From: Catajapyx aquilonaris | Taxonomy: Eukaryota | Length of the DNA: 63,757 nt | Direction of reading: 5' to 3' | Assembly (NCBI GenBank): GCA_000934665.2 | Contig: JYFJ02001087.1 | Location: 62,001-125,757, forward strand | Part shown: positions 1 to 63,757 of the stretch, piece after piece | How positions within the stretch are numbered: the stretch's first letter is position 1 | How the letters are laid out: each line of letters begins with the position of its first letter | Position numbers and translations under genes: made by a program | Notes under the pieces: model-generated | Told to the model about the DNA's origin: nothing | Database searches by the model: none | The model's input: the letters and a program-made list of their open reading frames with translations, nothing else

Positions 1-398
1 TATTTGCAGTCCTGTTAGGTGCATGGAAAAAAACTAGTCTGCTTTTCAGAATTTTTGTGAGAGTTTTTTTTTGCGGCTGGAAAAGGGGTTGGTTAGTTGG
101 GTTCACTGGAAGGGGGGACACTTTTGGTCCAACCGATACGCCTCGCATGTGTAATTTGGCCCAAAGCGGTGTCCTCTTGGGCATTGTGTTTGTGCTGTGG
201 GGAAGTGCCGCACTTTCGCTTCTCCTGTGATCATGTTGATAGAATCTGGCAGGAAAGACAGTATATCGGGGCCCATTTTGCCAGGGGAAATGTGCTAAGA
301 GTAGTTTGCCAGCAAAGAGCCCAGTCTGAACCTATAACGGAATACTGGCAACATAACAATCCTTAATGCGTACAACTTATAATACTGTTGGATTTCAG

Positions 399-3300
399 GG
401 GTTTCAGTACGAAGTGACCTGCTGCTATGGGTTTGCCATGGACCTGTTATTGAGTGTGTCTAAAGAACTTCATTTCGACTTCCACCTGTACGTGGTCGCC
501 GACGGTTGGAGTGGCGCCAAGAGAGGCTCCAAATGGAACGGGTTGGTCGCAGACCTGGTTTCCGGAGCTGCACATCTAAGTTTTGCACCTCTCAGCGTCA
601 TCTCGACCCGATCTGAAGTGAGTATGCTCTTTTCTCATGGGGAACGTCACTCGGTTCAAAGTTTCTCTCAGGGGAGGGACAAATTTCTAATCGGAATTGG
701 AATCCGTGCACTTGCACAGTAGCCAATTCCTTTCAAGAGTTGAGCACTTTTCAATTCAATAAAATGTGCTGGAAGTGCAGTGACATCGTGTATACATCAC
801 CGGTAATTTATATCCTGCCCCAAATCCTTCAGATCAAGGGATACCTATTGACTTCCTTTAGTCTACTCAAGACAAATTCAAGTACAATTACACAATAACA
901 ATTTAATTGGAGAGCCACAAACCACACTCAACTATTGATAGGCAACATCCCCAATGAATCAGAGAGAATGGGTAGTAAATTAGCCTGAATTGTGCCCTCA
1001 GGAATTCTCTTGCCAATAACAATCTCCTGACATGACCTCCCACAATGCAATGTTAGTTGTCGTTGAAAATTCAGACCATGGATATTCCAGGTGATCCTCC
1101 TTTGCCATAGGATCAGCTCGAAGAAACAGCTTTCACGTCAGGAGAGATTGATACTTTTGCTGGCTACTGTATACAGTACTGCCATCCAGTCACAAGTTGA
1201 CGGATTTCTCTAATAAAAAAGGGCACGTCCAGGACCTGAGGGCATGAGTCACGCCATATTGGATTTGTGTCAGGGATCACTTGTAACCTGTAACATCCTA
1301 GGTTAGGTTGTTGCAGTGGGGGACACTGCGGCTGTGTTATACTTCTGGGAGGGACGGGTATTGTGGAGGCCTCCAAATCCCTAGGCCCAATCTTAACCTA
1401 CAAAGACACAGGGAGCCTGGGGAGAGACAAAGAGGAAAGTGTCTGGTGGGAAGATAGATGAAGCAAGTGGCGCCAAAAAGGGGGTTGCAAGCTGCACCCA
1501 TGGGAAGAATCCCCTTTCCCCTGGATGGGGATGCAGCAGGCTTCCCACTAAACTTGTCACGCTTGATTCCTCATCCGGGCCCTTCCCTGGGAGGGTTTCT
1601 GGGGAGCTTAGGGGACGACATGGAGGCTCCACGCTTGATTTATTTCCATCAACCGCACCGAGATGCGACAGAAGGAAGCGTGTAACGTGATTACATGACC
1701 TGGTTTTCTTCCGCAAAGTCCGGCACAATCATGGATTCCCCTGCCGGACGCGACCTCATGCGGCAGCGCGGGGGACGCGCGTCCCCACGCGCCTATAGTG
1801 ACGTCACTCGCCTCACCCTTTGTTTGTTCCTTTCGTTTCAGGTGCTAGACTACTCCGTCCCGTTCCTGTACTCGGGGATCTCGTTTGTTCAGGCGGCGTC
1901 GTGTTATTACGACGTTCCTCTGTTGGCCTTTCTGGTCCCCTTCAGCCCCGAGCTCTGGATAGCCATCTTGATTAGCCTGAACATCACGGCCATCGCAGTG
2001 GCTATCTACGAGTGGCTCAGTCCTTTCGGCCTTAATCCTTGGGGCCGGCAGCGCACCAAAAACTTTAACATCTCATCCGCTTTATGGGTCATGTGGGGCC
2101 TGCTGTTTAGTCACCTCGTCGCCTTCAAGGTGGGTTGACATACTGCCAGAATTGGGCACGGGGACTGCATAGATGTGTGTGTGCTAATGACTCCTCGTCA
2201 ACAACTCTGCTGGGAGCCTTTTGTCATTGCAAGTAATGCCTCTGTGTGCAGGATGGTACGCTGTCAAAGACCTAGAGACTGTTGGAGAATCCATAGTATA
2301 CCCCACCAATAGCCTATACATGGCAAGGCGTGCCATAGCCTAATACTGCATATAAATAGGGTGTCCGGATAATTATGAAAACACTCAATATTTATCTTTG
2401 AAATGACCTAATCCGGATATGTGTAAAATAAACAAATTTTTATATTAACTTTCAGTAATTATCGTCATTATACGGGCACCCTCTGCGTATACTGTATTTT
2501 GGAAATATTCCAGCCAAAACCCTGGAAGCCGGCCAATTAATTAATAGCATTGTGCAGGTCACTTGTTCCATACCTTATTTTATTGAGTTACTTAATGGAT
2601 AGTAATTCTTGAAAGTCCTCGTAAATCTACGACAGAATAAAGCCAAGCTCGCAAGAACGAGGATGAAGGTCAAAGCCACCAGTTAAGAGCTCAATATTTT
2701 ATTACCCTCCCAGATTTATCTAGGTCTTTCACACGAAAACTGGAAACGCTAATTTAACGGGACGCTTTAAGTGGTAAGTGACATTATTTTGTTCGCGCAA
2801 TTAATTCACACAGAGATTTTCTCTTTAGGGAGAAAGTGAAGTTATATGAAAAAGGGGCCAGAGGAGCTTGAGTTAAGTGAGGGAACTAACACGTCACGAC
2901 TGATTTTGAGCTCATTTTGAGTATAATACCCACTGCTGCCACTGCAGTTAACATTATCGCCAACTGGATGTTGATTGCATTTAGAGCCTAAAGTTTAACA
3001 GCCCGTTGGGAAGATTAGAGGGAGAAAGTTCTGCTGGGTTGGTAGAGGCAAGGGAGTGGAAAAGACTCTCCGTACAATTACTAAGCGCCCAATTCTACCA
3101 ATCTTCCGCTTGCTGAGCCAACATGCATCAAAGCTTTTCGAAGACTCTTGTCGTTTTTTTTTGTCGCTCCTCTTCAAGTCGTTAACTGTGAATGTTGATA
3201 GGAAAAGGAAAGGAGCGCGCAGTTATAGCCGAAATCAAAGGGGAGGTATCGTTAGGGTAGATTTTTCTGCCTTAAAAATCAAGCTCTCTGCGAGGAAATG

Positions 3301-6300
3301 TTGGGACAGAACCCCCCACTTCACCTTCAATGATCGTAAACCGTATGCAAATTCCAAGTAGTGCAGAAAATGTAATTTGCCAACAGTGCAGTAATTTTAC
3401 GAGAGGAAAGCTCCTTCTGTGTCGAGTTCGAATTTAGAGACGGATTTGAATGCGAACACACTCTGCAACAATTGGTGGGACTGAAGGTTCAATAATCATT
3501 ATTCTAGTACATTTTAAAACAATTCATGTACGTTGACATTCAGGGTGATATTTTGTGGTTTAAGCTCCATTTAATTATTTAATGTAGTTTACCTCTGAAA
3601 GTTTCTTTTAGAGGTAAACACTTCATGCTCTAATGAATAATTCAATTTTCCTACATTTTGCTCATAATGTACGATGTATAAACCATGCTGTATCCCATTC
3701 GAACGTCATAAAATTTTCAATGGCGTCTAACCTGAGTTTTTTCCTCAGGGGTAATTGCGGGATTAGTAAATGCGGAATAATATTTGTACAGCCAATCAAA
3801 AGGCAAAGCAGCATCTCCGGGGCTCAAATATTACATGCAGAAGCACACATTTCAATAGCGAAGTATGTCGGGCGCATGTTTTATTAGAGCAGTCGAGCCC
3901 TGGGCAAGAAAAGCTTCCCTTCGGCTTGAATGTGGCACTTGGTAATTCAGAATCGACGTAAACGACGAGTCGATTGCCGATTGGGCTGTAAAATATGCGG
4001 CGGAGTTAGGGAAGGGTGGAAGCGAAGGAATTGGGTAGAGAGAGAGAGAAAGGGGCGATAATCGCTTTTTCGCCCCCCTCCTTTACCTTCACTCCCCTTT
4101 TGGAAAGACTTGGACGTGGCTCTGGGGGATCCTTGTTCTTATGATTGCGTGGGTGGCGGATCTTCCCCTTTGATGTTCCCGCTCCCTAATCCGTCATTGA
4201 TGGATGAGGAACATTCCAGGCGATAAATCCCAAGAGCGTGAGTCTAAACGCTGAGTTTGTGAATCACAAGCGGGTTGGAAAAAGAAGACTGGGGGAAAAA
4301 AATGTCCCCCCTCCTTGGCCATCAGCCACGACTGTTTTCTACTCTTGTTTCCCTTTCTTGTCTTCGGAAAAGTGCAATCTTCTCCAGGAGGAATAAATCG
4401 CCTCGCTTTTATTCTTTTCCAGGCACCCAAGTCGTGGCCCAATAAGTTCCTTATCAACGTGTGGGGTGGCTTCAGCGTCATTTTCGTCGCCAGTTACACG
4501 GCCAAGATCGCGGCGCTCTTTGCCGGATTCTTCTTTCAACGGGTAGTCAACGATTTTCACGATCGGAGCGTAAGTAGACGCACTTCTTCTCCTACACTTT
4601 TCCCCGCCCCATTCTGAGGGCCTTGCCTTGCCTTTTCTTTTCTTTTTTTTCTTCTTCTTTTTCTGTGATCTCTTTTGCCGATTCCATAGGTCGGATCAGA
4701 AAAGGGGGGGCTTCGGAGTCAAATAGGATGCCATCCAAAGGCATAGAGATGCCGAACGTGGACGTGTCACACCCAAATATCGATGTAAAGCAGACCTGCC
4801 TGCTGGGAAAAGGATGGAAATGAGATAAGCAGCTTTTCCATGTGTAATTTCAGTTGTAAGTTATGCCAAGACCGACAATGCTGCAGGCAAAAACTGCGGC
4901 TAAAGATTAGGTCCTTTATGTCTCCAGAAGCACCATTCTGCCATGTAGTATAACAGGTTGGATATAAAAATGGTGGGGGGTAGGAAGAGTTAGCTGCGTA
5001 TGTGAAAATGAGATGCTGGAAAGTTGGCGCGATATTGATCCAGCAGCCGCTCTTGAGCGAAATGCGTAGGCGATGTTACTGTAAATGGTTGCATGTTACG
5101 GCTGTATTGTTTTAGCTGCAAAACTAGGCACATAGTAGGGGGGCCTCTAAGCGCACAATGAAACGAAGTAATAACGGCCCGGTGCTCATGCAACTAGAGG
5201 ATTCAAACATCCGGATTTTAATATAGGAGCTTGAGAATATCGGATTCTCCTGGAGCTCACATAATAGTGCAATATACTGTACGTTTTGTGCCTGAATATT
5301 GGCCACAGTAATACTCGGTATGTTAAAATGTAATACACTTCTTTGTATACAAAATCAGTTTGTAATTGACAAATCTGCTTTTTCAAAATATACTTGAAAA
5401 ACCATCGTTCATTAGGTGCGGGGGTGGGGACGGAGCGATGTAGACCCTCCGACAGACAGCGAACGAATGGATAGCTCCATCCAGCTGTTCTTTCCGCAGT
5501 AGCAGCTTGATATATTAGCAATTGTCGCGATTCGCGAAAACAAGCTGGGGTTTCTGAGATGGGCGGTCTTGAAACTTCTTTGGTCGCATTTCTATTGGCA
5601 GTGATAGAATCGGGACTGAACAGGGATCGAAAGGTGGACCCGGTGATGTATAGGAGTGAGGCGTATATAAGCAGAAAAGAGCTTGGAAAATTCCAGGCTC
5701 TGCTATGCCTCCCTGCCTCCCCATGTGATTCAGCAGATATCTGGATCGGACTCACATCGAAAGGGACGGCCGGAGTCGCCGGGGAATCCCCGGGAAACCT
5801 CATTTGCATAATTCGCCCATTGCGTCTGGGTTCTTCGGTCTCTCTCTGGTAATACGCGACGCTGTTTGATGCTCGACTTCGAAATTGCTGTCGGTGCAAA
5901 AAAAAAAGAAAATGCAGTCGGCATTGCTCAATATTCAGCACTAATTGTCCACTTTTTGATTGATTGGACCCATCGCAAGAACCAAAAAAAAAATGTACAA
6001 AAATTGTTTATAGCCTCCGGTTGGATTATATGTGGATTTTCCCAATGGGTTCAAGGGAAAGGAATGTTTGACACCAACCTTTAGGTGTAACTAAAACCCC
6101 GAGCTTGTGTGCTTGGAGGGTTTGGGATCTCGGTGGGAGGGCGACGGGTGCTGGAAGCTTATTCACTCCAAATGGACGTTTGAATAGCGGTCGATGCCAA
6201 CCTGGGCTGGATAGAAATTACCCAAAGAAACTCCATAACTCATCCTGGGTTTTCTGGGTAGAGTTTTCCCCACCCTGAGGAATAAGGATCACGCACCAGT

Positions 6301-9300
6301 GAGACAGCGTTTGTGCACCGCAGACATCTGCATTGTTGCCAATCGATGCTGCCCTCGTTCTTTGCTCGCCTGCACATTTTGCGAAAAAGGGGGGCGGTAG
6401 CTTCTACACCGGGTGATGCAAAAACGATATTTCGAGGCCTTTTAGACACACCCTGTATGCATGTGGGGCCCGCAGGCAACTTATCAAGAGCCTCGGCCCT
6501 CCTTTTTCGGACATGAGGCTCGGATGCAATAAAAGTGGGCAGGAAATAAGATGCTTGGGAGGCCCATGGAATGAGAAGGGTATTATCATACGACGTTGAA
6601 AGGGCTGTATCGCATACTTATGAAAACATGGCGGCACACCTTAGCTGGGTGAAAAAAAAATAAAACGAAAAAGGCAGCGCTCCTGTTAACACCTTTTTGT
6701 ACAGTGGGACTAGCCGGACAAGGATTGATTTGTTGCCGGACTCCGGAAGAGACATATTTTGCATATAGCCCGAGGGGAGGGAAGCCCTTTTTTCCTTGCG
6801 CGAAAATTCCGCAGAGAGAGCAACGCACACAAAATTTTTGGTCGTTTTTATCCTCTCCTCTTGTTAGTTTGTGGCAGCTCCTGATGGGGTTGTTTGGGGC
6901 AGCGACCAAATCCGGTTAATCTGATTCACAACGTCAGCTGCAGCAGTTTCATCTGAAAAAGTGGGTGCGGGGTTGATTGCGACAGGGCACGCCGTCGACA
7001 CCTTTCTCATGCATTTTGATCCCTAGTTTCGTTCCCGGGGACACGCAATCCTCAACTGTCATTAGGAAAAGGGGAGGTAATCAGTGTTAACTGCGTTGCA
7101 TCCTGACACTCAAGCTGGGACAGAAAAATTGGAGGTCACAACACTGTATGCCTGAAACAATTATGTCGGCACAATTGTTTGGAACCACACAGGCGGTTTA
7201 TTCCAACAATGCCATAATGTATTACTCTCGTTGCATGAGCAGGGATCGACCTGCTAGCATGATGACAGACGGAGTTAATAGAATCCGCTGCAGGTTCATG
7301 TCGTCTTATCATTGCTACTTTGAGGATTTCACGCCGAAAGTGCATTAGCTGAATGACAAAGGCCAACTTAAGTTCCACGGCTGAAACCAGGAGAAATCTA
7401 GGCCGCCGACACCTCGGTTTTCCAGGTTCGCAACACATCCTTTGACAAGTCTACCAATGAGATAACTTGCTTCAAGACATCCTCTCTTTTCCTCGGAGCT
7501 GTGCGAGTGAATATTTATTGGTCCGTAGGGTTTGATAATCCCTTTTCCTTGGCTGCTTCCAATGCTACGGGCTTTTAATCAAGGCGAAGCAATCACAAGT
7601 TAGTCAATCTGTCACACTTTCCCATCTCGTTGCCTGAACTGCCATCCTTTCCTTGCACCATCCCAACGGGTTTTAAGCACTAACAAAACATATCAACTCG
7701 TGGGGTTAACGGCGGTGTTAAGGCTTTATAGTCAAAACGCTCTGACTTAAATGGATTTATTTCTCAACAAAACGGGGCTATTTCAAATGACCTTTTTGTC
7801 TCTTTATGGGTTGATTATGAAACGATCAGCTTAACGAAGGAGGTTACTTTTCCATGAAGGATGTCCAATTATTTTTGTTTTTGACATAGAGTACCAAACC
7901 TGTACCTAACTCTCTTTACTTTCTTACAGCTCCTGACTCAAAAAGTTGGTTCGGTGCGCAACTCTGCGGCAGATTTTTATGTGAACCGCGCCGACCCCGT
8001 CCTTTGGGAGCACATGCAGAAATTCGCAGTGTCCAGTCTTCAAGAGGGTACCGAGAAACTCAGGTAAATAAGAGTTCAGTATCGCCAGCCGAAAAGAGGA
8101 AGAAGGGGTGGAAAAGGAGAAAAGGTCTGTGGCCTGTTGATGGGGTTCAATTAGACCTCCGGAGTCATCCGGGCCCATTTGACCAGGCCTGGAATTTCAA
8201 CGTGGAGACGTGAGACGAATCTGACTGGCCTGCTTTAAGCCCAGGTTTTTCTTTTCTTTTTCGGGGAGGCAGAGGGGGGGGGGGGCACAAAATTCTTGAG
8301 AGAGAAAAGAGGAGGAAGGGGCTCCCAAGAAAGTTTCTGCAAGGAGAGAGTCTTCCCTTAATAAAATCTGGCTCTTTTTTTTCAATGCAGGCCTTTGAGG
8401 AGATGATTGATATTATGAATTCACAGTTTCTCGAGACTCTTCAGGCTGTGATAAAGCCTTTGTACCGCCCCGAGAAAAAGGAGGAATCCAGCTTGACTTT
8501 CAAGAAAAGGGCGGCTAATTTTGCCCAGAAAAGTATTCACGGCACATTAGAACAATCATTGAAGTTCTCGTTCAAAAGCGAGTAATTATATTCAGGCTTT
8601 TTTCTCTCTTAACCATTGTTAATATTAAACTAAGCAGACAGGTCTTACCGGGGGCGACTCGGAACGACAAGTTAAGTACTTTGATATTCATTGCTCCATT
8701 GTGGAGTTAATGTTGTCAGTAGCATTGTTGCCAGCACAGCCTCTGCATGAAGTTGCATATCCCCAACCAGTTTCGAGCGCGTGACGAGCATCATGCTGGG
8801 CATTTTTGTTACACCCTCGGGTTATTAGGAAACTGTCGTAAAGCCACTTTGCTCCGTCCCTTCGGAATAGTTTGTGCTCATTTGTAGCTGCTTGAATTCC
8901 ATCAAACGGGAGCGACTCTCAAAAAAGGTGGATGAGTTAGTAAGCGACAGAATGCGGCCATCATTATTAGCTCTAAATTGCGTTTTCATCAGGGAAAAAA
9001 TGTGCTGGAATAGAGTTTATACTGTATACTTTCTTGTAGTTGTTACATTTTGACAATTTTTTGTGTTGGTAGAAATGGACTTTGCAGTTGGTTCTCTCGA
9101 TCAGAGAAGATTAATTTCCTAGTTGCGGTTGTTGCAAAAACATCGCAAATTGCAGTCGGCTGAACATTAGTAACTACCCGATAACTGCCCTGATCACCCA
9201 TCAATACATGCCAGAACGGACAGTCAATAATAATAAACGATCATGAAGACCTAGGGAACAGCACTAAACACTTAAGGGTCTTGATTATGTGATGTACTGT

Positions 9301-12300
9301 AATGCTCTTGAACCAGCTCAAAAAAGGTAAACAAACAGAGCATTCCATCAGGCAGGAGGATCATTCCCAACAATATGTCATCATTTGACTCTGGTCGAAT
9401 CTCTGCCACACACAGAGATAGTATCAGGGAGTGATTTTAACCAATTGGAGTTGATCTTCTGCCAGGACAGTGACTGATAGACCTGCTCGATTTTTTTCCA
9501 TCCCATCCCACAGCCAAGGCCGCACTATTTTTTTTTTTCGCTGAATTAATTCGGCCGCGGTTTTGATGCCAATCGGCGCAACAGCTGATTAATGAGCATA
9601 ATTTGAGCAGAGGAACCGCCATTGGCAAACCTTATTAGGCGGCAATCCAGGCAGGAAGAATCGGAACCAAAGTTTAGCTCAGTGATTCCGTGGGGCTACC
9701 TTTTTGATATTCATGGCACGAGAAGAACAGGGGTGAAGTTATGGGGGCGGTTGGTTCCAAAAGAGACGGGTTAATAAGGAATGTAGTCTCCAAGGAGGAT
9801 CACGTCCCAGACCTCTCCTAAACCTTTTCTTCATGTTGGAACCCTGGAAAACCCTTATCGCCAGGCTCTCATTTTCCACCCCTAAAGCAGAATCGCCCTG
9901 GGAGATGGACCCATTTGCATGTCTCTCGCAATTTTATCTCCTGGCCATACACTATCTGTGCGTGTAGGTTTCACCGTAACCACCCCACTCTGGTTTTTTT
10001 CTGCTGGTGTGGTTGGGCTCCATTTGTTTCCAGTGGAATTTATGGGTGTCAGGCACTTGCGAACACTTGGATAATATTAATTACGTTATATTTTCTGACG
10101 CGGTCGTGTATGGCGGTGGGGAGATTTTGGCAAGGGTACCAGTTTTTTTTTAAAACAGCGGGTATGAATTGGACATCGGAAGGACATGGTGCTGCACAGC
10201 CAGGAGGAAGTCTCCATGACCAGCTCCTTTGTCTCGTAACTTGCAGTAGGATTAAAACATGGGCCAAATTTTTGAACAACATTAATTTTTACAGTGATTG
10301 CAGATTGTAGTAAAAGGTTATTACACAGTTGTTACATTTGATCCAAAGTGTGCTCCACTGTGGGACATAGAAACCATCACATAATTATCTGGATGCCCTT
10401 GAGCAATCGCCAAGGTGGATAACTGTGGAAAAAGTCGTTTAATTTAATGATCCAAACTCGGCAACAACTGGGCGAAGAGGAAGGATCCAAAAGATTCAAG
10501 GACAGTTTTTCCCACTCTAGAATAACAAATAGATTCGAATCGGTGGAAATTTTTCGGACACTATAGCCTTTGTCGCCTTAAATGTCCCGATTTATGCATA
10601 CGGGTGGACATGCCTTGAAGGTTAAATTTGAGTTTGAGTTTGATTAGGAAGGAGCCAAAGCAACTACGGCTAGCTGGCTATAAGAAGACACAAAAGTGGG
10701 AGACAGAAATGAATCGAAAATGATAAGATGTAGCGTAAATGTGAGCTTTTCATCAATACTAATTTTAACTGACTCTCGTACCACACGGTATAGTTACAAG
10801 CACTAAATCAGCAATAAACCGGGCAGTTTATTCAAGTGTTCTCCCAACAGCACCTGTCCCACTGCACAGAAGCCCGATACATCTGCCATAAAATTACCGT
10901 GGTACGAGACTGAGAATTCATATGGCAGTACCAGTTACTGCCCCAATTAGGGCATAATTTTATGGCCAAGTGTATGCAACTTGTTCACAAATCATCGCCT
11001 AATAGATAAAATGGTGTTTATTCACTTGTTTGGCTGACCCTTCTTTAAAATAATATCCTGAACAGGAGCTAGAAACAGTGACCTCAGCTTGACATTCGGG
11101 GGGGAAAAACAATGCTGTGTTGTTTAAAGATCAATGTTACTTTATGTTCAGTAAAAACGATGAGCAATTTTAGTTGCAAGTGTTATGGAGCTATCAGCTA
11201 TCAATACAGTATGGTACTCATAATATTAACGGCTTTATGCGTTGTCAAAGCGAAATGGTGTTGCCGGCACCTTATTTACACCTACATACATTACCAGGCA
11301 TGCGTTTTACGCTCACATGATGAGTTTCATTCCAACTTTTATTGCATAGTGAGGGGAAAGCTTATTGGAATTGATACCGTGATTACGTTTGCATGGCTAT
11401 CGCAGCATAAATTTTGACCCCTGAAATATTTGCTGACTGGAAGCATTTCAATAGCTAGGTAATGAGCGCCAATGAAAAGTGTCCCCACGGGTGCACTCTG
11501 CAATTTAAATTAATTTTCAGTTTTGCCAGAAAAAAAAAGTTTGCGTGGGTTACGACGAACAATGTCAGCGAGCCAAGGGCTGGGTTTTCTGGCAGCTGCA
11601 GCAGTAGCATCGATAGTGATTTAGCCGGCTGTGAAAAGGACGAAACCTTAAGGCGCCGGGGCAACAAAAGAAGGAAGGCATCAGGAGGCTGAGGAGGAAA
11701 CAAAATGGCCGAGAGTGTTGAGGGGGAAATATGGGCCATTAGGAGCATGCAGGAGGCCTCACACTGTACCAGGGGCGTCCGTATTTTGCCTTTTTTTCCG
11801 GGTCCTTTTTTGGGTCTCATCAGGCCTTGGCCCAGTTGCAACTTCTTGGCCCACCCCCACTTTTGTTGCCCTTCGATGCGGGAATCAGGGGAAAAGACGT
11901 TTCCGAGCGATTAGGCCTCGGGGTTTCGTTTCTTCTTCTACTTCTTTTTTTTTAGAAGCTTTCAATTCCCGCGCGTTTCCAATTTCTTGAATGTCTGAGG
12001 AGGGTGCAGATGTTCTGAGGGCGGTAGGGGAGAATGGTGGTGGATGTTTGCCAACTTTCAAGTGCATCTTATTCCTATGCAGCTACGGAGGAGAACTTTA
12101 TCCCGCTGTCGTTTTGAAGAAATATTAGATTTACATTTCAATGCGAGGATGTGAAGGAGGATTCCAACTCTGCCGTTTTCCTCGCTTTTTTACGAGATGC
12201 AGCGTATGATGAACACGGAGGGCGAATTGAAAATAAGATGTACAGTACATGATACCAGGATACTGTGCACCTAAATTTTCTGTTCATTTACTTGTTACGA

Positions 12301-15300
12301 GGCAGTATCTGAGAGTTACAATCTGCTGTGAATTTTCACTGTCATGTATCCTGCATAATGTGACAGAGAAACACTTGTTTGATGATACTTGAGGTGTCAT
12401 ATATTTTTTTAAACACAGTGACAAGAGTAATAATTGAAACAGAACGATTCTGGCCAGAAAAACTGAGCCCAATAATTTGCAATAATTTTTTTGCATTTAG
12501 AATTACGGTATATCAAAAATGTTTGACTATTAATGGCATTGTAAAATTGTGGTCATGTGCCAAGTGTGCATATTCAAAAGTTGGGTAAACTTTCAGATTT
12601 ATGATATAATTATTCGCTACAAGCAAAATATCGAACGTTTCTTAATTCATAACGGAAAGAGAGCAAACGACATTACCGGCGATATACGGCAAGGAATCAA
12701 AGAAACATTACCTGTAGTCGAGGCATAAAATTTTCATATTTTCCTCTTTTCCCCTCCGTGATGGAATTCTGCGGACCTTTGAGGGTTGGGAAACTGAGAA
12801 AAGCAAAGCCAAGCACTGATTGAAATTTAAAATTCCCTCTAGTGCAAACAGCAGGCGAATAATCTCGTAAGCTGTTGAAGTCAACGTCTCTTTTTTGGTG
12901 GTGGGGACACACACTTATGTGTATGAGAGGATTCCAAAATCAGATTCCAGAAGAGGTCGGGGGGGCCTTGAACACATCAGCACTGGTGGTGATGCTCTTG
13001 GAGGGGGTTACAGATTCGGACTTGAAGTAGGTCTTGTTTTGAGTAGGGAGCTGGGGTTTTGTGAAGGAGAGAAAAGGGTGGCGATGGTCCAGAAGCTGAT
13101 TTATTGGCCTCGGAGCGAACATCATCCGGCCTTGTTCCATCCTAACCCTGTCCCGTAAAATCGATGCAGGCTTCGGGTAGGGCGGCCCATTGCCGACCTG
13201 AAGGGGGCGCAGGGAAGACAAGTGACTCAAAAACTATAGCCAGCCAGCCCCCCCACACCAGTTCTCTCAGTGGCACCCTGGGATTGCAGGAAATTCGCCT
13301 CATTAGACCCCTGCCTCGATCCGCACCTTTCTTTGTCGCAGGTCAGGCCATTGATTTAATTAGAGCGCGACTGTTGGTCTCGAGGCATGGTTTTGCACTC
13401 TTCCGCTCGATGGCGGCACCTGCGCATGCGCACTTGCTCAGCAGCGCATGCGCAAGACCAGCCGGGAAGAATATGTCAAATGACGGGACATTTGACTACA
13501 AGTGATCACTTCTACTGATATTTGAAAATATCGGTGTAAGTACCCAACATTTGTATATTTATTTTCAGTGCACACTGCACAGTATTGGTTAACAAAGCCA
13601 ATCTGGACAAAATCAAACCAATTGCTGTAATCATTTGCAGAAACATGGTGATGGCTATTTTTCCATAGTCAGTGTCAAAATCGCTGGTATGCTGTGTCCC
13701 CAAGGCTAGAGTACTTGTTGTCCTAAAAAGTTTCATATCGGGAGCGGGGTCAATACGGGGCGCGAATGCCAATACCACTGCTCCATTTATTATTCGCAAT
13801 CGGTATTGCCTTGTGTTTGGTTCCCGATTCGGAAAGTCAATGTCTGCATTCACGTGCCTGCCCGAATTGAAAGGCATCCTCCCTTCTCTCTCTCTCTCTC
13901 TCTCGGTTTTTTTGTAATCGGTGACGTGCCAATTGGCATCAAAGGGTCAGAATGGTGGGCAAGAGGAGGAGGCGGCTGGGGGAGGACTGAACACACAGCA
14001 GTCCATTACAAGTTTGGTTCTATTTCCCCCAGGAACGGCAGTCTGGACATCCTCATCGGGGACACTCCTATCCTGGACTATTACATCGGACACAATCCCG
14101 GGTGCAAGCTCTGTAAAGTCGGGATTGTAGGAGAAACTATCGAGGATTCCTACGCCATCGGAATGACAAAGGGCTTTCCGCTCAAGGTATGCAGTGTTCT
14201 CTCAGCTCTGGAGCAGCTCGGATACACTGCGGTTTCACAGCACTGTTAACGTTGATTCGAACACAACAAGCTTATACGTTCCCAACAGCTCTAATTGACA
14301 TGTCAGCCTCTTTCCAAATAATTTAGCCCATGTTTCTTCAACTGTCCTGCTGCAACGGAATATACCGTTTCAGGACACCATCTCGACTCTGATAGTGAAG
14401 TACACTGCGAATGGTCATCTGGACTACCTTCATGGGAAGTGGTACGGTTCCCTTCCGTGTCTCCGACTGGCCGCCGATCTTCCGGCGCCTCAGCCCCTGG
14501 ACGTGGAGGCCGTCGCGGGCGTCTTCACCATGCTGGGCGTCGGAATGATCGTCGGCTGTCTGATCCTGATACTGGAGCATCTAGTCTACAAGCACGCGCT
14601 GCCTGTCCTCAGGAACAAGCCCAAGGGAACTATATGGCGCAGCCCCAATCTCATGTTTTTCAGTCAGGTGAGTAGAAGAGTAGGCTATTCACTCCTCATT
14701 TGGGACTTTTTTTTTTTGCTTTTTTGACAAAAAAAGGAGGGTTTATCGACCCAAGCCCTGGCTTTGGATTAGGCCGAAATGCGACAGCCTACTTTGATCA
14801 AGTGGCGCCGTGACTGCCATATTGGATCGGGATTTCCACCAAGTGATCAGGAAACTCCGTGACAGCCATCTTTGATTGAGTGACGCCCTATAATGGACGT
14901 GAGTTTTTTTTTGTGTGCCATGGTACTTTTAGGTTAGGGAAAATTCAAGTTCTATCATGTAAAAATTACGTACCGGTACTAAACTGACTGGATTCAGCAG
15001 CTTTGGCCCGGTGTGACAATGGCGGAATATATGCAAATTGTTTATATCTGAAAGGGTTTGGTTCCCTTCTGGCTATTATTCGGTTGCTGCTGTCAGCTGG
15101 CTGATTAAATGTGCAAACAGGGTCAGGTCCTCAGGGTACCATTACCCGCATCCTATGCCATGTATCATCAGGACCACCAGCGCTTATCCGGCTCAGATTT
15201 GGATCCTACAGTTTAAAACCCGATTGTACTATTTCCTCGCAAAAAGGCCTGCCACATAATGAGATGTAATGTTGGAAAATCTAGCTTTGCATATTATTAT

Positions 15301-18300
15301 TTGAAGTTGTACTAGTCTGCAAAACTCTGTTGGTTGTGGACAAGTTGACCGCAATTTTGACCATGTTTACATAGTAATAATAATTGACCGTATACCGTAG
15401 ACAGCTGGCAAATACGGTGGTTTTGTCTGTATTATTGAATTTGTACCAATATGTACTGTATTAGGTGTGATTGCAATTGCGGTTTTCATGGCGGTCGTGT
15501 TGATGAACGTTCCGGGTGGTTTGCTCCAGCCCTAAATGTGGCCACCACATGACTATGTTCCTTGATATTCATAACAGACGTAATTATATGAAGGCTGGAA
15601 AAAATTTCGAGTAGAAGGGGGTTACGTTGTTGAGTTAATTAACAGGGAGTGGGAGGGATGATGGTACTCACTGGGCGCTGATTTAGTGAAGCTGTATGTG
15701 CCAGGCCGGACCACCTTTATGAGCTAAATTTGCGATGGCTGCTGCTGGCCTGGTCGCTGTTACACATGCAAATCCGCTTGTTGACAAGGACTGCTTTGCA
15801 ATTTGTCTCGCCAAGATATCTCGGCCCTAACGACCCGGCCCAATTAAACGTCACCAATAATGCAGGGTCAAAAGATATGCGCCGCTCTGATTGAAATATC
15901 ATCCCATTTGGACGGTTACGGGCAGAACTAATCTTTCCGGAATTATGGCTTCCTTATGAGCCCGGATTTGCCTGGTTATCTGCTGTGTTTTCCTCTGCTG
16001 ACAGATTACAATATTATGATGATAAACCGAACTGCAGCCGTACTGTACAATTTATACTCAAGGAAGTAGTACTACAGTGTCATTCATCAGATGCACGAGG
16101 CTATGATTAATGAGAGGATGCATCTGGTTAATATTGTAGATATCGTGCCACGATTTAGTTAAGCACATGACCGTTTGTGATTTAAATCAATTTTGTGCCA
16201 CCAGGTATGTCTCTGCAAGTATAGGCACTTACAGTTTATGCATTCATAAAATCTATCACATTTGCCTATAGGGTATAGTCAGCGATACAACAGAAGCAAC
16301 CCGACACATCAACCCGTTCAGTGTGCTCGATCGGATTGGAGAATTTATCTGGATCGAGTCGTCTGGATTCAACTCTCGTAGTGTAATCGACAGTCCTGTT
16401 TCACGTGAGAATCCGGGCAGTCCATCAGCACAGGGAGCGACACCGGGTATAGGCTCTTGATTATGGAAAACACCGAGCTGCACTCTGCCAAAGTGGGCCT
16501 CCTCATCCAGGATTATTCCTCGGTAGAGGGCAAATATAGGGAAGGAAAAAACTTTGGCCAACAATGCATTTTGTAACATGGATAATCTTGGCTGATTCTT
16601 ACGTCAGAATATGTCATAAAGATCCGATTATTTGGTAATAGACATGTTTAAAAAATAAAAGTTAATCCTTAAGAAGTAGTCCAAGCTAAAAAAAATGTCA
16701 TTTTCGTGAATATCCTTAAGAATATCCTTAAAAAGAAAAATAATAATAAATTGCCTGGCTCCTCTTTTTTTGCCTGGAGTAATCCATCCCTCGGCATTAT
16801 GCAATTATTATGGGGCCGAGGGGTGTTTGCCTGGTAGAAATGAATGGATGCCGTCAGCTTTCTCGCCTGGCCTGTCCCGAATTAAGGCAAAAGGAGAAAA
16901 GAGATCCTGTGAGTTATGGCCACTCACTTATGAGGCCAACCCACTACTTGGAGTCAGGAGGAGATTTTCCAACAACCGGGTACAAACCCGCCCCGGGCCT
17001 AAGTAAGCAGCCTAATTTCACGTCAGACAAGGTTTTCTTGGCCTGGCTTCAAGTTCGCGACTTCCTTTCCTGTGCTTTACGTTGTTGGATGATGGCCAGG
17101 TAAATCGATTGGAGGTGTTCGCTTATGAGGTGTTACTGGACCCAGTGATGGAATTTAAAACTGGTCTGAGTGACAAAGGGGTCACATCTGAGATCTTGGA
17201 ATGGGCTTTCAGGCTTAAAAGGCTCTTCGTGAGATTGGCATTTTTATGATGTAATAGTGGGCAACTTTATACGTCGGTAGTTTTTTAAGCAGTTACATTC
17301 AGACGGGAAATAATTATGTGTGAAAAACGTTGAGCTATTGGGTGCAATGTGCAAAGTGTGGATGCGATTGCATAAGATCAACTCGTCCAATCAAGCCTAA
17401 AACTAATTAAAAATCATTGTAAAATGAACTTATTTTTCGAGATATTATACCATATTAGGGTAAATTATCAGTACAAACAAGCATTTTTCTATGAAATGAG
17501 TCGTCAGCGATGAACCAAATGACGCCAGTTATAACTTACAAATAATTAAAATACATTTACGCTGTACTGGCATGTATTTCAAAAATCTGGGTAACCTCGT
17601 GTAAAGCAGTAGCCTACACAAAATTAATCCTTATTAAATTTATTCAGGCAGACATAAAGCATTCAAAAAGGCGTACAAAAATAAATTAATATTTAACGCA
17701 CTTATAGCATATGCAACAACAATGACAATAACAACAGATTATCCAGTTGAACCAGAAACCACTGAAAACAATATAAAGAATAGGATGGAGGATCACCTAT
17801 TGTTTCTTACGCTATTGCCACCGATTTTCCGTTTTCAATCAATTTTCGTCGGGAAGTAATAGAAATAGAAATTTATGATCCGATTTTCAGTTTCCAAAAG
17901 TTTTCCGAATCGACTTGAGACCGTGGCGTTGTGCCTTCTCCCCTCGGTCGTATTTTCCAACTGCAAAGATTCACTGCCACAATTTTTGGCTCCCCAACCA
18001 CCTACCCACCCCCTTCACCACTGATCCCACATCCTCTTTTATTTTTTCTCCTCTCACCATCAGCACTATAGAGCGGCATTACAGTAATCGGATGTGAGGA
18101 GTTCAGGATAGGATGGGATCAGACCTGTATCAAAACGCCGCAGACATGAGTGCAGACATGCTGATATCTATTGCGTCCAACTCTCTCTATATATAATATT
18201 TTTCTCATCCTATCATTCTATTTCTTGGAAGATTTTTTTTTTGTCAGCACAGAATTTGCAGCTCTGCATAATGAAAGGGCGGGCAGATAGTGTCAGTCGC

Positions 18301-21300
18301 ATAAGGCCAGCTGGTTTGGAATTGGATCAATCGAAGCCACTCCAATGAGCGAATTTGAATTCTGAATGAGGCTGATGAGGATGAAACAGCTGCTTCTGCA
18401 GAATCCACATAGTACACTATAGGAAGCTCCCCTTTTGCACTCTGTCTTATCCAGGTCCACGTAGTTTTAGCAGAAAATTAATATAACGCATATATTCTGA
18501 GGCAATGACATGATTTGCTTAGCGATTTAAAGGGACTGTATGAAAAGTACAGTCTGCAGAATAAGTGTTGAAAATAACTAATAGTGCTTCTCTGTCAATT
18601 TTTGCGTCATTAAAAATTTGGATTAAACCAACCTCATAATTATGATGCAGCTTATTAATATATTAGCTGAAAAGGTCCGTGGAAAAATGTAGCTCGGTTT
18701 CACAGCATTATTTTGGTGTGCAAAAAATGCGCAAAATAATGGCCCAACACTCTGATCGGCATCATGTCAATATTACATAAATCACACAAGGAATTGGCAT
18801 TCAACACACAAAATCATTCTAATATTGGGCACACAGATTCGACAGAAATGTTTAAAAAGTACTGCTGATAACTTGTGCAAAGCGTGTGCCGGTTGATAGT
18901 GTGGTTTTACATCCTAATGAACAACCTCGCTGCATACCAGGGTATAATATACACCGTTGACAATGTGGAAAGTTTAAGCCAGCAGCATAAATTGTGCGGC
19001 GGTAGAGCCCTTTCATATCCATCTAGGGTTTTAAAGCGAAACCAAAAAATAAGAGAGGGGGTAGCCTTTGTAACTCAGTCGATGATGGCATAAAGAAAAG
19101 TTATGCTAATTGCATCAAAAATGCTGCCTCTGGTTTCCCACTTAACGACTTTATTATACTGTACCCTTTGTGCTCTGAGCACATTCAAAGTAAACTTTCA
19201 AGTGCGTGTGTTGCAGCTGGTGCATGTGTCAACAAACGTTTGTTGTCACTATACGGACACTGAAGTAGTTACATGAAGAACTTGGAGAGATACAAAATTC
19301 CGCTTGGGCGATTTAAAAAAAATTAGAATTAAATACTGGCATTTCAATATTGTTATAACTTATTTTACAGTCAATACTTATAGGTCTAATAGAAGTCTCC
19401 AATTTATCTCGTAAAATATAAAGCCATGGAATGCTCCAGCAAAAAATCGCACAAGTGAATCTTGTCCTGATAACTGTTAGTTTTACTCTGCCTCTTGTTA
19501 GTCTTACAGGATGAATCTTGAGTCGTTGATCAATCAGAGGAACAAAAGAGCAAAAAGCAATTTGTCTGGCGACGATTCGCGAAGGCTTTGTTGGTTTAAC
19601 GGCCATCAGAAGGAGGCAATTTTTTAGCAGTTCCTTCCCCCCCCTCCCCGAAAACGGAAATGTCCATTTCCACCCCCCTACCCTGCCAGCGATTTATAGA
19701 ATCCCATTTGATCTCAGTAGCAAATGAACATCATCTTTCCATCATGGCGATGGTATTGGTTTCTCCCCACCAAAGATGATTTTTATCTCCTCCACTCCAC
19801 CCCAGGAGAGGAAAACAAACATAAAAGACGAGTGCTGGTGTGGGTGTGGGAGGCGAATCGGCCGAAGAGATCGATACACAATTCGGATCTATAGGCAATA
19901 TCCAGTTGTAGGTGGGTCCCACGAGCCTCGTCTAGGAGACCGAAGGAACCGAAACACTCTAATCCAGTTAAGGGCGTTGAGAAGTTTCCTTTGGCGCCGG
20001 CCCGGACCCATTTTTTATTATTCCTCCTCAACCCTTACTCCTTTTCTCTCTCTTTTTTATTCTTATCTCCTCTAGGACACCTGCTGCTAAGCATCCAAGT
20101 GGCCTCCTTTCCACCCTTGATTGTGACTACAGCGAGCCATTTTACTCCTTTTTTCATCTCTCTCTGTCTCTCTTGCAGAAGCTGTACCGTTTCATAAACT
20201 GTGTGGAGTTGGTCTCGCCTCATCATGCGGCCAAGGAATTGGTCAAAACCATCCGGGCTGGACAGATCACCAGCCTTTTCCAGAAGAGCGTCAAGAGGGT
20301 GAGTATTGCTCTTGGAACTGGTTTTCCCCACTGGAGACAAAATCGCCTTGAATTTTTACAGTATAGAATCCACTCAACTCACTGTCAGTGCAAATCCACA
20401 TTGCATTAAATTTGCTAACAAATGGGGTATGAAATTAAGCCGTGTCCATTGATTTTTAAATAATATTATCTGCAGACTAGACCTTCCCTATATACGATTC
20501 CATCCGAATGTCACTGAAAATATTTTTGATAACTCCTAAAGTGCTGGCAGCTTTTCGTGCTAAGCAAATGCCTACTAAAATGGACACCTCAGTTGGAACA
20601 CACTGTACAGGAGTAAGTACAGCATAAAGGCCTCCAAGTGCTGTGCTTGAGTGATGCCTCAGGTGTGCGGTAGGGCGTAAGGAGCTTTCACATCAAGTGC
20701 AAGCTTGAGCTTAAACCCATGGAAGATGTGAATTTCAGAGCCAACGGATAATGTATATCCATCTATATATATTTTGTAAGCTGCAGGAGGTACAGCAAAG
20801 ATCTGGCAAAAGGCCAGGAGGACAGGGACGCAATAAGTGAAACCGGACGGAAGGTCGTAGAACACTATTATCCGATCGGAATGGTTTGCTTGTAATAACA
20901 CAAAGAGCAGCGAATTGCCAGGGCGGTGTAATGCCATGTCTCTGGAGGCCTAGTTCCCTCTCTCCTCTTTTTTTTGTCAATAGGTCCTTGTGTGTGAAAT
21001 GGCGGAAACAGATGAAACGTGTTCATTTTTGAAGCGTCCAGACCTGCCTCCAAACGAGTGCCCGATCACGATAAATCCGGGTCACTTCAACATGTCACGA
21101 GCACATGCTTCTGGTGTCATTTGTTTGCGCAGTGTCAGATCAGACCATTTTTCCTGACGCATTTTTGTAGTGTCCTGACCCCTCGGGGGCGTAAAAGCAA
21201 TCAGGCCCGAAATGAATGAAAAGAAATTGGGTCGCTTCTCGCTCCTACCGTAATTACGTTCTCGCTGATAAAAGGATTACGTTCATTATGGAAATAAGCA

Positions 21301-24300
21301 GACACGGCTGCATGCAGTGAGGGGAGAAAATTTGTCATTGTCAATCTCGATAGGACTGACAGCCTGTCCTGGGACAGGACAAAAAAAAATAGACCATAAG
21401 CCCACCTGTTTGCGTGGGAATTGCATTTCGAATTACTCTCGCCCACAGAACGCTTTGGCCCAAATTTAGGACTTGAATTGCAAACACGGACAAACACATT
21501 TGCAGCATCTGCTATTCTCTGTGAGATAGATGCACTGCCTTTGTCTCGATCAGTCATGCCACAGACGCCAGATGTCATTCACGTCGCTCCGTTTTACCAG
21601 GCACGAGTGGTCGATACATTTTGGGCGCCACCATTTTTTTTTCTGGACTACCTCGATACATTCATCTGACTGTGAGGAGTGAATGCGAAAATGTATATCT
21701 TGAGAGAGAGCGTCCTTTCTTCATCGGCAGGGCGGACACGTTTTTCGTTTTACCTCTTGCTTCCGCAGGTTGCTCCTGCTCGGTCCTGGAAAACCCTGAA
21801 GGGCAGGCGTGAAATAATGGAAGTTGCCTGGTCCCCATGCAGAATAATTCGCGAATCCAGCCCAACGAACGCTCAAGATAGCAGATAGTCGACTAGTAAT
21901 GCGCCGCCCCCCGATCTTCCGCGCACTTGGCTATTCAGTGAAAGCACTGGAATACCAGATTTTGTGTGCATGAAGTTTGAGTGCATACATTTTTTTTAGA
22001 TAAAATTGGGACGGTCTTTCATACCCTTTAGAAAAACAGTCAGACAGATGTCAAGCCCGCAAAAAAAAATCGCTGACCTTTAGAGTGTCTTTTATTGATG
22101 TGATGGCCAAAACTACAATATTGGACCACAAATAGGTTAATAGACCCGTTCATGTTGCTCTTTTATCAAAAAATTGGTGCAGCCTTTTCAACTACTTTTT
22201 TTTGCCACTTCTGTAGCGTGTTTCCTCTCTTCCTTTTTTGTGAGATGATCAAAGATAACCACGAGCAGCTGGAATTTTTCCCTTCACACTGGATTTTCAA
22301 TTCCACTGTCTGTCTGGAGTTCTGGAGTTTGCTCCTCTCTTTTTTTTACATATCTGAACACAAACAGAAGCTCATCCAACACGCCTCTATTTGGCTTGAC
22401 AGCTAGATGTTTCGGAGAGGAAAAGTGGGAAAATCCTCCATGTCGTGAAGGAGACCTCTCGAATATTTTATGCCTCAAGCACTGTTTCGGATGTACTGTA
22501 TAGGTGCTGCATTTTTATGCGGTGTGACAAGGCACTTGACACTTCCATACCTTGTTCATACGCTGTAATGAAACTGCAAAGTTGCAGCTAGCACTATAGG
22601 TAGACACATAGGCATATACAAATGATTCATCAACCATATAATAGCTATGAACTCTCCGTGTGCTCTGCAGTAACTAAAATGGATCTAAACGGATTTGGGC
22701 TCTGCGCAACGATATTGCTGCATTTATCCATTAACATTATTGCCAATACGCGAAACATGTATTTATAGTATTGCCAAAATTGCTGTTTATCGTCGAACCG
22801 GAGGAATCAATCAACGGCAGGGGATGCGTGCTCATTGGGAATCCATGTGTATCTCTATTTATTAATTAATGACAACATGTGTTTATCCATCGACTACCAG
22901 CAATACAAACGATTGCTTCTGTTGGGGGTTGGGGGCAGGTGGCAGGTGGAAGGGGGGTGGGGGAGGCTTTTATTGCAACTAATGACATTGCTGCGTTGGG
23001 CTGCTCACTCATGTTATTGACGCACAATTAGCAGCCCTGTAAAGTTCAGTTAATCCCTATCCGGCTTTGTATCTGTACATGATGGAGCAGCAGTGCTCTC
23101 ACAACTGGCTATATATACAGGGGAATAAACCGTGCTTTGATATTGTTGTTGTTAAAAAATTAATGTCCCTCTTTGTATGTATTTTGTGCTCAGTTCCAGC
23201 CAAATTGAGCAGCGGCACAGAGCGAGACTTGGCCCCCAGTGAAACCGGGTCCAAATTAATACTTGCGGAGATCGATAGGTTCCTAGTCCGGAAATAAATG
23301 AAAATGGGAGAATAAATGGCGGCTGGCAATTGAACCGATTCGGGACGCCTAGGTCGCAGTCTATCTCTTCGGAGCAGATTCCGGGAATGTGGGTCACTAT
23401 CATTCCTATCCCCCGCCATCCGTTTCAGCTCCGGATGTACACACACACACATACACCCAATATATAAGAAACCTGATTTCCATAAAGGCGGTCTCTCAGC
23501 AGAATTCAATTTGTCCCTTTCGGAAAGGAAACGTAAATATTTATAATATTGCCCCCCTGCTAAGTTAGTATGCCAAGTGACGATCCACCAGCCCCAGGGG
23601 TTATCTAACTGTCTGTGATAAACTATTGCTTTTAACGGTGCTGCATACTGGAGCAGTCTGATTCCAGGAAATGACGGTTTGACCTGATAGATGACCTGAT
23701 TTTTCCACACTTGAAATTCACGAACTCCTTTTGAAATGACAGTTTTTATCAGCTGACTCAGTCAATTGGTTCTTAGTGTAATTTCTCAGTCGATTTGAGT
23801 GTAATTAACCTGTCATTCAAATCGACAGAACTGTAATATAATTGAGTTAGTCAGTTGAAATGGATATTCCAACTAATACTGGTCTGTCAATAATTATTGA
23901 AAAAGGCGTACTAATAATCACTCAAAATATTAAGAAAGTGGAATCATCTTATGTGTACAAACCAGAGGAAATCCTGATCGTATAGATTGATTTTTAAAAA
24001 ATATTGCCTGTAAAAGTAGTCGTGTCTACTATCAGTCTAGTGCAACTCAGAATGGCTGCTAATATAGGAGCCATTTTTCCATGTCTCGCTGGAAGGACAT
24101 TATCTCTGGAGTGAAAGGGGGTGTATATTAAAATCGGGGAATATTGGCCCAGATCAGAAGGATGGAAGATAAAAAGAGACAAGTAGAGCTGCAGCCGACG
24201 GTATAATGTGCAGGAAAAAAAGGGAAGGAGTTGAGGTTGAAGCCTTATCCGGTTCCACTCGGATTTATCGATTGTTTCTTATGCTAATCCCACTTATTTC

Positions 24301-25465
24301 CTTTCCTATTCTCTTCCGCACTGAAGAAAGAAAACGAGCAGCGACGTCGCCGGAAAAGCAAGGCCCAGTTCTTTGAGATGATCCAGGAGATACGAAGGTG
24401 GGGAAATTATGCATGACACTTTCCCCGGAACACCCTTGTTCCCCTACCACCCTGAATCCCACTTTTTGGCCATGAATGATGTATAGCTCTGTTAACCGGG
24501 TGTGTGCTAACTGACATGGCAGGGTTCAGAAGCTGGAGCGGGAGCAGTCGACGGTGACGGAGGAGATCTTCACCATCCAGGCCGAACCGGAGGAAGGGGA
24601 GGTGATCCGCCCCGGGGCGCTCAAGAAGGAGAATCCGGGGCGGAGAGACAGCATGGAGCGGGACAAGCTGGTCAAGCATGTGTGCCTCAGGCTGCCTGCA
24701 TCCGGAGGATCTCCGGAGGTCTTCCAAGTGCTTCCAGGGGAAAATGGCGAAAGAAGAATCAACAGGGACGAGGAGGAGGAGGAGGAGGAAGAGGAGTCCA
24801 AAGGGGCTGCCCCGGGGCCATGCCCGCCCTCGCCGTCATCCAGCGGGTCGTCCAGGTCGTCCAGGGCACATTCCAGGGAGGGCATGGTGCCAGGAGTCGA
24901 AGGGCTGCCGGCTCCACCGTCGCCTTTCCAGCCGTCGCCATCGTTCCTGGAGCGTCGGTGGAGGAAGCAACCACTAGCTGCGACCTCATCCAACGCGACC
25001 GACCCAGGAGAAGGTCGCAGCAGGGCCCCATCCTTCCAGGAAGAAGCGGGAAGGCTCAGATTTTACCCAAGGTGAGGCGCATTCCTCTGAGTCCATGCGC
25101 GCGCACGGTCCTGCACCTGCGCGCGCAGAGCCTCATGCGCACGCAGGCTAGAACCTAACATAACATGCTCGAACATGCCGATAACGTGTTATTTCAGCTT
25201 GGAGGACGTTCGTGGCGGCTTCAGTGCGGGGTACGACGAGCCTGGTCGCAAATCGAGCGCGGAGATCAGCTCGGACACGTCCCCTGTGCTGTGCTCGGTG
25301 ATCGACGACGCCAACTTGTGTGCACTGAGCAAGGAGGAGATCATCTCGCTGTGGAGAACATCGGAGCTGGACCTCCGCCGACAGCTGTTTAGGGCCCTCC
25401 AGCAAAGAGAAGAGCTGGTGCAGAGGGTGAGGCAGCTGGAGAAGGACCTTCCCGAACCGCCCTGA
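399..25465 (+). CDS. Ionotropic glutamate receptor, NMDA GluN3-like subunit (arthropod NMDAR3); 5'-partial, 10 coding exons in window
   Basis: Phase-consistent GT-AG exons: 399-617 (alternative acceptor at 408 possible; S1: CCYGFAMDLL...WNGLVADL...TRSE), 1842-2129 (VLDYSVPF, M1, YEWLSPFGLNPWGR, M2), 4423-4569 (APKSWPNKFL, M3 SYTAKIAA), 7930-8063 (S2 start LLTQKVGSVRNSAADFY), 14033-14186 (GDTPILDY...YAIGM), 14374-14667 (LHGKWY, M4), 20179-20298, 24327-24397 (KENEQRRRRKSKAQFFEMIQEIR), 24523-25071, 25198-25465 (terminal coiled-coil-like segment, TGA). The YEWxSPFGLxPxGR...SSAL...PKxW pattern matches GluN3 rather than GluN1/GluN2. Confidence 0.9.
2358..2482. mobile_element. Degenerate short MITE-like element with Tc1/mariner-type ends
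   Basis: Imperfect terminal inverted repeats AGGGTGTCCGGATAATTATGAAAA (2358-2381) versus reverse complement of 2459-2482 AGGGTGCCCGTATAATGACGATAA, 19/24 identical, around an AT-rich core. Confidence 0.4.
13421..13454. promoter_or_regulatory. Pair of NRF1/Ewg-type GCGCATGCGC palindromic sites in an NMDAR intron
   Basis: TGCGCATGCGCA at 13421-13432 and AGCGCATGCGCA at 13443-13454, 22 bp apart. Confidence 0.35.
23749..23858. repeat. Imperfect nested inverted repeat (hairpin or decayed MITE)
   Basis: Outer arms TCAGCTGACTCAGTCAATT and AATTGAGTTAGTCAGTTGA (16/19 complementary); inner arms GTCGATTTGAGTG and CATTCAAATCGAC. Confidence 0.45.
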
Positions 25466-25630
25466 CATGTCTAGGACGCAAAATCTCGGGAATTTGGTTC
25501 ATTTTTGTCCAGCAGCGCCCCCCAATCACGTTACCACATATAATTACCACTAATTAACCAGCAGAGGCAGCAGGGTCTTTTTGCCATGAAGCAAAAGATG
25601 GAGGTTTCCAGTGGATTGTTTTTTCACCTC

Positions 25631-25664
<34 letters not shown>

Positions 25665-28600
25665 ATTTGTTTTCCAGGGGGAACTGAACGGACACTTTAT
25701 GAGAGATTTTTTCCAAAAAGAGAAAAAAAAGAAGTTACGGCACATCAGCTCCTGTACTGCCCTCAAGCTGATTACACTAGGCAGCCTACACTGAGATAGG
25801 TAGATCAGCTAAAGCAAGACACATGCACGGCAAAACTGTACGTGATAATGTAGTTGGCCTCTTTTTTCCTATTCCGCAGCAGCAGCATTGTATCTAGCAA
25901 TTGTGCGATTTAAAAAGAAATTAAACTACTCCAGTCTTTTAGCCTATACCTGTTCTGGAGGCGTCAGGTTATAACCACTTCTTTCAAGCCTCGAAAAAAA
26001 AGAAGAGCTGATTGTAGAGTTTCATCATACCCTTCCTATATAGCTTCTATGCATTCCCACCCTCCTCTCCCTTCCACCCCCCAAAAACGTTAGCCTCCAG
26101 AAGTGAGATTGTAGTCGTTTTAGCAATCTCTTTCTCTTTATCTGTCTCATGTCCTCAATTTTCAACCACCACTTTGGCCCGGGACAAGTGAATACGGGAG
26201 GGACTTTGGTCCCTGCAAGTTACAGTAGGTTGGTACAGTAGGACCTTGTAGGCTATAAAAATAGGCCTATTCGCAGGCGTCTTAAATGCAATAGCCTGCA
26301 TGGAAGTGTACGTGCAAATTCTATTATGGAGAGAAAGAGAGACATAAATGCTGCCAAAACAGTGACAAGGGGACCAGATGGTTCGCATTGTGGAACACAC
26401 GTACCCACTAAAAATAAATAAAATAAAACAACACTTAGGTTGCTTCTTATAACCGCGCATTTTCTAGAGTTTAGCTCCAGCGGGTAAGTCCTAGCTATGA
26501 CTGTAATAATAATGATGACGATTAAAAGAAAAATGTCTCGCCGAAGTTAATCAGTTTGCTTTGGCCTCAAGAATTGCGCTTTACGTCTACTAACCGGTTT
26601 GGGTTTCGTTCAAAAGATTTTTCCAAAATTTTTGCAGTATTTTATTTCCCGAATTACGTCACTTGGAAACTAACATGTATGAATCCTATTAGGCTGTGCC
26701 AGCAACAATTGTGATTGTGATATATTTTATGTGCAGGGCGAGACATAATATGGGTTGTGAGTGGCTGCTGTAACTGATGGACTTTACCAAATAAAAAAAT
26801 AAAAGCATGTTTTTAAAAAAATAATAGAGCTCCACATCAGCGGAATCTGAAGCCTTCCAACTCCAGACTAACTATGCACTCGGAGGACTTGTCGTAGGAA
26901 AGCTGTTTACGAGTTTCGTTTTTGGATATTTAATAAAACACCATTGCGATGAGTTACTTCTTCAGTTGGGCGTCTCCTATGACAATCGCTGTCCTCTGTT
27001 TGAAAACCCGTGTAAGAAGATAAACGCTAGTAGTGACTTATTACAATTCTGACAGTTAAAGTAATTTGCATGTGATCCGTGTGCTTCTCCCTGTACCTTA
27101 ACGGAAAAAAACGTCGATGTACGTTGGATAAACAGGAAAAAAAACAGTTTCATAAAGATGGGCGCTCATTCCTAACTGCCTTGACAAGAACTTTAAAAAA
27201 AAAAGTGCATAACAGTAAATATGCTCAGTCTACATATAAAGGCAAACAACGCGACGCACAAACTGGGTTAAGCGAATGGATTCACACGTCCTTGATTTTT
27301 TAAAAACGTATAGGCGTCCACATTGGTCAAGCATTTTTAAGTGCAGAATTTTCAAATCCTGTCAAGTCCATGCATTGGAACTATAATTGAAACATCCTTA
27401 TACTTGTAGAATCTGGTGTTGTATAATTTGGTTTATATTTTCTTTAAAATAGTAATTAGGCTCTTAATATCGGCTGGGAGTGGACTTGATTCGTTTTGAA
27501 TATAATGCGCTGCTATCAAAACCCTATAGGTGTGTAATTTTTTTACAGTGTAATTTGCATAACCTTACATTATTATCCTGCATGTCACACATTGTCAATG
27601 GACGTCATCACAATTTTATAACATAATTGTTTGTGAACACATGGCCAGTGGGCGCCTATTAAAAACACACGACTATCTTCCCGTAGGCACAGGGAGTTTT
27701 TCTCACCAATTTGCCTGCAGGACCTTCGTGCATATTACATAGGCCATCATAATATAAATACACCTAGCAAACACGTTAGAATGATTTGATGTTGCGCAGG
27801 CTTTGCCTCGCCAAATAAATTTTTTTCCTGCGCCAAAAAATAACAACGTATCCAAAAAATAAATAAAACTTGGTTCGCATCGTACATAAATTTTTTGAAG
27901 CCGCTCTTCCGTAGGCTATAAACGACAAAACAAGAATTCTGTCACGGAATCCTTAACCCTGTGCATGTGATGTAGCCTGCGATATGCAATAAGTAGATAA
28001 ATGATGCGACCATCTTTCTCAGCATTTCGTTATGCTGGAGATTATGATGACGTCACTGGTATAAAAGTTTGTCATGCCTTTGTTTTTGTTTTTTTTGGAT
28101 CGCTGAACCAGAGTGGTTGATTGAGAATAGTTGCAGTTCATTAGCTCTTTAGTCGGTTCAGAATGAAAAAAAAAACTATACTAACAATACATAAATAAAT
28201 AAAAACTATATAAAAAAGCGCACCACCCTGTAATTTTAGGAAGCAAAGTTGTCAGCCCACTAAAAATTGTCGTCATGATTGCTCTCAGGTTCATCACTTA
28301 TGTGTCATTAGAGCCTCGACCATTTTTCACCTATTTCCAAACCCCCCAAGCTGATATGATTTACAAAGCGACCTGTTCATATATTACACAGCCAGCTGTT
28401 GCGTAATACTTGCACAAACCCTATGTCATACCAATGATAGCGCATTATTAAATTAATATTATGCAACTTTCATCCCATTTTTGTGTGGAAACACATAGAA
28501 AAACTAGATGTCCTCAAATAGGACGTTTAGTCCACTCCAATGTTGTGTGGATACCAAAGTGTTTTGAAAACAAAAATAATTCTCCCCCCAAAAAACGTGT

Positions 28601-31091
28601 TAGACATTTACGTTCAGTTTTTGTATGAGCTGTTTTCGTTACGGTTACAATTTATATGTGGGGCTTACAGCAACGTTTTCATATTGCTCAAGCATGCTTC
28701 TTAAAATATCTTTCGGTATAGAATGATAATAATAACTAGTGGTTACTTTGGTGGGTCTGATTTTTTGTTTCCAGACGTTCCGTTTCTGTTTAGTGTCTTT
28801 TAATTTAATTTTCTTTCTCCGTGAGCTGAACTTGCGGAGAAATTTGGATAAAAAATAAATAAAACTGGTGCGCAAGTTGAACAACCATAATTTTCTGCCT
28901 TGTATGATAACGAAGGAGACTTGGTGAATGGACATCCGGTCCCGAAGTATAAGCTAATAAATCGCACGTGTGAAGGAGGGGGGAAAAAGTGCAGTAATTA
29001 CGTATACTTCATGTAGTGACTAAAAAAACGAAGTGCTAAAGAGTGTTTTTAAATTTCAATATTTAAATACCGATAAAAGTAACCATGCTTACTTAAAACT
29101 ATACATGTAAATATAGAGAATAGATTTTAAAAAAGGTGGGATCCCCCCATTATTCTGATTAATCCGAGGGGTAACTTAAACTTGGGCTGCATGGTTTCAT
29201 GACAAAACATAAAAAAGTCGTAATTATGATTAGGAACCCGCGCTGTTAACCCTATTGAACTAAAGAATATGGGGAAAGTGACGCCCATGGCAGTACGAGC
29301 TGGATATAAAAAAAAATCCTTTGAATTATTGTTGTTCCCTTGTTATTGATCTTGAATGTAAATATGTACAGGACCTCTCCAGGGATCGTTGTATAAGTTA
29401 GAAAGTGATATTTTATTTGTACTGTTAATTGAAATAAAGCAAATAAATTATGAAATTATCAATATTTGAGACTTATGAACGAGCCCTTTCTATTATATAT
29501 TTTTTTCCCAACTCCGTCCGTATATAAGGCGCCGAACACTGCCCCACAAAATTAAGCCAATCATTACGCAACGTGCACTAGTAACCGGATGTATTAATTG
29601 ACTGCAGCGGCAACGCGCCTTTAATGAAATTTGCGGTGCAGTTTCACGCCTACACGCAATTTTCAGGAACACCATCATCACGCATGCATCAAATGGACCA
29701 ATCCGTCAGCACCACCGCAACCACTTCTCCACACATCGGTATGTGTGCATGCAGTGCCTACGAGGCCTGGGAAACATGATTCCGCAATCAATCAACTCTT
29801 AATTTTTGGAAAGGCGTGTATTGTCATTGCATTTCATGTCTCCTGTTAGTCAATGTGGTGCTGAAGCCTTTCCTTGTATCACATTGGAATATATACGAAC
29901 ATTCTATGAGCCAATATTTTTGTAAATATACCTGGAATAGTGTCAGTGACAAAAATTATCAAAATTAATCTAAATCCACAGTATTTCATTCGCATTTAAT
30001 TATCACAATCTGATAACATTTATCTGAGCAGGGAGCCCATTCTATTATGGCATGAGCGACGCCAACATCTCTTATTGCAACAGTTCAACACTATGCTGAA
30101 GTAGGCTACTGAAATTTCACGTCTTTGTCTGTTTTAAATAATATCATTCTATAAAATAATACACAGATTCACAAACCCACATGTTAGGTAAATTTTGCAC
30201 TATTTTTCTATTAGAAGGCCCTTGCTGCGCTTTTTGCACGTCCATTCTTATGCTGCCTTTTCTGATGATACCTTTGCGAAACCGGAGCAAAATATGAAAA
30301 TGTTACAAAATGACCACTAAAATTAAACCTGTGCAGATTCTAGCACATTGTACAGGCAATTGCAAAAGCTGATAAAAGGGTGGGATTTACATGGCAGGGT
30401 GCCAGAGAATCGGAGAACCACATATTCAAAATGTAACAGTATGACTTGGGCGACTTAATGAGTGAGGGTGAGTGTAAAGTCATCCTTTTTAATTTTCAGA
30501 ATCCAAAGCAGATGAAGCGCAGAATCACCTCCGTGCCAGACTTTTCCAGTCTTGACGGACATTCCATCTTTTAAATAATCGTCCTTTCCTTAACATCTGC
30601 CACATTTTTTTCCCAGTTGGAGATCTTTTGTTTCTGTAGAATCAATGTGAAAATGGCAATTGATTAATAAAATTTTGCCATGATATTCGAACTTTGCTTT
30701 TTCTGCTGGAATCGATGGATCATCTGAAAATGACTGGATATTCTGTAGCGTATATAATAAACTAATAATATAATAGAGACAAACAAAAATTGAAAAATTT
30801 GAAGCAAAATAAAATAATTCAAAACTCCGCCCCTTATTTTGTACAACCGCTAAATGGAGCATACACTGCCATCTCGTGATTGCCACTACAACTATGCTCC
30901 GTGACCAACAGATGGCGCGCAAATCCATTCATTTACGGTAATTCAAACACTAAACCGTATTTTCCTCTCCCAATTAACCCCCCCACGCAATTAAAGCCCC
31001 AGTTAAAATAATTACTCCATTTCTTAATTAATAACCCCCCCCTGCAATAAACTCCTTCCAGCACTTTGAGAGATGGGCGTTATGCGATGCT

Positions 31092-31171
31092 CCAATGAGG
31101 TAGAGCCACACCAGTGTTCCCCCAGGGATTGGCCCCCCTGCATCTGCGTGGTCCATTCCGATTGGTCCACG
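31092..31171 (+). promoter_or_regulatory. ER-stress response element cluster (ERSE-I x2, ERSE-II) in the GRP94 promoter
   Basis: CCAAT-N9-CCACA at 31092-31110; reverse-strand CCAAT-N9-CCACG (CGTGG-tccattccg-ATTGG) at 31147-31165; ATTGG-T-CCACG at 31161-31171; an extra ATTGG at 31128-31132. All lie 100-180 bp upstream of the ATG of an ER chaperone. Confidence 0.8.
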
Positions 31172-31269
31172 GATAGCGCAAAACTTCTCACGTTGTCGGC
31201 ATCAGAACATTCGCCCCCTTGTCGTTCGAAGGAAAGGGAACAGCCGAACGTGTGTCCTCCTGACCCGGT

Positions 31270-34200
31270 ATGGCCTCCACACGCTGCCTCCTCTTCCTCC
31301 TGGGCGTGGTGCTGCTCGCAGGTCAGTGGCACACACCCGGAACACTGTAGAACACTAATCATTAAGCAAATCATTATCATGTAGAACACCGGTACCGGTA
31401 CTAACCATTACTTTATAGAACACCAGTACTGGTACTAACCATTATTCTATAGAACACTAATGTGATGAATGTTCGCAGGTTACTGCAGAGCGGAGGATGA
31501 GCTGGAGGCAGAAACGGTTGCGCCAGATATAGGTGCCAGTAGGGAAGGATCTAGAACCGGTAAGAATGTTTTCAGGAATGGGGAGTACTGATAATATCCG
31601 CAAATTGCTGTGCATATTTTATGCTGTATTTTTTTTTCCCCCCAGATGATGAAGTGGTTCAGAGGGAGGAGGAGGCGATTAAAATTGATGGGTTGAATGT
31701 GGCGCAGATTAAGGAGCTTAGGGAGAAGGCGGAGAAGTTTGCGTTTCAGGCGGAGGTTAATAGGATGATGAAGCTTATTATCAATTCGCTTTATCGCAAT
31801 AAGGAGGTATGGAGATGATTTTTTTATTGCGGATTGTGCTGACAATTTGCTAATGCGTTTTTTTTTACTCTTTTGCAGATTTTCCTGCGAGAGCTGATCT
31901 CAAATGCGTCGGATGCGCTGGACAAAATCAGAGTACTGTCGCTCACTGATAAGTCTGCGCTGGATGCAACGCCTGAACTAATAGTTAGACTTAAAGCAGA
32001 TAAAGAGAATCATGTGTTACATGTAACAGATACCGGTATAGGAATGACCAAAAAGGAATTAGTCAGTAATTTAGGAACCATTGCTAAATCTGGAACGGCC
32101 GAGTTCCTGTCTAAAATGCAAGATGTGAATAATGCACAGGAAATGAATGACATGATCGGCCAGTTTGGAGTTGGGTTCTACTCCTCTTTCTTGGGTGAGT
32201 TGTACATTTAAAGCGTACTGAACGCTTTTGCAATAATCTAATGTATTCATTCGTAGTTGCTGATCGTGTGGTGGTTACCTCGAAGCATAACGACGACCAA
32301 CAGCACATCTGGGAGTCTGATGCGGGCAGCTTCAGTGTAGTTGAGGATCCACGAGGCGACACCCTGAAGCGAGGAACACAAATCAGCGTCCAACTGAAGG
32401 AAGAGGCATATGATTTCCTGGAGGAAGACACCATCCGCAACCTAGTCCAGAAGTACTCTCAGTTCATCAACTTCCCCATCTATCTGTGGGCCAGCAAGGT
32501 AGCTATTTTGTAGCTTTGACGATGTGGGCGTGGCCTGACCTTACTTTTTTCTAGACTGAAGAAGTTGAAGAACCGATTGAAGAGGAAGAGAAGGCAAAGG
32601 AGGAGGAGGAGGCCAAAACTGATGAGGATGATGAAGATGATGCAAAGATTGAGGAAGAGCAGGAGGAGAAGCCCAAGACCCGCAAGGTTGAGAAGACCAC
32701 CTGGGACTGGGAGCTTCTGAACAACAGCAAACCGATATGGACTCGCAAGTAAGTGTTTCAGATTAAGTCGAACATGTCGGCAGCTAGAGCCGTTGAATGA
32801 TTTTTCAATCTTTGAACTCCAGGCCAGCAGAGATAACAGACGAGGAGTACAATGAATTCTACAAGGCAATCACTAAGGACCACTCTGAGCCATTGGCCAA
32901 GACCCACTTCGTAGCAGAAGGCGAGGTGACCTTCAAGGCTCTTCTTTTCGTCCCTGCTGCGCAGCCTGGCGAGAGCTTTAACAGATACGGATCCAAGACA
33001 GACAACATCAAGCTGTACGTTCGCCGAGTCTTCATAACTGATGACTTCCAGGACATGATGCCCAACTATCTCAGCTTTGTCCGTGGAGTGGTCGACTCTG
33101 ATGACCTCCCACTGAACGTTTCCCGGGAGACCCTGCAGCAGCACAAACTGCTTAAGGTGACTCTCATATTTTTATTTTCTTCTTTTAAGTACATTTATTC
33201 GAACAAATTACCATAACGGTAGTCCAGTGATGCCCAGATCATGGCACACTTCATGACATTTGCAAGTGCCTAAATGTGCTAATGTCTTGTGTTTATAATT
33301 AGGTGATCAAGAAGAAGTTGGTGCGCAAGACCTTGGACTTGCTCAAGAAGATGACGAATGAGGAGTACCAGAAATTCTGGAAGGAGTACTCCACCAACCT
33401 CAAGCTGGGAGTGATTGAAGACTCTGCCAACCGCACCCGCCTTGGAAAGCTGCTTCAATTCCAGTCATCCCACTCGGATGGGCACACTTCACTGTCAGAG
33501 TATGTGTCACGTATGAAGGACAAGCAGGACCACATCTATTACGTGGCTGGGTCCAGCAAGGAGGAGGTCCAGTCTTCGCCATTTGTCGAGAGGCTTCTGA
33601 AGAAGGGGTACGAGGTTCTGTACCTGGTGGAAGCCATAGATGAGTATTGCATCTCGGCCCTGCCTGAGTTTGAGGGCAAGCGCTTCCAGAATGTGGCCAA
33701 GGAGGGTTTCTCGCTCCCTGAGGACGAGAAGGACAAAGAGAGGCAGGAGGAGGTCAAGACCAAGTTTGAGCCTCTGCTGAAGTGGCTGGGAGACGAGGCG
33801 CTGAAGGATCAGGTCAGTCAAGATTTTATAACACTGGTGCATCGGTGATGAAATTAGTAAAGTGTTGGTACAGGGTATGCACATTGTATCATCACAGGCG
33901 CACTTGGTGAATTTATCAACACAATTGTGTATCTGCGATAAGTGGGTAAAAATGTATTTTGTAATCAAATCAGCGCAAAGTGTTACAGACACTAAAAATA
34001 ACTATAACAAAGGAAGAGGAATGAATTGACTGCTGGACTTTCGGCATACAGATCTGGAGCTTACTTTTTAAATTGGGTTCAATGCACAAGCACTACAGAG
34101 CTTATAAAGAACAACTAACAATCTTCCTCTTCATTAACACATGCTTTTTTCAGGTCCCTCTTGAAGTTTTCTCTCAAGTTAGCTTTGCACGAGGATGTTC

Positions 34201-35343
34201 TTGTGTGCGTTTCTGTAGTTGATGCAGCTATTGTCAAATCAGAGTTCTATATGTTGTTGATTGTACGTACGGGAGCTCTAATCTGTCAATAGCTGTGTCA
34301 TCTATGCAAGACCATTCTCATGCGAACTGGCTTGAACTTCTCTTATTTTGTACATATTGATTCTTAATCCTCACAACTTACATTAGTGGCATCTTAACTC
34401 TATTTAAATGCATGAACTGGGATTTTCTCTCTCTGCACTGGGGCTCTTCTCTCAGATTTCCAAGGCTGTGATTTCTGACCGCCTGACCAGCTCTCCTTGC
34501 GCACTGGTTGCGGGCATGTTCGGGTGGACTGGCAACATGGAGCGCCTCGCTGTGTCTAATGCGCACCAGAAGCAAGATGACATTCAGAGAGAGTGAGTGT
34601 TTAATAATATCTTATGTGTTTGTTTCTCCTGCCCTGTTACCCCCACCCAAGATCCTGAAAGCAGAACTCAGCGAGCGCCTGAGTGACTCTCCATGTGCTC
34701 TGGTCACATCCCAGTATGGCTGGACTGGAAACATGCAACGTATCATTTTGTCCCAAACACATACTAAGGCACAAGATGTGCAACGAGAGTGAGTTGGATT
34801 TGAAGCTGCAATTTATTCTTTCTGCTGTAATTTGCTGAGTGAGATTTAGCCATTTTTCTTGTTCATACCAATCCTTATAATTGTTGTGGTGCAAAGTTTC
34901 TGGCTATGTACATAAAATCTGCAGTTTCTTAAGCAGGTTTTGCTACATTATAGCTACTACTTGAACCAGAAGAAGACGTTGGAAGTTAATCCACGCCATC
35001 CGCTGATAAAGGAGCTTCTGAGGAGAGTTGAGTCTGACCCAAGTGACCGAAGTGCTAAAGGAGTGGCAATGATGCTGTTCAGGACAGCAACACTGAGATC
35101 TGGCTACATGCTCCGAGACACCGGGGAATTTGCAGACAGCATTGAGACCATGATGCGAGCCACACTCGGAATATCACTGGACGAGCAGGTGAGTCTGTAT
35201 GTTTGGTGATGCCATAGAGTTACTTTTACAAGCAATATTTTGATTTGCAGCCCGATGAGGAAGTGGTACCAGAGCCTAAGGAAGCTGAAGAAATTGACGA
35301 CGAAGACGAAGACGATGACAAGACTGAACACACAGAATTATAG
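31270..35343 (+). CDS. Gp93: Endoplasmin / GRP94 / gp96 (ER Hsp90), complete, about 784 aa
   Basis: Exons 31270-31321 (signal peptide [17 protein letters not shown]), 31479-31559, 31646-31806, 31879-32194, 32257-32498, 32555-32748, 32823-33156, 33303-33812, [34456-34592 or 34652-34788], 34954-35188, 35251-35343. Hsp90 signatures [65 protein letters not shown]; acidic tail ending HTEL-stop. Spliced length 2355 nt, in frame. Confidence 0.97.
31348..31461. repeat. 34-bp minisatellite (about 3.3 copies) in GRP94 intron 1
   Basis: TAGAACAC recurs at 31348, 31382, 31416 and 31450; copies 2 and 3 are nearly identical. Confidence 0.8.
34456..34592 (+). CDS. Gp93: GRP94 alternative exon 9A (mutually exclusive candidate)
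   Basis: 137 nt, ctcttctctcag acceptor, GA|gtgagt donor; encodes [45 protein letters not shown]. Confidence 0.9.
34652..34788 (+). CDS. Gp93: GRP94 alternative exon 9B (mutually exclusive candidate)
   Basis: 137 nt, pyrimidine tract then ccccacccaag acceptor, GA|gtgagt donor; encodes [45 protein letters not shown]; no stops or indels relative to 9A. Confidence 0.85.
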
Positions 35344-35855
35344 GCTTCCAGTTTCAGCCGAAGTTTATCCCCGAGTGTAATTTATTTTTAGGTGACTTCT
35401 GCCCTGCATAAGTTTTCCCAGACTTTGCCAGCACAGGAGTACAAGGGTGTATGCAAGTGTGACTACTGTTCTGTTCCAAAGACATTTGTGCAAATCTCAG
35501 GACCACTTTCCTGGTGTTCTTGAGAGAAATGACAAACAGGGTTTGGTTTGGGCTGATTTGCATCATGTAATTTAATAGTGTGTGAAACACAGGTGTGGAA
35601 GTTTGCACCAGTTTGAGACCGAACATTAATAAAATTGCATTTGAAATAAGTGTAGCTTTTTAAATAAAACTGATCCAATATTATTGGATGACTTGGACAT
35701 TGCATGCAACGATAATTCTGAAACAATATTAATAATTTTGAAAGCATTTTCCGTTATGGGAAAATTTGCATTATAATGTGATCTGAATTTTAATATACAG
35801 TTAAAATTATTATAATGGCAGTTTTGTGTACTTGTAATGAACTGAACATTGGCAT

Positions 35856-36964
35856 TCAAGAGGCTGTGACTGTGCCAGTGGCAGTTGGTTTCATCTGGCA
35901 TATGAATGGTAGATTCTCATGACAAGGATTGTCATTCCACACCAGCGCATTCATTCGAAGTTCAAGACAATCTTCAGCATTTTTGAAGTCATCCGGTTGG
36001 TTTGGAGACCAAATGGTGAACTCCAAACTCTTCCCTGATTCTACCCATTTCCAAGAGCCTTCCTCCTCCCCATCAGATGCACCCATCCAAATCCGCACAT
36101 TTTCTACAATTGACTCTGTGGCAGGCGTTGGAATTGGAACTGAAAAGGAGGAAATATCAGAAATAATGTCACTGCATGATAAGATATCGGGATTTGAACT
36201 CACATTTTGAGTTTAGCAGAAACACTTTCAGTTGAAGCCATTCGCTCTCTGAATGTATTTCAACCAAATGGCCGTGCAGGGCCCTGCAGTACTCGTCTGC
36301 TTCTGTGAAGTTGGCTTTCAAACCTTGGCTGTAGTACAAGCATCCCGACAGCCATGGTGCGAATGGTGCAGGACAGCCATAGCTATCAGTGTGGCAGTTG
36401 ACTGCTAAGGGAGCTGCTGATTCTTCGTTTTTCTTGCATATGTAGTTAAATTTTAATTCGCAAGCAGCGTCATTCCATTTGTAGTTTATACTGTTGTATA
36501 ACATCAGGCAGTGTTCTTTTCCTTGGCCATTACTCGGCTGGCTACCGCCCCATCCTGTGTACAGAACCAGCTGCTGGTTTGAATGCCAGATCCATTTCCC
36601 TTCTTGTGTCATATCGGTGGCACCCAACCAGAAGCTCTTTCCCACTATTCAGGGAACAATAATGTTAGTAGTGTGATTTGTTCGAACCGCCAAAATTATT
36701 ACTCGAAGCTTTTAAACAAAAGTACTTACCCTTTCGTGCTTCCACTTGCAAAACGGTGTCTTCCTCAGGAGTTTCAACAGTTGCTAAAACTGCATTGTGT
36801 TGGCGACAACTTTCTCCTGCATCCCACCATGACATCACATGGTCACTGAAGAAGTAACATCCTGTAGGGAGCTGCACAAATGGTGAGGGACATTCACCTT
36901 GTGCTCTGCAGGCCAGAGCCGCCACTATATATGCCACGACTTGTAAACCTAGAGTAAACTTCAT
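35856..36964 (-). CDS. Secreted C-type lectin with two CTLDs (paralog 1, about 319 aa)
   Basis: Exons 36964-36730, 36644-36204, 36139-35856 join in frame. Signal peptide MKFTLGLQVVAYIVAALACRAQG. CTLD1 has FWLGATD...QPS...EHC...WNDAAC; CTLD2 has IWMGASD...QPD...EDC...WNDNPC. Confidence 0.92.
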
Positions 36965-37011
36965 TCTGAGCAGTGTTCTGGTAACTGATGCTAATATCCA
37001 ACATATTCGAG

Positions 37012-37125
37012 TTTTATATCTGAATGTGCTGACATTTGACCCATCCAACTTGCTCTGCGATAAAGCTTGGGAGTTACCGGGGTTCTGGGAAAAACTTATG
37101 ACGCCAAGTACTACTGGGATTCTAC
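37012..37125 (-). promoter_or_regulatory. Putative core promoter of lectin 1: TATA box plus kappaB-like and GATA motifs
   Basis: TATAAAA on the minus strand at 37012-37018, about 50 bp above the ATG; GATAA near 37059; GGGAGTTACC 37069-37078, GGGAAAAACT 37087-37096, GGGATTCTAC 37116-37125. Confidence 0.4.
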
Positions 37126-37248
37126 GATAGTCTGGGTCGCATTATTCAGAGGTCAAATGTTACAGATTCCATTGATAAAGCAGTAAAAGTCAGTTTTATT
37201 CAAGTCTCACAAGTCAGTTGTAACTAAAATTCATGCAATGATACATTT

Positions 37249-38415
37249 TTACAGCCGTTTAGTTGGTTTTGCTTGGCATATGAATGAACGGCTTGCAAAA
37301 CAAGGACTGTCGCTCCACAGCTGTGTCAGCAGGCCAAATGTAAGGCAATCTTCCGTATTATTGGCATCATCTGGCTGATTCAGACCCCAGAAGCTGGTGA
37401 CAAACACTCTTTTTCCGGATCCTAACCATGTCCAAGAGCCTTCTTCATGAGCATCACTTGCACCTAACCATACACCTACGTCATCTGTTGAGTGAGAATC
37501 TGAAAGACAAAAGTAACATTTGTCTTTGCACCTTTTTCTAAAATTCCTTTGGTTGATGTTTGGTTATACAACAGGAAGAGAATATTATGTTGGCATGTAT
37601 GATACCTGTGTTTTATGATATTAGCATACTTACATTTTGAATCATGTAGGAACACTTTCAGTTGAAGCCATTCAATCTCAGTGTGTATTTCCAGGAGATG
37701 ACCTCCTAGAGCCTGGCAGTATGAAGCCGAGTCTGACCAATTAGCAGTAAAGCCATTGCTGTAATATAAGCATCCAGACAGCCACGGTGTGAATGGAGCA
37801 GGGCAGATGGAACCTGCTTGTATACTGTCACAATGGCAATTTACTTCAGGTGGTCCTACGAGCACAGAGTCTTCATTTTTTCTGCATATGTAGTTATATT
37901 TTGATTCACAGATGTCATCATTCCACTTGTGGTGAGAGTCATATAATATTGTGAGGCAGTGTTGCTTCCCGTTGTCATTGCTTGGTTGGTTGGGACCCCA
38001 CGCTGTGTACAGAACACTTCTCTGGTTTGATTCCCAAATCCATTTGCCTTCCTGAACCATATCAGTAGCACCCAACCAGAAGGTCTTCCCCACTGTACAA
38101 ATGATAAACACAGATTAACAGTCTTGAATCAACCAACTGTCCCACCCAATATGGATATATGTTCACATAAGCAAACTTACGCTTTCGTGTATGCATTCGT
38201 AAGACGGTGTCCTCCTGAGGTGATTCAACTGTGGTCAAAATTGAATCATGTTGGCGACAACTCTCAACAGCATCCCACCAGGACAGTTTTTGGTCACTGA
38301 AGAAGTAACATCCTGTGGTGAGTTTTACAAATGGCGGATTGCACTCACTTTGTACATTGCTGACCACAATCAATAAAGCAACTGCGCTAATTAAAACAAC
38401 TCTACTTTTGGACAT
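37249..38415 (-). CDS. Secreted C-type lectin with two CTLDs (paralog 2, about 314 aa)
   Basis: Exons 38415-38181, 38092-37634, 37499-37249, with the same intron positions and phases as paralog 1. Signal peptide MSKSRVVLISAVALLIVVSNVQS. CTLD1 QPS...WND; last exon (missed by the ORF track) reads VWLGASDAHEEGSWTW...NQPDDANNTEDC...WSDSPC...FICQAKPTKRL-stop. AATAAA on the minus strand at 37195-37200. Confidence 0.92.
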
Positions 38416-38907
38416 TACGTTGACTATACTAGCTCATGTTGTGTTCTGCACATGTGCTTATGTACATATGACCTCTGCTGAGTCTGATAAGATTAAGTCG
38501 CCTGCATTCATATAATGGGGGAAAAACCATATGCATTTCCATGAATTAATGCAATCGAATGTCTTTGCAACATTCCTGGAAATTCAGTGCTCATTACAAC
38601 ATATTGCAATTTATATTTTTCCTCATTTTCCTCTTTGTCCTCATTGGTTCATTCACTCCGTCTGATGTTTGTCCGACCTGATAGTACCGCTATCTCTCAC
38701 ACGACCTGAGGGTGGCAGGAGCGTGCAGATGGAATATGCGCGCCATCTATGCGTGAAGAACAGTACTACGTGGACCGTCCCTCTCATACTGATTATAGGT
38801 TTTGTCAAAATTGTGCTAATTAGCACTAGTTATCACAGAAATCAGCAACTGAAGCTTACCCGGTACGTCAAAAAGTGCGTTTTGTATTTGGAGGGCAGAT
38901 CAATTCG

Positions 38908-39145
38908 ACGCATGCGCAGATGGCCTCTCTACCGCAATGTGTGTGTGAGTGTGTGAGAATGTGACAAATCCTGCCACCTGTCTGTCGGGTCCTGAACCAA
39001 ATGGAATCTGGATTGCCTGGAGAAAAAAAAAAAGAATTTAAAAAAAAAGCTGACTTTCCCCCATCACGTCACGTACACACAGTGCATACCGGCGCATGCG
39101 TAACTGCAGATTTCCAGTTCGATATGTTGGAATGTAGCGCATGCG
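38908..39145. promoter_or_regulatory. Probable Patj promoter with three NRF1/Ewg-like CGCATGCG sites
   Basis: ACGCATGCGCA 38908-38918, GCGCATGCG 39092-39100 and 39137-39145, just upstream of a probable non-coding first exon whose donor is at 39324. Confidence 0.5.
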
Positions 39146-39509
39146 TGTTGATCCCACCTGTTCCGAGTGTGAAAGTGTCATTTGACGTTTCAAAACCCGC
39201 TGGAACATACCACTCTGAAGTCAAGGTTGAGAACATGGCGGAGGATGCGGTGCTCCTTCATTAGCTGCATCTCGTTCCAGGGAGTGCGGCTGCCCCTCTG
39301 CTGCCACCACAGGGACACTCTGGGTGAGTACATGCATTCAGAATGGCCACGGAAAAAAAAATTGGGGGCAAGTTTGAGCAGGTGACAATAACATGAACAG
39401 GTGTATCTCCTGGTGATAACGTTTATCTGGATGTCACTGACCCTTTTTTTTCGTTTGGTGCATAGGTTTGGTGAGAGGTACTGCGAGGCTCTGAGCCCAG
39501 GAGGACAGG

Positions 39510-42500
39510 ATGCCGCTCACTGGAGGTACGTTACGGTCTGCGTAGTCAGGAGTAGCTGGCAGGTGGTTGCGGAATGCGATTCACTTGGAAAATGTTGCAC
39601 ACTTGTGAATCTATGATGAGGAAGGCATAGTTGTGGGTGTAATTGAGGTTGCATCATTATGGCATGTGACATGCACTGTACATGGCGATTATCACTAGCT
39701 TTGTAGACGGATGGAGTTAAAATGTGTGGTGGTATTTCGCTGAGATTATGGAAATAAAGCGTTTGTATTAAGAGTTATGTTTCTTCCTCAGATGTGGAGT
39801 CGGCCCTGCAGGTGCTGGAGTATGTCCAGCACAAGGTGATGAGCGGAGGGCTGGAGGGCACTGAGAGCAGGGTCATGAGCCAGGTCAACAATGACCTGAA
39901 TACCCTGATGTCAGTGCTGAGCAATCCTGTGTTTCAAGGGGTCTGCAGGATCCAGGTGAATTTTTAATTGGGCTTCTTAAGAGTGTAGAAAAGATGCACT
40001 GAAAAGATTTGCAATTTGTATTTATAACGCTTGAGTTGTTCCTGAAGTACTGGTGTCACACTTCTCTGGGCCTATTTTGAATGAGACTTCATTCAGAGCA
40101 GATGTGGATCATAGCCAGTATGGTAATATGATATGGAGGGGAAGTGGCAGTGCATAGGGAAAGGCTTGCATTACATATCTGTGTCCGTGCCAGTTAGAGT
40201 GTTGAGGTACTGGCAAAAGGTCATTTGGTGCATGCAGTTTGGTGTGGAACATGCTCAGGTTTCATTTCATGTCTGCAGTTGAAATTGGTATTAAAAATAC
40301 TAGGTCGTAATATAATACACTTAGGTGCCAGGGCGCCATGTGTTGAGTAATGAAGGATTTTTCAGTTATCAAAATGTACCATAGCTCAAAATATTTAGGA
40401 TGTATGTGATCTACTTGATAATATTAGGCTTAATGATATTAATGAACTTTCCATGTCCAAAAAACATTTGAGTGATTCACTTAAGATTACATTGCATTCA
40501 TTTTGTTTCAGGATTCGGTGTCTGAATTGAAAAACCAGTTGCAGCAGCACCCATCCATGGTTCCAGCAGACTTTGACATAACACCACAGGGTGAACTGGT
40601 GCTGAACAATTCAGCTACAATTGACCCATATGCAACTAGCTATGACCCGGAGCATCACTATGAGTTTGATGCCCAGGAGGCAGCCAAGTTGAAGAAGGGA
40701 TCCTCTACTGAAACCTCGCCAACTACTGTGAGAGTACTATTATTTTTGTTTAAAGTTCAAAAATTATCACACTAATTTCAACAGGCTGGAAGTCCTATGT
40801 CTTCACGCAACGATTTGAGCCAGCCTCCCATCACTACTCCCACCTATGCAAGGGAATTTCAGAAAGCCATCGAAGCTGCTGCTCATGGGAGAGATGTTCA
40901 TACTATTCAGGTACATTGCTTTGTTTATGACAGTAATGCCTAAAGCTATCTCACAGAATCATTTGACGTGGCAGATTCTACTATTCCCAGATATATGCCT
41001 GTCATCTTTTCTCTTTTTTAAAAATGTCACCATTGCTTGCACACCACATTTCAGCAATCATCTTCACTCTGGCATCCCAGAAATGCAGTAAAACTCCTGT
41101 TATTAGTACAGATACTACTTGTTTTATGCCTTGTCTCATTAATGACAGATCAAAAAAAACAACTTTTGAAAACATTTTTAGTCGGACAATTTTAAAAAAT
41201 TTGAAAAGAACAGAACAGTCGACACATGAACACATCACTGCAGCACTTGTGAATCCAAACTCACTACAGTATAGGCACTTTTTAAATTTTTCATTGTGCA
41301 TGGTGGCAGGATTTATAGCTATATTACAGTACTGTATGATTGGTCTCTGCCCTCCCCTCAGTACTCCACCCGTTGTTACAATGCAGTACGTGTACTGCAG
41401 TTCTTGCCAAATGTGGGAAAGGAATCCTCAGAACCTGATGACCCTCAACCTGAAACCTCCCATTAATGTGTATTAAATGTTTCAAATACTGATGAGCATT
41501 AAAGACATCAATATTAGGACTGTCTGTTGGAAAATTTTGGAAATTTTGGAACCAATCCCATTTACTTACATAACAATTTTCTCACAAGTTACACCTTTTC
41601 ACTTTATGGTAATATGTTGCTGGAACCAATCCCCAGCATAAAATGAGTACCTGTAGCTTCTTGCAGGCTGTTATAACTTTTACAAATTAGAGTGCCTTTT
41701 GTATGTATTGATGCTTTAATTTTTTGTACTGCTGCCGTGTCAAGTTCAGATTTACTAATAATCATAATAATCTTCATCATCATCGTTGTCATCATTGTCT
41801 TTATCGTCGTCGTCGTCGTCGTCATCATCTTCATCATCATTCACGACAATGTTACAGTGGAGAGATATGATCTATGGAAAAAACATTACCAATATTTTTC
41901 ACATGTTTTTTTTTTACCACAATAGATGGAGAACTAGTTTAATCCATTAGTTACATGTTCTTTTGTCATAGAAAGTAAAAAAACAATTTAAAGTAGTCTT
42001 TCAAAATTAAAATACATGGGCTGAGTCAAAAGTAATTGCACATATTTTTTATTCAAAAGATGGTAACACATACAGAGATGACCTTTACAGCGTTTTGAAG
42101 GTCCAGCGATTACAATTTGACCTCGTATATAGATGTTGCCCATAATCCAAGGGGGGGCAGGGAAACAAAAGGGGATCCGATCCTGACCACCCTCCCCACA
42201 CCCCCACCCCACCATCGCCCTAAGATGGCCCGAGCCTGACACGCTTGGAGCTGTTGGATGCTGCATGCAGGACATGCACGGCTATGGATAACACAGGAGC
42301 TTGCTTTCGAGTGTGGGACAAGTCAGAGCACTATGACTTGTCATCCACATCGACAATACCTTTTTTTAACCATCGCCCTCAATGCAATTGAGTTCCAAAT
42401 GTTTTTTTAGCGAGGGCAAAGCAGTACCACATTTTCACTTCAGAGAGAGGGTGATAACCCAGTGAGGACACCAACTTCCTGACACATTTCAGCCTTCCAG

Positions 42501-45500
42501 AGTCCTAAGCATAGTGCTCTGACATGTCCCACACTCGAAATCAATTTCCCATGTTGTCCAATGCCAAGTGTCTATGGGTGACATTTATATACCAGATAAA
42601 ATTGCAATTGTCGGAGCTTCAAAACTGAGCAAAGGTCATTTCTGTACGTGCTGCCGTTTTTGAATTTAAAAATACGTGCAATGACTTTTGGCTAAACCCA
42701 CTCATTAGAATACTGTCATTTTGAAATAGTGATGCAAAGAGAAAGAGCAACATTTGATTTTGCATCTACAATAGTTTCGTTCAAGATCCTGGTCAGGAAC
42801 AATGAGTTTGGGCTTCTGTAGCATATTTGTCATTTGCATGCCCAGGGGGGAAAAGATGCAGAAATGCATCATGATCCAGCACCTAAGTAACACATTTTTC
42901 AATGAATGAGTGAAAATACCATTGATGTAGCAACATCACAGAAAGTCACTGTTGTAAAGGACCTGTACTCTAAAACAAATGGGGAGAATTTACCAGGATG
43001 AATTTTAAACATCTAGCAAAAGGAAGCATTCATTCAACCATTTTGTTCTGTACCATTTTGTTCTCGTACAGTATCATTATAATCCAGGTTATGTGAGATT
43101 CCCTTCCTGCCGTGTTACTTTTTCCGAGTTCTTTCGTTTGTCACCATTGTTCAAAAACCTATGCTTTTCTGTCATTTTCTCCTGTGCCTTAGTTGACTTA
43201 ACTCACCCAGTAAACCAGACCACATGCAGGTCATATGTATCACGTGAGGGAATTTTGTCCGAGAGAGTGCAAACATGAGGAAAGCGTGGGTTTATAATAA
43301 CTACACACTAAATTTCTGGGGAAAAATCTTTCTTGTTCATTTTTTTAATTAAATGTTGAAATCAGGATGCAGTAAAACAACATGCTTCATGGCTCCAGGA
43401 ACTAAATACTTACAGCCAAAAGGGGCTCATGTCATTGTTTGCAGACCTCTTTGGTTATTGGCTTTTTCATGCGTGTTTGGATATTTCTTGGCATTTTTGG
43501 GACAATTTTGGACTTTTTAAAGTGCGTATGGACTGTAAAAAAGTTAGAATTTTCAGACATACCGGTAACATTAATTAGTACGACTGCTTATTAGAAATTA
43601 ATATCTTTTCCTACCAAATATTTTGGCCATATCTTTTCTGATTGATACCTGCGTGACTGTGGAGTGATTGCCCTTTCACGGAAAGAAGCTTACTTCTGCT
43701 ATGAGTAACATGTTTATCTTAAAAGAGACTTTTGAATATTTGTCAGGAATAGATTTAAATTTTCTGTGTGAACTGTTTCTGTTTTCTGTATGGAATTTGG
43801 AAATGTAGATATTTTAATAGTTAACAAACAGGTTTTTAATTCAGAGAAGTTGGATTTTGTTAGACTTTTTAGCAACTTGATGGAATTTTTAGAACCTAAA
43901 TACATTACTCTTTACATTGTATTACTTCATTAGTTCACATAATGGCCTGTCCCTAATTGTGGGTGTCAGCAATAATGGCTTCCTCGTTATCTTGTTGCTG
44001 AACTGTTAAGTCTTTGAAAATAACCAAATAACTTCTGAAATGTTGGAAACATCATGAACTGTAGGACACTGTTCTGTCACTCATTACATACCAAGCCTGT
44101 CAAAGAATTTCGTTTTTTTTGTGTGCTCAATTTTCTGAATTTTGGATTATGACTCTGCATCTAACTATCCATCTGGTTACCCTGCATCAGACCAGTCCGA
44201 CATGGTGATCTTCAGCACCAGTGTCTGGACTGTCTGCCCTATATAGATTTTGACAAAGCTATCTCCTGTAGGTATGGAAGCAGCTACAGTATTATGTTGA
44301 AGTATATTGACATGAAAATGGAAGCAATACTTTACACCAGAAAATATTTTAACCTGATTGATTTATGACATCTGGTTGCTGATATTGCCCTTCAGTATCA
44401 CTTTACCATGAGGCACATATTTATGGCTATACATATTAGGCACCATACACTAAAGTCAGAAAAATGGGAATGAAAATCATCACTATAGTGGCATCTGTCA
44501 CCATTTTAACTTGAAAATACTGTATTGCATGTGCATGTTGACCCATACCTCTTGGCTTTGCTTTCATGGTTTGTAATAAGCAACATTAAGAGCTATATTA
44601 ATTATAATTTATGCATTTATTTAAACTGGTAGCTGGGGTGAACTCGTGAACATTCCATAACATCTTCACCTACTCTGCCTCCAATATTTACCCGTCCACA
44701 CAAAGAATCTTGGAGTTGTGAAGATCTATTCACTTGTTGCAAACAGTTTTATTTGTTGGCAACCTCCTACCCATAACAGGCCTTTAGGAATATGAAATGT
44801 GTTAGGCTGCTTTTGACGTGGTCACAGCCACTGTATGTGCTGTCCACAATCAGTAATTAGCATAATGGCATACAGGCTTTCATTACCACTTGGCATTGCT
44901 CAAAGGCTCCTTGACATGCCATTCTCTTTGCATATGTAAAGCTTGCTCTGCAGTCACTCCCAATTTGCCATTGTTGTGCCTGTGTTCAATAATGAACAGG
45001 AAAGTAACAAGTTTTCAGTGCCCATCTCGATTCCTATACTGTAACAATTGGGGGGGCAGAATTTATAGTGGCGTGCGTTACTCTCCATACTGCTACATAC
45101 ATACATCACACACACTGCTGAGAAATTCAATTGCTATGTTTGCAGTGCTGGACTACAAAAATTTGGTCATCTAATTTCCGTGCACTTTGGAGTAATGAGG
45201 CAGCGCATTATAGCAAATGTACAGCAATAACTAATTTTCTGGCAGTGAGTAATTTTGTTTACATAATGTTATGTAGTCAGGAAACTTCAATTTTATGCGA
45301 GAGTGTTTTTTGGTGTGCCATTTATGTAAATGAACAAGGACTAGGGTTTGCACATGATCAAAGGAATTTGTAATGACATTTTGCTGTGGAACAGAAGTAC
45401 AAATGTCACTTCAAAGAGATTGCTTTGGTTTCTTTGTCTCATAGCTAATTACTGTTGCTGTTAATAATCAAGTGTGAAATTGCCTTCTGTAATGCCAGTG

Positions 45501-45896
45501 GAATTAATGAACTTGATTCCTATGAGGGTTTAATGCAAGATGTAGGATTTCAATAATATGCCCTACTTTATAACATGAGCATGGCTGTGATATTGTGCAT
45601 TACCTCAGGTGTATGATGAAATATGAAAAGCTCTCTGTTTAATGAAATTATATTCATTGTGTGGATTTGCAGAGAAGCACATTAATAATTTCACCCCATT
45701 AACTCCAATGTTAGAATTCTGTCAACTGCATGACTTGTTGCTTGTGTGGTCTGCTAATGAAAATGTATTTTCACTTCCAGTTGTACAAGCCTGAGGGCAG
45801 CAGCTTGGGTTTCAGTGTGGTTGGCCTCCGCAGCGAGGAAAAGGGAGAACTCGGGATCTTTGTGCAAGAAATACAGTCCACCGGAATTGCTGCCAG
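39510..45896 (+). CDS. Patj: Patj / multiple-PDZ polarity scaffold (L27 domain and start of PDZ1); 3'-partial
   Basis: Exons 39510-39525, 39792-39955, 40512-40727, 40785-40910, 45781-45896 join in frame: MPLTGDVESALQVLE...LMSVLSNPVFQGVCRIQDSVSELKNQLQQHPSMVPADFDI...LYKPEGSSLGFSVVGLRSEEKGELGIFVQEIQ. This closely resembles the Drosophila Patj N-terminus as I recall it. No following exon was recognised in the window. Confidence 0.9.
41757..41842. repeat. Compound trinucleotide microsatellite (AAT/ATC/GTC)
   Basis: Runs of atc atc, gtc gtc gtc and tca tca in a Patj intron. Confidence 0.75.
42280..42565. mobile_element. MITE/foldback-like element with long terminal inverted repeats
   Basis: TTTCGAGTGTGGGACAAGTCAGAGCACTATG (42305-42335) pairs with CATAGTGCTCTGACATGTCCCACACTCGAAA (42510-42540), 30/31; weaker complementarity continues outward for about 25 bp. 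Confidence 0.65.
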
Positions 45897-45960
45897 GTAG
45901 GATGCATGTGGTTTAAATCATTGATTAATTTCATGTAGACTATATAGAATAGGCAAAGCT

Positions 45961-46311
45961 GGGGAGGTGTGGTGGCCGAGATGGTAACGTCTCGGCTTGC
46001 TGAGTGAAAGGCCCCAGGTTCGATCCCCCGCCTGGGGAACTTTCCTTTCACCTGCGTCAGGAGGGTCTCTGACCTGCACCAAGGAGGTGTCTGGCAACCT
46101 AACCTCCTGGGGAACAGCACATGACCCATTTGTAGACATTGCACTTGCACCTATGTTCCCTCCCCAAAAAAATCCCTACCCTTACCCCATGTCCTTTCAT
46201 CCTTGCACCGGAGTTAGAAGAAAAATAGAAAATTGAAGGAAAAATGGTGGTATTCCACTCCCCTATAAGGGCCTATGGCCCTATCACGGGGTACATAAAA
46301 AAAAAAAAAAA
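45961..46311 (+). mobile_element. Full-length tRNA-derived SINE
   Basis: Pol III A box TGGCCGAGATGG (45973-45984), B box GGTTCGATCCC (46017-46027), 3' hairpin, poly(A) tail, perfect target-site duplication AGAATAGGCAAAGCT at 45946-45960 and 46312-46326. Confidence 0.9.
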
Positions 46312-46404
46312 AGAATAGGCAAAGCTGTTTTCAAAGGAGGAAATTATTATAGTAGCTGGTTATACATATTGTTATACGTACTTATTGTGAAGGGGACTAA
46401 ATAA

Positions 46405-46459
46405 TAATAATAATAATATTTTTTATTGACGCCCTGGGATATTATCCCTTTTGCCGGGG
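46405..46459 (-). mobile_element. Extremely 5'-truncated non-LTR retroposon insertion
   Basis: 55 bp flanked by the 14-bp direct repeat AGGGGACTAAATAA (46391-46404, 46460-46473). On the minus strand it reads hairpin GGGAT-AAT-ATCCC, then AATAAA, then a (TTA)n tail. Confidence 0.65.
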
Positions 46460-46784
46460 AGGGGACTAAATAAGTCTGTTAATATCATCACTATATATTA
46501 ATGACAAACATTTCTTTAATGGCATGGCAGGCGAGGTGGGATACCATGCCATACACCAATGAATCAAACCAGGGATACTAGAGTCCGGCTGGCGGGGGGG
46601 GGAGATGATTAGATCGCACTCCTAGGAAGGTTACCAAGCAAACATTAGCATAATAGATTGCCTATTTGGAGAGGAACTCAATCAAAGGGCTCATTTAAAA
46701 TCAGATAATGGGACCGTCCATAAATTATGCATTACTATGTAGCAACCGCACCACTGATGTGCATGTCATGTCATTTTCCAAATA

Positions 46785-47694
46785 CGAGGGCTGTTCAAAA
46801 AAAGACCTAACTTTTTATATAGCGTGTCAACCGGCACAAAGAGCATATTGCTGCTACTAACAGCACCTAGCGACATGTCTTGACAACAAATTGCCATTTG
46901 CCACGTTCAGATATGACCATTGGTCATCGAGATACATCCACTTAAGTGAGCACTTGGACGAGCTGTTCTTCGAATTAGTGAGAAAGTGAAATGAGAGAGT
47001 TTGAGAAACAACGTGTTTGTGTGAAGTTTTGCAAAGAAATTGGTAAAATTTTTACAGACATTAAATTGCGTTACCAAGCGTACTTGGGAAGGGTCTCCCC
47101 GACCAAAAGAGGCACAGATCCGTCAGTCAAAGGTCTAGGTGGTAATGGTTGTGTTTTTGGATTGGAAAGGCATTTTTCTTTATGAATTTGGACCATGTTC
47201 TCAGATTGGAAGACAAACAGTGTTGTACCATAATATTTTAGTGCGGTTGAGATATTCTGTGCCCAGGAAAGGCCTAAATTGTGGGAAAGCCCGACTTGGA
47301 TATTGCACCATGCGGCGCCATGGCAATGCGCCGGCTCACACATTGCTCCTCTTGATCATTATCTGGCAACACATCAGACATCCGTTGTGTCAATCTACCC
47401 AATTCTCCGGACTTAGCCCCACTAGACTTTTTGCTATATTCAAAACTTAAAACCAATTTGAATGACGTCATTTCCGAACCATATAGAGGCGATTCAGGAC
47501 AATGGAACAAGAGCACTGGGCGCCATCACAGAAAGTGCATTCCAGGAAGCATTCCAACAATGGAAGAAAAAATTTAAAACTGTATACCGCCATTAGAGGG
47601 AACTAGCTTGAAGGGGACAGTGTTTAAAATGTTGCAAATTAAGCAATAAAGTGTGTATATAGGAAAAGTTCAGTCTTTTTGTGAACAGCCCTCG
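46785..47694 (+). mobile_element. Decayed, internally deleted mariner DNA transposon
   Basis: 31-bp TIRs CGAGGGCTGTTCA(A/C)AAAAAGAC..AACTTTT (28/31 identical), TA on both flanks (46783-46784, 47695-47696). Frameshifted transposase remnants: QRVCVKFCKEIGK, VVFLDWKGIFLYEF, HGNAPAH, and a YSPDLAP-like stretch near 47400. At 910 bp it is shorter than a typical 1.3 kb mariner. Confidence 0.9.
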
Positions 47695-50600
47695 TATTCA
47701 AATCTCACTGAAAGTGGATTTTTATGAGGATTAATTTTATCATCTCTCACTTGGCCAGATTTCTACTCCCCACTGACCGTGCATTAGTATATGCCAAGAC
47801 TGCTTCAGTCTGCCGGAGTAGTTGTGCATGCAGGTTGCAATTGCCCTTGCACTCTATTTTTTGCACTTTGCTTGACCGACCACATTTGCATTTGGGTCAC
47901 CACATGTGACAAATGCGGTTTCCGTTCCGTGTCTGTTCTTCCAGCACTGGACTTGGAATTCAGTTGCAGCCCGGGCTGCACAAAAGATGCACGAGAATGG
48001 TTTAATTTAGTTGCGGATGTAATTGTGGTGCAAAACGTATTATCCTTGTGTGGAGGGGGCATTAGCAAGCAGGCTTTGTGCAGGTCTGGAATTGCACAGG
48101 ACTTTGAAAAGGTCAGCAGACAGTTGGTCGGAGAGGAGTTTGCTTAGAGGAGTTGGAGCAAGGATAGTAGCAGGAGGGAGGTGGGATTCTCTCATGTATG
48201 CTGGAGCAAGGAGCAAAGTTGCCTTTGCATGCACATGCTTGAATAATGGGAGGTTTCCAACATGGGGGCGGACTTGGTTCTATATTCGCAGGAACCAGGG
48301 GATGGTGCTCCCAGAAATTTGCAGGACTTGAAGGGTTCCTTTAATTAAAATTATTCATCGGGCGTGCACGTGATGTGCAATCCTGGCACGTTGCGGTTAA
48401 TTGGAACTTTAATAGCGAAACTAACGGATGGTTCAAACACGGTTTGGGCCCCGAGCTATGTTTGGATTTGACACGATGAATAACAAAATACCGCTATTTA
48501 ATTATGTAGCGATGCTTTCCGTTCCTTTAATTCATTATGTGGAATGTAATCACGCATTCAGTAAACTTTAATTAATTATCAGGCCATTAACAATTTTCTG
48601 TTGGTTTGGACGTGGATATTGTGCTCGTAAATTAGAGTGTAAAAGTTTGATAACGATTTTAAATTTAAAATGGCCTGCAAATGAGTAGGCTACCAGTAAC
48701 TAGAATATTTAATTCCGATAACGCACTCCGGATTTAATGGAACTTGGCGAAAAATTTGCCAATATTTATTTGCTACTATCTAGAGGCATAGAAAAAGCTG
48801 TATGCGAAGATAAAAAGTCAACATGGGAGACGGCAAGTTACACATTATTGAGCCCCTTTCATTGTGTGTATGACAAGGTGGAACATTCGGCAAGAAAGAG
48901 ATTGTTTACCCTTTGCAGTCACGAGCTTACAAATTCCGGTACAATCCCAGGAGTAATCGTGCTTCGATTGCTGCAGAGGTCTAGAAACCTACCTTTTTAT
49001 GTTCCTTCTCAGGACTGTCGAGTGAGGGGGAAAAAAGGAACTAATTTGAAACGAAATGATGGAAAAAATGGGAAATTCCTGTCTCGGATGTGAAAGACGG
49101 CAGGGGGAAGGCCAAATCGATTGCTCGAATTTTCCTAACAGTTTTTGTGTTCAACCTGGCTAGAAAAAAACGTGGAATTTGAGCAACCATCAATCGACCC
49201 GGTTTTTCGCATGTCCTCGGAAANGTAAAAAACAACCATTTGATTGCAATCAGGTCATTTTCCTATATAAGCAGCTGAGAACCTGTCGCCAAAAGTTTCG
49301 GTGGACCATCTTATGACTCGAAAATGGCGTCGCTTGTTTTGATCACCCTGCATTTCATAATTCAAAAGGACCTGCCCCCCCTTCTCTCCTTTCCACTTCC
49401 CACAGGATCGATCTAGCCTTCCGGAGCAACCTCCCCACCTCCTCTCTCTACTACCCGTGACACGATCTGTCCTTGCCCACCTCTGCGCCATGTTGAGCAA
49501 AAATTATTCATAGGAGGCGACAGGACGAGAAACAAATATTCACAGTGATATTGACGTGCTCCTGGCCAGAAAGAGTGAACCTCCCGAGAAACTCCAGGAC
49601 TTTTCGGGGGTGGGAGTTTGCCTTTTGGACTTGGATCCATCCGGATGGCGTTTCTCAAGGGGTGCTCAAAATTGGCTCACCCAACCCGGGTTTCCCAGAA
49701 GAAAAAAAAAAAATATTATTCGGATAGAAGCGCGGTAGAATGGGGCTGCCTGCCATCTATTGGCGAAAAGGCGGCGTCTCAGGCGTGAAGGCTGGTCTTT
49801 AGTGACCGCCTTAATACGTGAAGTCGCTGGTCGTCCAGCCTGGAAATGTGGGGAGGAACTGGAAAATTCTACGACTGACCAGGCAAGCAGGTGCTCCAGA
49901 TTCGTGGATAGGGATCAGAAGCGAGTTCAAAATACTGCCAAAATTTATTTAGGGCCGGTTTTATGACATCAAGAGAAAAATCCGATCAGATTCAGCATAA
50001 TATTACTTGAACCTTTTTGTCTTACCTCTTCTTGAGTTTAACTTGTAGGTGAGGATATTTCTGAAAGCGCTTTTGCCTCGGAGGCATCGAGGTTTTTGCT
50101 CGGAATATACTAAAAAATAAAGAAATTAAGCTTTTGGGAGTGCCCAACTTATAATGCTCTTTGTTTTTTGTTTTTTTGTATTTTTCAAGAAAGGCTTTAG
50201 CGCTGACAGGTTAGCCCAAGGGTCATAAAAGTAATCTTGCATTAAAATCGCGAATTTCATGCAACTCGGAATGAAAAAATGTGGGTCGAGACATAGCCTA
50301 ATGAAGCAAGATGATCAAGAGGATGAGTGTCACTTGCAGCGAATGTAAGAATGTGAGTCCTAGTTGCTCTCAGATTGGATTCGTGATTTGATTCAAGGGT
50401 GCTAGAGGAAAGTCTACATAGATCTAAAGAGCTTTTTAATCAAGAAAGAGTCAAATAATACTCTTAGATATTCATTTTGTGCAAGTCACAATTATGGGAC
50501 TGGTTCTGTCATTGATGATTTTGTGAAATGCCCAAATCAACAATTTGTCACCTCCAGTAGGCGAAGCAGCGTCAATGGATTCAATAGGTATTAGATATAT

Positions 50601-53600
50601 TGAAAATTCAAGCCGTAAAAAAATGCAACATGACGGTGAGGAATATTTATGAACGATATATGCCTAATTTAATATTACTGATGTATAAAGAAAGCCATAT
50701 TGTCAAGCGATCCAGGATGACTTAGAGTGTTGACATTGTATTCACAAAAGCGACCACAGAAGGTTGTTTTACTTGGGCTCGTTTTACTTCGAGAGGGTGT
50801 GTGTATGCGGAGTATTTTTCAAATATATTGGGAAACATGTCCATTCAAGCGAAGCGGTGTTATGCTTATTTTGGAGTGTTATTGGCTTATTGCAAGTACT
50901 CATGGCTCTGTACCAGTAAGGTACTGTTTTGCTGGCCATCCCCGCTCCGTCCCCCATTTTAGCGAAGGGCGGGAAGTAGGAAGAAAAAAAAGTTTGAAAA
51001 GCTCTGAAACACCACTAATTCCCGTTGGTACAGTTACGCATATAACGCCAAATAGTTGGTAATGAGTTTCAAAGTAATTATGGAAAAATTCGATATTTAT
51101 GAGCGAGTGGAAAATCTGGAAATCCTTAGTGCATTTCCTATCTCGTACAGTACATCACCATATCCAGAGATGATAGTATTTTTAAGGATTTTTTTTTGAC
51201 GTCACAGGGACGCAGTATTTTAATTCAAGTTGTTGACCACTCACATTTTTTAGGATTTCACTGCAACTTGACGTGTTTCGCTTGTGTCCTAGGGGCAAAG
51301 GGCGTGACCAAATGTCCTCATATCAGCACCAGGATGACGAGGTGAATGTGCGAAATTGCACAGCCCCCCTGTTGCATCCATTGCCCGCATTCCCGGGATT
51401 TAACTGCATTGACTGGCCGTGTAATGAACATTTCAGCTGTATCCTCTCTGCGTGCCACGCATCAGCACCTGGCATTTCACGCAGTTGCGAATATCGTATG
51501 GCCGCAGCATCATAATCGATGCTTCTGGAGAGAGCTTGCTCATTTCATAAATCAGACCTATTTGGTTTGACACGAAACTGCGAAGTCCGGCCCTTCCGGA
51601 GGGTTGTAAATCAGGTCCCTGACGAGTGCCGGAGCCTATCCGGTGGTTTCAATGACACGACGGACCTTGAGAGTTAGTGGAGGGTGTGGAAAGGACGACC
51701 GGGAATCAATGGCACGCTGTGTCGCCGACTAGTGGTCAACACTCCAACCTGTCCCCCATCACCCATCGCACTTAATATTTACCACCGTCTTATGTCGGTT
51801 AGAATATACCTAATTGAAATTGCACGAGACACCGCAATATCGGCCGGATCGCACCACTTGCTCTGGATGTAAACAACAACGTGGCGTATTGAACAATTAG
51901 GATAAGTGAGGCAATATTCAGAGAGGTTGTCTATAACTTCAGCGATATATTTCTCTCTCATATAACGGAAACTTGTTCAGATGGAAAATGTGCCCGGAAC
52001 TGAGCTATTTTGTCGTAGATTCACTGCACACTAAAAACCGTATTGGTGATCGTCGCACATCCTTTAAAAAAAAAGCCACCGATCTGCGGTCACATCTTAA
52101 ACATTGAATGAAATGACACTGCCGGAAGATGGCGCCAATAAGAAACTACAGTGGAGATGCAGTGTTGCTATGGGAACAGTACCTATCTGCTTTTCCACCC
52201 CCTCCTTCACCCTCCTCCAGCACTTCTCTCCCCTCCCTGGTTCTCCTGCACATGCCCAGTGTGGAGTTGCATGGCCGATGCGAGTGTGTTGGGGGTAGAA
52301 ATAGAAAGGCGGTTGCGGGGTTTGGACCACGCAACGTCGTGCTCCATAAACTCTTGACATATTATCATGATACGGTGGAGGTGGTACGGTTTGGAACCGG
52401 TCCGAGACCCCATATAAGAGAAAGAAGAAAAAAAAAAAGGAGTGCGGCTCTATTTGCGTATTTATAATTATTAAAACATATGTCAGGTCGTGTTTTTGGC
52501 GGGCGGTTGTGAGAGGCCGAGGGGGAAAAAAGAGGGGGTAGAGAGAGAGAGGGAGGGGGGGAGTGCGTGTGTTTTGAAAATGTGCGAAGTGATTCAGGGG
52601 GTGCGTGGGTGTGTGTGACATAATCGACATGGAAACGTCGGCGCCATGGATTTTCAGAAGGGCGAGTGTGGATGGCGAGCTGAAACAGAGTTGGAGCTGA
52701 ATCGCGGCCAGTTTTGTTGCGGGGTGTTTCTTATCAAGGACAGTTGTATTGGTAAGTTTGGGCAAATTATACAATAATTTGCAAAGCTGGCGATTTTTTT
52801 TTCCAGTTTTTGCTCCCATTAACGTTAAAAAAAAGTAACCTTTGATTTGCCACGGATGGTGCCAGAATCAATGCGACTAGCTTGGACTGACGGATGGGCA
52901 TGGAGCGATATCCAATATGTTAGCAATTTGCCAAATGAAGTGTGTACCACGTGATTAATCTATGTGGAAATGTTGCCACCTCGCTGCCTTGGTCAATAGG
53001 GATGATCTTTATGACCAGTAATGTGTGCCAAATTGTAGCCCATGGCGCCGTTAGCCTCGTTGTAAAGTAACATGGGCCGCATTTTTTAAGCGTAAATTTT
53101 TGCACTTATTACACACCAGGTTGCATAAGAAATTGCGACTTTGTGGTTTCTATAGCAGAGACGCTCCAAGTTTCAGGGAGCAGCGTCAAAATGTGAGAGA
53201 GCTTGGCCATTACGTCCATTGAAGCAGGTGCGACAATATTGTTGCCAATTTGTAAAGTGTCTGACGGTACCTTGCACTTTTGAAGTCGCGACGAGTGGTT
53301 CTGAACTGGCACCCCTAGAGCGTTATAAATTTGGCGTGTCCAGCCCCCCCCCCCCTCCCCTGCCTATCCAAAAGAANGAACACTATTTGGCAAGCGAGAT
53401 CTGCAGCAATCTCGAAAATGAATTGCGCATGTGACAGGCCTGTGTCAAACCTTAATTGAAAATTAAAGCCGCAGTATGTGGTCACTCTTTGTACGGTTTG
53501 TTTGCTCGATTGACCACTTGCGAAGGACATGCAACAAAATCGGCTACTCAGGGCGAAATCCGAGGATTGTGCTTCCCACGGTGACCAACTGGGCTTGACA

Positions 53601-56600
53601 AAGCTGTGCCAATCCTAGCGAATTCTGTTGTTTTTTTCAACCGTAGAGTTATAGGTAACAGGTATAAAAATTCGGCAGATTAAATGGATATTTTTTGTGT
53701 GAGTAGATGAGACGGGATATTAATTTCTCTGGTGGATTTAGGTGTATAATTATAGTCGTGTAATTAATGGGATGTAACCATTAGTTGAGAAAATGAGCGT
53801 GTATACCTTCCAAAACACTGCTATTTTTAGTCGATCCGACCTTTCATTGGCCCTCGAGGAAACTGGTGAAACTTGGTGTTTAATAATTAATTGCAGCGTT
53901 AGCCTAACCGTTCAAAATTGAAATCCTAGATGATCTAGCAATCAGTTCGGTTGATTTGAACTCTGATGACCTGACAATTATTGATCAGCATTAATTGGCG
54001 ACGTTATTTTTACATTCCCGGACGCCAGGTTGCGAATTTAATTACTCTCCTGCATGTCGTTATTAGTTATGTATTTCAATGTAATTTGCGGACCGATCCT
54101 GTCACACGCAGTGGGTGTACCGTGCCTATAATGTTAACGAGGCAATGTAGCCCTGAAGGCTAGGTTTTTTTTGTGTGTGTGTCTGTATGTGTTATTTCGA
54201 TGAACAGGAACCTATACTCCCAATGTACAGTGTATGTAACCTGTTCATAAAATTGGATCCCCTGCAGCCACATCATATAGAGCTAATACGACATATTTTG
54301 CGTGCTCTGCATGGAGCGGTATGCATCGAAAAATCTAATTTTCCACAGATCTTTTGCAGCGGTGCCAAGGGGAGAAAAGTAGAGCGCGTTTTGTGCGTCA
54401 GTTTATTACACCTCGCTTCCAAGTTAGGGAGAGCTTAACAATAAGGAGAGGTCGTGTCGAAAATAGAATTGCCTGGGTTCTGAAAGGGCGTCAGGTTCGA
54501 TTCCACATCAGTCATGTGTACGCTAGGTTTGATAGATCATCCGGCATGCACATGTGGTTGCCTATTAATTAGGATGGCTGCCGGGATTTTCATTTTGGGA
54601 TTGTGTGTGCGCCTGGGTGCAGTTTTGGAATGCACGGATGCCTCTCAGCCGATCATGAAATGATATGATTAAAGAAGAGTAAATTTGACAGGACGGCCGT
54701 GAATTACAGGGGATTACACGGTTTTGGTGGAAATGACTGAACTATCCAGGGAAGGGCGAAATTGGAGTTATTAATCGTTACTCCGTGGGGCGCATCTTTT
54801 CCGGTCAAGGCTGAATAACGTTCTGGGATCTGCTTATTGAATATTGTTGGCGGCTTGAAAGAGGATGCTGGGCTCTCCATGTTGATGGGATTTACGGAAG
54901 CGGATCAGTTTATCTCAGGAGCTCTCTAGATGATTGCTCAAACCTGTGCATTTCTAAAGGATTATGGTTGCATAACGACGCGGCTCTGAAAAGTACAGAT
55001 TGTAGGAATTTGGAGAAAATCACATTATTGACAAGCTGGAGTGCCAGCAACGTGTGAGTCACCAAGTATACTGTATACTTTCAAAAAATATAGAATCGCG
55101 ATGACCTGGTAGCCTGGTTTTTAGCTGGTGCAGCTGTTTTTGGTGAAAGGACACATCCGATGTAACCCGCCACAGTGAAATCGATATTACCGTTTGTGGT
55201 CTCGAACGGAAACCACGCCACAGTGATGGAAATGAAGAACATGTGGCAGCAAAAAATAAAGTTGGAGAGGTGGAAGTTTGCGGATTTCTTGGCAACTGTC
55301 CTAGTAGTTGCATTCGCGAAAGGCAGGTGTTGACCAAAAGGTCATTTTTGAGGTGAAGCACGCTGTTTTTTTTGACACTGTTTATTTCCACGCCGCAAGA
55401 AGCAATATTTTGAGGGGATAAGTATGTGGGTCAGTTTACCCGTAGCCTTATCAGATGGGTTTTAAGACTCAAATCCTGTAGGCGTACTCATCAAAGCGCC
55501 TGATGAAGACACTGCATCCAAACGAGGTTTTAAGAGGTCCAGCGCACTAATTTATATCCAGCGGCACGTCATAATTAATCATCCGGAAGATGATGGGTAA
55601 CAAACATGAGGGCGCTCATAAAACGGATTCTGGAACCGAAAATAACTTTGGAGCGAGGTTGGGCTCGCTTCCAGAAATGACCAGTGTCAAGGCTGTGAGG
55701 AAACTCAGGCCCTGAAAAGGAGGAAATATTGTATATTAGGAACAAGAGACAGAGACAGAGTTCTTCTTTCTCCTTTGCCACTTAGTTATTCAAAGACGGG
55801 CACCGGCAGACGCTTTTCTCCATCGCCTTTTTATCATTGCTTGAAGTTCTGACTGGAATGCTGTAACAGGTCCCTCGTCATTTCAAGTACCTGCTTAAAA
55901 TTTGGAAGGAAGCGTGGAAGTATTTTGGCTCCAAGTAGAGTGACGCACTAGAAGCGTCGAGAGGATCGGACGAAAACAGTGGGCAAGTTGTGGACCATTC
56001 ACGCAGCCACTTCTTCTTCAGAGCTTCTAAAGCTGGCTTGGAAAAAAAATAAGCGGCTGTCCAATAATGTGGAAAAATCCGAAAATTCATCGAGAACAAA
56101 CGCGGAACATGAACATGTTTTTGACGCAATTCATAACAATTTTGCTGTTATGAAATGGCCTTTGAGGGCACATTTCTGGATGGGTTGGCCGTGCTGTTAT
56201 TTAGGAGTGGAAGTTAATCGTCGGATGTCGGACCCCCATGTATGGTTTGCCACACCCGGTTTGATACATGCTGAGCTGCGAAAGGTTTTGATGGGATAGT
56301 GGCCGATTGGGACACGTGGATGGTATCCGGATTCAATTTGCGCATGGGAGGCTGGGATCAATTCCTCACCCAGTGTCCAATATGTTCCCGGGAGACGCAA
56401 AATACCAACAATGACCGTGTCTTTTTGAGTTTTCACGCCGCTTCCTCTTTTGCATGGATGTGGGGGCTCGCTTTTTAGTGTTGTGAATGATAATATGGTC
56501 CCGGTGTGGAGTGTTGTCGGTTCACTGCGTACCTTGCCATTTATTGTAAGAGGGTTTTCCATTTGAAGTAGCACCTAATGCTTTTAGGTGCTATTTTAAC

Positions 56601-59600
56601 CGACTAACGCAAATTTCCCAAGTTTTTTTTCGTAGCATTTTACTCAGGTTGTCTGAAAAACTGATTGAGTCAGTTGGGAGGTTTTCACTCAATAGGGGGT
56701 GCACTCAGGATAATTGAGATGGAAAGCACTTCTGAGTTAAAAACTGCTATGGCGACGAATAGTGACTGTTGCGTGACACTATACAACAGTATGAGTAATA
56801 TCGACAGTGACGTCACCTGAAATACAGCCATTAGAGGATCGACTGGAAATGTGGCATCAAATTTGAATCAGATTTCAGGCGATGGGTGTATTATATTCCT
56901 CGTCAGTACTGGTAATGCTGATATGGCGCATTCCACGTCTGAGTGCACGGAAGGGACAAAAATTCTTGAATTTTCCAGCAGGTCAAGATGATGAATTGCA
57001 CACTCCAGCAAGCGAATGGGCTCGTTTTATATACGTGCGTATAACCTTGGCAGTCGGAGCGTGTGTGGAAGTACTAAATGCGCCTTTAGATATCTGAAAT
57101 GAGTAACCCATCATCTTGATCCCCTCGGCTTGCGTTTCTTTATGAACATCTTGGGGACGAATCCAGAGGGGGAGTGGATTTGTGTGGTTTCAACCTCCGC
57201 TTCTCTCATTTCGCCACAAAAAAATATATATATCCGGATTTATTCCAGATTGCATGTTCGTACTGTAATATTTCAATCCGCCTCTCGGGATAGGACCCCC
57301 GTCCCAAATCCTCTCGACATGAGCGTCCTGGATATTGCCATGCATTACGGCCATTCCAACAAGATTACTAAGTATAAAGCCATGTATTGGACATATTTAC
57401 CTGTAAATGGCGCGGGTGTAGTTTGCGTACTGTATTGTGAAGCACCGTGCTGTCGCTGAAAGCGAATGTGATTTACCTTTGCTAAAATAATTAGAGGTTT
57501 TGGGCCACACAATTATGGCAGTGATGCAAACATTTAGCCTGTGCTATTGCACTTCTTTTGACATTAATGCGTAGAGCGAAATATTGTTTCTATATGCGGC
57601 GCTTTTGATCGTTCTAAACCTACGTTTCACCTCGCCACCATAAAGGTCTTGCTGTAATCGATAGGTTCAGAAGCACACAAATATTGACGAGAGGTGATGA
57701 GAACCAGCTGAACATGATCTCCGGCCATTTTTTCCTCCCTCGTGCCATGTGATGTTATCGTCACTAGTTATTAAGCAGGCTAGAAAAATGACCATCCCTT
57801 GTCGGGGTTGATTAAGGAACAGGGTGGGATGGAGGGTGGTTGGGAAGAAAGAAAAAAAAAAACGTGGTCGGAAATTAATTACGTGGTATGGCCTGAGCGC
57901 ACTTAATCAATGATTCGTGCGACCTCTTCCGTGTAGTATGCCTCTGCCTGATTGAATATTTGTTTTAAACTCATGGAGTAACATGTCGAAACCAGTTAAT
58001 ATAATGTCAACACTAATGTGATGGGGCGACTCCCTATTTTCTGCACTCTGCACGCAAGGCCTGTTCAACTTGTAATTTCGAAAATGTTTCTGGCTGGGTA
58101 ACATCAATTTTGTTGCATAACACTGCCTGAAGCGAAGGAACTTTATTTCTGATTTTTAAGAACTCTTTAAGACCAAAGCAGTGGCTAATTTTCTGTATAT
58201 TTAAGCTGCTGTACAGTACATTGTGGTTCTCAACTGGAGAACTGGCAATACTACTGGCTGTACTTTTTTTAAAAAAAAATGAATCTGAGGTAGTTCTAAA
58301 ACTTGTTTAAACAGGTGATGGTGACACTGTAGTTTGGAAAATATTCTTAACTGTACGAATAGCTTTTTGACGCATAACACTGGGAGTAAATGAAATGGAG
58401 ATGATATTCCTCCCACATCAGAGGCTTCGAAACAGCGCCATTTGTTGAGTTTAAAATGTACGTTGCAGTTCCTGCTCTGGGCCCTGAGGGCTCTGCATGG
58501 TTACCGCGGAGAGAATTAGCTGGATAAGTGAGCCGAGAGAGAGGGAGAGGGGGGGGGGAGAGGGAGACGTGAACACTAATGCGGAACTAATGTAAACATT
58601 TCTGTATGCTTGGCTCCCAGCTCACTTTTCTCTCGGTAGAATTCTCGGCTGGAAGTTATAAGACTTATTATACGAGCTGAAAACTTTCTGGGTGTTCCAC
58701 CTGACGCTTTAGACAACTAGACTATACGTGTTCGCAATACTAGCTTGCATTGGCTCCAAAGTGCTGTACAATTCCAGAGCTGACAAACGCCTGCGATATT
58801 AACGCTTTTTTCTTTTGCCAACTGTCTGGAAACAGCCTGAAATTGCCCGGTTTCGGATCTTTTTTTTATATTGGGAGCCCCCCCCCCCCTCCCCCACTTT
58901 TTTTGTGCCGCATCTGAGTGTATAAACAGCAACCATTCTGAAGCCCACCTCCCATTTTTGAAGTTCATCTCGCTTCTCTGTATAGTAAGAACTTGCAAAT
59001 CTTATTACCTGAGAGTGTCGACTAACAGCAGCAGCTGAAAGTAACATGAAAGGGGGGTAAGGAAATTTTCTCGTCAAAGTTTTGAATTTTTAGTCGGCGC
59101 CCGCAATAAAGGCAGACCGGATGCTGGCTTTTAGAACGTGCCAGGGTACGAACCTTAATTTGCGAATTTAGCATCTTGAAAGCAAATTAATTTTAAAAAT
59201 GCATCGTTTCGCGTGCATTTTTGTGAGATGTCGAATTCATCAGAATTAGCACTGGAGAATCGATGCGTTTTTTTGTTGTTGTTGTTGTCAAGTCGCTATA
59301 TGGTTTATTAGTTTCGTGCCTGTGTCGTTTACACATGCACGCAGACTTCACAATTTTGGAGCGCGCATGTTGAGGTCTAATTCTGCGAATTCACGTGTGT
59401 GACGTGCGTGTCCATTTTTCGTTATGGTTCTGGAACCAGAAGTATCGTATATTTGGGAGGTGGCTTGAGATCGATTCGAAATCCGTGCCGGTTCAACCAC
59501 TTCTTTGTGCAGATGTCTCTCTCACACATACACAAAGAGGGGGGAAATTCTGCAAGCAAATTGTTCATTCCAATCCGCTATTTACATAATTACCTTTGTA

Positions 59601-62600
59601 AATATATCTCGTTATTCCGCCGGGTTATGGAAATGGATAACCGGAACAATTATCGAGCGGACCGGGACTGCTGCAGCCCGGGGGACGGTTGACTTCTGGG
59701 TCTAAACCTTATTTTCAGAAGGAAAACGATGATTGAAGCCCCCAGGCTCATCGGCTTATAATGCGGGGGATGGGAGTGAAAAAAAAAATTGGGAATGAGA
59801 AGAGGGATTGAAATAAGGCGGCGAGATTTGTCCGCAGGATTGAGACGCGGTTCATAAATGTATTAGTATGCGCATATCGAGCTGCAGGGACGGGTACGTG
59901 CTGGTGGGTTGGGTGCTATAGGAAAAGCACAACCGACATGTTCCCAGGCTGTGCTTGTTGTTGAGCAAACTATACAGTATTGAAAGTGGCGAATTGAGAG
60001 AGTCAGGAAGTTGCGAGCCCAATATCGTGGAGCCTTCATTTCGTGGGCTGGTCTTTTTCCAGAGAAACTAAGGGCTGATGCATAAACCGAGTTTACGTCT
60101 TATTCTGCTAATCAGGCACGAAGAGTTTCCTTCCACATCTCTAGGGAATTCTCTTGTAAAACGTGATGCTGGATTGGGACAGACAGACGGAGAGTCTGTG
60201 TGTGTGTGTGGGAGCTGAGGGAATAAAAAAAGAGGGCCGTTCGCTTTTCTTCTTACACGAATTTGATTTCCTGGTTTTTGGAGTAGAATTGGACGAGGAT
60301 TTGGGAAGGGGGGTTTTGAGGGAGTAGGAGGGGAGGGAGGATAAATGGTAGGCCTAGTGTAGCCAAGGCGAGGATTGGATGGACTGCAGGGGAGCGGTGA
60401 TCGATTTAGCGCATGTTGCGAACCGATGATGAAAACGTCTCTCGTTCCTACTGCTGCAGAAGAGAATTCACTTCTCTGTCCAATTACTACGTCTTCATTT
60501 TGTCCGAAATTGCCACTACCTTTTCCTTGAGTGAACATCTTCACTTACGTACTGTCGCCGTGTAATGTTTTTCATTCTGAAGTGTCAGTTTGGGGATCAT
60601 TTTTCAATAGTTTGATATACGGTATGAGCTATGTGTACTGGTACTGAGAACCATTTCCTGCACTCCGTATGTAATGTATTGTTGATGTTGTAGTGATATT
60701 GCATTACAAACTCAGTCATACTGGGCTAGAAAAAAAAATCAATGATTTTACAGCAAGCCTTGCATTATATAGTAAAGCATGCGTGGTCACACATTGCATA
60801 TGGGCATAAAATGTTCCAGTCAAAACTGATTTAATTACCGGTACTCAAAATAGCGCAATGTCCAGGAGCATATGAATGCTGCGCAACATTTTCTCACAGC
60901 TTCTGCACTATGAAACTTACTGGAAACCATAAATATTCCTCTATTGGCTGTGCATTCGCCGCCATTTTAAATCTTTGAGCCGTTCTCGTGCCCTGTGTAC
61001 CATAATTGCTCAGTGAATCGTGTCGGTGTCTTTACATCAGGAACGGACGAGTTAATTGATGCGGCTTAATTATATATTTGTTACCAGATCAGTTTTACCC
61101 TAATGAAAACTGATCACCTCATACAACTCCCTAGGAATATGCTGTTATTAATAATAATTATTATTAAATGCAAATGATTGGGGCCTGTAGTTTGGTGGCT
61201 TACTTGAATTGGAATATTGGAACACCTGGTCACGTGATAATAATAAGCCAATCAGGAACATAATTATACAGTAATATCTGTATTTGGTCCATATGACAAG
61301 CCAGGGATTGTACATGTGAAAAGGCCTTCAACCATATTTCGTAAAGCGGGCCATTTATAACACTAGTCTAGTGACTCATACCAAGCTTCTCCATTCAAGT
61401 CGTAGGCAATCATATCGGGACGTGCCCGAGTAGCATTTCCATTCATAAATGACCAACTTGGTGAAATATGGTACGGTCCTGTCACTGTCTCACTGCTGGT
61501 CCACTCCGTTGCAAATCGCCATTCATAATTGTTTCAACCAGGGCGGAATTCGACTACAGTTTAAACATTAAATTCAGTCGTGTAACGATATACCAATGCT
61601 GAACATGCTGAAAATTTTTGGTACACGTTTTAACATATTGTGGAGGCTCACTTAGTACGTACTGTAAGCACGTGCCGAGATTTTTCCGTCAGTTTTCTTC
61701 CCCATGACGTGACGGCACCAAAAGGGCTGCTTCCAGGATATAGCAGTATGTGCCGTTACAGATAGCGTGAGATAGTACTCCGAGGTCTAGCCATTTATAT
61801 TGAGTTTCCGGCCATGGCGCCAGGTACCTTCCAACTACCCTCGCTAATGGACTGCTACTGCGCGACTATCATTTTCTTTATATGAAATAATTATAGCCCA
61901 CCGGTCCGACCTGAGGAAAACCTAAAGGGAGTACGTGCATTTCCTATTTCAGCCGTCAATCTGCATGCTTAACAGCGATAAGAAGTGTCACGCGTACTCG
62001 AATGTCCATCGATTACCTAGCAGTTGTAAATTTTAGCAGCATTAGGCTTTCTTACTAATAAATTGTAATAGTAAAATGTCTTATTATAATAATAATTTTT
62101 GTAGGCGTTCCCATGATAAGTTGGTCGGGCTTTTTGCGCCTGCAGTTATGCCACACGCGTGCCAAGGGTGCGGTTGCATAACAAGTCAGGATGAATACCT
62201 TTAGACGAAAATGGCAGTCCAGTATACATACGACGTAGACCCCCCTACTGCATATTAAATCTGCAAAGCAGAACTTATAATTTATCAGCCATGTAGTTGG
62301 ACCGCTCTTGTGGAATTAGAGAAAAACCGCTTGTGATTAGTGTGGAATAATCCGTTTGTTAGGTATCCAAAAACGTGGAGGATTTCCAAAGATGCCTCGC
62401 TGGAATGGATAAAAGTTAGGATGCTGCTCACTCAACAAAGATAACTTTCACTTTTCCCAGACGCACTTTTTACTAGAAGCATTCTTGCGGAATTGGTTCC
62501 GGAGTGAATGCTTATGAGATTTAGGAGAACTGTTGACAGAGTCAGGGCCAATTAGAATTATCCACGAAAGTTGGAATTGCCGGAAACTTTAGGTAAACGT

Positions 62601-63757
62601 ATAGGAGGAACCACTAATGCACAAAGTTTGGTTCCTTTGACGAAGGTAATTCTGTTTTGGTGATGGCTAAAAAATATTGAAAGGGCCAGTGTGAAAGTGA
62701 ATATAAGATGAAAGCGTACCTTTGCAATAAAGAGAATCTGGAGTTCACAAATGTGCACTTTGAGATGCCGCATCCAGTAGGAGAACTAATATTGAAACAT
62801 ACAGGATGATGCGATGCCGAATTATTTTATTTATACCCTATGACAAAATGATGTGTGTTTGTAAGGTCGGCTTGTAGCCACGTGGGTGACCATCCTTTCC
62901 AAACATAAGCACCAAAACATGTGACATCAACACCAACCACAGTCACATGAACGTCAACAATCAAAACAGCACCGCAAACTGTCAACAACCCGACACCAAC
63001 ACCACAACACCACAAAACGTCAACATCACACAAAAAAGCTACACTTACTAGGACCACAACACATCCGCATCATTCACAGGAAAACACGATTCCGGATAAT
63101 ATTGATGTAAAATAATATCACTCGAAATACAACAATCGTCGAATATTGTTCGGTTCCCAAGTATATACGATCTCAAATCCATACCTTATCTCATCAAGAT
63201 TTCTGTACTCGCGAGAATCTCGAAGGCACGCAATTTTCTGCACGAATTATATAGGCTAGGGGTATTAAATTTCTATCCATATTAGAGATAAAAAAAAGTA
63301 ACTTCTCCCTTGCGTGGGAACCAAAGTGCTTCCCAAATTGAGTACGGGCCGCTCCATTGCACTGCATCAAGGTTCTCAGGTGCACTGTACACGCACACAA
63401 TCCATAATGCAGTACATGCGTCATTTGGCAAAGTGCGTCACACATACCCGTGAAACAGCCTGTTGAGATGTTGCAGCCCAGCTTGTTGTTGCCTGCACCC
63501 CCGAAATACAAAAAAAAGCAGCGAAAATGGCTCGTGCAATGTTATTTTTCCTACAAGCCTGCCCTAAATCTGCAGCGTTAATCAAGCAGGATTCTTCAAG
63601 CAAGGCTTGACTGGGCAGCACAGGCCATTTCAGGCCCAGCGATCCAATTGAAATCCTTGGCGGAAAAAGGGCAAGGGAGTGGGGGAGACAGCCTTCCTTC
63701 ACTTCCATTCCAGCCTTGTACTGACTGGGTGGGAGAGGGAGGGAGGGAGAGAGAGAG

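Follow-up and report, generated by a model that had tools for sequence, protein, structure and literature searches.

Can one gene for the Hsp90 chaperone of the endoplasmic reticulum (ER) supply two proteins that differ in the very segment with which clients are bound? The question is raised by a locus in a 63,757-nt stretch of DNA (hereafter the window), where a reading of the sequence alone had pointed to two adjacent, mutually exclusive exons in a gene for GRP94/gp96. From profile, structure-chain, database and tree comparisons, we consider it likely that these exons form an ancient pancrustacean pair in GRP94, maintained by selection and spliced in a mutually exclusive manner. In outline, a single-copy-looking ER Hsp90 gene of a pancrustacean arthropod would carry its ninth coding exon in two tandem homologous copies, 9A and 9B, and mutually exclusive splicing would yield an mRNA for one or the other of two 784-aa chaperones that differ only in 45 residues.

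The window gene is GRP94 and carries two versions of exon 9

The gene is GRP94/endoplasmin, the ER Hsp90 also known as Gp93. Its coding region (31270..35343, forward strand, as are all features given here) comprises 11 exons read from the sequence, with exons 1–4 at 31270-31321, 31479-31559, 31646-31806 and 31879-32194, exons 5–7 at 32257-32498, 32555-32748 and 32823-33156, exon 8 at 33303..33812 (170 codons, ending in phase 0), exon 10 at 34954..35188 and the last exon, 11, at 35251-35343, which ends with the stop codon TAG (35341-35343). The identification made in the sequence-only reading was borne out by profile searches, in which Pfam HATPase_c_3 matched exon 4 alone with 25.9 bits and Pfam HSP90 (PF00183) matched exons 7, 8, 9A/9B and 10 with 197, 238, 44/45 and 86 bits, exon 8 covering profile positions 205-375; the encoded protein has the GHKL ATPase N-domain and the Hsp90 middle and C domains. 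The best four solved chains matching exon 9 are endoplasmin (45-46 bits), compared with at most 32 bits for cytosolic Hsp90, and named protein matches to the gene are endoplasmin, Gp93 or Hsp83-labelled ER forms. Translation is open with either 9A or 9B and predicts a protein of 784 aa in both cases, with a hydrophobic, signal-peptide-like stretch at the N-terminus (judged by eye) and an acidic tail followed by a C-terminal, ER-retrieval-like HTEL. Family and domain order are those of mammalian HSP90B1 and Drosophila Gp93, which the putative signal peptide and retrieval signal would match as well. HTEL itself was seen in none of the 35 relatives compared, whose proteins end in xDEL (HDEL, RDEL, KDEL), xEEL (HEEL), HIEL, HSEL or GGEL. 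The protein collection held no relative closer than about 77% to the window protein, and a search of the same collection with exon 8 gave a top identity of 75%.

Between exons 8 and 10 lie two adjacent 137-nt exons, 9A (34456..34592) and 9B (34652..34788), which are preceded by the gene's longest intron (intron 8, 33813..34455, 643 nt), separated by 59 nt (34593..34651) and followed by a 165-nt intron (34789..34953). Both copies run from phase 0 to phase 2, share the exon 8 donor upstream and the exon 10 acceptor downstream, where the split codon GA|C (Asp) is completed by the first base of exon 10, and have the same donor of their own, GA|GTGAGT; the acceptors are ...TCTCAG| for 9A and ...CCCAAG| for 9B, AAG being a weak form. 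They are identical at 25 of 45 residues and at 80 of 137 nt (58%), with no stops and no indels. The anatomy first described was recovered on re-reading the sequence, and so were the two frame consequences claimed for it: 9A joined to 9B gives ...QRES* (GA|A TCC TGA), a stop two codons into 9B, and a direct joint of exon 8 to exon 10 is read out of frame for 11 codons before a TAA stop. Because 137 is not a multiple of 3, inclusion of both exons or of neither leads to an early stop and is non-productive. Each exon alone matches positions 377/378-417 of the Pfam HSP90 profile (43.8 and 45.4 bits, cut-off 24.4) and each matches solved endoplasmin chains with E about 2-4e-11, so that the likeness between 9A and 9B is not a matter of chance.

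The exons cover most of the mapped client site

In mammalian GRP94, the client site is placed at residues 652-678, including Met658 and Met662, in the account given by PMC7465916, where these two methionines are described as required for integrins and not for Toll-like receptors; in yeast Hsp90, the core client site is described as 589-MERIM-593 on the C-alpha2 'switch' helix (PMC8682993). Exon positions 1-43 align with residues 631-673 of the endoplasmin chain 9n9j_y3, and the whole exon corresponds to mammalian 631-675; the swapped stretch thus takes in 652-675 of the site's 27 residues, in keeping with the proposed overlap, and the two methionines of N-M-E-R-I-M correspond to 658 and 662. 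Both 9A and 9B retain G-W-T-G-N-M and with it Met658, while residue 662 is Ala in the A-type and Ile or Val in the B-type (Ile in 9B), which upholds the Ala-versus-Ile difference noted at the second methionine. The swapped residues would comprise a strand and the amphipathic 'MERIM' helix of the C-domain that forms the client site. An AlphaFold model of a crab B-type protein (isoform X2, below) has a helix at 651-663 (exon positions 26-38), with a mean pLDDT of 62.8 and values below 50 for residues 645-664, a confidence too low for structural evidence, and was set aside.

We compared 125 A-type and 58 B-type distinct 45-mers, the classes being defined on exon positions 35 and 37, and found that residues were almost non-overlapping between the classes at positions 19, 21, 31, 32, 33, 36, 38, 41 and 43, which are residues 649, 651, 661-663, 666, 668, 671 and 673; none of the discriminating positions fell in exon positions 1-18. 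The idea that the exons differ most around the client site therefore survives across taxa at the level of the classes and fails for the window pair itself, in which 9A and 9B differ at 11 of 24 positions inside the site and 9 of 21 outside it. In the predicted client helix, the side chains would read Leu-Ala-x-Ser-Asn-Ala in the A-type and Ile-Ile-x-Ser-Gln-Thr in the B-type, with Met (A) or Arg/Lys/Gln (B) just before the helix, differences that, judged from sequence, would shift client or co-chaperone preference.

A-type and B-type segments differ in their distribution

A search of the protein collection with 9A gave 256 matches from 273 candidates; the 120 matches listed were 78-87% identical, and the named ones among them were overwhelmingly insect endoplasmins, as the description of 9A as insect-like had implied. 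The 9B search gave 10 matches from 15 candidates at 73-80% identity, all of them B-type endoplasmins and six of them 740-803 aa long, among them endoplasmin from two isopods of the genus Armadillidium and unnamed transcripts of full length. Of 232 proteins fetched, 15 scored higher for 9B than for 9A. They comprised isopods, the branchiopods Eulimnadia and Lepidurus, aquatic transcripts without a name, a centipede with a B-like segment and a nematode that fits neither type. Each of the 15 is a non-insect or of unnamed source, and every insect protein fetched was A-type. The B-type consensus is TS[RK]FGWTGNM[QE]RI[IV]xSQTH[ST]K, and that of the A-type opens with A[GS]. The SQYGW of 9B, initially taken as vertebrate-like, is accordingly a lineage-specific variant, and 9A and 9B score alike against mammalian GRP94 (46 vs 45 bits). 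B-type-only full-length transcripts were found in many taxa, conservation of the B-type amino-acid sequence among crustacean lineages is 64-80%, and all 12 members of one protein cluster that span the segment are B-type.

The pair recurs in a crab and in metagenome contigs

Two automatic RefSeq models of an endoplasmin-like gene of the crab Eriocheir sinensis, X1 (XP_050696057.1, A-type) and X2 (XP_050696058.1, also WPE03560.1, B-type), lie on one 11.8-Mb contig and have 788 aa each, and their 16 differing residues all fall within 627-669. This is the pattern that would be expected of the same exon pair. A Logan-derived protein of A-type is one residue away from X1. Among 185 A-type and 26 B-type fetched proteins that had sufficient flanking sequence, the crab pair was the only same-gene A/B pair found, with flanks identical at 220 of 220 positions and the next best combination at 0.78. 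The isoforms X1 and X2 of Colletes gigas, considered as a second example, were rejected, as they differ in the signal peptide and not in the exon 9 segment.

We then scanned metagenome contigs with an alignment of B-type segments, which gave 336 pattern matches, of which 103 were confirmed and 80 loci kept. In 56 of the 80, exon 8, a B segment and exon 10 are contiguous (transcript-like or intron-less at these junctions); 20 others are 17 distant Hsp90s of other eukaryotes and three truncated or single-exon loci; and the remaining four, L002, L012, L028 and L029, have two tandem copies, A and then B. Upstream of the exon, an intron and further sequence are available for five arthropod-type loci: these four, with the pair, and L044, with B only. 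Counting the window, all five pair loci have A and B copies of exactly 137 nt, bounded by AG and GT; if A and B are joined, translation stops at codon 48 or 63 in each of the five, and an in-frame TGA stands at the A-B junction in three. The length, phase, splice sites and frame logic first recognized in the window as the anatomy of mutually exclusive exons are thus the same throughout. The A-B spacer varies: that of L002 measures 31 nt and that of L012 38 nt, while the window has 59 nt, L029 158 nt and L028 163 nt; the introns beside the 31-nt spacer are 232 and 95 nt long and those beside the 38-nt spacer 349 and 111 nt. A-copy motifs of these four metagenome loci (SNPHQK, NSHQK, TSHKK, ERMA) were absent from all fetched proteins, and ERLM and ERLI occurred there in unrelated rows only, giving no transcript match for these A copies.

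The A-type arose once and both copies are constrained

In a tree of exon 9 (33 segments, 45 columns), all 16 A-type rows form one clade (support 96/91) nested among the B-type rows and the centipede, which means that the A-type arose once, from a B-like ancestor. Its origin would predate the separation of the crab, the branchiopod-like, the L002/L012 and the window lineages, as judged from the segments compared. We envisage one tandem exon duplication in which the B-type would be the older, centipede-like form and the A-type the derived copy, today the sole form in insects.

In a tree built from exons 8 and 10, L028 and L029 fall within branchiopods (99/99) and L002 and L012 in a separate clade (96/90) that also has B-type transcripts; a basal pancrustacean clade (100/99) consists of B-type rows only, among them genomic contigs where no intron separates exon 8 from the B segment. 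The window protein without exon 9 falls within Pancrustacea (100/99), in a group of branchiopods and insects (93/86) and not with the crab and the isopod; the grouping of the window with insects has an AU p of 0.19.

Nei-Gojobori counts gave pS of 0.65-1.0, saturated, in every pair compared, and pN of 0.04-0.24 between orthologues of the same type. For the B copies, pN is 0.17 between the window and L002, 0.20 between the window and L012 and 0.04 between L029 and L028; for the A copies, it is 0.18 between the window and L002 and 0.22 between L029 and L028. Low pN with saturated pS indicates that both copies, 9B too, have been under purifying selection over most of their history. The exon tree and the substitution counts that had been suggested as a check therefore agree with the proposal of an old duplication under selection.

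RNA from the window organism and the standing of exon 9B

RNA evidence came from the contigs of a single public run, the kind of which is not on record, and such contigs drop minor forms. One spliced contig of 3,890 nt (depth 54) has 10 of 10 joints with GT..AG, all at the predicted exon bounds, among them 33812>34456 and 34592>34954, that is, exon 8-9A-exon 10; the second of these removes the spacer, 9B and the 165-nt intron in one piece as a 361-nt intron. Unspliced low-depth contigs lie over 33815-34388 in intron 8. These joints show that the dominant RNA in the sampled run uses 9A and splices across 9B. In the same run, no contig covered 9B and depth was 0 over 34711-34867; since contigs drop minor forms, the missing 9B contig does not mean that 9B is unused. 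Of the four junctions earlier proposed for checking, the two of the 9A form were thus observed and those of 9B were not. For the claim that one gene makes two isoforms, this leaves the 9A form seen in the window organism and the crab X1 and X2 of equal length in favour, and against it the absence of the 9B form from the sole spliced contig.

The RNA also bears on a different account, in which 9B would be a silent relic in the window organism, with insect-like use of A alone and decay still to come. We regard this as unlikely, though it is the best placed of the alternatives: 9A is the exon found in the sole spliced contig, where 9B is skipped, AAG serves as the acceptor of 9B, and the other exons place the organism near the insect/branchiopod part of the tree, where the fetched insect proteins are all A-type. 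Yet 9B has an open frame, its exact 137 nt and a consensus GTGAGT donor, and its pN of 0.17-0.20 against orthologous B exons with pS saturated implies constraint along most of the branch. AAG also precedes the B copies of L028 and L029, and the transcripts nearest to these two loci are B-type without exception. A functional, selected 9B thus remains our preferred reading.

Frame incompatibility as the common basis of the proposed exclusivity

How might the use of one exon prevent the use of the other? The only branch-point-like yTnAy motifs of the 59-nt spacer stand at +12 and +22 relative to the 9A donor and are followed by an AG-free pyrimidine tract and the AAG acceptor. The gene's other introns have such motifs 15-25 nt before the acceptor, at a distance of at least 40 nt from the donor. 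That the 9B branch region lies near the 9A donor probably helps to enforce exclusivity. However, constitutive introns of 56 and 62 nt in the same gene are spliced, and the 59-nt spacer is not shorter than these, so purely steric exclusion is unproven in the window. With spacers of 163 and 158 nt in L028 and L029, steric hindrance is not the general mechanism either, and the frame incompatibility of joint A and B use is the only one common to all five pair loci. Docking/selector pairing was sought within the window, where the seven inverted pairs found, the best a perfect 10 nt, are about what chance gives for 1.1 kb, and an alignment of the L028 and L029 introns revealed no conserved blocks beyond the splice sites.

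The same frame logic suggests another use for 9B, as a regulated 'poison' exon whose joint inclusion with 9A would send the mRNA to nonsense-mediated decay and lower GRP94 output, instead of making a second protein. The stop two codons into 9B would serve this purpose, the junction TGA recurs in three of five loci, and the 59-nt spacer is long enough for splicing when set beside the 56- and 62-nt introns of the gene. A poison exon has no need for a conserved protein sequence, though, and the B-type is 64-80% conserved in crustacean lineages and stands alone in many full-length transcripts; moreover, we know of no precedent for splicing A to B over spacers as short as those of L002 and L012 (31 and 38 nt). 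We therefore think it improbable that this is the main role of 9B. That the pair is an artefact of assembly or annotation, a false exon duplicate or two alleles in tandem, scarcely deserves credence: the DNA evidence for 34652-34788 is that of the assembly, but artefactual duplicates are near-identical and sharing of only 80 of 137 nt is not that of an assembly duplicate, and the order A then B recurs in four independent contigs and agrees with the crab isoform pair.

Discussion

We propose, tentatively and as the less probable part of our interpretation, that crustacean GRP94 could be the first Hsp90-family chaperone with a client helix switched by splicing; that the pair would predate the divergence of malacostracans, branchiopods and the insect stem; that the two forms and their mixed dimers may differ in client and co-chaperone spectra; and that insects would later have fixed the derived A-type, with copepod-like lineages and myriapods having only the ancestral B-type. 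The initial remark that no description of the pair was known holds in part. No account of alternatively used exons for GRP94, endoplasmin or Gp93 emerged from a full-text search of literature outside subscription journals. Papers in which both subjects occur concerned, by title and abstract, human cells or a nematode, and in passages of a krill paper (PMC3017093) GRP94 receives only a passing mention. The crab isoform pair is already public as automatic RefSeq models, and we found no paper describing it.

GRP94 serves a small set of clients, among them Toll-like receptors, integrins and insulin-like factors, and the 652-678 helix is, to our knowledge, the only client site that has been mapped on it. 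Natural and anciently conserved alternative versions of this helix in an otherwise identical protein would amount to a ready-made experiment, in which the 45-residue swap should reveal the side chains that set client choice. Because insects keep only the derived version, the reading of arthropod Gp93 data changes as well: if the proposal is true, fly Gp93 reflects just half of the repertoire that the ancestor had. We know the mammalian and fly GRP94 genes only as single-isoform at this segment, in contrast to the window gene and several crustaceans, where it comes in two alternative copies.

Tandem exons used in a mutually exclusive manner are well known, and the adjacency, equal length and phase and ancient origin of the GRP94 pair are shared with the exons of arthropod myosin heavy chain and Dscam and with human tandem-duplicated exon substitutions. 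Isoforms from tandem-duplicated exons are identical but for the homologous segment, as put in PMC2257972 and PMC9741552. Unlike the myosin heavy chain and Dscam clusters, the GRP94 cluster has two members and belongs to a chaperone, where it would swap a client-binding helix and not an Ig domain or a motor element, and so would bring a chaperone into the small group of tandem-exon substitutions that are deeply conserved; the docking or selector pairing of Dscam clusters was not found for it. In alpha-tropomyosin, exclusivity of exons 2 and 3 is due to steric hindrance. The GRP94 pair resembles this case in that the upstream donor is very near the downstream branch region (L002 and L012 have spacers of 31 and 38 nt, and the window has motifs at +12 and +22), and departs from it in that the 59-nt window spacer matches spliced introns of its own gene in length and those of L028 and L029 reach 163 and 158 nt. 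The helix affected is homologous to the C-alpha2 'MERIM' helix of cytosolic Hsp90, whose first Met is kept in the GRP94 exons, whereas its second Met is replaced by Ala in the A-type or Ile/Val in the B-type and the neighbouring helix residues are class-specific.

Splice sites of the tandem exons

The acceptor of the B-type exon reads AAG in three of the five loci that carry the tandem pair, namely the window (34649-34651) and the metagenome contigs L028 (755-757) and L029 (3064-3066), and the A-type exon is preceded by CAG or TAG in all five. The AAG of the B exon may be a weak site held in common, permitting regulation. In three of the five loci (window 34591-34659 and the equivalent positions of the metagenome contigs L012 and L002), joining of the A exon directly to the B exon produces the same TGA stop, out of frame and two codons past the junction, because the B exon begins with AT[CT] [CA]TG AA. 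Within the spacer between exons 9A and 9B, a 10-nt segment (34613-34622) is perfectly complementary to positions 34754-34763 inside exon 9B, a length at about chance level, and this spacer arm covers the branch-like motif at +22.

Two low-depth, unspliced contigs from run X1, a public sequencing run of unrecorded kind, lie on intron 8 (window 33815-34388; depths 4 and 5.2), and could represent either pre-mRNA or DNA.

Divergence of the two copies in branchiopod-like contigs

The tandem copies occupy positions 458-894 of L028 and 2772-3203 of L029, both branchiopod-like contigs. Between these two contigs, the first, A-like copy shows a pN of 0.22 vs 0.04 for the B copy at similar pS, a roughly fivefold faster divergence, and despite this the A-like copy retains its frame, length and splice sites in both. 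Related transcripts that span the exon 9 segment were B-type in 12 of 12 cases.

C-terminus and genomic neighborhood of GRP94

The GRP94 protein ends in HTEL (window 35329-35343), an ending found in none of the 35 relatives compared, which carry HDEL, HEEL, HIEL, RDEL, KDEL and others. Directly downstream of the gene and on the opposite strand, three open frames (36169-38114, minus strand) contain pieces of the C-type lectin domain (Pfam Lectin_C, E values of 1e-15, 7e-16 and 8e-5) and look like tandem repeats. Lectin_C and HSP90 domains also occur together in one beetle protein flagged ‘LOW QUALITY’ (P0131), encountered in the exon 8 search of the protein collection, which hints that the GRP94-lectin neighborhood is common to insects too.

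Elsewhere in the window, G+C content is highest at 24000-26000 (0.526), where long open frames run in several frames and on both strands (for example, 24511-25158); these frames gave no Pfam match. On the plus strand, the open frame at 1686-2138 has a Pfam match to Lig_chan, the ligand-gated ion channel domain (E value of 8e-9), and probably belongs to a gene for an ionotropic glutamate receptor, as one of its exons.
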